DNA from: an uncultured cyanobacterium
GTDB taxonomy: Bacteria; Cyanobacteriota; Cyanobacteriia; Cyanobacteriales; Cyanobacteriaceae
Assembly: GCA_963710605.1 (NCBI GenBank)
Contig: CAVQBA010000002.1
Span: 64,001-128,000, forward strand
Reading direction: 5' to 3'
Length of the DNA stretch: 64,000 nucleotides
Shown one piece after another: positions 1 to 64,000 of this stretch. Numbering within the stretch: the first letter of the stretch is position 1; the number at the start of each line of letters is the position of its first letter. The position numbers were made by a program, and so were the translations under genes. The notes below the pieces were generated by a model. It made no database searches, was not told where the DNA came from, and saw only the letters and a program-made list of their open reading frames with translations.

Positions 1-63
1 TTTCCAAGAATTGATATCGATCGTATTAGTAGATTGCATATTCGCAGAGATAATTTATTCTAA
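1..63 (+). CDS. 3' end of an upstream gene (partial, ...FPRIDIDRISRLHIRRDNLF*)
   Basis: Open frame from base 1 to TAA at 61-63; product not identifiable. Confidence 0.4.
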   Translation, partial: FPRIDIDRISRLHIRRDNLF

Positions 64-92
64 TACTAAGTTCAAAAAAGAAAAAGACAGAC

Positions 93-128
93 TAATCCCC
101 CTAAATCCCCCTTCGTAAGGGGGACTTA
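93..128. repeat. Cyanobacterial palindromic repeat (CCCCCTAAATCCCCCTT..AAGGGGGAC); inverted copy at about 1876-1912
   Basis: Hairpin CCCCCTT-CGT-AAGGGGG; reverse-complement relative at 1876-1912. Confidence 0.7.
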
Positions 129-249
129 ACAGTAACAAAGTAACAACTGTTGTAAATTTTATTTTAATTAGTATAAGTTGGTAGATGTTGTTAAAAAAAA
201 TCGCTCGTAATAGAAAGATATATTAGTCTATGAAAGTAAACATGTCACC

Positions 250-378
250 TTCGTAGGTTGGGTTGAAGTACCGAAAATCTTCAGATAGAAACTATAAATA
301 AAATAAAAACGAAACCCAACATTTAATACGAATCGAGATACTTCTCAAATGATAAAGTGATTAGTTGATTAATCGTTT
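250..378 (+). repeat. 129-bp leader repeat, copy 1, containing a GTAG-type REP (GTAGGTTGGGTTGA...CGAAACCCAAC)
   Basis: Aligns along its length with 1073-1201. Confidence 0.9.
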
Positions 379-391
379 GAATACTTGGATT

Positions 392-1036
392 ATGAACAAA
401 GAAGAATTCACTAGAAGACTTAATTGGAAAGATTTTGTAGGAGTCAATTTGAGTCATGCTAATTTGAAAGGAGTCCACTTCTGTGAGTGCGATTTGAGTG
501 AAGCCAATTTGACAGGGGCTGATTTGACAGATGCTGATTTTACTGAAGCCATCTTAGTTGAGACTAATTTTGGTGGGGCTGATTTGACTAATACTGTTTT
601 CCAAGATGCTCTGTTTTGTCAAACTATTATGCCCTATGGTGAAATCAAAAATAGTACCGATCGAATTATTATGATTAGTCAAGAATTACTCGATCGTTAT
701 GCTTCTGGAGAAAGAAATTTTCAATCTATTATTATTCCTCATGCTGACTTGAGAGAGGCTAATTTATGTGAGATAGATCTGTGGGGTGCTTATTTAAGAG
801 GAGCGAATCTTCGTGGTACAAATTTATCTAGGTCGTGTCTCAATGGTGTTAATTTTGCCGATGCGGACTTTAGAAATGCTAATTTATTAGATTGTCAGAC
901 TGAAGATGCTAATTTTTTCAGAGCTAATTTTACTGGTGCTAAAATAAGTGGTCATAGTCTTTATTGGATGACTTTTATGCACAACACTATTTTACCCGAT
1001 GGAGAAGTTTTCATTGGACCTAGCGACGGAGATTAA
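392..1036 (+). CDS. Pentapeptide-repeat protein with two modules
   Basis: A(D/N)Lxx repeats; ELLDRYASGERNF cap; TIMPYG and TILPDG ends; ATG at 392 is more plausible than TTG at 365. Confidence 0.9.
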   Translation: MNKEEFTRRLNWKDFVGVNLSHANLKGVHFCECDLSEANLTGADLTDADFTEAILVETNFGGADLTNTVFQDALFCQTIMPYGEIKNSTDRIIMISQELLDRYASGERNFQSIIIPHADLREANLCEIDLWGAYLRGANLRGTNLSRSCLNGVNFADADFRNANLLDCQTEDANFFRANFTGAKISGHSLYWMTFMHNTILPDGEVFIGPSDGD

Positions 1037-1072
1037 TCTTGAATTGAATTCATTTTGAATACGATCGTTACT

Positions 1073-1201
1073 TTCGTAGGTTGGGTTGAAGTACCGAAAA
1101 CCTTCAGATATAAATGATAAATAAAATAAAAACGAAACCCAACATTCTTTTACGATCGAGATACTTCCCAAAGGATAAAGTTATTAATTGATTAATTGTT
1201 T
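1073..1201 (+). repeat. 129-bp leader repeat, copy 2, containing a GTAG-type REP
   Basis: Direct repeat of 250-378. Confidence 0.9.
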
Positions 1202-1211
1202 AGAGATTTGA

Positions 1212-1787
1212 ATGATGTATATTACTACTGAAGAAGTACTTAGAAGATACGCTAGTGGAGAAAGAGATTTTACTTGGATTAAAGTTCGCATCGTTGGTGA
1301 ATTTCTTAATGTCGATCTTAGTGAAATAAATTTGAGTGGTGTTGATGTTGGTGATTCTATTCTGGAAGGATGCAATTTTACTCACGCCAATCTTAGTTAT
1401 GCTGGGTTGGCTGAAACTGGTTTGTATAATAGTAATTTTAGATTTGCCAAATTGATCGAAACTCGTTTTGAATGTTCTGATTTGACAGAGGTTGACTTGA
1501 CAGGGGCTAACTTGACAAATGCTAGCTTCCAAATGGCAGATTTGACAGATGCTAATTTGACTGATACCAATTTGACTGGTACTGATTTTGATGGTGCTAG
1601 TTTGACTGGTACTAATTTGACTAATGCCAATCTGACGGGTGCTAATCTTGATTGTGCTAGTTTGACTGGTGCTAATTTGACTAATGCCAATTTGACTAGT
1701 GCTAATTTGATTGATGCCGATTTTGGTGGGGCTATTTTCTGTAACACTTTGATGCCCGATGGAACTTATCACAATGATCGTGGTTGA
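1212..1787 (+). CDS. Pentapeptide-repeat protein
   Basis: EVLRRYASGERDF cap, ANLTG repeats, TLMPDG end. Confidence 0.92.
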   Translation: MMYITTEEVLRRYASGERDFTWIKVRIVGEFLNVDLSEINLSGVDVGDSILEGCNFTHANLSYAGLAETGLYNSNFRFAKLIETRFECSDLTEVDLTGANLTNASFQMADLTDANLTDTNLTGTDFDGASLTGTNLTNANLTGANLDCASLTGANLTNANLTSANLIDADFGGAIFCNTLMPDGTYHNDRG

Positions 1788-1993
1788 TACTCAATAGTTT
1801 TAATTAGTACGATAGTGTAGGAAATTCGATCGTAATATAGCTTTTATCATTTTCACACGGTATAAGAAAAAATGGTAAGTCCCACTTTCAAAGGGGGATG
1901 AGTGGGGGATTTATCTCTATTTACAGTTAATGATGACTCATACGATCGATTTATTAAGCTAAAATATGGTCAAGTTGTAACTGATAAAAACAG

Positions 1994-2575
1994 ATGGTTA
2001 GTGAAATAACACCACCAAAAACTAAACTCTCTCCTGAAGAATATCTAAAAACGGAAAAAACAAGAGATATTAAACATGAATATATAAAAGGAGAGATATA
2101 CGAAATGGCAGGTGCAAGTGATTCTCATGTAACAATAGCAGGTAATCTATTTTCTTTATTAAAAAGTTTTTTGCGAGGAAAAAATTGCCGAGTTTATATT
2201 GCGGATATGAAAGTACAAATTGAAAGAACTAATGTTTTTTATTATCCTGATGTGATAGTTACTTGCGATTCTAGAGATCGAGAATATTCTTATTATAAAA
2301 AGTATCCTAAATTAATTATTGAAGTTTTATCTCAAAGCACCGAAGCAAAAGATAGAGGTAATAAATTTGCTAATTATCGTCAACTAGATACCCTTGAAGA
2401 ATATGTCTTAGTTTCTCAAAATCAAATGGAAGTAGAATGTTTTCGACGTAACCAAGATAATTTATGGGTATTGCATCCTTATCAGAATCCCGATCAATTA
2501 GTTACTTTTTCTAGTCTTGATTTTAGTTTTTCTTTGACTGATTTATACGAAGATGTTGTTTTTGAAGCACAATAA
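1994..2575 (+). CDS. Uma2 family (PD-(D/E)xK) endonuclease-like protein
   Basis: HEYIKGEIYEMAG, YYPDVIVTC, IIEVLSQSTEAKDRG motifs. Confidence 0.92.
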   Translation: MVSEITPPKTKLSPEEYLKTEKTRDIKHEYIKGEIYEMAGASDSHVTIAGNLFSLLKSFLRGKNCRVYIADMKVQIERTNVFYYPDVIVTCDSRDREYSYYKKYPKLIIEVLSQSTEAKDRGNKFANYRQLDTLEEYVLVSQNQMEVECFRRNQDNLWVLHPYQNPDQLVTFSSLDFSFSLTDLYEDVVFEAQ

Positions 2576-2673
2576 GTCTAAAGTATTTCAAGCAGTAGAG
2601 AATTAATCTGTCTTTGGTATTTTAAATAGCTAGAATATGTTGTAACTAAGTTTAAATAAAAATAAAATCCGTT

Positions 2674-3789
2674 ATGAATTGGTGGTCTAAACTGAAAAAA
2701 AATCCTTTAGCCAGACTAGGAGCGATTATCTTAATTTGTTTTTATCTACTGGTGATTTTCGCTGATTTTATTGCTCCTTATAATCCTTACTCGGCTCAAG
2801 ATAACGGCTCTTTGTTACCACCGACTACTATTTATTGGCGTACTATTGACAAACAATTTATTGGTCCTCATGTTTACCCCACTATACAAGGTAAAACCGA
2901 TCTGGATACAGGCGATCGATTTTTAGAATCAGATTACAGCAAACCATCACCAATTCGTCTTTTTGTCAAGGGAGATCCCTATCAATTTTTAGAAATCAGA
3001 TTACCGTTACCGCCAAAATTTGCAGAAGTAGAAATCTTTTCAGGTATAAAGCTCGATCGACATTTATTTGGCACTAAAGGGGAAGGAAAAATCAATCTTT
3101 TAGGTACAGACGAACAAGGAAGAGATCAACTCAGTCGTTTACTCTATGGCGGTAGAATCAGTCTTTTTATCGGTTTAATTGGTATTTTGATCTCTTTTCC
3201 GATCGGCTTACTAGTAGGAGGAATTTCAGGCTATTTTGGCGGAATTGTTGATAGTATTTTGATGAGATTTATTGAAGTATTGATGAGTATTCCGGGGCTT
3301 TATTTACTGATCGCTTTAGCGGCGGTTTTACCAGCAAGTTTGAGTAGCGCACAACGATTTTTCCTGATTATTTTAATCACATCTTTTATTAGTTGGTCAG
3401 GACTTGCTAGAGTAGTTAGAGGGCAAGTTTTAGGGCTTAAGCAACAAGAATTTGTCTCCTCAGCAAAAGCGATCGGTGCTAATCCTTTTTACATTATTAT
3501 CAAGCATATACTACCGCAAACCGCAACTTATGTTGTCATTTCAGCTACTTTAGCTATTCCCAGTTTTATCGTCGCCGAGGCTGTTTTAAGTTTAATTGGT
3601 TTGGGTATCCAGCAACCCGATCCAAGTTGGGGTAATATGTTATCTTTAGCCACGAATGCTTCTATTTTAGTATTACAACCTTGGTTGGTTTTTACCCCTG
3701 CTATTTTGATTGTTTTAACTGTGCTTTCTTTTAATTTATTAGGCGATGGTTTACGTGATGCGTTAGATCCTAAAAATAGTCAAAATTAA
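2674..3789 (+). CDS. Peptide/nickel ABC transporter permease (OppC/DppC-like)
   Basis: LLGTDEQGRDQLSRLLYGGRISL, EAA-like loop, GDGLRDALDP end. Confidence 0.92.
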   Translation: MNWWSKLKKNPLARLGAIILICFYLLVIFADFIAPYNPYSAQDNGSLLPPTTIYWRTIDKQFIGPHVYPTIQGKTDLDTGDRFLESDYSKPSPIRLFVKGDPYQFLEIRLPLPPKFAEVEIFSGIKLDRHLFGTKGEGKINLLGTDEQGRDQLSRLLYGGRISLFIGLIGILISFPIGLLVGGISGYFGGIVDSILMRFIEVLMSIPGLYLLIALAAVLPASLSSAQRFFLIILITSFISWSGLARVVRGQVLGLKQQEFVSSAKAIGANPFYIIIKHILPQTATYVVISATLAIPSFIVAEAVLSLIGLGIQQPDPSWGNMLSLATNASILVLQPWLVFTPAILIVLTVLSFNLLGDGLRDALDPKNSQN

Positions 3790-3826
3790 TGATAAGTGCT
3801 TATATAAATTAAGTTATCAATTTTTT

Positions 3827-3854
3827 GTAGGGGTGCAAGGTTTGCACCCTCTAT
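3827..3854. repeat. GTAG-type REP palindrome
   Basis: GTAGGGGTGCAA-GGT-TTGCACCC. Confidence 0.7.
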
Positions 3855-3922
3855 TCAGCGGAGGTTCAACATTATCAAAGCAAAATCATACCAAATTCAA
3901 AAAATAAAAATATAGATTAAAT

Positions 3923-4498
3923 TTAGAAAAAATATCGAAGATAAAAACGGAGATAAAAAACTAGATAAATGGTAGCGTTAAATAAAACTAAACCTTTTGC
4001 CCACCAAGAATTAAACTGATTATATAAGAAAAAAGTACTAATATTTACTAATAATAATTCAACTAAAGATACCCATTTAGCATAATGACGAGAATCCCAA
4101 TAAGAAAGAGGGCTAATGAAGCGGTAATTAGTTAAAGGGACAAAATGTCGATGAGCATCATCATGATGGACAGGTAGATCGAATAGGCAATGAACAATCA
4201 TACTAATCAACATAATCTTTACCCAATTCCAATGATAAAAATGACAAATCCCGACTCCTACTAAACATAAAACGATCGAGTTAGGAATTGCAAATATATT
4301 TTGCCAATAATCAGTAAAATATACCTCAGACCAAATTTTATTAGCTGGTATCTTACCAATAAATTTAGCCCAAAAATAAAACCAAAAAATTGCAATATCG
4401 GGTAAAATACTACCAATTATAATCGGTAAATAAAACTTATTTGTGTCTTCTTTACTAAGTAAAAAAAGATTGATAACTACATGACTAGGAGTATTCAT
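3923..4498 (-). CDS. Membrane protein, possibly a metal-dependent hydrolase
   Basis: MNTPSH, LPD, HxxxD..HHDDAHRHF motifs with hydrophobic segments. Confidence 0.65.
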   Translation of the reverse strand: MNTPSHVVINLFLLSKEDTNKFYLPIIIGSILPDIAIFWFYFWAKFIGKIPANKIWSEVYFTDYWQNIFAIPNSIVLCLVGVGICHFYHWNWVKIMLISMIVHCLFDLPVHHDDAHRHFVPLTNYRFISPLSYWDSRHYAKWVSLVELLLVNISTFFLYNQFNSWWAKGLVLFNATIYLVFYLRFYLRYFF

Positions 4499-4508
4499 AA
4501 ACAGTTGA

Positions 4509-4615
4509 TATAGCAGTAAACAAGTACGTTATGACATCTATATCTTCTTTCCCCTCTTTTCAAAGGAGGGGTTAGGGGTGGTTGAATGTCAAGAGTAAAA
4601 TCATTATTTGCTATA
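4509..4615. repeat. TATAGC...GCTATA-bounded MITE-like repeat; reverse-complement relative at about 16778-16855
   Basis: Shared TATAGCAGTA...GACATCTA and GGAGGGGTTAGGGGTGGTTGAAT blocks. Confidence 0.75.
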
Positions 4616-4649
4616 ACCGATAACTATTAACTATTAACTATTAACTACT

Positions 4650-5267
4650 TTAAGAAGATATTCTTTGAGCAAACATTTGTCTTAAAACATGAGCGGGGTC
4701 AACATGATTGCCATTATATTTAAGTACCCAATGTAAATGAGGGCCTGTTGTTCTACCCGTCATGCCAATTCTACCAATTCTTGCACCAGAAGGAATTTTT
4801 TGTCCTTTAAACAAAACAATACCACCGCTTCGATCGACTAAAGCTATACCTTTAGAAGTATTCTCTACACTACCCATCAAATGACAATAAGTATGAGTCC
4901 AGCTACCAGACTGGATTTTGATCATCGTACCACAATTAGTATTATCTGATAAATGAACAATCTGCCCACTCCACCAGTTACGAACATAACTACCTAAAGG
5001 AGCGGCTAAATCTAGTCCATTATGAAAACTTCTTCTTCCTGTCACAGGATGAATACGATAACCAAAACCCGATGTATAAGCCTGAAAATTCTCGACAGGA
5101 AAAGAGGCGTTTCGCCAAGAAGTTGAATTTTTAACGTTTACAGCCTGTGCTTGTACAGATTTTGTCTGAAGTGGATTAACAATATCCGTGGTAACAACTG
5201 TTGTAAGACTTAACAATAAACCTAATAGAAATAGGTATTTATTCCTGAACTTGATCAATTTAGACAT
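4650..5267 (-). CDS. M23 family peptidase
   Basis: HNGLDLAAP (HxxxD), YCHL, TGPHLH; N-terminal signal peptide. Confidence 0.92.
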   Translation of the reverse strand: MSKLIKFRNKYLFLLGLLLSLTTVVTTDIVNPLQTKSVQAQAVNVKNSTSWRNASFPVENFQAYTSGFGYRIHPVTGRRSFHNGLDLAAPLGSYVRNWWSGQIVHLSDNTNCGTMIKIQSGSWTHTYCHLMGSVENTSKGIALVDRSGGIVLFKGQKIPSGARIGRIGMTGRTTGPHLHWVLKYNGNHVDPAHVLRQMFAQRISS

Positions 5268-5408
5268 TCACCCTCACTAGGAAAAAATAGTAATTTATAC
5301 TTATGTCTTTATGCATATTTTACGTTTTTAATTCTAGCTTAATTTTGTGGAGTTTCTAAATAAATGAATATAATTATAGTTAATGATTTATTATCTTATT
5401 AATCGTCT

Positions 5409-5849
5409 ATGACTATAACTGTAGATTTACGTGCGGCTAAAATTCCTTTAATTGGCAATATAGCGGTTCATTATTGGTTTGTTATCAACGAGGAAGAAGA
5501 GATTCAAAGATGGGAAATTTGGCAATCACAAAATAGAGGGCAAACTTGTTGGAAACATTTACATTGTAATTTAATGCATCACGATCGAGGTGTCGGTAAT
5601 GGAGATAGTTGGTTAGAAAAAAGATGGCATGGTATCGAAGCTCAAAATTTGGCGAAGATAATTAGAAAAACTCCGATCGAATATCCTTATAATTCTTGTT
5701 ACCGTTATTATCCTGGTCCTAATAGTAATACTTATGTACAATGGATTTTAAACCAAGCTCAAATTAATCATCGTTTAAGTCGTCGTGGTTTAGGTAAATA
5801 TTATCTAAAATTAGAGCAGTTTTTCTCTCGATTTTGGCTACAAAAGTAA
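5409..5849 (+). CDS. DUF3750-like protein
   Basis: AVHYWFV, RWEIW, YRYYPGPNSNTYV motifs. Confidence 0.75.
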   Translation: MTITVDLRAAKIPLIGNIAVHYWFVINEEEEIQRWEIWQSQNRGQTCWKHLHCNLMHHDRGVGNGDSWLEKRWHGIEAQNLAKIIRKTPIEYPYNSCYRYYPGPNSNTYVQWILNQAQINHRLSRRGLGKYYLKLEQFFSRFWLQK

Positions 5850-5940
5850 TTAAAAAATTGTTAACAACTGATACTAAACATTACTTTTATTTTTTATAAA
5901 AGAGGTTGAATTATTAATTATTAATTATTAATTAACTATA

Positions 5941-6594
5941 CTAATCATAAGAATGTAATTTATTTTTAAGACTATTTAAAGTTTGACATAATTGCTCGAT
6001 TTTTAAAATATCTTTATTCCCTGCATTAATTTCAACGCCACTAGAAAGATCTAAACCATCACAGGGTACAGTATTAAGAGCTTTTGCTACATTATCAGGT
6101 TTCAAGCCTCCTGCTAGTAACCATGGACGTTGAGGACGAAAATCAGTTAAATCCTGCCAATTTAATTGTTTGCCCGTACCACCATAAACACCAACTTGAT
6201 AAGCATCTAATAAGATAGTATCAATTACGGGTAAGTAGCTATTTAGTTGTTGTAAAGATTCTCGGTTTTGGTAACGAAAAGCTTTAATAATTTCGGTTTT
6301 AGGAAGTAAAGTTGTTAATTGCTGACAATAATCAACTGTTTCATCTCCATGTAATTGAATTGCAGTTAAGTTTGTTTGAGTCACAATTTCGACAATTTTA
6401 TCTATCTCTTCATTAACAAAAACCCCAACTGTACTAATTTCTTCAGGTAATTGTTGAATAATTGTTTTAATCTGAATCGGCGAAATGTAACGAGGAGATT
6501 CCAAAACACAAATAAAACCGAGAGTATCTACTCCTAAATTAACAATATCGATCGCTTGTTCGATTTTAGTGATACCACATATTTTGAGTCGCAT
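5941..6594 (-). CDS. trpF: Phosphoribosylanthranilate isomerase
   Basis: LKICGIT, IQLHGDE, GGTGK, LAGGL, DLSSGVE. Confidence 0.97.
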   Translation of the reverse strand: MRLKICGITKIEQAIDIVNLGVDTLGFICVLESPRYISPIQIKTIIQQLPEEISTVGVFVNEEIDKIVEIVTQTNLTAIQLHGDETVDYCQQLTTLLPKTEIIKAFRYQNRESLQQLNSYLPVIDTILLDAYQVGVYGGTGKQLNWQDLTDFRPQRPWLLAGGLKPDNVAKALNTVPCDGLDLSSGVEINAGNKDILKIEQLCQTLNSLKNKLHSYD

Positions 6595-6691
6595 AAAGAA
6601 AAATAAACTTTTTTTAAGAAAATTGTTTCCGGTAGTAATGAGACTTTAACATAACACTCACTAGTTAAAATCATCAAATTAAAATAAACCT

Positions 6692-6964
6692 ATGAATTTT
6701 TTATCTTTATCACTCTTAGCCAGTATGCCACAGACGGTATCTTGGAATTACAAAGTTGCGATCGTGATGATTACAGCTAATTTATTAGCCGTTTTTATCG
6801 GACGTTTTGCCATTCAAAGAGTAGGAATTGGACCTAGTTTGGTTAATAACAAACCAGCTTTATGGAAAAACTTTGGATTACCAGAACTATTAGCCACCTT
6901 CAGTTTTGGACATATTCTTGGTGCGGGATTCATCTTAGCATTTGCTAACGCTGGATTATTATAA
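6692..6964 (+). CDS. psaK: Photosystem I subunit PsaK
   Basis: FGLPELLATFSFGHILGAG motif, two transmembrane helices. Confidence 0.93.
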   Translation: MNFLSLSLLASMPQTVSWNYKVAIVMITANLLAVFIGRFAIQRVGIGPSLVNNKPALWKNFGLPELLATFSFGHILGAGFILAFANAGLL

Positions 6965-6985
6965 ATCATTATCAAAAAATATTAA

Positions 6986-7022
6986 TTCCCCACTTTCTTC
7001 GTGGGGAGAATCAGGCTTTTAA
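6986..7022 (+). terminator. Putative terminator after psaK
   Basis: CCCCAC-TTTCTTC-GTGGGG hairpin. Confidence 0.55.
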
Positions 7023-7540
7023 CTTTACTTAATTAATCTATTAAAGTGTGATTTTTACTATAGTTTTATTAATATTCTCTTTAATAGTACAAATATCGGC
7101 AAGTACAACTATTTTTTTGATTTTAAAATCTTAACTAGATACTGTACTTAAGTTATAACTTGAACCAATTGTCTTAAAAATATTCACGCAGTATTATTAA
7201 ATCGACTAACTAAAAAAATATTTTAATCGGATAATTCTAAACTAAATTTTTCTTTTTGATCAAGTTAATTTTCCAATTTATCATTATTTAGTTTTGTAAA
7301 CAAATATTAATTATTGTATCGAAATGACAGCTTTTATTTTTAATCTATAAATCTTGAATAGTTGATTAATAGGTTATTAGCAAAAGTTTAATCGCTGATT
7401 AGATATTAACTGACACAATTTTGAGTTACTTAACTTTTGTCTGCTTAAACTATATGATAAGCAAAGGCTATGTAAAGTATTAAAAAGAGCAATATTAACT
7501 TTCTTTTCATTTGCCTTTTTTATAGTTTGTTCTTTTAGGT

Positions 7541-7556
7541 ATAGATAAAAACCTAT
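7541..7556. promoter_or_regulatory. NdhR/CcmR-type box ATAG-N8-CTAT upstream of bicA
   Basis: Exact ATAG-ATAAAAAC-CTAT about 65 bp before the bicA start. Confidence 0.7.
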
Positions 7557-7619
7557 ATACAGAAAAGTCAATCATTTAAAAAAATCTATATATGATGCGT
7601 AGGGAAAATAAAAAAAACA

Positions 7620-9320
7620 ATGGCAATAACGAATAATATACATTTTCGTAATGTACAAGGAGATCTATTTGGTGGTCTCACAGCCGCTGTTATCGCCTTG
7701 CCAATGGCATTAGCATTTGGTATTGCTTCTGGTGCTGGTGCGTCAGCAGGTTTGTGGGGAGCTGTATTAGTCGGTTTTTTTGCGGCTTTGTTTGGCGGTA
7801 CACCAAGTTTGATTTCTGAACCAACAGGGCCGATGACTGTAATTTTTACAGCCGTCATTGCTCACTTGATCGATTTTAGTCCAGACAATGGTTTAGCAAT
7901 GGCTTTTACCGTTGTTATGATGGCAGGACTATTCCAAATATTGTTTGGAATATTAAAGTTAGGTAAATATGTCACAATGATGCCTTATACTGTCATTTCT
8001 GGTTTTATGACAGGTATTGGTTTAATTCTGATTATTTTACAAATTGCTCCTTTTTTAGGGCAGGCTAGTCCTAAAGGTGGGGTATTAGGTACGATTCAAA
8101 ATATACCAACTTTGTTTGCTAATATTAATCCGATCGAAACTATTCTGGCGGTATTAACTGTAGTAATACTTTATTCTGTCCCTAATCGTATCAAGCGTTT
8201 TTGTCCCCCACCACTACTGGCTTTGATTGTTGGTACTGCTGTTTCTCTACTCTTTTTTAGTAACGCTGATATCCGTGTTATTGGTGAAATTCCTACTGGT
8301 TTTCCTGCTTTACAATATCCGATATTTGAAGCTAGCGAAATTAGAGTCATGATTGTTGATGCGATGGTTTTAGCAATGCTAGGTTGTATTGATGCACTTC
8401 TAACTTCAGTTGTCGCCGATAGCCTAACTCGTACTGAACATAATTCAAATAAAGAATTAATCGGACAAGGTTTGGGAAATCTAGTTTCTGGTTTATTTGG
8501 CGGTTTACCCGGTGCTGGTGCAACTATGGGTACTGTCGTTAATATCGAAACTGGTGGACGTACTGCTTTATCTGGTTTAACTCGTGCTTTGATTTTATTT
8601 ATCGTTGTGGTTTGGGCTGCACCTTTAGCCGCAAATATTCCTCTAGCTGTTTTAGCTGGTATCGCTTTAAAAGTTGGTATCAATATCATGGATTGGGTTT
8701 TCTTGAAAAGAGTTCACAAAATTTCTTGGAAAGCGGCGGCAATTGTTTATGGTGTAATCGCTTTAACTGTCTTTGTTGATTTGATGGTAGCTGTTGGTGT
8801 TGGTATCTTTATTGCTAATATTTTGACTATTGACAAATTATCTGAATTACGTTCTAAATCAGTTAAAGTTGTTAGTGATACTGACGATCAAATGATTCTT
8901 TCTGCTGAAGAAAAACAGGTTTTAGATTTAGCGGGTGGTCGTGTTTTACTTTTCCATCTTAGTGGCCCAATGATTTTTGGCGTTGCTAAAGCTATTTCTC
9001 GCGAACATAATGCTATCCAAAATTATGATGTTTTAGTTGTTGATTTAACTGAAGTACCAATTCTGGGTGTTACTTCTTCATTAGCGATCGAAAATGCCAT
9101 CACCGAAGCGATCGATAACAGGCATGAAGTATTTATTGTTGGTGCAACAGGTAAAGTCAGATCTCGTCTAGAAAAACTAGGAATTAGAGGTTTAATTCCT
9201 GAATCTCATTGGACAGACGATCGTACTTTAGCATTACAAAATAGTTTAAATATTGTTCGTCAAAAACAAAGTATTATTTATCCACAACAAGTAGATGATA
9301 ATATTTCTCCATTTGCTTAA
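7620..9320 (+). CDS. bicA: SulP-family Na+-dependent bicarbonate transporter BicA
   Basis: GDLFGGLTAAVIALPMALAFG, ISEPTGPM, NSNKELIGQGLGN, STAS domain; next to sbtAB. Confidence 0.95.
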   Translation: MAITNNIHFRNVQGDLFGGLTAAVIALPMALAFGIASGAGASAGLWGAVLVGFFAALFGGTPSLISEPTGPMTVIFTAVIAHLIDFSPDNGLAMAFTVVMMAGLFQILFGILKLGKYVTMMPYTVISGFMTGIGLILIILQIAPFLGQASPKGGVLGTIQNIPTLFANINPIETILAVLTVVILYSVPNRIKRFCPPPLLALIVGTAVSLLFFSNADIRVIGEIPTGFPALQYPIFEASEIRVMIVDAMVLAMLGCIDALLTSVVADSLTRTEHNSNKELIGQGLGNLVSGLFGGLPGAGATMGTVVNIETGGRTALSGLTRALILFIVVVWAAPLAANIPLAVLAGIALKVGINIMDWVFLKRVHKISWKAAAIVYGVIALTVFVDLMVAVGVGIFIANILTIDKLSELRSKSVKVVSDTDDQMILSAEEKQVLDLAGGRVLLFHLSGPMIFGVAKAISREHNAIQNYDVLVVDLTEVPILGVTSSLAIENAITEAIDNRHEVFIVGATGKVRSRLEKLGIRGLIPESHWTDDRTLALQNSLNIVRQKQSIIYPQQVDDNISPFA

Positions 9321-9667
9321 TTGAATTTATTTATTTTTCATCAAAAATATACCCTAAAAACTACGCTCATTTATTTGGCTATAAATTAAAAGTGAATGAC
9401 TTGAAATAACCAAATTTTATTGCTCACCTTATGTTTCTATTTAAGATTAGTTTTTTTTGTCAGCGTAATCTTAATCAAACACAACAAACTTTGTTCCTGA
9501 GTGAATGTTTTTATCCGAAAATTTTCATTCATAAGCCTTAGCTACAAATCAATTTAATACAGTTAGACTTATATTTGTCACTTTATAGATAAGTTGAAAT
9601 TATCTATAAAATAAATAATCTGTTTTAAATTTTGATAGCTTAAATAATTTTTAGATACATAATAATG

Positions 9668-9715
9668 ATAGAGTTATATCAATGACAAACAAAATATTGA
9701 TTGATTTAGATCTAT
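9668..9715. promoter_or_regulatory. Two near-consensus NdhR/CcmR boxes upstream of sbtA
   Basis: ATAG-N8-CAAT (9668-9683) and ATTG-N8-CTAT (9700-9715). Confidence 0.5.
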
Positions 9716-9761
9716 TTATAAACTTTTGACCCCTAATATATAATTAAGGAGAAATTACAAC

Positions 9762-10889
9762 ATGGATTTTTTATCCGATTTCATAGCGGGCTTTTTAAAG
9801 CAATTACAATCTCCGACACTTGGTTTTCTCATTGGTGGTATGGTTGTTGCCGCCGTCAATAGCCGACTTTCAATTCCAGATGCGATTTATAAGTTTATCG
9901 TTTTTATGTTGCTTATAAAAGTTGGTCTAAGCGGTGGTATTGCCATCCGTAATTCTAATTTATTAGAGATACTGTTACCTGCGTTTTTCGCTATGGTAAT
10001 AGGTATCCTTATTGTGTTCATTGGGCGTTTTACCTTAGGGAAGTTGCCGAACGTCAAAACGGTGGATGCTATTGCAACTGCCGGTTTATTCGGTGCAGTA
10101 AGTGGCTCTACCCTAGCTGCGGCTTTGACACTTTTAGAAAATGAAGGAATTGAATACGAAGCTTGGGCTGGTGCCTTGTATCCCTTTATGGATATTCCTG
10201 CTCTAGTGACTGCGATCGTTTTGGCTAGTATTTATACTAGTAAAAAACGTGATACAACAGACGATTATCTTAGTAAGCAAGAATATCAAAGTAAACAATC
10301 TGTTACCACAGGTGGTTATTCTTCAGGCGACGAAAGCATTACGGCAAGTGGGTATCCTAACCAAAGTAGTGGTAACGCAAGCAAGAAAGTTAAAATATGG
10401 CCAATCATCAAAGAAAGTTTACAGGGCTCAGCTTTATCAGCATTACTACTAGGTCTCGCTTTAGGAATAATAACCCGACCCGAAAGCGTTTATGAGAGCT
10501 TCTTCAATCCTCTGTTTCGTGGTTTACTTTCGATATTGATGCTAGTAATGGGAATGGAAGCAACCGCAAGACTTGGCGAGCTACGTAAAGTCGGTCAATG
10601 GTACGCTATATATGCTTTCCTCGCACCGTTATTACACGGGTTTATAGCCTTCGGTTTTGGTATGATTGCTCACATTCTTACAGGATTTAGTCCTGGTGGT
10701 GTAGTAATTTTAGCTGTCATTGCCGCCTCTAGTTCAGATATTTCAGGACCACCTACTTTACGAGCGGGTATTCCATCAGCTAACCCTTCTGCCTATATAG
10801 GAGCTTCAACAGCCGTAGGTACACCTGTTGCTCTTGCTTTAGGAATACCTTTGTTCATCGGACTTGCCCAAGCACTAATGGGCAGTTAA
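9762..10889 (+). CDS. sbtA: Na+/bicarbonate symporter SbtA
   Basis: KQLQSPTLGFLIGG, GAVSGST, ALYPFMDIPAL, ASSSDISGPPTLRAGIP. Confidence 0.96.
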   Translation: MDFLSDFIAGFLKQLQSPTLGFLIGGMVVAAVNSRLSIPDAIYKFIVFMLLIKVGLSGGIAIRNSNLLEILLPAFFAMVIGILIVFIGRFTLGKLPNVKTVDAIATAGLFGAVSGSTLAAALTLLENEGIEYEAWAGALYPFMDIPALVTAIVLASIYTSKKRDTTDDYLSKQEYQSKQSVTTGGYSSGDESITASGYPNQSSGNASKKVKIWPIIKESLQGSALSALLLGLALGIITRPESVYESFFNPLFRGLLSILMLVMGMEATARLGELRKVGQWYAIYAFLAPLLHGFIAFGFGMIAHILTGFSPGGVVILAVIAASSSDISGPPTLRAGIPSANPSAYIGASTAVGTPVALALGIPLFIGLAQALMGS

Positions 10890-10904
10890 CTCCAAACAAA
10901 TAAT

Positions 10905-10977
10905 AGCGGTCTGTCGATGCTTTTCTTAGCCGGACAACTAAATCGGTATGAAAGCAAGGTTTCGCCGCTTTTTTTTA
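10905..10977 (+). terminator. Long hairpin with a T-tract between sbtA and sbtB
   Basis: AGCGG...CCGCT closing stem, internal TGCTTT/AAAGCA pairing, T-run. Confidence 0.55.
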
Positions 10978-11005
10978 ATTTTATTTTCTATCTATATACA
11001 ATTAA

Positions 11006-11344
<339 letters not shown>

Positions 11345-11373
11345 CTTCAAATTCGGCAGATTAAACTTAAAAA

Positions 11374-11400
11374 GTCAGGGTTATGCTCTGGCTTTTTTTT
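11374..11400 (+). terminator. Rho-independent terminator
   Basis: GTCAGGG-TTATG-CTCTGGC followed by T8. Confidence 0.7.
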
Positions 11401-11581
11401 CTTATATGACAACTTTTATCTACATTTTCTATCCGTTTGATCATTGATCAATCTACTTATCTACTATTATTTGAGTAGAATTCTCAATTATATCTATCTC
11501 TTACCTTTTAATTAGCTAGAACGACGATTACAATAAAAAAATAAAGACAAAATCGATCGACTTTCATCGTCATTATTAGTT

Positions 11582-12307
11582 ATGATTTCTATTCCTCAAA
11601 CAAAAGTTTACACCAATGATAATTTAGATAGTAATAATGTCATCAAAATAGAAAACTTAGATTTCTTTTATGGTAGCGGTACTATGAAAAAGCAAACTCT
11701 TTTTGATATTAATTTAACCTTAAGTAAAGGAGAAGTTGTAATCATGAAAGGTCCATCTGGTTCTGGTAAAACAACGCTTTTGACATTAATCGGTGCATTG
11801 AGAAGTGCAAATTATGGTAGTTTAAAAGTATTTAATCAAGAACTAGTTAATTGTCATAATAATTTATTGATTCAAACAAGAAGAAATATCGGTTATATTT
11901 TTCAGGCTCATAACTTATTAAATTCTTTAACCGCTCGGCAAAATGTGCAAATGTCATTAGAATTGCATCCTCAATATTCTAGTCAGCAAGTAGTGCAAAT
12001 GTCAGAAGAAATGTTAACCGCCGTCGGTTTAGCCGATCGAATGAATTACTATCCTGAAAATCTTTCTGGGGGGCAAAAACAAAGAGTTGCGATCGCACGG
12101 GCTTTAGCTTCTCATCCTAAAATGGTGTTAGCAGACGAACCAACAGCGGCATTAGATAGCAAATCAGGTAGGGATGTAGTGGAAATTATGCAAAAATTAG
12201 CGATCGAACAAGGTTGTACTATTCTCATTGTGACTCATGACGATCGTATTTTGGACGTAGCTGAACGTATTATAGAATTAGAAGATGGTAGATTGATCAA
12301 AAGTTAA
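11582..12307 (+). CDS. DevA-family ABC ATP-binding protein
   Basis: Walker A GPSGSGKT, IGYIFQAHNLL, LSGGQKQR, ADEPTAALD. Confidence 0.9.
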   Translation: MISIPQTKVYTNDNLDSNNVIKIENLDFFYGSGTMKKQTLFDINLTLSKGEVVIMKGPSGSGKTTLLTLIGALRSANYGSLKVFNQELVNCHNNLLIQTRRNIGYIFQAHNLLNSLTARQNVQMSLELHPQYSSQQVVQMSEEMLTAVGLADRMNYYPENLSGGQKQRVAIARALASHPKMVLADEPTAALDSKSGRDVVEIMQKLAIEQGCTILIVTHDDRILDVAERIIELEDGRLIKS

Positions 12308-12323
12308 CAGTTAAAAAAATTAT

Positions 12324-13172
12324 ATGTGGCGTAAATTTAGTCAAGATAAAATGGCGGTAGCAGGTTTAGTTACTTTGACAATTATTATTCTCGCCATTAT
12401 TTTTTTGCCATTTATATATGATGTTGATTTAGAATTGATTGATTTTAGTATCTCCACTTTACCCCCTAGTTGGGACCATCCTTTTGGTACAAACGACCTA
12501 GGACAAGATCAATTAGCAAGGGTTTTGTTTGGTGGTAGAATTTCTTTAACTGTGGGAATTACTTCGATGATAGTAGCGATCACGATCGGTACACTAGTTG
12601 GTGCGATCGCAGGTTATTATGGTGGAATATTAGATACCCTATTGATGCGTCTAACTGATATCTGTTTATCTTTACCTCAATTACCCGTTTTGTTATTAGT
12701 TGTTTATTTATTCCGTGATGCTGTCAAATCATTGTTGGGGGCAGAATTAGGTATTTTTGTCTTAGTTGTCGTTATTATCGGTTTACTCAATTGGATGTCT
12801 GTCGCCAGGTTGGTTAGAGGTGCTTTTTTACAAATAAAGGAAAGAGAATTTATTTTAGCTGTACGTAGTTTAGGAGCAAATTCACTCAGAATTATCTTGG
12901 TTCATATTTTGCCTAACGTTTTTGGTATCATTATTGTCGCCGCTACTTTATCCGTTGGTAATGCCATCATTGTCGAATCTACCTTAAGTTTTTTAGGTTT
13001 GGGTTTTCCTCCTGATATACCTACATGGGGCAGAATGTTATACGAAGCCCAAAATTACCTCACCCAAGCACCTTATATGGCTATCTTTCCCGGGTTAGCT
13101 ATTTTTCTCACGGTTTTGAGTATTAACTATATCGGTGATGGTTTGAAAGATGCTCTTAATCCACGTAACTAA
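12324..13172 (+). CDS. Peptide/nickel ABC transporter permease
   Basis: HPFGTNDLGQD, GGRISLTVG, GDGLKDAL. Confidence 0.9.
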   Translation: MWRKFSQDKMAVAGLVTLTIIILAIIFLPFIYDVDLELIDFSISTLPPSWDHPFGTNDLGQDQLARVLFGGRISLTVGITSMIVAITIGTLVGAIAGYYGGILDTLLMRLTDICLSLPQLPVLLLVVYLFRDAVKSLLGAELGIFVLVVVIIGLLNWMSVARLVRGAFLQIKEREFILAVRSLGANSLRIILVHILPNVFGIIIVAATLSVGNAIIVESTLSFLGLGFPPDIPTWGRMLYEAQNYLTQAPYMAIFPGLAIFLTVLSINYIGDGLKDALNPRN

Positions 13173-13402
13173 TAAGCGATTGATAATTGATAGTTATACC
13201 AAATTAAAAAAATAAAAAATGGGACGTTTTATTTTAGCTTATAAGTTGAAAGCGATCGTATTTTAAAATTGTGTAAATAAACAACAATATCTAATTTTTC
13301 TTTAACTGTCGAATTGTTATATTTTTCTTTTGTATTTTCTTGAACCAAGAAGTGAAAGTTTTTTATGCGACATCTAAATCAATTTTAGAAACATTACTCA
13401 AT

Positions 13403-13657
13403 TCAACTTGCTTGTTTTACTTGCCAAAGATCGTATGCATTTTGCATTGTTAGCCAACTCTCAGCACTTCTTCCTAAAGCTTTAGAAAGCCTTAATGCCA
13501 TTTCTGGACTAATTCTACCTTGTTGTCTCAAAATACGATTTAAAGTTGAAGGAGAAACTCCTAATTTAGACGCAACGAAACGACAACTTAAGCCAAATGG
13601 CTCTATATAAGTGAAGTATAGAAATTCCCCTGGATGTGGTGGGTTATACATATTCAT
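13403..13657 (-). CDS. higA: HigA antitoxin (HTH); C-terminus probably cut by an indel, continuation ends near 13365
   Basis: PPHPGE, ISPEMALRLSKALG, WLTMQNAYDLW. Confidence 0.9.
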   Translation of the reverse strand: MNMYNPPHPGEFLYFTYIEPFGLSCRFVASKLGVSPSTLNRILRQQGRISPEMALRLSKALGRSAESWLTMQNAYDLWQVKQAS

Positions 13658-13935
13658 TAGTGATAATCCTCATAATTAAGTACATATACATTACCTTCAG
13701 CAAATTTAAAAGTTAAACGCCAATTTTTATTAACTGTAATAGACCATAAATTGTTACGATCGCCTTTTAATGAATGAAGTCGATAACCTGGAATGTTTAA
13801 GTCGTCAATATTTTGAGCCGAATCTAATGCGGCAAGTTGCATTCTGAGTTTTTTGGCATGATTTGCCTGAATTCCTTTTATTTTGCCCGTTTTATAAAAA
13901 AGATCTAATCCTTTGTGGGCAAAGCTTTTAATCAT
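13657..13935 (-). CDS. higB: HigB (RelE-like) toxin
   Basis: MIKSFAHKGL, PGYRLHSLKGDR, WSITVNKNWRLTF, YEDYH; toxin-first order. Confidence 0.93.
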   Translation of the reverse strand: MIKSFAHKGLDLFYKTGKIKGIQANHAKKLRMQLAALDSAQNIDDLNIPGYRLHSLKGDRNNLWSITVNKNWRLTFKFAEGNVYVLNYEDYH

Positions 13936-13952
13936 AATTAGTTATTGTATCA

Positions 13953-13964
13953 TGTTGCGCAACA
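13953..13964. promoter_or_regulatory. Palindromic operator in the higBA promoter
   Basis: Perfect palindrome TGTTGCGCAACA next to a minus-strand TACAAT -10. Confidence 0.6.
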
Positions 13965-14119
13965 CAAGTCAGTCTATTACGAGTGAACTGGACTTGTTTT
14001 CCTTATTTGAACTACCAACAATAATAGGCATATACAAAAACTTTGAAATTTTTATAAATGAGTAAGAATTTGAAGATAAAAGTAAAATTAATACTCAGAA
14101 TTTGTGTGATGTCACTACT

Positions 14120-14250
14120 TATAGCAATGAGCAAATTAGTCAAGATATTTATCAATTGAAATATGATAAACCGCAGAGAGATTAGTTGGTATATAAATTA
14201 AATGTAAAAAAAGAGAGAATCTGTCCTAACTACAGAAGTTTTCTGCTATA
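14120..14250. repeat. TATAGCA...TGCTATA MITE-like element
   Basis: Imperfect terminal inverted repeats similar to the elements at 4509 and 30344. Confidence 0.6.
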
Positions 14251-16492
14251 TCAATAAACGAAAATAGGAACTCTTTTATAAGCAGGTGTACCACATCGAT
14301 CGTCTATACGGGCTTTAAATAAAATATTAGCTTCAGGATAAAACATGAAAGCAACACCTTCTAAGATTGCTCCAGAAATAATTTCTACCTCCGGTAATTC
14401 TCCAGCATCGCCTTTGACTCTTACTTTTTGATGAGGTTGAAACCCTGCTTTTTTAATATCGTTCAAATTCATCAAAATACAATAACGATGAGGCATTCCT
14501 CGATATTTATCACTTTCGTTATAAACTACTGTATTGTGTTGCCCGTAACCTCTACCACTACCTAAAATCAAAACAATACCTTGAGTATCTTCACTGACAC
14601 CAAAAAACTTTTTATCAGGAATCGTTAAAGAAGGTAAAGGTGTCGCGCTCATATTCGCTTTACCTGTAGGAGTCGCAAAATGAGGCTCATTAAATATTCT
14701 ACCTTCGATCGTAAATTCTTCTTCAGTTTCGTCGATACTACCTATTTTTTGATAACCAGGAATAGTTTTAGCAATTAACTCTCTGATATATACTGTATCT
14801 TGTAATCTACGCCAATCGATCGTTTTATCTCCATGAAGACGATGAGCAATTTCGGTGATTAGTTCGATTTCGGTAACTAAATCACTATCTTTTTTTTCTA
14901 AATGACTCGAACCAGTTTCGTTTAACCTAACAAAGTTATTTCCCGACTCTGTGGTAGTACGATGAGGATTCTCAAAGCGATTGAATACAGGTAATATTAG
15001 CGTGTTTTCCTTAGCTAAACCGTGAAAATGACCTAAATTCGGTTTAGTCGCCACATAAAAGACCGTTTCGATATTTCCTAAAGCTCTTTTTGCTTGAGTC
15101 AAATCTGGGTTAGCCGCATAAAGATTACCGCCCAAACAAAAGAGGGTATCTACTTTTTGCTTATCTGCCATCTCAATCAAACGACGAGCGTCATAACCTT
15201 TGGTGTCGCTGATTGGTTTGCCGAGTAATTCGGTTAGGGCTTTTTTAACAGTATCGCTGAGGTTAGTTGTTACACCCATCGAGCCAAAACCTTGAACGTT
15301 GGAATGTCCCCTAATCGGCATTGTGCCTGTTCCTAATTTACCTGCATTACCTGTAATTAAGGCTGTATTGGCAATACTTTTGACGTTATCGACTCCATTA
15401 GTATGGTGAGTGATACCCATCGCCCAAGCGAAAGACGACTTTACTTGATTTACCGATGACATAAGCAACTTCACTAATTTCTTCGACAGATATACCACAG
15501 GTATTAGTAATCGTTTCCCAACTTGTTTCGTTGGCTCGATCGACTACTTCTTGCCAACCTGCTGTATATTTTTTAAGATAGTCAAAATCGACTAAGTTTT
15601 GTTCGAGTAAAGATTTTTGGATACCGACAAAAACAGCTACATCGCTACCTGGTATGGGTTGTAAGTATAAAGTGGCAATTTCTGAACCACCTTTAAGCAT
15701 CGATCGAATTGGGAATGAAGGGGAAGAAAATTTAACTAAACCAACTTCAATTTGTGGATTAATGATGATAATTTTACCGCCATTGCGTTGAATTTTAATC
15801 AATTCGTTCATCAACCGAGGATGATTTGCCGGGGCGTTTGAGCCAACTAAGACGACGCAATCTGTTTGTTTGAGGCTTTCTAAACTCACCATTGATGTAC
15901 CTGTACCAAATACTTGTTTTAAACCCGTTGTGGAGGGGGCATGACACAAGTCTGAGCAATCGGCAAGGTTGTTACTACCTAAGGCTCTCATCATCAATTG
16001 TAATATGTAGGCGGCTTCATTTGACGATCGACCTGAGCTATAAGAGGCAACTGTTTCTGGTGATTTTTGAAATGCTTCTTCTGCTATATTATATACTTCT
16101 TGCCAACTGATACGTTGATAATGTTGACTACCTTTTCTTAAAATTAAAGGATAAGTTAATCTACCTAAACGATCGCATTCCCTTGAATCTAATTCTTGTA
16201 ATTCCTCGATACTATATTGCTCAAAAAAATCCAGACTAATACCTGATAATAACTCAGCGGAGATTGATTCGACGCTTTTTGCACACCTTTGTAAATATTC
16301 GCCTTCTTCATTAACAAAACCTCCTTTTTGCCCTCCCGTACCCCAAGCACAAGATAGACAAGCACTTTTGTGATTAAGTTTTTCCCAAATTTTTAATCCC
16401 TGAGGAGAAAGAGTTTTTTTTGCCCAATATCCGATTACAGGCATACCACCACCTGTATCGACTGGTAGTTCAGAATTTTGCTCGTTCGTCAT
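14251..16492 (-). CDS. FdhF/YdeP-family molybdopterin oxidoreductase, split by a frameshift near 15431
   Basis: CLSCAW, SSGRSSNEAAY, DCSDLCH, PIRGHSNVQG; the two ORFs join as VVF/AWAMGITHH. Confidence 0.88.
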
Positions 16493-16607
16493 AAGCCTAA
16501 TAATTAATGATTGCCGTTATTAACTATTTTACTGTAACGACTTGATAGTTAGTCGATCTTTAATTGTTATATTCATAATGACTCTTTTCGTAGCACTTTA
16601 TTACAAA

Positions 16608-16775
16608 TATAGTAATTTAAAATAACAATGAGACAATTTTGACGAATTAAATCTTAGTTTAATTTATTAAACGGATGAGTATTAGCCTTGTCAATTCATT
16701 GCAAGGCGGGTTTAATACTTAAGTTTTTTCTCTCAATATTAATCAATGTCTCAGTAAAACATTGAAATAACTATA
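16608..16775. repeat. TATAGT..ACTATA MITE-like element with a REP-like core; relatives at 57910-58069 and 46717-46770 (core only)
   Basis: Shared AGTTTAATTTATTAAACGG...TTAGCCTTG...CAAGGC core; terminal AATGAGAC/GTCTCA inverted repeats. Confidence 0.75.
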
Positions 16776-16895
16776 AGATTCAACCACCCCTAACCCCTCC
16801 TTCTGAAGGAAGGGAAAAAATACTAGATGTCTTAACTTACTCTTCTACTGCTATATACTAAATTAAGACAATTCATTATTCATTACTCATTAATT

Positions 16896-17201
16896 ATGCA
16901 CACATTATCAATACCTACATGGATGGTACACGTTTCTAGTGTCGTTGAATGGATAGCGGCTATTTGGTTTGTCTGGCGTTATGGAGAAGTAACCAAAGAT
17001 AGTAGTTGGTATTGGTTGGCTTATGGTATGTTACCCTCTTTAATCAGTGCGATGTGTGCTTGCACTTGGCATTTGTTTGATAATGCTGAGTCTTGGGAAT
17101 GGTTGGTTACGCTACAGGCTTTGACTACTGTTATCGGTAATATCGGTTTGTGTATTGGTGCTTGGAAAGTATGGGATTCAAGGGAAAAGAAAACTACTTA
17201 A
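16896..17201 (+). CDS. DUF2499 (Ycf49-like) membrane protein
   Basis: MHTLSIPTWMVHVSSVVEW, SAMCACTWH motifs. Confidence 0.85.
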   Translation: MHTLSIPTWMVHVSSVVEWIAAIWFVWRYGEVTKDSSWYWLAYGMLPSLISAMCACTWHLFDNAESWEWLVTLQALTTVIGNIGLCIGAWKVWDSREKKTT

Positions 17202-17260
17202 ACTAATACGTATCGATCGAATCGCAAATAACTTTTAACTTTTAACTATCAACTATATTC

Positions 17261-18214
17261 ATGTCAAAACAAATACAACCAAAATTAATCATCCATGGCG
17301 GTGCGGGAAGTTCGTTAAAAAGTAAAGATGGATTAGAATCCCTTCGTCAAATTTTACACTCGATCGTTGCTGAGGTTTATCAACTATTATTAGAAGGTAA
17401 AACTGCCAATGAAGCAGTAATTGCAGGTTGTACGTTATTAGAAAATAACCCTCGTTTTAATTCTGGTACAGGTTCGGTATTACAATCTGATGGTAATATC
17501 CGTATGAGTGCATCTTTGATGGATGGAGAAAAACAACGATTTAGTGGTGTGATAAATGTTTTTCGCGTACAAAATCCGATCGAATTAGCAAACTATTTAC
17601 AAAATGAAGAAGATAGAGTTTTATCTGATTATGGTAGTGCAGAATTATCACGAGAGTTAAATGTACCTATTTACGATCCTTTAACCGATTTACGTTTAAA
17701 TGAATGGATAGAGGAAAGAAAGGGAAATTTTGACAGTAAGATGGCTGGTGTTGTCGCTGAAAACCAAAACGCTAGACGTGGTACGATCGGTGTAGTAGCT
17801 TTAGATAAATATGGTAATGTTAGTGCTGGTACATCAACTGGTGGTAAGGGTTTAGAACGAATCGGACGAGTAAGTGATTCGGCTATGCCTGCGGGGAATT
17901 ATGCAAATCATAATGCAGGGGTTAGTTGTACGGGTATTGGTGAAGATATTATTGATGAATGTTTAGCGGCTAAAGTAGTAATTCGAGTTACAGATGGCTT
18001 GTCTTTAGCTGAGGCGATGCAAAAATCAATGGCAGAAGCCAAAAATAACGATCGTGACTTTGGTGCGATCGCTTTAGATAGTCAAGGTAATATTGTTTGG
18101 GGTAAAACTAGTCAAATGTTATTATCTGCTTATCATAATGGTGAGTCTATTGGTGATTGTTTGGAGTGGAATGACGATCGTCTCGTTGGTAATCAATCTA
18201 GTAGGTTGGGTTGA
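17261..18214 (+). CDS. iaaA: Isoaspartyl peptidase/L-asparaginase (Ntn hydrolase)
   Basis: LIIHGGAG, GTIGVVALD, GTSTGG, GRVSDS, SCTGIGE. Confidence 0.93.
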   Translation: MSKQIQPKLIIHGGAGSSLKSKDGLESLRQILHSIVAEVYQLLLEGKTANEAVIAGCTLLENNPRFNSGTGSVLQSDGNIRMSASLMDGEKQRFSGVINVFRVQNPIELANYLQNEEDRVLSDYGSAELSRELNVPIYDPLTDLRLNEWIEERKGNFDSKMAGVVAENQNARRGTIGVVALDKYGNVSAGTSTGGKGLERIGRVSDSAMPAGNYANHNAGVSCTGIGEDIIDECLAAKVVIRVTDGLSLAEAMQKSMAEAKNNDRDFGAIALDSQGNIVWGKTSQMLLSAYHNGESIGDCLEWNDDRLVGNQSSRLG

Positions 18215-18266
18215 ACCAAAAAAATTTAACACACAAACGATACATCATCCAGAGCGAAACCCAACA
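18201..18266 (+). repeat. GTAG-type REP overlapping the iaaA stop codon
   Basis: GTAGGTTGGGTTGA...CGAAACCCAAC, as at 253 and 1076. Confidence 0.8.
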
Positions 18267-18325
18267 ACCAATTCAAAATAAAGTAGAAATTGTTTTAATA
18301 GACATCTTTTAATAGTTACTCCAAT

Positions 18326-18348
18326 GCGAGGGTTAAAACCCTCACTAC
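18326..18348 (-). repeat. GTAG-type REP palindrome
   Basis: Minus strand GTAGTGAGGGTT-TT-AACCCTC. Confidence 0.65.
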
Positions 18349-18461
18349 AAGCCTAAAAAATTTTTTTGGTCAGAAACTTATTATGCAATGAGTGCTTAAA
18401 AGTCGATCGGCTCTTGTTTTAGATTACTATTTAACTAATTAAAAGTTAGGAAATTTAGATT

Positions 18462-19001
18462 ATGATTTGGGAAATTACTACTCACGAACTCTTGACTAGA
18501 TATAACTCTGGGGAGCGTAATTTTGTGGGTGTCGAATTTATTAAAGATCCCGAAAGACACCCTGAAGACTTAGGTATTGGGGAAGAAATTCATGGTCTGC
18601 AAAATACTAACTTGACTGGTATTAACTTGCGTGGTGCTAACTTGACGGGCATTCAATTGCAAAAGGCTAATTTGAGAGGGGGTAATTTTTTTGGTGCTGC
18701 CATTGTTGGAGCTAATTTGAGTTACGCCAATTTTACGGGTGCTATTCTTGATGGTGCTAACTTGACTCATTCCTCTTTTTATCGGGCTGATTTGGGAAAT
18801 ACTAGTTTGATATATACGAATGCTCATGGCACTAGGTTTGTTGAAGCATCTGTTGATACTTTTGAGAATAGTATTTTGATTGATGCTAATTTTATGGGGG
18901 CTAACACTTCTAAATCTCAAATATGTAGGTTCGGTAATTTTATTTACAGAACTACTATGCCCGATGGAACGGTTGAAAATGGTCCTTCTTGGGGAATCTA
19001 G
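18462..19001 (+). CDS. Pentapeptide-repeat protein
   Basis: ELLTRYNSGERNF cap, ANLTG repeats, TTMPDG end. Confidence 0.9.
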   Translation: MIWEITTHELLTRYNSGERNFVGVEFIKDPERHPEDLGIGEEIHGLQNTNLTGINLRGANLTGIQLQKANLRGGNFFGAAIVGANLSYANFTGAILDGANLTHSSFYRADLGNTSLIYTNAHGTRFVEASVDTFENSILIDANFMGANTSKSQICRFGNFIYRTTMPDGTVENGPSWGI

Positions 19002-19166
19002 CTGGCTGTTGGGTTTTGCTTTGATAATGTATCGTTTATATCTCAAACTTTTTTTTTCCCGCTTAACCTTTACCTACAAAGCGATAAAACGATCGTACTG
19101 TCGATTTAAAATACAAGCCAAAGCATTATCAATTTATTGTGTCTCAAACTTAATTAATTACTTTTA

Positions 19167-19229
19167 GATGGTAAAACGATCGCTGATTGTTTAGAATGGA
19201 ATGACGATCGTCTGATTGGCTATATTTAA
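19167..19229 (+). pseudogene. Orphan second copy of the iaaA 3' end (DGKTIADCLEWNDDRLIGYI*)
   Basis: Matches 18137-18190 (NGESIGDCLEWNDDRLVG) at both DNA and protein level. Confidence 0.85.
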
Positions 19230-19386
19230 AGATGTATTTATAGTCATTTTAATCACCAGACGAAACATTAATATCCATAGAAGTAACTTGAGTATCTTTG
19301 CTCATACGTTTTTAGTTTTTCCTGTTTACTTCAAGGGTGAGATTATAATTGAATAGTAAGAAATACTAATTAATCTTTTTATTTTC

Positions 19387-19662
19387 ATGACAGAAACTAT
19401 CACCACCCTAGTCAGCGATCGAATTTGTAATCATATGAATAAAGATCATAGTGAGACATTAGTTACTTATGCCGAGTTTTTTGGGCAAGTATCAAACATT
19501 AAAAATGCTAAGATGCTCTCGATCGATAACCAAGCAATGTATTTAAGTATTAATGATGAAAGCGAAAAAATAAAAATTGATTTTCCTCATCAACTCAAAG
19601 ATGCTAAAGATGCTCATCATACTTTAGTTGAAATGCTTCAACAAGCCAAACCAACAAGCTAA
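19387..19662 (+). CDS. DUF2470 protein
   Basis: SDRICNHMNKDH, AHHTLVEM motifs. Confidence 0.85.
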   Translation: MTETITTLVSDRICNHMNKDHSETLVTYAEFFGQVSNIKNAKMLSIDNQAMYLSINDESEKIKIDFPHQLKDAKDAHHTLVEMLQQAKPTS

Positions 19663-19749
19663 AAAAATTTGATAATTGCGGACAGAAGCGGTAAAATCTT
19701 GCTTACCGAAGGCTGACCACTTCCGTTACCAATTATCAATTGTCAATTA

Positions 19750-20898
19750 TTAAGTGCGTTCTTCGATCGAAATATAAGATACTTCTCTTTGACCTACATA
19801 ATCCTGAGTCGGACGAAAAATACGATTAACACCGATTTGTTCTCTCCAATGAGCTAACCAACCCGCAACACGGGAAATAGCAAACATAGGCGTAAATAAA
19901 TCAGGCTTAATACCTAACTTGCGATAAACTAATCCAGAATAAAAATCAACATTAGGATAAATACCTTTTGCACCTAATCTTTCACTAACTACTTTTTCTA
20001 CTTCCAAAGCAATTTCGTAATATTGATCGTAGCCTTTTAATTCAAATAATCTTTCTGCTAACTCCTGTAATATAGTAGCACGAGGATCTTTGACTTTATA
20101 AACTCGATGACCAAAACCCATAATTTTTTGCTTATTGTCAATCAAGTTATTAATATAAGGGCGGACATTTTCTACCGTCCCAATTTTGTCAAACATGATT
20201 AATACTTCTTCATTCGCACCACCATGTAACGGTCCAGCTAGAGTACCTACAGCCGATGCTACGACTCCGTAAGGATCAGTTAAAGTAGAAGCAGTTACCA
20301 TCGCCGAAAAAGTAGAAGCATTCATTGTATGTTCAGCATGAAGCATCAAACAAACATCAAAAATTCTCGCCTCTAAAGGTTCAGGTACAGTTTCTGTTAA
20401 CATATACAAGAAGTTTCTTGAGTAATTCAATTGATCATCAGGCTTAATCGGATCGTTTCCTTCACGCATTTGAGCGAATGCCGCTACCATTGTCGGAATT
20501 TTAGCCAGTAAACGGACTACCGCATCTCTTATATAGTCTTCATTTGTGAGAGTACGACGAGAATAAAATAAACCCAATGCCGCCGCCGAAGTTTGTAAAG
20601 CATCCATCGGATGACCACTTTCAGGGAAACATTTCATCATATCCCGAATATGATATTTGATTCGACGATGACGAGTAATTTCGCTTTCAAAACTATCTAG
20701 TTCATTTTTAGTTGGTAATTTACCCCAAATTAGTAGATATGCAGTTTCTAAAAAAGTACTATGTTGAGCCAGTTCGATTATATTAATACCTCTATACTCT
20801 AAAATACCGTTTTTGCCATCTACATGACTAATACTTGATTGAGCGACAGGTATTCCCTCTAAGCCTGGTTTGTACTCACAAGCAATTGTAGTTGCCAT
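19750..20898 (-). CDS. gltA: Citrate synthase
   Basis: LHAEHTMNAST, GPLHGGANE, IMGFGHRVYK, YPNVDFYSG. Confidence 0.97.
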   Translation of the reverse strand: MATTIACEYKPGLEGIPVAQSSISHVDGKNGILEYRGINIIELAQHSTFLETAYLLIWGKLPTKNELDSFESEITRHRRIKYHIRDMMKCFPESGHPMDALQTSAAALGLFYSRRTLTNEDYIRDAVVRLLAKIPTMVAAFAQMREGNDPIKPDDQLNYSRNFLYMLTETVPEPLEARIFDVCLMLHAEHTMNASTFSAMVTASTLTDPYGVVASAVGTLAGPLHGGANEEVLIMFDKIGTVENVRPYINNLIDNKQKIMGFGHRVYKVKDPRATILQELAERLFELKGYDQYYEIALEVEKVVSERLGAKGIYPNVDFYSGLVYRKLGIKPDLFTPMFAISRVAGWLAHWREQIGVNRIFRPTQDYVGQREVSYISIEERT

Positions 20899-21560
20899 AT
20901 AATTAATTCCTCGATAATAAACTTAAAATAGTTGTAAATAAAGTTATTTGTCCGATCGCATTTTTTTAGTGATCATTAAAAAATAACTATCAAATAATTA
21001 GATTGAAATACTTGTTGTTTAGACAAAAACAATTTAATTAATTTTTGAGTATTTTGACCTCTAGTTTGAAATTAGAGATTGATGTAAATTGTCAATTTAT
21101 TGAGCAACATTCTATTATAGTCATCACTAAACTTAATCTATCTGTGATCAAATTATCAGTTTGAGTAAAAATATATCTAGACTTACTAATTTTACCAACA
21201 CTTAAACTAATAGTCGTAACGCTTTATTTTTTAGTTTCCCATCTGTTGTCGTAAAATGTAAAAATATTTTGCTTAATTATTTTGTGTTTGTCTGATTATT
21301 TTGCGATTGCAATTAAAACGAGGCTCAAAATATATATTCTTGTAGTACAAATAAACAGTTGAGAAGCGAAAACTTACTAATTATGGTTGGATTTAACTAT
21401 CATTAATTAAATTTTATTTTTTCTTCCTGACGAATTAAGCTGATAGGCTCATTTTTCGCAGAGTAAAATTTTGACTGTTTTTTTGTGTAATTATTAAAAT
21501 GTACAATCGATAAATTATTCAACACTAATCTATATTTGTCATTAAAAATTAGCTGAATAA

Positions 21561-22058
21561 TTAACTAGTCATCCACTTAGGGGAAGTTAGTAAAAATAAT
21601 TCACATTCGCCTAACGGATTGTCAAAATTAATTAATTCTAGACCAATGATACCAGCTTTTTTCAGTTTTAATCTGTTTTGTGTTTTTCCCCAAATTAATA
21701 ATTCTGCCCATCTTGTCAAATCTGGCTGATGTCCAACTAAGGCTATCGAAGAATTGTCTGGCGAAAAATTAGCTTGTTGTAACCAATTAATCCATTCTAA
21801 AATATTCCCTTGAGGTTGTAGAGTTGGATATTCAACTAGTTTTTTAGTTAACTCGGCTTGTTTAAGAATGATAGCTGTTTCTTTTGCTCTTCGGTAAGGG
21901 CTTGTCAAAATTAAATCAAAATTGAGATTCAGACTAACTAATTTTCTGGCTATTTTTTGTACTCTGACTATTCCTTTAGTCGTCAACATTCTGTCTGAGT
22001 CTTCTTTATCTACTTGTTTTAATTCTGCAATCCCATGGCGAATCAAATAAATTTTCAT
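21561..22058 (-). CDS. sixA: Phosphohistidine phosphatase SixA
   Basis: LIRHGIA, TSPYRRAKETA, LVGHQPDL. Confidence 0.92.
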   Translation of the reverse strand: MKIYLIRHGIAELKQVDKEDSDRMLTTKGIVRVQKIARKLVSLNLNFDLILTSPYRRAKETAIILKQAELTKKLVEYPTLQPQGNILEWINWLQQANFSPDNSSIALVGHQPDLTRWAELLIWGKTQNRLKLKKAGIIGLELINFDNPLGECELFLLTSPKWMTS

Positions 22059-22276
22059 GTTTTGATAATAAACAATAAATACTATATTAATGGAGAACGC
22101 TTCAAAAGAGTACGAAGGTTTCTAGAGCAACAGAATGCCTACTAATACGAATACAGAATACAGTGAAGATGATAGATAGATAGATAAAAACACAACCCGT
22201 GATAGATTCTTGCACTGTCCGCAATTATTCGAGAAGAATTAAGACGACACCTAATCCCTAATCCTCATGTTCACTG

Positions 22277-23722
22277 TTAACCTAAATTATTTTGAACCGC
22301 CTTAACCAAATAATTAGTCCAATGGTTGACTAAATCTACATTTTGTGCCTCTACCATTACCCGAATTAAAGGCTCTGTACCCGATGCCCTAACCAAAATT
22401 CGACCTTGATCACTCATATCTTTTTGAGCTAAGGAAATTGCTTCTTGAATAGCAGTTGATTCTTGCCAATGTAAACGTTTTTCACGATCGTTAACTGTAA
22501 TATTATGTAAAATTTGTGGGTAAGGCTCAAAGCTATCATCAACTAAAGAAGCCAAATCTTGTCCTTGTTGAGTAACTAAAGCAGTTAATTGTAAAGCAGT
22601 CTGCAAACCATCTCCTGAAAAATGATGATGGTGACAAAGAATATGCCCTGATTGTTCGCCTCCTAACATTGCTCCTGTTTCCCACATCGAAGCTTGTACA
22701 TTTTGATCACCAACGGAGGTACGAATTAATTCACCGCCGAGTTTTTTCCAAGCTAATTCAAAACCTAAATTAGCCATAACAGTACCGATGAGTAAATTAT
22801 TAGGCAGTAATTGCTGTTGTTTTAATGCTTTGCCCCACAGATAAAGAATATAATCACCACAGACTACTCTTCCTTTTGTATCTACTGCCATAACTCGATC
22901 GGCATCTCCATCAAAAGCATAACCCATATCGGCATTATGTTCTGCTACTGCTTTATTTAAAGTTTCTAGGTGAGTTGAACCACAATTGACGTTAATACGA
23001 TCGCCATCTGCTCGATCATGTAAACAAATTACCTCAGCACCTAAAGCCCGAAAGACTTTTGGGGCAAGCTCAACACTAGCACCCCATGCTAAATCAAGAA
23101 CAACTTTCAGACCTTTAAAAGTCGTATTTTCCTGAAAAGCAGACTGTAAAAAATCAGCATAAAACCGAGTTAAGCTATGTTGATTATAAACTTGACCACA
23201 TTTTTGTTCTTGTAAACTAATCTCTCCTGCTACGTATTGACGTAAGGTAGTTTCAATCGCATTTGTGATTGATTTATCTAATTTAGTACCATTACCACTA
23301 AAAAACTTAATTCCGTTGTCTTGCGGTGGATTATGACTAGCTGAAATCATAATAGCACCTAATGCTTCTGTCGTTTTCGCTAGATAAGCTACACAAGGAG
23401 TAGGGCATAAACCCACATTCCAAACTTCAAAACCCATCGAAGTTAACCCAGAAGCGATCGCCATTGCTAACATATCACTGGAATTACGAGAATCTTGACC
23501 GATGATAATAACCTTAGAATCAACAACTAATTTTTGCCAAACCTCTCCTGCGGCTAAACCAACATTTAAAGCTAAATGGGGAGTTAGTAATTCACCTACT
23601 TTTCCTCGAATACCATCAGTACCAAATAGTTGTTTTGGTAAAGTGTATTGACTACTATTAGAATTACCTTCAGTAGAAGCAAAAGAGCTATTTTGTTGAT
23701 TTTCACTCATAAAAGCGACCAT
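22277..23722 (-). CDS. glmM: Phosphoglucosamine mutase
   Basis: [36 protein letters not shown]. Confidence 0.95.
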
Positions 23723-23731
23723 ATTTGTTAT

Positions 23732-23740
23732 TCCTCACAC
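23732..23740 (-). promoter_or_regulatory. Yfr1-complementary site (GTGTGAGGA) at the glmM ribosome-binding site
   Basis: 9-nt complement of the Yfr1 loop motif, 9 nt before the ATG. Confidence 0.6.
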
Positions 23741-24315
23741 AATAAATTATTTATTTTAAAATCGATAGCTAAAAATTGTGAATTAATTCACAAATTCTGA
23801 ATTTAAATGCCGAATCAATTAATCCACACAGAAAAATTATTTTTATTATCTATATTTGTTTGAACTAGATAACTTTTAGCTATCAAAAGTTATACTTTGA
23901 TCGTTAATATTTAATCAACTTCTCAAAAATCGTTTTGATGTTATACTATAAAATAGCCTGTAATTTAGCATTTTATGAGCGATTAACCAAAAAATTATGA
24001 AGCTATCATAGCCTATAATTTACACAATTGCGAAAGTGACACAAGAAAAACATAAAATGCCTTAATAATTATCGGTGAAAACAACAGTAACTATTGTTTA
24101 GAATAAAAGCTAAGCTAGTCAATCGTACTCTAGATATTAGCTTTGTAAGCGTAGGTGGATGTGGATACTTAGCCCAGAAACAAGTTGCTAACTTCTTGAT
24201 TTATCTTAATGTGTAAAGAAGACTCTCACTATAAAGTGAGTTCGAGTAGAGTTACCGAAGGTAAAGGCGGACGTGCCTTCTAGTGGAGAGATGAATTTAC
24301 ACCAACAAAAAAACA

Positions 24316-24344
24316 TTGCTATAGCAATTCCTTCATGCTAGACT
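24316..24344 (+). promoter_or_regulatory. Sigma70-like promoter inside the element
   Basis: TTGCTA-17 bp-TAGACT with an extended -10 TG. Confidence 0.55.
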
Positions 24345-24350
24345 AAATAA

Positions 24351-24554
24351 ATACCGTCAACAGGTATCTACGGGGAGTCCCCCCGAAAGTCACGGTTAAC
24401 CATGAACTGGCATGGTGCTTGGGAACAAGTGGATGTATGACTGTCGTTGGATGGTCAGCAAGTGCAAACCTCGCAAGAGAGTAGGGAGGTAAAGGCAACT
24501 CTACCTAAGAATCCCCCGTTATAGCCCGTAGGGTTTAGTGGCGGGAGTCGTCAA
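24351..24554 (+). ncRNA. TnpB omegaRNA/reRNA-like structured RNA
   Basis: About 200 nt, GC-rich, a series of hairpins ending in the right-end hairpin + TCAA. Confidence 0.6.
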
Positions 24555-24577
24555 TAAAATAAAAAATATAGTCGAAG

Positions 24578-24601
24578 AAGTGGGGAAACCCCGCTTTTTT
24601 T
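24578..24601 (+). promoter_or_regulatory. rimP leader hairpin/attenuator
   Basis: AAGTGGGG-AAA-CCCCGCTT plus T-tract just upstream of rimP, typical of the rimP leader motif. Confidence 0.7.
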
Positions 24602-24630
24602 ATTGCTTATTATTTATCATCTTATTAAAA

Positions 24631-25095
24631 ATGACCAATCCTGTAACAGTATCAATTAAAAAAATAGCCGAGCCAATAGCCAAGCAACTTGAATTAGAAA
24701 TAGTTGATTTAATTTTTCAAACCAATAACAATCCTGCTAACTTGAGAATCGATATTCAAAGTTTTTCAGGAGAGACTAGTCTAGAAAATTGTGAAAAAAT
24801 GAGCCGTTTACTAGAAGAAGCGTTAGATCAAGAAAATGTTATTCCCTGTGCCTACAATCTAGAAGTCTCTAGCCCTGGAATTGGAAATAACCTCACGACA
24901 AACCAAGAATTTGTAAGTTTTAAAGGTTTTCCGATCGTAGTTGAGACTAATACCGTTTTCAAAAAAAAGACTCAATGGCGAGGAACTTTACACGGTAGAG
25001 ATGAAGAATCAGTCTTAGTTAATTCTAAAGGAAAAATAATCAAGATTCCTCGAGAGATTGTTACTAAAGTAGAATTAGAAAACGCCAGTGCTTAA
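24631..25095 (+). CDS. rimP: Ribosome maturation factor RimP
   Basis: CEKMSRLLEEALD, YNLEVSSPG; operon position; ATG at 24631 preferred to GTG at 24538. Confidence 0.93.
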   Translation: MTNPVTVSIKKIAEPIAKQLELEIVDLIFQTNNNPANLRIDIQSFSGETSLENCEKMSRLLEEALDQENVIPCAYNLEVSSPGIGNNLTTNQEFVSFKGFPIVVETNTVFKKKTQWRGTLHGRDEESVLVNSKGKIIKIPREIVTKVELENASA

Positions 25096-25108
25096 CTTAA
25101 TTTAATAA

Positions 25109-25501
25109 CTGTCATTTCAATCACTAGGTAAGAAATTAATATTCATCGAAAAATTTGAGTAATAAACCCACCTCGAATTACTATTTTAGGCTAAGACTCA
25201 TCCGCTACACATAAAGCGACTTGTACTACGATGCCCTCAGTGGTAGTCGAAGTAGGTAAAAAGTAGGCTCAAGTGTTCAATAAATTAAACTATAGCTAAA
25301 TGAATTTATAATTACACTTTTTGCGTTAATGAAAGTCTCCTCTTTGAAGGGGAAAAGCTGTCACCTGAATTCATTTGGCTGTGCTTGTAAGCTTTGTGAG
25401 AAACACGAGGAGTTGGCGAGAGTCTAAGTAATCACAAATTTATTCGGCTATAATACTTTACCCGACCAAAAAAATTAACTCACTTTTATTTGAAATAACC
25501 A
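25109..25501. repeat. Nested repeat/MITE-like insertion between rimP and nusA
   Basis: Outer GTCATTTCAA...TTGAAATAAC; inner ATAGCTAAATGAATT...AATTCATTTGGCTGT inverted repeats. Confidence 0.55.
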
Positions 25502-25597
25502 TTACTGTCAAATGTAGTTTTTTTTATGAGCGTATGAGTTAATCTACGCTATTTTTACACCGTTCAATTATCAACTATTAATTATCAACTATCAATT

Positions 25598-26776
25598 ATG
25601 AGTATTGCTAAATTACCGGGCTTGAAAATATTAATCGAAGAAATTTGTCGAAGTCATAACTTACCACAACCTACGGTAGAAGACGCTTTGAGAGAAGCTC
25701 TTTTTAAAGGATACGAACGTTACCGTCGATCGAAAAGAGCGAGTTTTAGTGAAGAATTTACCCCTGAATATTTTGAGAATGTTAACGTTAAATTAGATTT
25801 GAAAGAAGAAGGATTTCAAATAATCGCAGTTAAAACTGTCAGTGAAAACGTCACCGATGAAGATCATCAAATTGCCCTAGAACAAGTACAAGAAAACGAT
25901 AGCGATATTCCTGTAGGAACAGAATTACTAATCGATGTTACACCAGAAAAAGATGACTTTGGTAGAATGGCGGCAGTACAAACTAAGCAAGTACTGCAAC
26001 AGAAACTTAAAGAACAACAACGGTTGATGATTCAGCAGGAGTTTAACGAATTAGAAGATACAGTACTTTCGGCTAAAGTTCTTCGTTTTGAAAGACAATC
26101 AGTAATTATGACCTTACAGAGTGCTTATGGCAGACCAGAGGTAGAAGCCGAATTACCACGCTATGAACAAATGAATAGTGATAATTACCGTGCTAACGCA
26201 ACTTTTAAAGTTTATCTCAAAAAAGTTAGAGACGGGGCGTACAGAGGACCTCAATTGATTGTCTCCCGTGCTGATGCAGGATTAGTTGTCTATTTATTTG
26301 CGAATGAAGTTCCTGAGATTGAAGAAGAAATAATTGATATTGTAGCGATTTCACGTGAAGCAAACCCTAATATTTCTAAAGATGGCAACAATAAAAGTAA
26401 CTCTAAAATCACGGCTAGAACTAAAATAGCGGTTGATACCACCGAAGAAGAAGTCGATCCTGTAGGAGCTTGTATTGGTGCTAGAGGTTCTCGGATTCAA
26501 GCAGTCGTGAATGAATTAAAAGGCGAAAAAATTGACGTTATTCGTTACGCCGAAGATCCAGCCTCCTATATTGCTAATGCTCTAAGCCCTGCTAAAATTG
26601 ATACCGTAGAATTAATTGATGAAGAAAATAGAGAGTCTTTAGTTATTGTACCTGATAATCAATTTAGTTTAGCGATCGGCACTAAAGGGCAAAATGTTCG
26701 TTTAGCCGCACGTTTGACTGGTTGGAAAATAGACATTAAAACTAAGTCTCAATATTATGATGACCAAGAGGAATAA
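25598..26776 (+). CDS. nusA: Transcription factor NusA
   Basis: FGRMAAVQTKQV, DPVGACIGARGSRIQ, AIGTKGQNVRLAARLTGWKIDI. Confidence 0.97.
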   Translation: MSIAKLPGLKILIEEICRSHNLPQPTVEDALREALFKGYERYRRSKRASFSEEFTPEYFENVNVKLDLKEEGFQIIAVKTVSENVTDEDHQIALEQVQENDSDIPVGTELLIDVTPEKDDFGRMAAVQTKQVLQQKLKEQQRLMIQQEFNELEDTVLSAKVLRFERQSVIMTLQSAYGRPEVEAELPRYEQMNSDNYRANATFKVYLKKVRDGAYRGPQLIVSRADAGLVVYLFANEVPEIEEEIIDIVAISREANPNISKDGNNKSNSKITARTKIAVDTTEEEVDPVGACIGARGSRIQAVVNELKGEKIDVIRYAEDPASYIANALSPAKIDTVELIDEENRESLVIVPDNQFSLAIGTKGQNVRLAARLTGWKIDIKTKSQYYDDQEE

Positions 26777-27014
26777 AATAAAAAACGATCGTCGTTGTCT
26801 TAGTTGTCATAAAATTAAACAAAAAAAAGATTTATTAAGAATTGTGAGAGTGTATCCTGATCATACAATCAATATCGGACAAGGAATGGGACGTTCAGCT
26901 TATATTTGTCCTGAAGAAAACTGTGTTTTGAATGCTCAAAAAAAATTATCACGAGCTTTAAAAACTAAAATACCTGATTGTATATATCAACAACTTTGGC
27001 AAGAATTATCTTGA
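26757..27014 (+). CDS. ylxR: YlxR/DUF448 RNA-binding protein
   Basis: RRCLSC, GRSAYIC; between nusA and infB. Confidence 0.92.
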   Translation: MMTKRNKIKNDRRCLSCHKIKQKKDLLRIVRVYPDHTINIGQGMGRSAYICPEENCVLNAQKKLSRALKTKIPDCIYQQLWQELS

Positions 27015-27137
27015 TCTTAATCAGGATAAATGATCCTAGACTAATAAGAGTGTAAACTATAAAAATAGACAATTATTAATCTGATCAAACCTGAACTTAA
27101 AAGTTATAATATTTAGTAGAAGTAGAGCAATTTGTGA

Positions 27138-30100
27138 ATGAAAAAAGTCAGAATATACGATTTATCAAGGGAACTAAAACGAGAAAACAAAGACATATTA
27201 CAGATATGTTCAGAGTTAAATATTGAGGTAAAAAGCCATAGTAGTAGCGTGACAGAGTCTCAAGCAAAAGAAATTAAACAAGCTGTACAAAAAGATAGTC
27301 CAACAACATCATCTTTGAAAAAACAGCCTCAAAGTAACGGCAGTACAAAAGAAGTAAAAAACAAATCTACATCGAATTTGAAATCTAAAAGTATTAAAAA
27401 ACCAGAAATCCTCGGGGTGTACAAAAATAATTCATCGACTAATAGCGACAGTGCCAATAGTTCTTCTTCGGTCCTGTTTTACTAACACCACCTCGTCCTA
27501 ACTCAGCTAAAATCTCAAGCAATTCTAGCTCTCAAGTTGATAATGGAGAACAAAAACAGACAACAACTGCGAGTATCTCCAGTAACACTCTTCAACAACC
27601 TCCTGCTCGAGATGATTCTAATTCCAATGACAATGACAGCAAAACACAGTCTAGTAGCCTAATCTCAGGGTTAGTCAAACCACAAAGACCGAAAATTAGC
27701 GATCGAAAGTCGAGTAATGGTGATGAATCAGGAGATTCTAGTTCGACAACCGACGCAGTTAAACCTAAAATAAAAATTAACAAAAATAAAGGTAACCAAC
27801 GTCGCCAAAACAATAACCGTCGTTCAGACGATCGAGGTGAAACAACTGATGTAGGTGTAAAAGACACAACTTTGACCACCGAATCTTCTAGTGTAGCAAC
27901 ACCAGATAAACTAACCACCAAAGAAGACAAAGCTGAAGCAGAACCAAAGAAATCAACTCCTAAACTTAAATTACAAAGTCCTCCTCAACGTCCAGTTAAT
28001 AAAAGTAAACAAAATCTAGATATTGATGATGACGATTTAGACGATAAAAATGAACTAAACGACGATGATGATGACGTCGATACCGAAGTTCTTTTACTAG
28101 ACAAACCAACAATTAGAAAACCGAAACAAAAAAAATCCAACGAGGACGGTAAAAGTACTTGGGATGACGAAGAAGAAGAACGTCGTTCAGGAGTTAAAAA
28201 AGATACTAAAAAAGCGAAAAAACGTCGCTCTACTTTAATTGATGAAGATGATGATTTTGAAGATTATGGTGAAAATAATGGACAGGATAATGATGTTGTT
28301 AATTTAGCCTTAGTTCGTCCTTCTCAACCTGTATCTCAAAAACCGAAAAATACCGACAAGAGTCGCCCAGCTAGAAAACCAAAATCTAAACCGACTAAAT
28401 CTGAAGCTAAAACAGAAAGAAAAGTCAAGCCAGAAAAAGAACAATTACCAGAATTTATTGTACTTAAGAAAAATCCAACTATTCGGGAGTTGGCTGATTT
28501 ACTCAATGTGCCTGATACTGATTTAATTAAAACTCTCTTCTTTAAAGGAATTGCAGTTAATATCACCGAAACATTGGATATCGAAATTGCCAAAATCGTT
28601 GCTCAAGAATTAGAAGTGGAAGTAATCACTGAAGAAGAAAAAGCTTCAGCGGCGAAAACACAAATGCTAACAGATAATGATTTAGAAAATCTTGAACATC
28701 GTCCTCCTGTGGTTACTATTATGGGACACGTTGACCATGGTAAAACAACTTTACTTGACTCAATCCGTAATACTAAAGTCGTTCAAGGTGAAGCAGGTGG
28801 TATTACTCAGCATATTGGTGCGTATCATGTTGATGTAGAACATGAAGGTAAAACTCAACAAGTTGTTTTCCTTGATACTCCAGGTCACGAAGCGTTTACC
28901 GCAATGAGAGCAAGAGGAACTAAAGTAACTGATATTGCTATTTTGGTTGTTGCGGCTGATGATGGTGTCAGACCACAAACTAAAGAAGCGATTAGTCATG
29001 CTCGAGCGGCTAAAGTACCGATCGTGGTTGCTATCAACAAAACTGATAAAGCAGGGGCTAACCCAGATAGAGTTATGCAGGAATTATCAGAACTAGAATT
29101 AGTTCCTGAAGACTGGGGTGGTGATACAGTTATGGTTCCAGTTAGTGCTTTAACAGGAGACAATATCCGTACTTTACTCGAAATGATTGTTATTGTTTCT
29201 GAAGTAGAAGAATTATCGGCGAATCCTAATCGTACTGCTAAAGGTACTGTTATTGAAGCTCACTTAGATCGTACCAGAGGTCCAGTAGCGACTTTACTCG
29301 TTCAAAATGGTACATTAAGAGTCGGTGATATGATTGTGGCAGGTTCAGTCTTAGGTCGTATTCGAGCGATGATTGATGATCAAGCCCAAAAAGTAGAAGT
29401 TGCTAGCCCTTCTTTTGCAGTGGAAATACTTGGTTTAAGTGATACTCCTTTAGCCGGTGACGAATTTGAAGTCTATCTCAATGAAAGAGAAGCTAAAACG
29501 ATCGCTCAAAGTCGGACTGAAGTGAAACGAGACACCAGATTAGAACAAGCTATGTCGTCTCGTCGTGTTACCTTAAGTACACTCTCAGCTCAAGCAGAAC
29601 AAGGAGAGTTAAAAGAACTTAACTTGATTATTAAAGGTGATGTTCAAGGTTCAGTCGAAGCTATTTTAGGCTCACTCAAGCAACTACCTCAAAATGAAGT
29701 ACAAATAAGAGTACTACTTGCAGGAGCGGGTGAAGTGACTGAAACAGATGTCGATTTAGCCGCCGCTAGTGGTGCTGTCATTATCGGTTTTAACACAACT
29801 CTAGCATCTGGTTCAAGACAAGCCGCCGAACAAGAAGGTGTAGATATTCGTGAATATAACGTGATTTACAAACTACTTGATGAGATTGAAGGGGCGATGG
29901 AAGGTTTACTCGACCCAGAAGAAATAGAAGAAAGTCTCGGTCAAGCCGAAGTCAGAGCTGTATTCGCTGTGGGTAAAAATGCTGTGGCAGGTTGTTATGT
30001 ACAATCAGGTAAGGTTGTCCGTAATCGCTTTATCAGAGTATTACGCAGAGGAAAAGAAGTTTACAGCGGTAATTTGGACTCTCTACGTCGTGTTAAAGAT

Positions 30101-30226
30101 GATGTTAAAGAAGTTGCCTCAGGTTTTGAGTGCGGTATTGGTGTTAACAAATTTAACAATTGGGAAGAAGGTGATCTTATTGAAGCCTACGAAATGGTAT
30201 TCAAGCGTCGTACTCTTTCAGCATAG
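27138..30226 (+). CDS. infB: Translation initiation factor IF-2; frameshift near 27470, likely a sequence error
   Basis: [12 protein letters not shown]-domain; shifted frame open from about 27473 into 27872..30226; [17 protein letters not shown]. Confidence 0.96.
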
Positions 30227-30271
30227 TTGATTAACTTTGCTTTTACTCAAGACAAAAACGATCGTTATTCA

Positions 30272-30301
30272 AGCTCCCCTAAATTCGTGGGGAGTTTTTT
30301 T
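30272..30301 (+). terminator. Terminator after infB
   Basis: GCTCCCC...GGGGAGT followed by a T-run. Confidence 0.75.
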
Positions 30302-30343
30302 ATTTAATGTTGGCTGTAAGCTAATACACTGTTACATAAAAAA

Positions 30344-30691
30344 TATAGCAACTAGCAGGTGTAGTGTGAACATTATGGTGTCAAAAGCCCTTTGTAAGGG
30401 CAGGGCTGTTTCATTCAAAGGAAGAAGAAAATAGCTAGAAGCTATTACTACATACTCGATCGAGTGATTTGATCACATTGTCTTTTTACTATTAGAAAAA
30501 AACGGCTAAATTTACTGGTATTTCTTGCGTTGTAGAAATTACAAAAATAAGACATAAAACAGCCCTGCTTTGTAAGGGGGGAGATTCGGGGCGTAATTAC
30601 CCTTGATTTTTTGGTAACTGTCTTCCTTAATTGAAGGGTAAGGCACACGACAAAAATCCACAATGTCTTAACCTATTAATTTTCTGCCATA
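30344..30691. repeat. TATAGCA-type MITE-like element hosting a second MITE
   Basis: Ends TATAGCAACT...GAACATT and AATGTCTTAAC...TGCCATA. Confidence 0.6.
30401..30567. mobile_element. 167-bp MITE with CAGGGCTGTTT terminal inverted repeats and an 11-bp target-site duplication
   Basis: TIRs CAGGGCTGTTT/AAACAGCCCTG; CTTTGTAAGGG at 30390-30400 and 30568-30578. Confidence 0.88.
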
Positions 30692-31248
30692 TTCAATTAA
30701 TTTGATGATCGTTCATCGCTATAAATAATGAACGATAACTGAGTTGTTAATAAAAATTAACAGCAAAATTAGCGATTCGTAATTCGATTCAATCAGCAAC
30801 TAAAATAAAAGCTTTTATTTTAGTTATCGTCAACTCAGGACTAGATTTTTATCTTTCAAACTGATTAACAATATATTTTATAATCATTGATTTGGATTGA
30901 AGCTCACACACACCAATGTTACTTTTATGAGGAAGTCTAAATCGAGAAAATTAATAATTATCATCAAGCAACAGACTAATTTGCTTTTTATCTTCACATA
31001 ATCGGTATAGCAGTTAATAATCTTGTTTCAACAACTAAATATCAAATTGAAAAGTTGAAAATAATCTATTAGATTAATAAAGGCATTAGTAACTCGAAAT
31101 ACCAAATTTAATACTTGAAAGGTAAAACGTAACCAATTAATTAACTAGCTTACTGAAAAAAATAGCAACAGAAAAAAGAAGAAAAACTACAATCTAGATT
31201 TCAATCCTGATTACTCAACGATGAAGATAATTGTCAATTGTTGATTGT

Positions 31249-31440
31249 TTAAACTTTTTCTAACCATTCGTAGATTTTATCTAATTGTTCTAAAGTAACT
31301 AATCCATATTGCCATAATGCCATCGGCATTAAACTAAAATTTTGCTCAACAGAACGTTGTGCCATTGCGATCGAATTAGCTGGTAAATCAATTTCTTCTT
31401 GTAAGAATTCAATAAAACGAGTATAGGTAATAGTAGGCAT
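31249..31440 (-). CDS. DUF2949 protein
   Basis: PMALWQYGLVTLEQLDKIYEWLE motif. Confidence 0.85.
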   Translation of the reverse strand: MPTITYTRFIEFLQEEIDLPANSIAMAQRSVEQNFSLMPMALWQYGLVTLEQLDKIYEWLEKV

Positions 31441-32079
31441 AATTTTTTAGAAAACTAATAGATTATCAAGGAAATAGCTGAGCGAAATTTGAAATAACAT
31501 CAGAAGTTAGAGTTGTTTTAAATTCGATATTTATAGTTGTAAATTATTTTCAGGAAAAAAATATCTATCTTTAGTTTGATATTGTAATTCCAACTAATCA
31601 ATATCATCAAGACTTTATTGTAGCCTTGGTTTTTTAGATGAAAGATAAATCAATACTATTTGATTAAGTATTCCTCACTAAGCTTAATTTACTAAATCAT
31701 TTATCGTTAGCGAGCATTTAAAATAGCTAACTTTGTTTATTTTTTGTAGTACTTATTAATATTACTAATAAAAAAATTATAAAAGTGATTTAAAAATTAT
31801 AAAAAGTAAATTTTATTTACTGATCTGAAAAAAGTATTTAATTTAAACTAGCTTTTTTATTAATAGTTATAATTAATAATATATTTATTAAAACTAAATA
31901 TATTGTTTTGATGATCAATAATGATGTGATCATACCAGTTATAATTAAGATAGTAATTATTTACTATCTATTGAGCAAATATCTATAATCTTCAGAAATC
32001 TTTGTTAATCGTCAAACATTTTTGTTTTCGTATTAAACAGTAGATTATACATGATTACTCACAAAACGGAACAATAAAA

Positions 32080-32658
32080 TTAATTTTTATTATTATTGTC
32101 GAGAAAAACAATTTCTAAACGATCGCCTGGTTGAATATCAAGTTCAACTGCTCTTCCTCCTGCAAGCTCAATTACTTGATTGATAAAACCTTCAGAATAA
32201 TAAGCAGGACAAGGGTTTTCGGTACATGGAGGAACATTATGAGCGATCGAATTAACGACACCATTGCTTACAAAAATCATATCTAAAGAAATAGAGACAT
32301 TTTTCATCCAAAAACTAGCGATGATTGGTTCTTTAAAATCAAATAACATACCTCGATTTTCAGCTAAGGACGATCGATACATCAAACCAAGTGCTTGTTG
32401 TTCTGGGGTAACGGCTACTTCTAAATCAATTATATTTTGATCGTTAATTAATAACTGAGCAGTTATGGGTAAACTTTGTTCTTGATTTGATTGGTTCATT
32501 GTTTGCTCGTGATGTGCTTTTAGTTTTTTTATTTCGGCTTTTCCTATCGGCACATCAACAAAACTACAACCATTAATCAACAAATGTAAACAAAATATTA
32601 TCCCTAATTTCCAATAACGTGGCAAACTATCTATGACCTCATTTAAGAATTTAGACAA
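32080..32658 (-). CDS. DUF192 protein, possibly a lipoprotein
   Basis: EVAVTPEQQALGLMYR, GMLF, FWMKN, VIELAGG. Confidence 0.88.
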   Translation of the reverse strand: MSKFLNEVIDSLPRYWKLGIIFCLHLLINGCSFVDVPIGKAEIKKLKAHHEQTMNQSNQEQSLPITAQLLINDQNIIDLEVAVTPEQQALGLMYRSSLAENRGMLFDFKEPIIASFWMKNVSISLDMIFVSNGVVNSIAHNVPPCTENPCPAYYSEGFINQVIELAGGRAVELDIQPGDRLEIVFLDNNNKN

Positions 32659-32723
32659 CTAGGCTAACATATAATAGTGAAATAATAACACCAAAAAATC
32701 GTTTCAATTATTAATTATTTAAG

Positions 32724-33545
32724 TTATTTTTCACCATAAAGAATATCCAACTCTTTTTGCATCTGACGAACTACTAAATTGTAACATTCGTTTACATAGT
32801 TTTTATCTTTACTAGCTCGATTACCGTAACGTTCAAAATTAACTGGTTGACAGACACGAGTTGTTATTTTTCCGGGTAAAGAAATATTTGGTAATGGCCC
32901 AATTCCTATACCCCAAGGTAAACCTAAATAAAGAGGAAAGACTTCTGGATCTATATCAAACAACCATGGAAACAAACCTCGATCGTGAAGTTGTTTTACT
33001 TGCTCATAAAAGTCAGCCATGACAAAAATTGTTTCATGAGCTCCTTTAGAAATCAAAGGTACGATCGGTAAAGAGTAACGGATTGCCAATTTAACAAACC
33101 CTGTTCTCCCCATAAATTTGATTTGATCTCTTTGATTATAAGGACGAAATACATCTTGCGCACCACCGGGATAAACCAAAACACTTGCCCCTTTCTCGAT
33201 TGCGGACATTGCTACTTTCGGATGAGCTCTTATCGCTCCTGTTTTACCTGCTAAAATTCCCACGTAATGATAAAGAGTCCATGCAGTAGGGTGCATCAAA
33301 CCATAAATTAAACGATCGGTACCAAAACAACGAAACCAATCGTACATTATCATGATGGTATCAGGAGCGGCTAAGCCACCGTTATGAGAACCAACTAGTA
33401 AGACTTGACCTGAGGGAATATTTTCCCAGCCACTGGTTTGTACTTGAAAATAATAGCGATAAAGAAGTTGCCAAATCGGCATCAATTTTTTAATTGTTTC
33501 AGGATCTCTTTTATTCAAAGACCATCCCATATCTGTTTTATCCAT
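32724..33545 (-). CDS. Lysophospholipid/glycerol acyltransferase (PlsC-like)
   Basis: SHNGGLAAPD, VYPGG, RTGFVKLA. Confidence 0.85.
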   Translation of the reverse strand: MDKTDMGWSLNKRDPETIKKLMPIWQLLYRYYFQVQTSGWENIPSGQVLLVGSHNGGLAAPDTIMIMYDWFRCFGTDRLIYGLMHPTAWTLYHYVGILAGKTGAIRAHPKVAMSAIEKGASVLVYPGGAQDVFRPYNQRDQIKFMGRTGFVKLAIRYSLPIVPLISKGAHETIFVMADFYEQVKQLHDRGLFPWLFDIDPEVFPLYLGLPWGIGIGPLPNISLPGKITTRVCQPVNFERYGNRASKDKNYVNECYNLVVRQMQKELDILYGEK

Positions 33546-34119
33546 TTTTAATCGTTACTTATATATTTATGAGTGCTAAAAAAATACCGTTTATTGTGCT
33601 ACTAATTGAAAAAATACTCGACATCATCTCAAAATGGCAAAACAAGAAAAATAAAATAAAAATTTGAATATGTTTTACCCTCCTACTAAAGATAGATGAC
33701 GATGACACATCAATATGCCACTTAGATCATTATCATTGATCTGTTAGTTAATTTGAGGGTTCGCACATTCTCAATTTATTCGGATAGCTATACTTGATAA
33801 TTTTTAAGTCGGGTTATTAAAAAAAGACTATTTACAAAGTATAACATTATCAAAGACTCAAAAAATATTATCCATTTAAACTACTATAGACAAGAAGTTT
33901 TTTAATTATTATGATTATCTACTTATCAATGATAATCTTGTTTCTAGGCAATTATTCCTAATTTAATTAGTTATATTTTTAATTGACAAAATTTAATTAG
34001 AAAGCAGAAATATCTAACTTTTGATAGATGTTAGAAAGAGAAATAAATGAAGATATTATCTGATTAATTTTTTTAAATCAAATTGGTAAAAACTAGGTAC
34101 TTTTTTTTAAGATTACTGA

Positions 34120-36048
34120 TCAATTCATGTAGTTAGTAATCCAAAGACATTGATAAGGTTTAAGAGTATATTTAAAATGAATATTATCGATCGTTTTTTT
34201 ACTAATAAGATCAAACCAACCATCTAAATCAATTAAATTTAGTTGAGAGAGGATTAAATTTTGGCATTGATTACTCAGATTGTGAATACAAAAAATACTT
34301 TGTTCTCGATCGATACTTTGCCGCCAAAAAGCGAATAAAGCCCTATTTAAAGGATGCAAGGTATATTGAGTCGCATTAGGATGAAAAGCAGGTTGCTGAC
34401 GACGTAATCTAATCAAACCAGATAATTTATTCAAAACTATACTTTGATTAGAAGCAGAATCATTTAAACAAGTACTAAGTTGTTCGTAATCCCATTTGTG
34501 ACGATTAATTGCTCGATTATGACCAGTTTTAGCAACATTATCTAAATCATTATCTGTTGCCAGCAAATTGTGAAGATAAAAAGCAGGAATCCCTTCTAAA
34601 CCAAGCATGATTGTCTGTGAACATAAAAACCGTTCAATTTGCCATTCATCTTCTCCTTTAACAGTGCCTTTCATTGCCGAAAACCAAGCGATATTAATTT
34701 CGTAAGGAGAATCACTACCATCAGACTTTTGCCGATAACTAATTTTACCGCCAAATTTTTTCATGGTTTCTAACAAGGCTTGATACTCTTCTTCTTTTAA
34801 CAAACCTTTAGCCGGAAGTAAACCGATTCCATCATGAGAAGCCGTAAAATTGAGATAAGCACAACCTTTTTGAGCAGGTGGCATCCGCATCATCCATGTT
34901 TTTAAATGATCTGATTTACCTTGCATCAAAGCATTCAGTAATAAAGGAGGTAAACTAAAGTTATAGATTATATGAGCTTCATTACGGTTACCAAAATAAC
35001 TTAAATTTTCCCAGTTAGGTACATTTGTCTCAGTGATAATCGCAATACTGGGATCGAGCATTTGGACAATTTCTCGAATTAAACGAATAACTGTATGAGT
35101 TTGAGGTAAATGGATACAAGTAGTACCAATTTCTTTCCATAAAAAACCAATTCCATCTAGACGAATAGATTTAATTCCTAATTCAACATAGAAAATAATA
35201 ATTTTGATATATTCGAGTAAAACATCTGGGTTAGCAAAATTAAGATCAATTTGATCAGCACTAAATGTTGTCCAAACGTGTTTTTTTCCTGTTTTAGTAA
35301 CCACAGAGGTTAGTAAAGGGATACTACGAGGGCGAACTACTTGAGATAAATCTATGTATGGTTCAACTTCGATAAAATAATTACAACCGGGTTTTTCTCT
35401 ATCCACAAATTGCTTAAACCATTTATGTTCGCTAGAAACATGATTAATCACTAAATCGATCATTAATTTGTATTTTGAAGCGATCGTTCTAATCTGCTCC
35501 CAATCACCTAAACTAGGGTTAACCGTCAAATAATCGATCACCGCAAAACCATCATCAGAGCTATAAGGATTAAACGGTAAGATATGTACCCCTGTAATAG
35601 TTTGTTGTAAATATTTAGCCAAAAAATTAGCTAAGGTATTCAGTGGTTTTTCTTCTGTAGAACAGCAAATAGTATCACCGTAAGTTATCAACTGTACGTC
35701 ATCTTCACTCCATTTATCTAAATCTACTGTCATTGATTGAGCAAATTTATTACTGACTAATTGATAAATTTTTTGACTTAAATCTGAGGCTATCTCCTCT
35801 CCATATATTTGTACCAATAAAAAGTTGGTTTTCAATGCAAAATGCTGGTATCGATCATCAACTTGAGGTTGTTGAGCTATTGATATTGGAGAAGAAGTTT
35901 GTTTTTCGGCTTCTAGATTATCATTGATGAGAAGTTGATATATTTTAGTTAATTTCTCTTTTTGATCATTTTTGGGTTCTAATTGCTTTAATAAAGAAGT
36001 TACTTTTTGGTATAAGTCTTGAGCCGAAACATCATATTTATTAACCAT
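34120..36048 (-). CDS. GH13_18 sugar phosphorylase (glucosylglycerate phosphorylase-like)
   Basis: LITYGD, SSDDGF, RLDG, ITETNVP, ASHDGIG, PYEIN. Confidence 0.85.
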   Translation of the reverse strand: MVNKYDVSAQDLYQKVTSLLKQLEPKNDQKEKLTKIYQLLINDNLEAEKQTSSPISIAQQPQVDDRYQHFALKTNFLLVQIYGEEIASDLSQKIYQLVSNKFAQSMTVDLDKWSEDDVQLITYGDTICCSTEEKPLNTLANFLAKYLQQTITGVHILPFNPYSSDDGFAVIDYLTVNPSLGDWEQIRTIASKYKLMIDLVINHVSSEHKWFKQFVDREKPGCNYFIEVEPYIDLSQVVRPRSIPLLTSVVTKTGKKHVWTTFSADQIDLNFANPDVLLEYIKIIIFYVELGIKSIRLDGIGFLWKEIGTTCIHLPQTHTVIRLIREIVQMLDPSIAIITETNVPNWENLSYFGNRNEAHIIYNFSLPPLLLNALMQGKSDHLKTWMMRMPPAQKGCAYLNFTASHDGIGLLPAKGLLKEEEYQALLETMKKFGGKISYRQKSDGSDSPYEINIAWFSAMKGTVKGEDEWQIERFLCSQTIMLGLEGIPAFYLHNLLATDNDLDNVAKTGHNRAINRHKWDYEQLSTCLNDSASNQSIVLNKLSGLIRLRRQQPAFHPNATQYTLHPLNRALFAFWRQSIDREQSIFCIHNLSNQCQNLILSQLNLIDLDGWFDLISKKTIDNIHFKYTLKPYQCLWITNYMN

Positions 36049-36170
36049 AGCCTCAATCTAAACTACTTTCCTTTTACCTGAATTTTAATCTAAACGAACT
36101 ATGGTAACGACGTAGTTATCATTTATACCATTATCTTAACTATACGATCGTTGCTACGAACATTTTGTCT

Positions 36171-37664
36171 TCAAAAAAGAGAAGGTATTTTACTTAAATC
36201 CAAATTTTCTTCTAATAAGTCAGCAATTGAATCGAGAAGACTTTCTCGTTGCTCACGATAATTATTGATTCCTGTGGGTAATTTAGGTAAACCCCGTTTT
36301 TGTCTTAATATATTTAACCACGATCGTCGCCATGCACCGTTATCAAAAATACCATGTAAATAACAACCCCAAACAGATTGATTTTGGTCAACTAAACCTA
36401 AACTAGGATCATCAAATAAATAAAAAAAGTTGATTTTACTTTGTTTACTCAAAGCAGGTATCACTTGTGTATATCCTTGATGAATTTCGTAACCATCTAT
36501 CGGTAATCCTTGATGAGGAAAATTAGCTGATACTTGTCTTATGCGAGTAATTTTCTCAGGTTTTAAAGTAGTTTGTATCGGCAATAAATCTAGCCCTGCA
36601 CAAACAGCATTTTCTGTACTTTCTAAGTTATCGGGGTCTAATATTTGATTACCTAACATTTGAAAACCGCCACAAATACCTAAAACAGTACCTCCTGCTT
36701 CGATATAATCTTGTATTTGCTTAAGCATTCCTGTTTCGTGTAAAACCATCAAGTCAGAAATCGTTGTTTTCGTACCGGGTAAAATGATGGCATCAGGATA
36801 ACCTAAATTTTGCTCAGGTTTAAGATACTCAATAAATACACCTTCTTCGCTCTCAAGAGGATCAAAATCAGTAAAATTAGAAATACGAGGTAATCTAATA
36901 ATATTAATTTTTAATTCATAATTATTTTTTTTAGTTGGTCGATCGAGTAAACTCAAAGAATCTTCAGAAGGTAAAGCCGATTCAAACCAAGGAATGACAC
37001 CTAAAACCGGTATTTTGGTATATTCTTCTAACCATTCAATCCCCGGTGTCAAAATAGAAACATCACCTCTAAATTTGTTAATAACTATACCTTTAACTAA
37101 TGCTCTTTCTTCTGGCTCCAATAGTTCTAAAGTACCAACTATATGAGCAAAAACACCACCTCTTTCAATATCAGCGACTAAAATAGTATTAGCATTAAGA
37201 TATTTAGCAACACGCATATTAGTTAAATCTCGATGCTTGAGATTAATTTCCACTGGGCTACCTGCACCTTCACAGACAATTAAATCAAATTCCTTAGCTA
37301 AGGTATCAAGGCTTTGAGTAATAGCTTCCCAACCAATCTGAAAATAATTTTGATAATAATCTTTAGCATTAGTTACACCGACAACTCTTCCTTTGATGAT
37401 TACTTGAGAAGTCATATCACCTTGAGGCTTAAGCAAAATAGGATTCATTTCCACTGTCGGTACAGTTTTCGCTCCCCATGCTTGTAGTGCTTGGGCGTAA
37501 CCTATTTCCCCTGCTGTTGGTGTAACATAAGCATTTAAAGCCATATTTTGCCCTTTAAATGGTGTTACTGCCCATCCCTGACGCCAAAGTAATCGACACA
37601 AACCAGTTACTAATGATGATTTACCAACATGGGATGCTGTACCCACTACCATAATTGCTTTCAT
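36171..37664 (-). CDS. cobQ: Cobyric acid synthase
   Basis: GTASHVGKS, FKGQNMALN, EGAGSP, GICGGFQMLG, YLHGIFD. Confidence 0.96.
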   Translation of the reverse strand: MKAIMVVGTASHVGKSSLVTGLCRLLWRQGWAVTPFKGQNMALNAYVTPTAGEIGYAQALQAWGAKTVPTVEMNPILLKPQGDMTSQVIIKGRVVGVTNAKDYYQNYFQIGWEAITQSLDTLAKEFDLIVCEGAGSPVEINLKHRDLTNMRVAKYLNANTILVADIERGGVFAHIVGTLELLEPEERALVKGIVINKFRGDVSILTPGIEWLEEYTKIPVLGVIPWFESALPSEDSLSLLDRPTKKNNYELKINIIRLPRISNFTDFDPLESEEGVFIEYLKPEQNLGYPDAIILPGTKTTISDLMVLHETGMLKQIQDYIEAGGTVLGICGGFQMLGNQILDPDNLESTENAVCAGLDLLPIQTTLKPEKITRIRQVSANFPHQGLPIDGYEIHQGYTQVIPALSKQSKINFFYLFDDPSLGLVDQNQSVWGCYLHGIFDNGAWRRSWLNILRQKRGLPKLPTGINNYREQRESLLDSIADLLEENLDLSKIPSLF

Positions 37665-37669
37665 CTTTT

Positions 37670-38083
37670 TTATCCCCACTGCCAATTTATAATCCTATTC
37701 CATAAATTACCCAAACGATCGAAAATTGTTGCTTGAGGAATTTCACCTGTTTGTTTTTGCCAATTATTAACAATCTTTCTGCCTAAAGGTGTTAAACGAA
37801 AACTATCTGTGATACCTTGCCCATCTACTTCTCGACGCAAAATACCAACTCTGATTAACCACATTAATTCTTGTTCTACTTTATTTTCGCTAATACTTTG
37901 ATGTGTATAATCTCTTTCTACTCCTCTAGATAAAGCAATATCTTTAAGATCAACACTTGTATTGATCATCTTGGTAAATAAGTTTAATTTAAAATGGGTA
38001 CAAATAAGAGCTTTTTCTCCTCTTTTGATTGTACTAGGTGCATAATAAATTTCCGTGGTAGGTGATTTTAAAGAGGATGTCAT
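37670..38083 (-). CDS. Conserved cyanobacterial protein (Npun_F0494-like)
   Basis: LRREVDGQGITDSFRLTPLG motif. Confidence 0.8.
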   Translation of the reverse strand: MTSSLKSPTTEIYYAPSTIKRGEKALICTHFKLNLFTKMINTSVDLKDIALSRGVERDYTHQSISENKVEQELMWLIRVGILRREVDGQGITDSFRLTPLGRKIVNNWQKQTGEIPQATIFDRLGNLWNRIINWQWG

Positions 38084-38216
38084 GTCAAAATAATGAGAAA
38101 CAACTAAATAACGCTAAAAATAAGTTGACTTTTGCTTTTTTTTGCTCTGGATTGGTCAATATAATAATATATTGTACTAGGAATTATTAGTTTATTTTGC
38201 TTATTTCAATTGAGGA

Positions 38217-38460
38217 ATGAAAATATTGTTTAAAAAATCAATTTAAATAGTTAACTTGAGTATTTGATTAATTATTCCCATTAATGTTGCTTTGTCTCAA
38301 AATACATCAACTAGTTTTGATAATTGGTGTAGTCAAAAAGAATCTTTATCGGCTGAAACTCAAAAAAACTTACAGGAATGATACATACATAATAATCTGT
38401 GTTTCTCGTCAGTTTTGTCCTGATAATCAAGAAGGTTTATGTTTTTTAGGTAACAAATAA
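38217..38460 (+). pseudogene. Remnant of a secreted leucine-rich-repeat (internalin-like) gene with internal deletion and stops
   Basis: RBS GAGG + ATG, two in-frame stops, then SFDNWCSQKESLSAETQK cap-like motif and a CPDNQEGLCF tail. Confidence 0.45.
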
Positions 38461-38524
38461 TAATTATCACCTTGAATTTGTTATACTGCTGTGATTAATA
38501 ATTAAATTTAGTATTTTAATCTCT

Positions 38525-39373
38525 GTGGAAATTCAAAAAGAAAAGATAAAAGTTGGTCAATTTGATTGGTTTTATCGTCAAACTGAACCTGTAGAAAATA
38601 GCGAGAAGATTCCGGTTGTTTTATTACATGGCTTATTTTCTCAAAGTTATTGTTGGTCAGAAATTATGCCGAGCTTAGCTGAATATGGTTATCGATCGAT
38701 CGCTCCTGATTGGTTAGGCTGGGGTTTATCTGACAAACCAGAAAAAAAAGATTTTCCTTATACTGTTGATAGTTTTATTGAAGCTTTTAGTAGTTTTATT
38801 GAAGAGTTAAATCTTGAAAAAATTTCTTTAGTTGTCCAAGGTTTTTTAGCTACTGTTGGAATTCAATATGCTTTAAAAAATTCTGAAAAAATTGATCATT
38901 TAATAATTCTTAATTCTCCTATTTATCAAGGTGCAAAACTGCCTTGGCAAATCGCTCAATGTGGCTTTCCTTTTTTAGGTGATATGATTACACAAGATCC
39001 TTTGATTGTCGATCGAACTTTAGAAAAAGGAACAGGTTTTGTGATCTCTGATTATAATCTGGCTTTGTATCGTAAACCAATTACCTCTTCTTCAGCTTCA
39101 GGAAGAATGCTAGTTAATATCATCAAAAAACTACAACTACCTCAAGTAACAACTGAAATTGAAACAGGCTTAAAAAATTGGCAAAAACCTTGTTTGATTA
39201 TTTGGGGAAAAGATGATCCCTGGTTAGATTTTGAAGCGGTAGAAGCTTTAGTTAAAACTAATCCCGAATTAAAATTATTTGCTTTAGATGAAGCTAAACA
39301 TTACCCGCAAGAGCATTTTTCTCCAGAAATGACACCAACTTTAATTAATTTTTTAGGAAGCTACAAGAATTAG
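38525..39373 (+). CDS. Alpha/beta-fold hydrolase
   Basis: VLLHG, APDWLGWGLSDKP, IIWGKDDP, HYPQE. Confidence 0.88.
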   Translation: MEIQKEKIKVGQFDWFYRQTEPVENSEKIPVVLLHGLFSQSYCWSEIMPSLAEYGYRSIAPDWLGWGLSDKPEKKDFPYTVDSFIEAFSSFIEELNLEKISLVVQGFLATVGIQYALKNSEKIDHLIILNSPIYQGAKLPWQIAQCGFPFLGDMITQDPLIVDRTLEKGTGFVISDYNLALYRKPITSSSASGRMLVNIIKKLQLPQVTTEIETGLKNWQKPCLIIWGKDDPWLDFEAVEALVKTNPELKLFALDEAKHYPQEHFSPEMTPTLINFLGSYKN

Positions 39374-39421
39374 TAATTATTTATTTATTCATTTGTGTCG
39401 GATTTGCAAAAAAATCGTAAA

Positions 39422-39446
39422 GGCTTAGCACGCGCTAAGCCCTTTT
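39422..39446. terminator. Hairpin between convergent genes (REP-like or terminator)
   Basis: GGCTTAGC-ACGC-GCTAAGCC followed by a T-run. Confidence 0.6.
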
Positions 39447-39475
39447 TCACGAATTAATCAATTGTTGTCAATTTA

Positions 39476-40795
39476 TTACTGACCTAATTTTGAATTAACT
39501 AGCTGTAAATTACGAAGATAATTAGCTTGTTCGTTTCTTAAAACCGAAATAGCTTTCAAATACTGACTATCTGATCTAGTACCAATCAAATCAGGATTTT
39601 GTCTTAACATTCTGATTTCTCGCTTACTTAAACCATGAAACACATCAGGAACGATACCTTTTTTACTAATATTGATACCACTAGGAGGAAAATAACGAGA
39701 AATTGTAACGGCTAATCCCGAACCATCAGAAAGAGAATGCACTGATTGTACTGTACCTTTACCAAAAGTATTAGTACCCACAATAACACCACGGCGATTC
39801 TCTTTTAATGCACCTGCCAAAATTTCACTAGCACTAGCTGAATTGTTGTCAACTAAAACAACTAAAGGTAAATCAGTAATTGCTGAATTATTAGCACTAA
39901 ACATTTGATGCCCACCTTGTCTGTTGACAATATCAACAATTTCCCCTTGATTCATCAGCATTCTGGCAATATCGACACTAGCAAATAATAAACCTCCCGG
40001 ATTACCTCTTAAATCTAAGATGAAACCTTGTGCTTGTTGCTTGTTTAATTCTTCGATCGCTTCAAACATTTGTTCGGCGGCATGAGAGCTAAATTCATCT
40101 AATTTGATGTACCCAACATTCAAATTTCCTTCTTTTTTAAGATTGTATTCAACTGAAGGCACTTCAATTTGAGCTCTAGTAATACTAACTGAAAAAGCAT
40201 TTTGTCCACGTCTGCCTATTTCTAACTGAACATCTGTTCCTAATTCTCCTTTTAAGGCTTCTGATGCTTGTTCTAAATCCATCAATGCGGTTGGTTTGCC
40301 GTCAATTCTGACAATACGATCGCCTCTTTTTAATCCTTCTTCCATCGCCGGAGATGTTTTAATGGTATCGATAATGACTAAATCTTGAGTGCGTGGATCG
40401 ATCGCAATCCGTATGCCGACGCCTGAAACTTCCCCTGAGGTTTGATTGGTTAAAACTTCAAACTGTTGTGGTGCTAAAAAACGAGTATAGGGATCACCTA
40501 ATTCTTTTAAAGCTTGATTAATCGCTTTATAGGCTTCTTTGTTATCACGATAATCTTGAGTTAAAAGTTCTTCTCTTTTGGTTTTCCAATCAACTTGATT
40601 AAAACCACCATCAACAAATTCTTGATGCACAATTTGCCAGACTTCATCTACTACCGCTTTGGGGTTATTCACCATTTCGGCTTTAGCTTCAAAAGGTACA
40701 ACGCCTTGTAGCAAACCTCCTGTGATTAAGGTTACTAAAAACGAAGATGCGATCGATTTGCGAGTAGAATGTTTTGCTTTGGCTGACTGATTCAT
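39476..40795 (-). CDS. ctpB: Carboxyl-terminal processing protease (S41, PDZ)
   Basis: PKAVVDEVWQ, DLRGNPGG, SASASEILAG, TFGKG; paralog assignment approximate. Confidence 0.85.
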   Translation of the reverse strand: MNQSAKAKHSTRKSIASSFLVTLITGGLLQGVVPFEAKAEMVNNPKAVVDEVWQIVHQEFVDGGFNQVDWKTKREELLTQDYRDNKEAYKAINQALKELGDPYTRFLAPQQFEVLTNQTSGEVSGVGIRIAIDPRTQDLVIIDTIKTSPAMEEGLKRGDRIVRIDGKPTALMDLEQASEALKGELGTDVQLEIGRRGQNAFSVSITRAQIEVPSVEYNLKKEGNLNVGYIKLDEFSSHAAEQMFEAIEELNKQQAQGFILDLRGNPGGLLFASVDIARMLMNQGEIVDIVNRQGGHQMFSANNSAITDLPLVVLVDNNSASASEILAGALKENRRGVIVGTNTFGKGTVQSVHSLSDGSGLAVTISRYFPPSGINISKKGIVPDVFHGLSKREIRMLRQNPDLIGTRSDSQYLKAISVLRNEQANYLRNLQLVNSKLGQ

Positions 40796-41109
40796 ATGTT
40801 ATCTGCGGGGTAAATCAATTAAGGTTCGTCTTAACTTTGGGTGTCAATATTCTAGCTTTAAGTTTTGGTGTTATTTGTATCCTATTAGCCAGTTGACTTA
40901 CTGTTAGTTATCTGTATTGTAATCAAATCATCCTCTATTTGACATTTTTTTAACTAAACTTATTTCAAATACTCAACTCTCAAGTCTTTATTCTCAAGTA
41001 TTTATTTTCTCTAATTGGTATTTTGTAGTAACCGTACTTGAACAATTACACTCATAAACTTAATAATTGTTTACAATAGAAAAACTAGACCTTAACAAAT
41101 ATTAATATA

Positions 41110-41370
41110 ATGATTCCGAATCTATTAGAAGCCACTCAAGAATACTGGCAAAAATTAGATAAACTAGAAAGTGATTATCAAGCAGGTAAAGTAACAATTG
41201 AAGAAGTTGATGCTCAAGTAGAATATCTAATGAAAGAGCTTGGACAAAAACGTAGAGCATCGATTAATTATTTCTTACGAACATTGCGTTATTCGATCGT
41301 CGAACAAAAAGAAGTCGTGATGGGGATTGCGATTTTAGGAGTACTTTCTTATTCTTGGTTACTTTTATAA
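41110..41370 (+). CDS. Small hypothetical protein with a C-terminal transmembrane helix
   Basis: 86-aa ORF with plausible composition. Confidence 0.65.
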   Translation: MIPNLLEATQEYWQKLDKLESDYQAGKVTIEEVDAQVEYLMKELGQKRRASINYFLRTLRYSIVEQKEVVMGIAILGVLSYSWLLL

Positions 41371-41569
41371 GCAATTTTTCTATCTAGAGATAGAGTTGTA
41401 AAAAGAAATAATGTGTAAAGTAAGTCAACCATACCCGATCGGTTTGAAAAATATAGCTATTCAAAAGCGTAAAAACTATACCATTTGATAGTGCTACCAC
41501 GATAACAGTTAACCTTATAATCAAATTATAATTGTAATTAAGAAATGTAAAGTTACTGAGATTTAAACC

Positions 41570-42251
41570 ATGGAACTAACCCAAATCAAAACATACTTAA
41601 ATAGCCCTAATCCTCAAAACAGAATGAAAGCTATTGTTGAGTTAAAAGATTACGAACCAGAAGTAGTCGTACCTTTACTCAAACAAAAAATGTATGATAA
41701 AGAATTTGTAATTCGTTCTTTTGTAGCTATGGGGTTAGGGATACAAACGTACTGATGAAGGTTATGATAGTTTATTAGATTTAATTGAAAATGATAATGA
41801 TCATAACGTAAGGGCGGAAGCGGCTAATTCTCTAGCCAAACATGGAGACAAAGCAATTCCTCACTTATTGAAATTATTCAAAAACGATTCTCATTGGTTA
41901 GTAAGACAAAGTATCTTTGCTGTGATGAGTGAAATTAATTCTCCTGATATTTTATTTCAACTTGCTAATTGGGGTTTAACTGGTAATGACTTAGTCGTTA
42001 AATTAGTCTCCATTGATAGTTTAGGTAAATTGGCTGGCACTACTTACGAAGAAAAAGCGATCGATTTTCTGTTTGATTTAACTACTCATGATATTGCCGA
42101 AGTGAGAATGGAAGTAGCTAAAGCATTAGCTAATTTTGACAATGCCAAAGCAAAAGCCGCTTTAACCGATTTAAGAAACGATACTGATTATCGAGTAATC
42201 GGTGCAACCTTAGAAAAACTCTTTAGTATGCACACAGATGTCAATAGCTAA
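41570..42251 (+). CDS. HEAT/PBS-lyase repeat protein (NblB-like), frameshift near 41740
   Basis: RSFVAMGLG then shifted YKRTDEG..NVRAEAANSL, continuous with the 41868 ORF. Confidence 0.85.
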
Positions 42252-42331
42252 TTAAGAGATTATTTTGGTCAGAAAAGAAAATTAAACTATTGACAAAAGA
42301 CTTCAAATAGGATGCAAAATAAGTAAATAAA

Positions 42332-43147
42332 ATGACTCCAACAGTATTAATTACGGGTGCTTCTCAAGGAATTGGGAAAGCAACCGCTTTATTATTTGCC
42401 AAAAATGGTTATGACTTAGTTATCGCTTCTCGTAACGTTGAAAACCTTGAAGTCTTAGCCAAGCAAATTGAAGGAATGGGTAGAAAAGTATTAGCTATTC
42501 CTACCGATGTCAGTGAAATAGAACAAGTAGAAAGATTAATAAATCAAGCACTAGAGTATTACGAACATATTGATGTGTTAGTGAATAATGCAGGTGTTTG
42601 TATGACTGGGGCAATTTCTCAAACAGATTTAGCCGATTGGCAAAGAGTTATTAATGTTAATTTGTGGGGATATATCAATACGATTCATACTTTATTACCC
42701 CATTTTTTAGCCAAGAAAAAAGGTACGATCGTCAATGTAGGCTCGATCGGCGGTAAAATTCCTTTACCTAACATGACCGTTTATTGTACTAGCAAATACG
42801 CCGTTACAGGTATGAGCGAAACCTTAAGAATTGAATTAGAGCCTAAAGGGATTAATGTCTGTGCAGTACATCCTAGTGCGACTAATAGCGATTTTATGTC
42901 TAGAGCAGTATTTAAAGGCGAAACCGAATCACAAGCTCAACAAGCAAGACAACAAATGAGTGAATTACTCAAAAGCCCGATCGCTAGTAAACCAGAAGAT
43001 GTAGCTCAAGCAATTTGGAAAACCGTAAAAAATCCTCAAGCTGAAGTTGTTGTCGGCACAGGAGTTTTTCCTACTTATTTATATAAAATAGCTCCTCGAA
43101 TTACTCAATGGTTTATGCAACAAGCAACGGTAAACAATGAACAATAA
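42332..43147 (+). CDS. SDR oxidoreductase
   Basis: TGASQGIG, NNAG, YCTSK. Confidence 0.92.
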   Translation: MTPTVLITGASQGIGKATALLFAKNGYDLVIASRNVENLEVLAKQIEGMGRKVLAIPTDVSEIEQVERLINQALEYYEHIDVLVNNAGVCMTGAISQTDLADWQRVINVNLWGYINTIHTLLPHFLAKKKGTIVNVGSIGGKIPLPNMTVYCTSKYAVTGMSETLRIELEPKGINVCAVHPSATNSDFMSRAVFKGETESQAQQARQQMSELLKSPIASKPEDVAQAIWKTVKNPQAEVVVGTGVFPTYLYKIAPRITQWFMQQATVNNEQ

Positions 43148-43152
43148 ATAAT

Positions 43153-43207
43153 TAACTCCTTACTCATTACTCCTTACTCCTTACTCCTTACTCCTTACTT
43201 ATTACTC
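43153..43207. repeat. Heptamer tandem repeat (TTACTCC)n, STRR-type
   Basis: About 8 units visible. Confidence 0.9.
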
Positions 43208-43212
43208 GAATC

Positions 43213-44112
43213 ATGATACAGCCGATCGGTTTTACTCAGCACTCTGTAGCTACTAGTTTAGGGAAAATGGTCTATTATACAAATGACCAAGCACCTTGGG
43301 TAGTAAACAATACATTACCAACTACTAAAGAAAAATTAATCTTTTTACATGGCTTTGGTGGTGGCTCGTCTGCTTATGAATGGTCTCAAGTATATCCTGC
43401 TTTTGCTACAGAATATGAAATTATCGCTCCTGATTTAATTGGTTGGGGCGATTCAGCTCATCCTCAACGTAGTTATAAAATTGATGATTATCTTGATACT
43501 ATCACTGAGTTTTTAGATGCGGTAACTGACGAACCAACTACGATTATTGCATCATCTCTGACTGCCGCTTTTCTGATTCGGGTAGCAATTTTACGCCCTG
43601 AGTTATGTAAATCTTTGATTTTGACGACTCCTGCTGGTTTGTCTGATTTTGATCAAGATTATACTCGTAGCTTTTTTGCTCAATTAGTTAGTACTCCAGT
43701 TCTTGATAATGTTATTTACAAAGTAGGAATTGCTAATGAGTCAGGTATTCGTAGTTTTCTAGAACAAAGACAATTTGCTAGTCCCGATCGTGTCTATCCT
43801 GAAATAGTAAAGGCATATTTAGCTTCATCGCAACGAGAAAATGCTGAATATAGTGCTTTGGCTTTTGTCAGGGGAGATTTGTGTTTTGATTTGGCTAATT
43901 ATGTTTCTCAACTAATTACACCAACGGCAATTATTTGGGGCAGAAAGTCGCAATTTACTAGCCCAGAAATTGGTCAACGTTTAGCTCAAATGAATCCTTC
44001 AGCGATTAGAAGTTTTGAGGTAGTAGAAGAAGTTGGTTTGACTCCACATTTAGAACGCCCTGCACTGACAATTGGTTTGATTCATCGCTTTTTAAATGAA
44101 CTTAATTCATAG
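43213..44112 (+). CDS. Alpha/beta-fold hydrolase
   Basis: FLHGFGGG, APDLIGWGDSAHP, IIWG. Confidence 0.85.
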   Translation: MIQPIGFTQHSVATSLGKMVYYTNDQAPWVVNNTLPTTKEKLIFLHGFGGGSSAYEWSQVYPAFATEYEIIAPDLIGWGDSAHPQRSYKIDDYLDTITEFLDAVTDEPTTIIASSLTAAFLIRVAILRPELCKSLILTTPAGLSDFDQDYTRSFFAQLVSTPVLDNVIYKVGIANESGIRSFLEQRQFASPDRVYPEIVKAYLASSQRENAEYSALAFVRGDLCFDLANYVSQLITPTAIIWGRKSQFTSPEIGQRLAQMNPSAIRSFEVVEEVGLTPHLERPALTIGLIHRFLNELNS

Positions 44113-44180
44113 ACACTAACAATTTTATTTATCTTGATTGATAATTTTTTATTCTATCTAAGTCACGATCGTATTCGTCA

Positions 44181-44483
44181 TTAATCACCAGTACTTTGAT
44201 TATCGATTCCCTTTTCTGTATTTTCTTTTCTCTGTTGTTTGTTTTTAGCGATCGCTTCTATAAGTGTAGATGGTACAGGATCATATCCTCCTTGGCAAAA
44301 AGGATGACAACGTAATATTCTTTTGAGAGCTAAATAAGTACCCGTGATAACACCAAAACGATCGATCGCAACATAAGCATATTGAGAACAAGTTGGCTCA
44401 AATCGACAACTAGGAGGAAAAAGTGGCGAAATATAATTGCGATAGCAAGTAAGTAGATAAAGTAAAACTTTCTTGAGAATCAT
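44181..44483 (-). CDS. yidD: Membrane protein insertion efficiency factor YidD
   Basis: [33 protein letters not shown]. Confidence 0.93.
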
Positions 44484-44898
44484 TATTAATAAGTAATGTT
44501 TGAGTTGGTTGATTTTTTGTGAGAAACTGTTACATACAATACTTTTTATCAATTTTGATTGGTTTTGAATCTCGATAACCAAAATTATAAAAACAAAGAA
44601 ATAAAAGATTATTCTGTGGATATTTACCTGTAATTAGTTACTATTATATTTTGACTATAATTACTATTATGGTTTGGCTATGATAACGAGTAAAGCTGGA
44701 TTTAAGCTCAAGTAGAAAATTAGATGTCCAAAATTAATTTTTGCTTAAATAAGTTTTTTAAAGGAGATTAAACACATCTTAACCTAAACCCTTTATCATA
44801 ATGTCTATGAGGTAAAAATATTTACTTAGTTACTTGAGAAATTATTGCTAGTAATTACTATTTGTGATAAAAGTAATTAAATGACTATTATATTAATT

Positions 44899-44907
44899 GT
44901 GTGAGGA
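44899..44907 (+). promoter_or_regulatory. Yfr1-complementary site (GTGTGAGGA) at the porin ribosome-binding site
   Basis: 9 nt upstream of the GTG start. Confidence 0.65.
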
Positions 44908-44916
44908 AAACAAAAA

Positions 44917-46516
44917 GTGTTTAATTTAGTCAATAAAAAATCAATTAAGGCATCTGCGATGATCGCTTTAGCGATCGCTGGTAATAGTTTAGTTATCGAA
45001 GCCGTTAAAGCAAACGAATCAGAGAATAATCAATTAACCTTAGAGCAGATTCAAGGTTATGATCAAAATCAATCAATGGATCAAGTAACAAGCGTTTCTC
45101 AACTTAGAGACGTTTCTCCTACTGATTGGGCTTATGAAGCATTAAGAAGTTTAGTCGAGCGTTACGGTTGTATTGTCGGTTATCCCGATCGTACCTTCAG
45201 AGGAAACCGAGCTTTAAGTCGTTACGAATTTGCCGCCGGTTTAAATGCTTGTATGCAACAGATGGAGCGTTTAATCGCAGGTAGCGAATCAGTATTAAGA
45301 GAAGATGTCGCTAAACTACAACGCTTAATCACCGAATTTGAAGCTGAATTAGCCGCCCTAGGTGCAAGAGTTGACAATATAGAAGGTAGAGTTGCATTTT
45401 TAGAAGATAATCAATTCTCTACAACTACTAAATTGTCAGGTGAAGTTATTCTCGCTGTAGCCGCAGGATGGTCAGATGATCAAGATGATGCTCAAACAAC
45501 TTTAAGCGATCGTGTCCGTTTAACTTTAGATACTAGTTTTACAGGTAATGACAGATTAAGAACTCGTTTAGCCGCAGGTAATATTGCCGAAATCCAAGAT
45601 CCATTAGGCACAAATATGGCTCGTTTAAACTTTTTACAGTTTACAGGGTTAAGCGGAAATGATGTCGAACTCGATCGACTTTATTACAGAACAAGTGTAG
45701 GTGACAACACTACTGTTTGGGTAGGTACAATTTTACCTCCTCAAGATATTTACGAAACCTTTAGCCCTTACACCCAAAGTAGCGGTACAGGTGCTTTGTC
45801 TCGTTTTGGTCGTTATAACCCCTTCATTTACCGTAGTGTAGCCGGTGCCGGTGGTGGTCTTAAATTTGATTTTAATGATACTTTTAATATTACTGCTAGT
45901 TATTTGGCAGGTAATGCAAACAATCCTAACGATGGTAATGGTTTGTTTGATGGTACATACAGTGCGGGTGTACAATTAGGTATTAGCCCTACAGACACGA
46001 TCGATCTAGGTTTATCTTATATGCGTAGCTATTTCACCCCTGGCGATGTCAATGTTAGTGGTAGTCTAACTAGTGGTGAATCGAGAAGACCTTTTGGTAA
46101 TAGTGTACCTACTACTACAGATAATTTTGGTGTTCAAGCTAGTTGGAAAGTTGCATCTAGACTTCATGTTGGAGGCTGGTTTGGTTATTCCTTTGCTGAA
46201 GCTCAAGAAAATATTAATGGTGATGACGATGCTGAATTACTCAGTTGGAGTGCTAATGTTTCGTTTCTTAGATTTACTTAAAGAAGGCTCAGTGGCAACT
46301 GTTATTGTTGGGCAAGCGCCTTTCTTGACTGGTGAAGTTGATGGTAATGGTGTTGCAGATGATCCAGAACGTAACTTTATCATCGAAGGTCAATATAGAT
46401 ATCCGATTACCGATAATATTTCAATCACTCCCGGTGTTTACGCTATTTTCAATCCTGAAAATGAAGATAGAGACACGATTATTGTTGGTGTGATTCGTAC
46501 TGTATTCAAATTCTAA
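44917..46516 (+). CDS. Cyanobacterial SLH-domain porin (OprB/Som type), frameshift near 46265
   Basis: QVTSVSQLRDVSPTDWAYEALRSLVERYGCI, FSTTTKLSGE; C-terminal beta strand RTVFKF in the second frame. Confidence 0.92.
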
Positions 46517-46789
46517 TTTATTAGTATTGGTAAGAATTTCTAAGGTAATTACTTTTAAATAGTTAAATAAAAGGGTGAGTCTAACTATAAATGTTGGGTT
46601 CGCCTTTTTTGATTGAAGAATATATTCTTGATTTTAAGTATAGTATTCATTCGCAAAAGTCGAAGTTTAAACTAAAACAATATACAAAAATTTATCTGTT
46701 TTTAAAATTCACTTTTTGAGTTCAATTTATTGAACGGTATTTATTAGCCTTGTAATTTATACCCAAGGCAATTATTATACTCTTAACTC

Positions 46790-48373
46790 TTAACTCAATT
46801 GGGCAACGATCGCATTATTTAATAAAGTTTCATTAATTAACATATCTTCGACTGTAATTTTTAAATATCGATCGCTATCTACCTTAAACGATACCTTAAT
46901 TCGATCGTTTCCGGGTACGCCCAAAGGATTCAAATTGGCAATCGTTTTACCGGTCTCAGAATCATTCAAAACTTGTACTTTATTTGCCCCAAGCTCTATA
47001 CTACGAGTAATTAAACGATCGCCATCAAAATATACTTCTGTACTAATATTGTCTTCTCCTAATTCACCCATACTAATTCAATACTAGGTTGATTATCAGC
47101 AGAAGCACCTAAAATCAATTCTCGTGGTTGATTCATTGGGTATGGTTGCCCAGGGGGAATAATCGTATGCCAATCGTGACGATTTTCTCGACGATTCCAA
47201 TAACGAATACCGTAACTATGATAAAGAAAATCTTTGACTTCCAAACCTTGTTCTAATTTTAAAGCACCCATGGCAATTGCTTCAAAAGGTCGATCGCTTT
47301 TAATTTTTGATTCAGGAAAATAATTATTTAGCCATGACTTTACCGCAGGAATTTGCCCACCACCACCAACAAGCAATACGGCATCAATAAAATTAGGATT
47401 AACTCCATTACCTTGCCCTTGTTGTAAGACATTATTCATCAACGAGTCTAATTGCTCAAAAAATTGATTATCAGTTAAAATTTGCTCGAATGTATCTCTA
47501 TCTAACTGTAAATCATAGGTATCTAAATTAATGTCATCAAAAAATACTTCTTGAGCTTTTTCTTCACTTGAAAGTTTTATTTTTACCCTTTCACACAGAC
47601 GAGTGGTTAAAGTTGATTTGACGACATCTTGTTGAGTATGAAAATATTCTAATATCCAGTTGTCTAAATCGCTCCCACCTAGATTCGCACCTGCTTTACC
47701 CATTACTTTCGCTGACTTTAGGTTTTTGAGCTGAATTTTTGCCGAATAATTTGTCTCCCCATTTCAAGATAAATCCTTGAGCGGTTTGTGATTTACCCAT
47801 ATCTAATTCTACTAACGAAAAATCGATCGTACCGCCACCAAAATCAACTACTAAAATATGTTTATCTTCTTGTGTACCATAACCTAATGCCGCCGCCGTC
47901 GGCTCATCAATTATTCTAATTTGGGGAATATCCCATTTTTGGCAAACAGAATTTAACCAATAACGATAACTTTCAAAACTATCTACAGGCACAGTCAAAA
48001 TTAAAGAATCTTTTTCTTCACCTAAAAGAGGAATTATTTGTGAGAGAAACCATTCTCCTATCTGCTCAAAACTAATATTTTGTCCGTCTATTTCGGGTAA
48101 AAATCCTTGAATATCCGTACCGATACCACGTTTAAAATTATTGAAAAAACGATCGTCATCAGCAACGTCTAATCCTTTGTCTCTTACTGTCTGCCCAATC
48201 ACAATTTCTGGTTTACTCGCCGATTGTACGTATAATAAGCTCGGTATGACAGGAGGCATTTGCGGATTACGTTGGGCAATTGCTGGTAACTTGACAATTT
48301 CCGCTTCTTTAGTTGTGGGGTTGATACGGGTAATTACTGTATTGCTAGTACCAAAATCAATTGCGATCGTCAT
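46790..48373 (-). CDS. Hsp70-family (non-DnaK) protein, frameshifts near 47710 and 47070
   Basis: AIDFGTSNT, EPTAAALGY, DFGGGTID, LGGSDLD, LLVGGG across three ORFs. Confidence 0.87.
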
Positions 48374-48488
48374 ATAAAAGTTAGTTGTTAGTTGAGATTA
48401 AATTAATAGTTAGTTGTCAATCGTGAATTATTGACTAAGTTTATTCTAAGTACAGATTTATCTTAATTATATAGCAAAGGGCAAGGGG

Positions 48489-48796
48489 CTTACCGCACCA
48501 CATTTTGATTTTGAGAACGAAAATAGACCATTTTAGAGGTATTTCAACTATGTTTATCAACCAAAAAGTAATACTTTCAATCGATCGAAATTATAAAAAA
48601 TATTAGTGATTAGAAAATAATCATTACCTAAATCAAGGACAATCGATAGTTAATTAAATATAGTCGTTGATTAATATTGATGACAAAATAGAAACCGAAA
48701 TAGATTGAAGTTACTTTTGAATAAGGTTTTTGACAGTTTAGAAATACATCGATCGCACCTTAATATAGTTTAATTATCATTGTGTGGTGCGGCAAG
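48489..48796. mobile_element. 308-bp MITE with 14-bp terminal inverted repeats and a 10-bp target-site duplication
   Basis: CTTACCGCACCACA / TGTGGTGCGGCAAG (one mismatch); GGGCAAGGGG at 48479-48488 and 48797-48806. Confidence 0.85.
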
Positions 48797-48954
48797 GGGC
48801 AAGGGGCACTCGTGCACTCGTGCAAAGGTTATTTTTCGATAAATTCAAAAAAAGATAACTAACTAAAACAACATCATTTTTAGAGTAAGTCATTTTGCGT
48901 TACTACTTAAACGCTATCTAAAAATTTATTCAATAAAAGAGTCTTAGATAAAAA

Positions 48955-49311
48955 TTAACTAATAATAATCATAATTGAAATAGTTATCTTTTGCATTTCC
49001 TCTGTGGAGATAAAACCTATTTTTTTGATAAAACGTTGTAGATCTACTCCTCTTAATTGTAAAGTATCTATAGCAGAAGTTTTTGTTAATTTATTAGTTG
49101 AATTAGGTATGATTTTAACGTGCCAAGGATTTTGACTAAAGTAGTTTTTCCAATCGGTAATAGGGGCAATTAATTTTAATGGTAACTTACCGATAGCATC
49201 AGAATTAATCACAACCACAGGACGAATTTTTTTAATTTCTACTCCTAAAGTCGGTTCTAAATTAACTAACCAAATCTCTCCTTTTTTTGGCAATATTTTT
49301 TTAGTAGTCAA
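48955..49311 (-). CDS. PemK/MazF family endoribonuclease toxin
   Basis: KGEIWLVNLEPTLGVEIKKIRPVVVI, IDTLQLRGVD. Confidence 0.92.
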   Translation of the reverse strand: MTTKKILPKKGEIWLVNLEPTLGVEIKKIRPVVVINSDAIGKLPLKLIAPITDWKNYFSQNPWHVKIIPNSTNKLTKTSAIDTLQLRGVDLQRFIKKIGFISTEEMQKITISIMIIIS

Positions 49312-49630
49312 TCAAATCTCCTCCGCTTAAATCGTGCCATTCCTGATTTTCTTGATAATGGGATAACATTTTTTCGGCACTTTCTCTTAAAATTTCAGCT
49401 CTTTCTTCTAAAGGGAGGTTTAAAATAGCTAATCTTTCTTGAATAGTTAAGTCTTTATCGTCTATATTAGCCGATCGATTTTGAGAATTAGATAAGCGTT
49501 GATATTCTTCTACTGATAGCATGATGGCAACCTTTCGCCCTTGTTTTTCAATAATGACTGGCTCTTGCCTTGCCCAATCTAATAGCATCCCAAATCGATT
49601 TTTGGCTTCAGAAGCAGTTAAACTTTTCAT
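49301..49630 (-). CDS. Phd/YefM-domain antitoxin with an acidic C-terminal extension
   Basis: TASEAKNRFGMLLD..PVIIEKQGRKVAIMLSVEEY; overlaps the toxin start. Confidence 0.88.
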   Translation of the reverse strand: MKSLTASEAKNRFGMLLDWARQEPVIIEKQGRKVAIMLSVEEYQRLSNSQNRSANIDDKDLTIQERLAILNLPLEERAEILRESAEKMLSHYQENQEWHDLSGGDLIDY

Positions 49631-49711
49631 CGTTTTTTAATTCATATTTTGTCTATTTTAGCTAATTTAGTAATAGAATATGATAGTTAGCTAACAAAAT
49701 ATAGATACAGT

Positions 49712-50623
49712 GTGAGTAGTCTATTTCCTATCATCGAAATTCCCTTAAACGCCCCCGAAAATACGGAATATATGGGAACGAAAGAAAAATTTTGGTTTCA
49801 TCATTCAGAATTTGGTTTATGTCTTTATAAAAAAGCCAGAAAAAATACAGGTGAAGATTGGGCAGAAAAAATTACGGCGGAATTATGCAAATTAATCGGA
49901 TTACCATCGGCTGAATATGAATTAGCAATTTATGATAATCAAAAAGGTGTTTTATCTAAATCTTTTTTACCCAAAAAAGCTCGTTTGGTAACAGGAAATG
50001 AAATTTTAGCATCACAATTTCCTAATTATCCTCAGAATATCAATAATCCTTCTAATCACACTTTAGATAATATCTTCACTTCGTTTCAAAATTCATCGGT
50101 GAATTTACCAATTGACTGGCAACCATTAGACGGTATCAAAACAGCGATTGATGTATTTATTGGTTATTTACTTTTAGATGCTTGGATTGGTAACAGTGAC
50201 AGACATCACGAAAATTGGGCTTTTATTAATTTAGATGGAAAAGATTATTTAGCACCAACTTACGATCATGGTTCTAGTTTAGGACGAAATGAATCCGATC
50301 GAAAAAGAAAAGACAGATTGCAAACTAAAGATAAAGGTTATTCTGTCGAAGCATACACAAATAAGTGCTTATCTTGCTTATATAATAAAGTTGGAGACAA
50401 AAAACCATTTAAAACATTGTCTGCTTTTGATTATACCGCTAAAAAATATCCCCACTCAGCAAAAATATGGCTCAATAATTTGGCACAAATATCTGATGAT
50501 GATATTTCAAATTTGTGGCAACGTATTCCTAATAATTTTATCTCTTCAATTGCTATTGATTTTTCACAAGAAATATTAAAAATAAATAAAAATAAACTAT
50601 TAGACTTTGGTAATGATTTATGA
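49712..50623 (+). CDS. HipA-like Ser/Thr kinase (core kinase domain only)
   Basis: GTKEK, EDWAEK..AEL, LDAWIGNSDRHHENW, LAPTYDHGSSL. Confidence 0.88.
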   Translation: MSSLFPIIEIPLNAPENTEYMGTKEKFWFHHSEFGLCLYKKARKNTGEDWAEKITAELCKLIGLPSAEYELAIYDNQKGVLSKSFLPKKARLVTGNEILASQFPNYPQNINNPSNHTLDNIFTSFQNSSVNLPIDWQPLDGIKTAIDVFIGYLLLDAWIGNSDRHHENWAFINLDGKDYLAPTYDHGSSLGRNESDRKRKDRLQTKDKGYSVEAYTNKCLSCLYNKVGDKKPFKTLSAFDYTAKKYPHSAKIWLNNLAQISDDDISNLWQRIPNNFISSIAIDFSQEILKINKNKLLDFGNDL

Positions 50624-51378
50624 GTATCAAAAAATTATTTTTAACGTGGCAAAATCCAGAAACTTATGATTATTTTCCAATTGGGATGTTAACCAGTGAT
50701 GGTGAATATTATTATTTTACCTACACAAAAGGTGTCAAAAAAGCTCAACTGGAATCAAATTTTTATCTTTTACATTCTTTTCCTAAAATCGATCGTGTTT
50801 ATCAATCTAAAAACATTTTTCCTTTGTTTAAAAATCGCTTAATGCCTTCTTCTCGTCCAGATTATCCTCAGTATATTGAATGGCTTAATTTTTCTCAAAG
50901 CAATCCTAATTTTATGGATATTTTAGCTCGTAGTGAAGGACGAAAAGTGACGGATACATTTCAAGTTTTCCCTGAACCTGAAAATAATAATGGTTTTTTG
51001 AAAATTCATTTTTTTGCTCATGGTTTACGCTATATGCCAACATCAGCTCAAGATTATATTAGTAATTTAGAAACAAACATCCAGTTATTCGTCACTAAAG
51101 ATTGTCAAAATCAGTACGATTCTAATGCTTTATTACTAAAAACAAAAGAAAATCATAATTTAGGATATATTCCCCGATATTTAACCAAAAATATTGTTAA
51201 ACTTTTAGCAGTTAATTCTCAATCAGTGCGTGTTTGTGTCGAAAAAATTAATCCTGCCCCTACGCCAATTCAGCTTCGTTTATTATGTAATTTAACTGCA
51301 CCTTGGGATGAGAATTTTTTAAATGAAGAAGATTATCAACCGATTGTCGATTATTCTTTTTTGTTATCAACAACTTAA
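50620..51378 (+). CDS. HipS-like N-terminal + HIRAN domain protein
   Basis: IGML..YYFTY, IFPLFKNRLM..SRPD; FAHGLRY, NQYDSNA, LGYIPR; ATGA overlap with the kinase. Confidence 0.82.
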   Translation: MSIKKLFLTWQNPETYDYFPIGMLTSDGEYYYFTYTKGVKKAQLESNFYLLHSFPKIDRVYQSKNIFPLFKNRLMPSSRPDYPQYIEWLNFSQSNPNFMDILARSEGRKVTDTFQVFPEPENNNGFLKIHFFAHGLRYMPTSAQDYISNLETNIQLFVTKDCQNQYDSNALLLKTKENHNLGYIPRYLTKNIVKLLAVNSQSVRVCVEKINPAPTPIQLRLLCNLTAPWDENFLNEEDYQPIVDYSFLLSTT

Positions 51379-51577
51379 ACTCTAAACTAATCAAAATTTA
51401 ACTATCTGTAAACAAACCTAAAGAGCAAATAATTTGACTGTCTTTAACTTGCTTATAGTCATGTTTAATCGATAATAGATTATCTTCATGTAGAGATAAA
51501 AGCATATCTACTAATTGTTGGTCATTAATACTACTTCTAAGTTGACGATTTAATTTGACGATCGATTATCGCTCCTT

Positions 51578-52312
51578 TCAGAGGTTTCTTTTTTCAGGAA
51601 AACGATAGATACTAGTCACACCATCAAAAATAATTTTTCGATCAATAATATTAACACTATCTACTCTTAATTGAGTTCCATCTAAAGCAATTATATCTAA
51701 ATCAAGCAACTTATTAACATGATTAATAATCACTTTAGTTAGTTTTTGAGCTGGTTGAGTTTCAGGATAACTAACATTTACAAATTGAATTTTCTTCCTC
51801 TCTTCTAAGTCTAAATGAGTGTTAAAAGCTAAATCTACTTCTACGTTTTTTTGCTCATCAATGACAGATATTTTAATATTTAAAGATCGATCGTCATTGA
51901 TCAAAAGTTTGATATTCTTAAAGTCTAAATGAGTATTTTCGTCGTTAATTTTTTTTAGTTGTCGATTAATAAAAGACGTATTGAAACCTGTAGTCAAATC
52001 ATTTTCAGTAAATATAGCTCTCATCGTACCTTCAATCGGATGTCTGAGTTTTACTTGCCCTTGAAAAATACCACCAAAATCGATCGATACTGCTTGAAAA
52101 GATAATTGCATATGTTCGATACACAAACCATTGTACATCAAACATCGATCGCCAATGAGATCGAAACTATCAATACTCCCTTGCAGAAGTTTAACCCAAG
52201 GTTGTGCTTCAACTCGTGCTTCTAATTTCTGTGTCTGTTTAAATAAAGTATTAATAGCAGTTGTTACTACCTGACTAATTATTTTGTCTTTGCTATCTTC
52301 TCCAAAAAACAT
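51578..52312 (-). CDS. DUF2993 (LmeA-like) protein
   Basis: KLLQGSIDSF..G, FTENDLT motifs. Confidence 0.7.
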   Translation of the reverse strand: MFFGEDSKDKIISQVVTTAINTLFKQTQKLEARVEAQPWVKLLQGSIDSFDLIGDRCLMYNGLCIEHMQLSFQAVSIDFGGIFQGQVKLRHPIEGTMRAIFTENDLTTGFNTSFINRQLKKINDENTHLDFKNIKLLINDDRSLNIKISVIDEQKNVEVDLAFNTHLDLEERKKIQFVNVSYPETQPAQKLTKVIINHVNKLLDLDIIALDGTQLRVDSVNIIDRKIIFDGVTSIYRFPEKRNL

Positions 52313-52473
52313 CTACTCTTTTCCCGATTACTCAGATTATTTTTAAAACGATCGTTTTGACCCTACATCAAGAAATATTTAGTTATATTAATAAATATTA
52401 AACCATTTTTTGGATTCTTTAATCTTTAAATAGAGTGATGCGAGGTTTAGTTATTTTGTGCTATTACTAAAAT

Positions 52474-53322
52474 ATGACTAACAAACTATACGAACAAATC
52501 GGTAATTTTTACGACAACTCCAGCCAGTTATGGGAAGAAACTTGGGGTGAGCATATGCACCATGGTTACTACGGTAAAAATGGAAATTATAAGCTAAATC
52601 GCCGTCAAGCTCAAATTAATCTCATCGAAGAGTTATTAGCCTACGCCCAACTTGATAACGTTGATAATTTTTTAGATGCCGGTTGTGGTATCGGTGGTAG
52701 TACTTTGTATTTATCTAATAAATTTAATGCTAATGGTATTGGGATTAGTTTGTCCCCATTTCAGGTATCTAGAGCCACAGAAAGGGCAATGGAAGCAAAT
52801 TTAACTGATAAAGCTCATTTTCTTAAAGCTAACGCCTTAGAAATGCCTTTTGAAGATAATAGTTTTGATTTAGTATGGAGTTTGGAAAGTGGCGAACATA
52901 TGCCAGATAAAACTAAATTTTTAGCTGAATGTTATCGTGTACTAAAACCCGGCGGTAAATTGATTTTAGCAACTTGGTGTCATCGATCGACGACTTCTTC
53001 AGCGGGGGAGTTAACCGAGGATGAAAAAGGTCATTTAAAGATGATTTACGATATGTATTATCTTCCTTATGTAATATCAATTCCTGAATACGAACAAATT
53101 GTTACTAATTGTGGTTTTAAGAATATTAAAGCAGATGATTGGTCGATCGCTGTTGCTCCTTTTTGGGATACTGTCATTGATTCAGCACTCAATCCTCAAG
53201 CAATTATTGGGCTATTTCAAGCAGGTTGGGAAACAATTGTCGGTGCTATGGCTGTGCCTTTAATGCGTAGTGGTTACGAAAGAGGGCTAATTAGATATGG
53301 AGTGGTTTGTGCTAGTAAATAG
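52474..53322 (+). CDS. Gamma-tocopherol methyltransferase-like SAM methyltransferase
   Basis: WGEHMHHGYY, LDAGCGIGG, WSLESGEHMPDK; adjacent to hppD. Confidence 0.9.
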   Translation: MTNKLYEQIGNFYDNSSQLWEETWGEHMHHGYYGKNGNYKLNRRQAQINLIEELLAYAQLDNVDNFLDAGCGIGGSTLYLSNKFNANGIGISLSPFQVSRATERAMEANLTDKAHFLKANALEMPFEDNSFDLVWSLESGEHMPDKTKFLAECYRVLKPGGKLILATWCHRSTTSSAGELTEDEKGHLKMIYDMYYLPYVISIPEYEQIVTNCGFKNIKADDWSIAVAPFWDTVIDSALNPQAIIGLFQAGWETIVGAMAVPLMRSGYERGLIRYGVVCASK

Positions 53323-53530
53323 GTAATTAACAATTAACAATTAATAATTAATAATTAATAATTAGTAATTTACTCATTATTTGCATATCTATTTATGTAT
53401 TGATTTATCAAGAAAAAAAGAATAATTAAAATATAAATTTTCATCCCATAATTTTAAATGGAGGTAATTATAAATTATTTTATCTATTGTTTGATTAGCG
53501 TGGTGTTTGCTATCAGTTATTAATTTAAAG

Positions 53531-54655
53531 ATGTTAATAGATCATATTCATTTCTATGTTGAAGATGCCATTGAGACTCGTAATTGGCTCATGAAAAAAA
53601 TGGGGTTTCAATTTTTCAATCAAATTGTGAATGAGCATACCCAGACAGAAATTGTGACTTGTAATCAGCAAGTTTTCTTTTTGATTTCTTCTGCTTTAAA
53701 TCGTACTAGTCCAGTTTATGATTATCTGAACAAATTTACTTCAGGGATTGTTAATGTCGCTTTTCAGGTAAAAAATATCGATCGTATTCTTCACAAGTTA
53801 TCAAATATTGATAGCAGTAATATTCTCTATACTCCTCAAACACATTCCTTTCCTGAAGGAAAATTAACAATCGCTAAGGTAAAAGGATGGAATAGTCTAG
53901 AACATACTTTAATTGAAAATAATACTACTGTTTCTTATTCTCATTTGTTATCACGATTAGAACAAAATATTACTGGTAAATTAATAGTAGAAGAAGACAA
54001 TTTATTAACATCTTTATCATCTAGTTTGATACAATCGAATTTAGCGATAATAACAGAAATTGATCATGTTGTTTTAAATGTTGACAAAGGTAAGTTAAAT
54101 GAAGCCGTAAAATTTTATCAAAATACTTTTGATTTTCAAACATGGCAAAAGTTTAAGATTAAAACTGATAAATCAAGTTTGTCAAGTAAAGCCTTAATCT
54201 CTTCAGATAATAATTTTTATTTTAATATTAATGAACCGACTAGCCCAAATTCACAAATACAGACTTTTTTAGACGCTAACGGTGGTTCAGGAGTTCAACA
54301 TTTAGCGTTGAAAACTAATAATATTATACAGATAGTTAGCCAAATGCACGATCGAGGTTTAGATTTTTTAAATATGTCTGATGCTTATTATACTCAGTTA
54401 AAAAAACATGGTAAAGAAGGAATATATCCTGTTTTAACAACCGATGAATGGGAGCAAATCCGTCAACAAAAAATATTAATTGATTTTGAGCCACAAAATT
54501 CGACTGCTTTATTAATGCAAATTTTTACCCAACCAATATTCAATCAACCGACTTTCTTTTTTGAATTGATTGAAAGAAGAAAACAATCTCAAGGGTTTGG
54601 CGAGGGAAATTTTCAGGCTTTGTTTGAATTAATTGAACAACAACAAAATAATTGA
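53531..54655 (+). CDS. hppD: 4-hydroxyphenylpyruvate dioxygenase
   Basis: IDHVVLNV, GVQHLAL, FFELIER, GFGEGNFQALFE. Confidence 0.93.
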   Translation: MLIDHIHFYVEDAIETRNWLMKKMGFQFFNQIVNEHTQTEIVTCNQQVFFLISSALNRTSPVYDYLNKFTSGIVNVAFQVKNIDRILHKLSNIDSSNILYTPQTHSFPEGKLTIAKVKGWNSLEHTLIENNTTVSYSHLLSRLEQNITGKLIVEEDNLLTSLSSSLIQSNLAIITEIDHVVLNVDKGKLNEAVKFYQNTFDFQTWQKFKIKTDKSSLSSKALISSDNNFYFNINEPTSPNSQIQTFLDANGGSGVQHLALKTNNIIQIVSQMHDRGLDFLNMSDAYYTQLKKHGKEGIYPVLTTDEWEQIRQQKILIDFEPQNSTALLMQIFTQPIFNQPTFFFELIERRKQSQGFGEGNFQALFELIEQQQNN

Positions 54656-54812
54656 CAATTGACACTCACACCAGATTCTTTGGATAAATGATTCACAAAC
54701 GTTATAAAGTAAAGAAAAATATATTTTTGTTAATTATATACTTCATAGATAGAAAAAATTAGATCTAATTCTTGTATTTAGATTACTTAAATTATTCTTT
54801 ATTTTTTAAATT

Positions 54813-55487
54813 ATGCCTAATGTACCTCTTGTTAGTGTTATTGTCGTTGCTAGAAATAGCGAAAAATATTTAGTAGAAGCAATCGATAGCATCATAGCTC
54901 AAACTTATCCTAATTTAGAAATCATTTTAGTTGACGGGCAATCAAGCGATAATACAGCCACTATTGCTAAGTCTTATCCACAAATTAAATATGTTTATCA
55001 GGATACTCTTGGTTTATCTAATGCTAGAAATTTAGGTATCGAAAATACTAAGGGTGAGTTTCTTTCTTTTTTAGATAGTGACAATCGTTGGAGTAGTGAT
55101 AAAGTTGAGTTACAAGCACAAATATTAATTAACAATCCTGAGATTCAATATGTCAGTGCTAACTTACAACTATTTACTACTCAAGATGACGAGAATTTGA
55201 GACAAGGATACCAAGAAAATGTGTTAAAAGAAGCGAAATGGGCGCGTACTCCCGGTATTTTAATGGCAAGAAAAGAATTATTCAATCGAGTAGGAATGTT
55301 TGCCACTGAATATAAAATAGCAGGAGATTTAGAATGGTTTGTCAAAGTACAAAAACAAAATATACCTACTTTTGCCTTACCTAATGTTTTACTTTATAAA
55401 AGAATCCGAGACAACAGTCTTTCTACTCGTAGTCAAGTAAATCGTCAAGAAGTGATGCGAGTATTACATAAATATATGAAAAGTTAA
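54813..55487 (+). CDS. GT2 glycosyltransferase
   Basis: VSVIV, VDGQSSDNT, ARNLGI, FLDSD. Confidence 0.9.
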   Translation: MPNVPLVSVIVVARNSEKYLVEAIDSIIAQTYPNLEIILVDGQSSDNTATIAKSYPQIKYVYQDTLGLSNARNLGIENTKGEFLSFLDSDNRWSSDKVELQAQILINNPEIQYVSANLQLFTTQDDENLRQGYQENVLKEAKWARTPGILMARKELFNRVGMFATEYKIAGDLEWFVKVQKQNIPTFALPNVLLYKRIRDNSLSTRSQVNRQEVMRVLHKYMKS

Positions 55488-55529
55488 CTAACTATTGATA
55501 CTTCTTGATGGCGGATAAATGATTATTAT

Positions 55530-56477
55530 CTACATTGAAGATTGTCGGAGTTTGATAGCTAGTTTTTCTTTCAAATCTGAAGAAATTTCGCTTGATTGAG
55601 ATTTTTGTTTAATAGACCAATGATTAGCAAAAGACTTGTGGGTTAATTGTTCTAACTCATTTGTCCAATTGGTAAAAGTATCTGCTAAAGTAGTCTCTAG
55701 TAACTCCACATCAAGTAAAAACTTTTCGGATTGAAAATCGATAACTTTTTTTGGTACTATCGCTGTCATTTGTTGAGAAGGAAACCAATCAAACCCTCGC
55801 TTAAAACTTTTTCTACGGGCAATTTTTTGTACTAACCACCCTATCCAATGAGTTGTGTCAATTATTTTCATTGTTTGATAGCTACTAGGAAGATAATTTT
55901 TTTTAAAATTGGGAGGAATAAAAGAACAATCGACTCCCAGCCAAGAAAATAAACGTTGAAAAAATTGTTCTGGTGAAGTCGTTAAGGCTTCTAAAGTATC
56001 AATATAAACTGATTGTATTCCGAATAATTGAACATATGGTTTGAGTTGGTAAGCGTAATAGCTACTGTTTAATGTAGTATCATATCGAATCGGCGATCGT
56101 ATTAATCAAAGATCTTACTTCATAGTGTTTTTTAACCAAATGTTTGTATTGGCTTATCATTCTTTCTAAAGGATTGCGTATGATGTAAATAATCTTAGCT
56201 TCAGGTGAGTAATCATATATTCTTTGTGCTACATTTTTTTTAAAAAGCATTCTTGAATAACTAGAACTAGATTCACCAATATACAATTCACTACTTGCTT
56301 CTTGAAAAAGCTCTAAATACTCTTGTTCGGTTAGTCCTAAATTACGAGAAGTAGAGAAAAATCTGGCTCTTTAACCTCAGACATGAATATCTCTGGATGT
56401 GAACTTAAATAATTATGTAGCGATGTTGTTCCTGATTTCATCGCACCTATAATAAACAAGTTCGGTTTATTCGTCAT
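55530..56477 (-). CDS. Sulfotransferase, frameshifts near 56360 and 56085
   Basis: PNLFIIGAMKSGTTSL PAPS loop, HPEIF..KEP, IRNPLERMIS; frames join. Confidence 0.82.
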
Positions 56478-56503
56478 AAAAATAAAGATAGTTTTGATTT
56501 TAA

Positions 56504-57877
56504 ATGCTTAAAATACTTCATATAATTCCTAGGTTATCAAATGCAGGACCAACTCGTACCTTACTAGTAATTATTCAATCTTTAAAAAGAATCAATCCAA
56601 CAATCACTCATAGTATTATTAGTTTAGATAAAAATGTTCATCCTTTTGTCGCTTTAAGAGTAAAAAAAGCAGGGATTAATATAATTAAGACAGAAAATTT
56701 AGATACTACTAAAAAAGAAATTGAAAAAGCAGATATAGTACAAATCCATTTTTGGAATAATCCTTTAATGTACGAGTTTAAGATCGAATTTACCACCGAT
56801 GCGGTTACTATTCTGGTTTAAAATTTTAGGCTATTATGCACCTCAAGTAATTACCAAAGAATTAATAAAATGTAGTGACTATTGTCTAGTTTCTTCTCCT
56901 GCAAGTCTTTCTCTTCCATGTTTCGATAAATTAGCCAATAAAGATAATCAAGTTAGTTTTGCTCTTTCACCTGCTGATTTTACTCGCCTTAAAGATATCA
57001 CTTTTCAACCTCACGATGGTTTTAATGTGGGTTATATTGGTACTGCTAATTTTACCAAGATTCATCCTCAGTTTGTGCAGATGAGTAGTAAAGTCGATCG
57101 TCAGGATACTAAGTTTATCATTTGTGGTGGCAACGACAAAGACTTAAAACAACAAGCTGATAAATTAAATGTTACTCAAAATTTTGAATTTGTAGTTACG
57201 TTGATAAAATTAAAGAAGTATTAGAAATAATCGATGTCTTTGGCTATCCTCTTTCTTCTGATAACTATGCCACATCCGAACAGGCTTTGCAAGAGGCTAT
57301 GTATGCCCAAATTCCTCCTGTTGTATTCGATTATGGTGGGATGAATAGTTTGGTTAAAGATCAAGAAACTGGTTTATTAGTCAATAGTGAAGCAGAATAT
57401 ACTGAAGCAATCGAACTCTTATACGATAATCCTTCTTTGAGAATAAAATTGGGTAAACAAGCTCAAAAATACGCTCAAGAAAACTTTCAACCTGAGAAAA
57501 CCGCCCAAATTACAGTGGATGTGTATCAAAAGTTAATGAGTCAAGCAAAAAATGATTATCGAGGCTTAGAAGATAGTATCAATACGCCTAGTGAAGGGTT
57601 TGCTTCTTCTTTTGGAGATAAGGGAAAAGCTTTCTGGGAAAGCCTCAAAGGGAATAATATTACGATCGCTCATCAAACTATTGCCCAAGCATCTAATGTT
57701 TGTACCTTTGCAGAAGGTGGAATTTTTCAGTATCGTAATACCTATCCCCACGACCCTTATTTGCGATTGTGGGCGGGTTTAATTCTCAAACAAATAGGGA
57801 GAGAAGAACAAGCTAAAAAAGAGTTTGAAGAGGCTTCAAACCTCGGTATCGATCGTAATTTAATCCCTTCAGTATAG
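56504..57877 (+). CDS. GT4 glycosyltransferase, frameshifts near 56780 and 57195
   Basis: KILHII, VGYIG, EQALQEAMYAQIPPVV, ETGLLV across three ORFs. Confidence 0.82.
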
Positions 57878-57909
57878 AACAATATTTTATCTATTAGTTT
57901 CAGATATTG

Positions 57910-58069
57910 GTAGTTGTTTCAAATAAAAATGAGATAATTTGTGATTTAAAATACTAGTTTAATTTATTAAACGGATTTTGTTAGCCTTGCAATGATAATT
58001 GCTCGTCGGGTTTAGTACTCAAATTTTTCGGTGAATACTAGTATCTCATTCTAAATTGAAATGACTATA
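57910..58069. repeat. Copy of the 16608-16775 element
   Basis: Shared termini and REP-like core. Confidence 0.75.
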
Positions 58070-58155
58070 ACCCTTTTTTGTTACTTTCTATAAACGCTTA
58101 CAATTTATCAGTTTTATTTTCTAACCAAACAAATTAATTATAATAACAAAATAAG

Positions 58156-58869
58156 CTATAAAATATTAATTTTAAAAGTATTTTTGAGATATTCTAACAT
58201 AGACGAAATACTATTTTCTTGTTTTACTTGTTGTTGAATTTTTTGGAAATATAACCAATCAAATTGTGAGGTAGAGGTAATAATTTGAATAGCATCCATA
58301 ATCCAACGATAAGGAGAAACAAATTGAGGATTCTGTCCTTGTATCAATACTTGTAACAACTGATCTTCTGGAGTAAGTATCTTTATTTTATGATTTTTAA
58401 ATTTAATAGTTTTTAGATTACTTATTAATTTTTTTTCTAGTTCTAAATCTTGATAATGATTTTCTGATTCTAGATTATTTTGTAATAAGTATTGGTATAT
58501 ATCTAGTTTGACAGATGTTTTTCGATGTAGAAAACGTAAAATATTATTAACATAAGTTGGTGATATTTCTTGCCAGTTATTACTTAATAAAAGTTCTTTA
58601 AAATAATCTATCTTTTCATAATTAAGTGATAAATCTATTTCTTCTACTGGACGTAACACTAAATCTGGATAGTAAGCTAAATTAATAGCTGTACCTCTAA
58701 TCGCAAATAGAGATATATTTTGACGATCGGTTAAACTTAAAAGACGATCGAGTTGAGTATAAAGTAACTGGTTTTTATACCAAAATTTACGAGATAAACC
58801 TTTCATTAAAGGCGTGTAAGGAGATTCTATATTGTACTTATTTAATCTATGATAAAGAGTAGGAATAAC
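58156..58869 (-). pseudogene. Nucleotidyltransferase-family (NTP_transf_5-like) gene, 5'-truncated
   Basis: RGTA..LRPVEEIDL, LDI, TPEDQLL, RWIMD; frame open back to a stop at the heptamer repeat. Confidence 0.7.
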
Positions 58870-58911
58870 TTACTTATTACTCCTTACTCCTTACTCCTTA
58901 CTCCTTACTCA
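58870..58911. repeat. Heptamer tandem repeat (TTACTCC)n
   Basis: About 6 units; same unit as 43153-43207. Confidence 0.9.
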
Positions 58912-60174
58912 TTTCTTATTGATTCGACTTTAATTAATTTTATTAAACACATAAAAATGACAATCGTCAAAAAATTAAATATTAATCCTTCTTATATTAT
59001 TCCTATTAACAAAAACTCGATTCCTCGTACAGCTTCAGGAAAAATAAAAAGAAAACAATTAGTTAGTTTTTTCCAAGAGGGTAAATTCGATAATATTATC
59101 AATCAAATTAAAAATAAAACTAAAAAAGAAAGAAAAGAAAAATATATTAAAGCCGAAAATACGATTGAGAAAGAATTACAAATATTATGGTCAAATTTAT
59201 TTAGTCTTAAAAATATCGGTATCCAAGAAAACTTTTTTGATTTAGGCGGCACATCGCTTTTAGCTTCACAATTAGTGAGTATAATTAATAGTAAATTTAG
59301 TGTTAATTTATTAATTGAGAGTATTTTTAAATATCCAACAATTTATCTACTTAGTCAATATATTCAAAACCAAATCGAGCAGAAAAACCAGAAAGAGAAT
59401 AATCAAAAAAGTAGTCTTATCAAAATAAAAAGCGATGGAAAAAAAATACCTTTATATTTTATAAATTCGACTACTGTTGCTTATAATATTTGTCAGTATG
59501 TAGAATCTCAACAACCTTTATTTGGTTTAAATATTTTTGGTGTAACTACTAGAATCAATAAATCATTTGAGCAATTAACTATGGTAGATTTTGCTCAATA
59601 TTTAATTGAAGATTTATTAGAGTTTCAACCTACTGGTAGTTATAAATTAATTACTTTTTGTCAAGATGGTGCTTTAGCTTTAGAGATTGCTCAACAATTG
59701 CAACAAATGGGAAAAAAAGTTGATTCGCTAATCTTGATTGATGTTTTATTTCAAAAAGAAAAACTAAAATTAAGCGATCGATTTAAATTAATCTATAATT
59801 TTAGAATACCTTATCTTAAAACTAAATTAAATTCTTTATTTAATCAAAAAATATTCAAGGATAAGCAATCAAAAAATATAACTAAAGATAGTAAATTAAA
59901 AGAAAAAATAACTTTAGATGAAAAACTTTATCTAGCTTATTTCCGACAAGCAGAAAAATATAATCCGCAGAAATATAATGGTAAAATAATTTCTTTTCTT
60001 TCTCAAGAGTGGAGTAACAAAAAACAAGATAAATTACAATCAATTAGTGAGAATCCAATAAAAAGTATTACGATTAAAATTCCTCATAGTTTAATTTTTT
60101 ATCCACAATATATTCAGAAGTTTATCAAAGAATTAAATGTTATCTTAAATTGTGATTCAAATAACAATTATTAA
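58909..60174 (+). pseudogene. 5'-truncated NRPS/FAAL-like gene: adenylation C-terminal lobe, PCP, thioesterase
   Basis: IPRTASGKIKR (A10), NFFDLGGTSLL (PCP), FQPTGSYKL..FCQDG..ALEIAQQL (TE). Confidence 0.8.
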
Positions 60175-60332
60175 ATACTTGACATAATCTAATAACTACG
60201 ATTGTTTTTTGCATAATGTCTAACTTAGTTATTCTTTTTAATTGAGATTATCAGCTTAAATTTTATTATATATAAATTGCAAATTTATTTTTTATAAACT
60301 GGTCATAAGTAATTTTTTATGCTATAATCTTA

Positions 60333-60398
60333 ATAAGATTGAAGAGTTTCCCCGTTTTGAGCCGTGTGGTTCAGGGCGGGGGACTCGTGCTTATTTTT
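60333..60398 (+). ncRNA. Candidate small RNA (single long hairpin)
   Basis: Extended -10 TGCTATAAT at 60320-60328, GC-rich stem, T-tract. Confidence 0.4.
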
Positions 60399-60613
60399 AT
60401 TAAGAATAAAGAGCCAGATAAATATTGTTTTAATGTCGATCGGGTTATAGTTTTAAGTAAGATAGCAAACAGAAAAATAGTTAGGAAGGAATTTTTTTAA
60501 TTTGATAAATTAAAATTAATCGCTAATCATAGAATACTTAATTAAACGATTCTATGACTAAGAAGTCACTACAAAATCAGAGCTTATTATCAACAATAAG
60601 GCGAGTGAGATAA

Positions 60614-62101
60614 TTAATGATCAGCAAGACTTTCTAAAGCATTAGGTTGATTGTGTATTGCTAATCAATCAATCAAAGTAGCACTAGCTTCATTTAAGCC
60701 AAGTAACTCAACTTCTACACCTCTTTTACGGTATTTTAAAACAATTTTATCGATCGCCATAACAGCACCTTGATCCCAAAGATGAGAATGGGTAAGATCA
60801 ATTACAACAGAATCATATCCTGCTTGGAAATCAAAAATAGCGAGAAAATCATCGACAGAGGCAAAAAATAATTGACCAGATACACTATAAGTACATTTAC
60901 TACCATCTTCACTTTCTTGTTTGTCAACATAAACCATTTTGGCAATTTTACGAGAGAAGAAAATAGTACTTAAAGTAAAACCAATCACAACACCAATGGC
61001 TAAATTATGAGATAAAACTGTGACTAAAACCGTAGTAATCATCACCGCTGTTTCGTTATGAGGAATACGTTTGATATTTTTGATTGATGCCCAGTTAAAT
61101 GTAGTAATCGAAATCATAATCATTACCGCCACCAATGAAGCCATTGGAATCTGTTTTACCCAATTAGCTAAAACAAGCACAAAAAACAGTAAAGCAACTC
61201 CCGTACTTAAGCTAGAAAGCCTCTGTCTTCCTCCTGACTTAATATTAATAACTGTTTGCCCAATCATGGCACAACCTGCAATCCCGCCAAATAATCCCGT
61301 GACAATATTACCTAATCCTTGGGCTTTGGCTTCTCGATTTTTATCACTAGTGGTGTCTGTTAACTCATCTACTAAAGAAGCTGTCAATAAAGTTTCAAGT
61401 AAACCGACAATCGCCATTGTCAGTGCATAAGGAAAAACAATTTGTAGCGTTTCGGAATTTAAAGGTAGTTGAGGCAAAGCAAAAAACGGCAAGCTATCAG
61501 GTAAATCGCCCATGTCTCCAACTGTTGGCACATCGACTTGACCAACGATCGCAAAAGCTGTTAAAGTAACGATCGCAACTAATGGTGATGGTATTGAAGT
61601 TGTTAGTCTGGGTAACAAATAAATTATCCCTAAACCGATCGCTGTCATCAAATATACTGTAATCGGAGCATTAATCAAATGAGGTAGTTGTGATATAAAC
61701 ATCAGTATAGCTAGAGCATTGACAAAACCCACCATAACTGCTCTAGGTACATATTTAATCAAACGCCCTAATTTACAGAGTCCAAAAATTGCTTGGATTA
61801 TACCCATCAAAATGGTGGCGGCAAAAAGATATTCAACTCCATAATCTTTAACTAAATAAACAACTAATAATGCGATCGCACCTGCCGCCCCAGAAATTAA
61901 TCCTGTTCGACCGCCGAATATAGCAGTAATCACAGCAATAGTAAAAGAGCCATATAATCCTAGTTTAGGATCGACCCCCGCCACGATCGAAAAAGCTAAT
62001 GCTTCAGGAATTAAAGCCAATGCCACCACAATACCAGCTAAAATATCTTTAGGAGTATTAGAAAACCATTCACGTCTCAATTTTGATGTTTTACTACTCA
62101 A
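60614..62101 (-). CDS. SulP-family anion (sulfate) transporter with STAS domain; in-frame TGA at 60665-60667
   Basis: [25 protein letters not shown]; frame continues [16 protein letters not shown] after the TGA. Confidence 0.88.
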
Positions 62102-62355
62102 TCAAATTCTCCGTAATGCTATAACAATTAAAATTAATGAATTAAATAAACCTTAAACCTCCTTATATTTTCTACTATCTGAAAATAGGATTTTCTCTTT
62201 GATAGATAACAAATAATACCGTAGATTTATTATTTTTTAGACAATTATTAATAGATAATCTCTAGACAAATAGGTTACAACTATCATTACTATAACTAAG
62301 GATCTATCTCTATTAACGATATTGTAATTAATAGTTAATAATTCAGATAATAGCG

Positions 62356-63495
62356 TTACTTAATAATTTGAGCTAATTCTTCAAACCATTGAATTGTCCG
62401 TGGTGATACTTCATTTTGTTCTTGAATTAATTCAATTACTGATTTTGATGATTCAATGGTTTGTGCTAAATACGAATCAAGTTGTGATTGAGAGATTAAA
62501 TGAGCTTGAATTAAGTATTCTTCTAATAACAAGATTTGTTTTTCGGCAACAATTAAAGGTAATTTTTCGACAAAAAAAGTGATTGTTTCTGGAGATAATA
62601 AACCTTGCTCAACAGCTATTTCTCCTATGCGTATATTATATTCTCTTTGTTTTTGTATTTGTAAGAGTGTTGCGACTTCTTCAGATGATAAGATACCTGC
62701 TTTGTAAAGTAACATTCCTAGAGGTAAAGATTTTAAATCCATAATCGGATCATTAATATATCTTTTTGAGCGAAATTTAACTACATCGACAAAAAAAGGA
62801 ACACTATCAACTAGATAACGTTTCCATAATCTTTTAGGCTCGGCAACTAAACGATAAAACCATTCAAGTCCTGCATTACTCATCCATTTAGGGGCACGAC
62901 TTGTTTTTCCCGCTTCAAAATCAATCGTGGCACCGATAGGTAAATAAATCTTAATTTTCGGCATTAGATGACGATATTTTAAAATCCATTTTTCTTGCTT
63001 GGGTGCACCAACACCGATAGCAAGAATATTTGCACCTGAATTATTAATTTTTTCAACTATTTCTAAACATTCAGTTTCATTTTTTTCAAAACCAAAGCTA
63101 GGAGATAATGCCGAAACAACTATCTCTCTACCTACTTTATTATTAATATTTGTTTTGGCTTGTTCAGCGACACTATCTGTACCACCTAAAATAAAAATTT
63201 TAACTTTTTCGTTGTTTTTATGATATTCGTAAAAAGCAGGAAATAAATCAGAACCTGAAATTTTTTCTGGTACTGGCTGACCTGAGAATTTCATTCCATA
63301 TTGAAGAATACGACTATCACAAACGACACAGTCAGCAATACGATATATTTTTAAAAAATCTGGATCTGTTTTTAGTTTGACTAAATGATCGACGTTAGGA
63401 GTTAAAATTAAAAGCGTTTCGTTATTAGTTCTTTCTAATAATTCTGATAGCTTAATATTATCTAAATCAATGTTTAAAAAGTTAATTTTGGTCAT
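62356..63495 (-). CDS. WecB/TagA/CpsF glycosyltransferase with C-terminal MshEN-like repeats
   Basis: TPNVDH, GSDL, GVGAPKQEKW, GLEWFYRL..EPKRLWKRY; LGxxLxxAGILS..Q motifs. Confidence 0.88.
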   Translation of the reverse strand: MTKINFLNIDLDNIKLSELLERTNNETLLILTPNVDHLVKLKTDPDFLKIYRIADCVVCDSRILQYGMKFSGQPVPEKISGSDLFPAFYEYHKNNEKVKIFILGGTDSVAEQAKTNINNKVGREIVVSALSPSFGFEKNETECLEIVEKINNSGANILAIGVGAPKQEKWILKYRHLMPKIKIYLPIGATIDFEAGKTSRAPKWMSNAGLEWFYRLVAEPKRLWKRYLVDSVPFFVDVVKFRSKRYINDPIMDLKSLPLGMLLYKAGILSSEEVATLLQIQKQREYNIRIGEIAVEQGLLSPETITFFVEKLPLIVAEKQILLLEEYLIQAHLISQSQLDSYLAQTIESSKSVIELIQEQNEVSPRTIQWFEELAQIIK

Positions 63496-63687
63496 GACAA
63501 TAAGAACTTATCTTTAGGATAATTTACTCATAAAATTTTAATAAAAAATCGATCGATAGTAAAAAAATAGCTGATTTTTAATAAATTAAGATTTATTTGA
63601 TTTAGTAGAACAAACCAAAAATTCGCTTTCAAGCCTTAAACATTGGTTGATGAACAGCCATAAATAAAACTGACTGTTTATCATAAC

Positions 63688-64000
63688 TTATTGTGCTAAG
63701 ACAAAACCTAAAAAATTGAGATTATAATTTTGGATTCTTTCTATAGCATCAACAACTGACGATTGAGAAGTTTGTTTTAACTTAACAACCATAACAATAC
63801 CTTGAGTTTTCTGAGCTAATAAACTCAAATAATGAGAATCTAAAAATGAAGAAGTATTATACAGCACCAAATTATAATCTTCAGCGATTGATTTAATTTT
63901 TGCTTGAGTTTCTTCTGCACCAAGATGTAAAGGTATATCTGAATTTTTCGTTCCCGCCGTCAAAATAGAAATACCAGTATTTGTACTAGATTTTGTCTGT
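63688..64000 (-). CDS. C-terminus of a Wzc/GumC-like polysaccharide chain-length regulator (partial)
   Basis: ILTAG, YNLVLYNT, GIVMVVKLKQT, LGFV end; open to the window edge. Confidence 0.7.
   Translation of the reverse strand, partial: QTKSSTNTGISILTAGTKNSDIPLHLGAEETQAKIKSIAEDYNLVLYNTSSFLDSHYLSLLAQKTQGIVMVVKLKQTSQSSVVDAIERIQNYNLNFLGFVLAQ

Follow-up and report, generated by a model that had tools for sequence, protein, structure and literature searches.

A probable protein-less IS200/IS605-family element with an omegaRNA-like scaffold in the rimP-nusA-infB leader of an uncultured cyanobacterium

Introduction

Among insertion sequences of the IS200/IS605 type, IS608 of Helicobacter pylori has TTAC as its target and TCAA as its right end, and the transposon-adjacent motif (TAM) of ISDra2 is TTGAT. 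The element described here lies in the window, by which we mean the whole 64,000-nt stretch of cyanobacterial DNA that was analysed, and it shares with IS608 the insertion 3′ of a 4-nt target without duplication, the subterminal hairpins and the TCAA right end. It differs from IS608 in having TTAT in place of TTAC, in the dissimilarity of the two end hairpins of the window copy, and in that the full-length elements of its clade are without tnpA. Compared with the ISDra2 TnpB-omegaRNA structures (8bf8, 8ex9, 8exa and 8h1j), the candidate protein partner aligns with an E-value of ~1e-32 and keeps the acidic RuvC residues, and the RNA is likewise encoded at the 3′ end of tnpB and the right end of the element, with a guide that is predicted here to come from the 3′ flank. 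Unlike in ISDra2, the protein is longer by ~70 aa (476-485 versus 408 aa), TTAT takes the place of TTGAT as the target, and the scaffold has a length of ~200 nt.

Palindrome-associated transposable elements (PATEs), according to the Discussion of a preprint by Meers et al. (PMC10055086), often specify an omegaRNA for use by TnpB in trans, and PATEs encoding omegaRNAs are noted there for Geobacillus stearothermophilus. The general idea of a PATE-encoded omegaRNA used in trans is already in print in that Discussion. Judged by the description given there, the present element is like the PATEs in having no protein gene, in having ends in common with tnpB elements, and in specifying an omegaRNA that would need TnpB and TnpA in trans, and it is unlike those of G. 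stearothermophilus in its cyanobacterial lineage, its different TnpB clade and its TTAT target. In addition, the RNA of the window element is preceded by a conserved extended -10 promoter of its own, and it has a 5′ hairpin, helix 1, that lies outside the part of the RNA profile matching full-length elements.

IStrons are IS605/IS607 elements with a group I intron that competes with the omegaRNA (bioRxiv 10.1101/2023.11.20.567912), and a figure legend of the same preprint includes a PATE with IStron ends. With IStrons, the present system has in common that the cognate tnpB element of the window’s own genome carries a self-splicing-type intron inside its guide-RNA region. Here, however, the intron is of group II and has an RT-maturase-HNH ORF; it is placed within the scaffold and is not part of the element architecture, and it resides on a contig other than that of the window. 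Full-text literature searching found no paper on this cyanobacterial guide-RNA-only lineage. To the print that was found the locus would add, in part by inference, a promoter belonging to the RNA itself, a further hairpin at the 5′ side, strong covariation, and a cognate TnpB with an intron-split guide gene.

Results

Overall structure of the element

The segment at 24205-24554 (plus strand, 350 nt) reads as a non-autonomous, PATE/MITE-like element of the IS200/IS605 family, located between a phosphoglucomutase-family gene (pgm; 22277-23722, minus strand, assigned by Pfam) and rimP. We consider it, with a probability of roughly 80%, to derive from a tnpB-only insertion sequence of the IS200/IS605 family while coding for no protein itself, and to have inserted 3′ of a TTAT in the rimP-nusA-infB leader. 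Its extent is based on alignments of copies, on the empty site of a sister copy, and on its absence from a genome of the same genus (G001). The parts that appear to be retained are a left end with its hairpin, the left-end promoter, a complete omegaRNA scaffold, and a right end with a TCAA terminus. There is no credible ORF; the element is overlapped only by a 51-aa minus-strand ORF and by a spurious GTG extension of rimP, and its sole similarity to tnpB is an interior block that aligns, as DNA, with the C-terminal coding part of the tnpB at locus L015.

The GC content is 0.51-0.53 over 24350-24549 versus 0.20-0.29 in the flanks (23700-24149 and 24550-24749; 100-nt windows). The window around the element is AT-rich.

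The left end (24205-24315, plus strand), recognized by a match to the tnpB-bearing locus L022 and by DNA folding, contains a long imperfect hairpin at 24211-24302, in which GTGTAAAG...CTCTCACTA pairs with TAGTGGAGAG...TTTACAC as read from the sequence. Folded as single-stranded DNA, this hairpin has a z-score of -2.5, with 4 of 200 shuffles equally good. The right end (24510-24554, plus strand), which is defined by alignment at nine tnpB loci, consists of GAATC, a hairpin (CCCCCGTTATAGCC/GGTTTAGTGGCGGGAG) and a GTCAA terminus. Taken alone as DNA, the right-end hairpin is of ordinary stability (z -0.38), and its stem shows compensatory exchanges of G-C to A-T among the nine loci. Subterminal hairpins are thus found at both ends, the arrangement that marks membership in the PATE/MITE-like IS200/IS605 elements, and in the window copy the left and right hairpins are dissimilar to each other.

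All of the features listed in the original prediction are present in the sequence, and the architecture recurs in relatives with compensatory base changes. The start of the element had been placed at 24211; homology to other copies begins at 24200, however, and the left boundary, as judged from the sister-copy empty site, follows TTAT, which moves the start to 24205.

Ends shared with tnpB-bearing elements

At L022, in genome G009, a TnpB element matches the left end of the window copy with 88% identity over 93 nt and the right end with 90% identity over 41 nt, and the two matches bracket a 485-aa ORF with OrfB_IS605, Cas12f1-like_TNB and HTH_OrfB_IS605 domains. The right-end block lies directly after, or overlaps, the 3′ end of tnpB in nine loci, where homology ends after GTCAA (corresponding to 24554) and the flanks beyond are unrelated. 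Pieces of the element are multi-copy in relatives, often at contig ends. The homology of both ends to tnpB-bearing elements bears out the earlier proposal of an ORF-less IS200/IS605-family mini-element. The accompanying idea that tnpA was lost is not supported: none of the seven full-length relatives of the clade that were examined shows a tnpA between the left end and tnpB.

The window unit is a single copy in its own genome, where a DNA search at E ≤ 0.001 returned the element itself as the sole match. Relaxing the search (blastn, word size 7, E up to 10) adds only short matches of at most ~50 nt, which are weak left-end and promoter matches adjoining other tnpB/tnpA genes. A near-identical autonomous parent was not found in the own genome by these DNA searches.

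Target site and empty sites

The element is immediately preceded by TTAT (24201-24204, plus strand), which lies outside it and is assigned as the target, or TAM, from flank conservation and from an empty site in genome G004. In named Crocosphaera and Prochloron records, 22 of the 22 copies that can be read (23 loci, one truncated) have TTATC before their left end, as do seven of seven full-length elements of the clade, the window copy, L023, L024, L027 and L059, and six copies with a short left end; the base preceding TTAT varies among copies. For two further G009 loci, L034 and L045, the upstream sequence differs from both types of left end.

An exact empty site is available for L024 (G009), the two flanks of which abut in the sister genome G004 at C1:3686214/3686215. 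Here TTTTAT closes the left flank and GACATT opens the right one, with no target duplication. Because the G004 left flank ends in TTTTAT, the target is TTAT, and the invariant C that follows belongs to the element. The TAM had been predicted as TTAAT, a sequence that is part of the left end. What is invariant in the flank is instead TTAT, followed by the element-borne C. In the window, the flanks end in ...TTTAT and start with TAAAAT..., and are not repeats. The element is therefore of the kind that has no terminal inverted repeats and inserts 3′ of a short, conserved target that is not duplicated.

The rimP site itself is empty in other genomes. In G001, from the same genus, pgm-rimP synteny is kept (77% identity) and ~350 nt are missing at the insertion point, so the element is not a native leader, in agreement with the empty-site check that had been suggested. 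The genomes G006, G010 and G013 are also without the element at this site. For the Crocosphaera copy L066 no simple empty site was found, the flanks lying on different contigs in the other four genomes, and a search for the L023 flanks in G004 and G012 located the right one alone.

Distribution of ORF-less copies

A strict pattern made from the invariant columns finds 23 places in named Crocosphaera and Prochloron records, a scan that may omit genomes near that of the window. No tnpB was detected within 2 kb of any of the 23 loci (tblastn, E ≤ 1e-3), five of which are truncated by the end of a contig. In five Crocosphaera genomes, matches to the element part of L066 occur at 4, 3, 3, 5 and 9 places. 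Sister copies have unrelated flanks, and the family as a whole shows the signs of mobility, i.e., several copies at unrelated sites together with empty sites.

The RNA scaffold and its fold

The interior of the element (24351-24554, plus strand) resembles an omegaRNA scaffold, as judged by an alignment of copies (A1), by its RNAalifold consensus, and by profile matches at nine tnpB 3′ ends. In the A1 fold, the plus-strand scaffold contains helices 1 (24351-24367), 2 (24371-24385), 3 (24399-24416) and 4 (24417-24430), a long-range pairing of GGAT (24431-24434) with the ATCC of GAATCC, as well as inner helices and a terminal hairpin. Folded as a single sequence, the RNA of 24350-24606 has a z-score of -3.0, with none of 200 shuffles as good, and the hairpins ATACC/GGTAT, CGGGG/CCCCG, ACCATG/CATGGT and TGACTGTC/GATGGTCA are all found in this fold. 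A 406-nt region gives z-scores of -3.8 on the plus strand and -3.4 on the minus strand.

Alignment A1 comprises the window copy and ten other ORF-less copies (eleven in all, from five genomes; 10 distinct rows). ORF-less units are found in G009 (four), G020, G063 (two), G160, G041 (two) and G018, and they have their parts in a common order: left end, promoter, RNA of ~205 nt, and right end. The consensus has 44 pairs, 19 of them with compensatory changes on both sides. Of the cells at paired positions, 98.2% are paired, versus 38-42% when the partners are slid by 1-3 columns, and the covariation score is 0.376 versus 0.04-0.06 for the slid versions. When A1 is shuffled, the observed value is reached by none of 500 shuffles in four of five measures, and by 25 of 500 in the fifth (“further pair types”). 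The conserved secondary structure expected of a TnpB omegaRNA is therefore present. An invariant G-U pair, together with other G-U pairs, identifies the plus strand as the RNA strand.

In the window copy, 41 of the 44 consensus pairs are intact and three are broken. Two of the broken pairs are among the three of helix 8, where the CCTAG block common to the ten other aligned mini copies is replaced; with these pairs lost, the RNA of the window copy may be impaired.

The relationship to tnpB is seen directly in an alignment in which window positions ~24360-24500 face the region of the L015 tnpB that codes for the C-terminus and the scaffold downstream of it, and more generally with an nhmmer profile built from ORF-less copies alone. 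The profile matches the last ~170-180 nt of nine distinct tnpB genes of one clade (E-values of 5.8e-16 to 4e-7; the nine genes make up ten locus rows, as L022 and L084 are the same gene), and gives no match to the tnpB locus L056, which belongs to another clade (27% identical). Since a profile of ORF-less copies matches the tnpB 3′ ends of this clade and not L056, the interior of the element corresponds to the omegaRNA region of one TnpB clade, and the TnpB-omegaRNA-like interior of the original prediction is thereby upheld. In full-length elements the omegaRNA scaffold overlaps the last ~170 nt of tnpB. There, the profile matches start at profile positions 21-24, so that helix 1, at the sequence level, falls outside the part held in common with full-length elements.

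Curated RNA families give no match. The whole window has none in Rfam 15 at the gathering score, and a search of 23700-24900 at E ≤ 10 yields sub-threshold matches only, sroD (23 bits; gathering score, 50) and SAM-II (20.5 bits; gathering score, 44), which were rejected as chance-level. The absence from Rfam means that no curated model covers this RNA, and does not refute an omegaRNA identity. ARAGORN finds no tRNA or tmRNA in 20000-30000, which rules out a tmRNA.

The promoter of the element

A putative promoter precedes the RNA at 24316-24344 (plus strand), and consists of a -35 sequence TTGCTA (24316-24321), a 17-nt spacer, and an extended -10 sequence TG-C-TAGACT (24336-24344). It was recognized by reading the sequence and by its conserved position in copies, and is absent from the list of a simple consensus scan because it scores 8 of 12. 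The other ORF-less copies have TGnTAnnAT ~8 nt upstream of helix 1, i.e., the first RNA hairpin, except that in one of them TC replaces the TG of the extended -10. In the window -10 (TGCTAGACT), which is weaker than the TAnnAT of the other copies, the TG is intact and the hexamer agrees at its first two positions and its last. The promoter that had been predicted ahead of the RNA is thus conserved in position among ORF-less copies.

In L011 and L017, the promoter block (24286-24336) is also found a short distance 5′ of tnpB, and it adjoins tnpB genes in the window’s own genome, e.g., at C6:390564-390615. In full-length elements, the left-end promoter would normally drive tnpB.

TnpB and TnpA partners

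The own genome has seven strong matches to Y1 tnpA (PF01797) and about 25 to tnpB. A search of this genome with the RNA profile yields exactly one match other than the window copy, at C4:1257240-1257349 (E 1.2e-6, 28.5 bits), which is the 3′ end of a 476-aa tnpB (C4:1255957-1257387) whose product is 59% identical to the G009 protein. The left end of this tnpB element also follows TTATC. The C4 TnpB aligns to ISDra2 TnpB (8bf8, E 1.1e-32), and the acidic residues of the three RuvC motifs, as located with the ISDra2 residue numbering, are conserved. A TnpB encoded elsewhere in the genome had been anticipated, and one of the matching clade is indeed present, on contig C4.

A group II intron (RF00029, 53 bits) interrupts the scaffold of the C4 tnpB element at approximately profile position 136, and has a 629-aa ORF containing RVT_1, RVT_N, GIIM and HNH domains; downstream of the intron are the rest of the scaffold and a right end of the form GAAT...TTCAA. 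The protein is only 58-64% identical to clade members in genomes with many mini-elements. Because the C4 TnpB has diverged in this way, and because its own scaffold matches the mini-element profile weakly, it is uncertain whether it would recognize the RNA of the mini-element.

A TnpB of this clade is found in five of five other genomes tested, which were chosen for carrying mini-elements, and in 10 of 40 relatives (query at E ≤ 1e-120). G018 has a mini-element, and no TnpB of the clade was found in it with this query at E ≤ 1e-120. The co-occurrence of clade TnpB and mini-elements is only suggestive, because the genomes are mutually related and were picked by the feature itself.

Discussion

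Proposed mechanism

In the mechanism that we propose, the element promoter would start an RNA near 24351, which would fold into the scaffold and read across the right end into ~20 nt of flank serving as the guide. From the known layout of omegaRNAs, the predicted guide segment in the 3′ flank is TAAAATAAAAAATATAGTCG (24555-24574, plus strand), an A/T-rich sequence of low complexity. The transcript would stop at the pre-existing leader terminator near 24601, and the RNA would be loaded in trans by the sole TnpB of the cognate clade in the genome, the 476-aa protein encoded on contig C4. If a Y1 TnpA excised the element, TnpB would cut the resealed site, composed of TTAT plus the guide sequence, and recombination would copy the element back. 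These steps follow the maintenance model for IS200/IS605 elements as presented in the preprint of Meers et al. (PMC10055086). A second target for the guide, with TTAT or TTATC directly 5′ and at most 3 mismatches in 20 nt, was not found in the own genome.

A broader reading, which we put forward tentatively and would not call the likelier outcome, is that elements with a promoter and a guide RNA only make up a transposon lineage in its own right, one that lives as a parasite on a single TnpB clade in several cyanobacterial families. The scaffold would have been freed from the tnpB reading frame, its fold would have been kept by compensatory change, and a 5′ hairpin and a promoter of its own would have been gained; at the present locus, the RNA would be the sole uninterrupted guide RNA for the cognate TnpB.

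The strongest alternative to a working guide-RNA element is that the insertion is dead, its RNA no longer made or no longer recognized by TnpB, and that it persists through rare excision. In this case, one would point to the single copy in the genome, to the broken helix 8 with its replaced block common to ten other aligned mini copies, to a -10 weaker than in the sister copies, and to an only cognate tnpB that is diverged and interrupted by an intron at its 3′ end. Set against these are the 41 of 44 pairs that are kept, the intact termini (C after TTAT; GTCAA) and -35/TG/-10 layout, and a profile score of 144.5 bits for the window copy, as compared with 100-209 bits for the other copies. On balance, we regard an inert relic as possible but somewhat doubtful.

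The rimP-nusA-infB leader

The leader into which the protein-less element appears to have inserted has features of its own. The rimP gene (24631-25095, plus strand; Pfam RimP_N, E 1.8e-17) starts with the ATG at 24631 and is followed by nusA, also on the plus strand (Pfam). Upstream of the element, a consensus scan identifies a promoter-like site at 23920-23947 (plus strand; TTCTCA, 16-nt spacer, TATACT, with a TG), whose -10 block is conserved in G001 (92% identical over 24 nt). This is probably the native promoter of the rimP operon, which would place the element inside the leader. Downstream of the element, and belonging to the native leader, is a terminator-like hairpin with a T-run at 24574-24601 (plus strand; 12 pairs, 5 of them G-C, by scan), which is conserved in G001, G006, G010 and G013, all of them without the element at the site. 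The hairpin would end a transcript born in the element at a length of ~250 nt.

With the element situated between the conserved promoter-like site at 23920-23947 and a terminator 30 nt before the rimP ATG, and with its own promoter directed at rimP, one might suppose that it has been exapted as a regulator, setting rimP-nusA-infB expression through an outward promoter or as a 350-nt structured insert in the leader. We consider this improbable, given that the strong, conserved terminator-like hairpin stands between the element promoter and rimP, that the operon does without the element in G001 and in four other relatives, and that for elements of this type insertion beside genes is the default.

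A guide for a domesticated, nuclease-dead, TldR-like TnpB repressor aimed at the rimP leader is a still more distant prospect, and one that we think very unlikely. Systems of the TldR type are in print (PMC10705468), and the guide segment here is the rimP leader itself; but the cognate TnpB keeps its acidic RuvC residues, the occupied site is not a proper target, with TTAT being 350 nt from the guide match, and the flanks of the sister copies are unrelated. Finally, a GC-rich, structured sequence directly upstream of rimP might be taken for a leader RNA native to the operon, or for a riboswitch; this reading is refuted by the empty sites (absence from the syntenic spacer of G001, and from G006, G010 and G013), and has against it also the same RNA at unrelated loci in other genomes and the lack of an Rfam match.

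Implications

As a protein-less derivative of a tnpB-only element, the locus would be a natural example of a TnpB guide-RNA gene that travels without its nuclease, one for which the evidence for the fold is of covariation grade and the TTAT target is set by an exact empty site. Such elements may reveal which parts of TnpB systems are modular, and they would offer a ready-made, compact scaffold with a promoter for a poorly studied clade of TnpB proteins of 476-485 aa. For the host, the leader in question belongs to an essential transcription/translation operon, where an effect of the element on regulation is a possibility only. For annotation, a structured “orphan” RNA between cyanobacterial genes can be the cargo of a transposon, not a host regulator; copies of the guide-RNA-only type number in the dozens.

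Full-Length Elements of the Cognate Clade

The genome as a whole is heavily loaded with IS200/IS605 elements, with roughly 25 matches to tnpB and 7 strong ones to Y1 tnpA over all contigs (3.9 Mb), and a GAATC-hairpin-GTCAA layout is common to many of its right ends. Its only tnpB of the cognate clade, i.e., the clade whose tnpB 3′ ends match the scaffold of the mini-element, lies outside the window on contig C4 and is split by a group II intron (locus L055, about 2358–5104; RF00029 match, 53 bits). The intron is located within the guide-RNA scaffold/tnpB 3′ end and encodes a 629-aa RT-maturase-HNH ORF; the scaffold continues 3′ of the intron, where the element's right end also lies.

Five of the seven full-length clade elements (L022, L083, L085, L088 and L090) contain a divergently oriented 44-aa ribbon-helix-helix (CopG) ORF between the left end and tnpB, and this block is missing from the other two (L055 and L087). 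The L083 copy is at 2946–3080 in genome G020 (PF01402, E 1.4e-5), and such an ORF may regulate its full-length element.

Variants of the Mini-Element in Relatives

In L045 (G009, about 164–1724), a mini-element and a tnpB element from a different clade (28% identity) meet tail-to-tail at their right ends, so that each is flanked by the right end of its partner. A solo left end with a promoter remnant, lacking the RNA module, occurs in L027 (G017, 1073–1205). It is 80% identical to window 24200–24333, and lies between two ORFs, one PspA/Vipp1-like and the other flavoprotein-like; these names come from the sequences alone rather than from a family search.

The rimP Leader

A terminator-like hairpin with a T-run (window 24574–24601) is positioned 30 nt 5′ of the rimP start codon, preceded by a conserved TCAAAAAnT-like block. 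The hairpin is kept in G001, G006, G010 and G013, and may serve to attenuate rimP-nusA-infB in the leader. The native operon promoter is likely a promoter-like site with an extended -10 (window 23920–23947), some 680 nt 5′ of rimP; G001, from the same genus, shares the 24-nt -10 block of this site at 92% identity.
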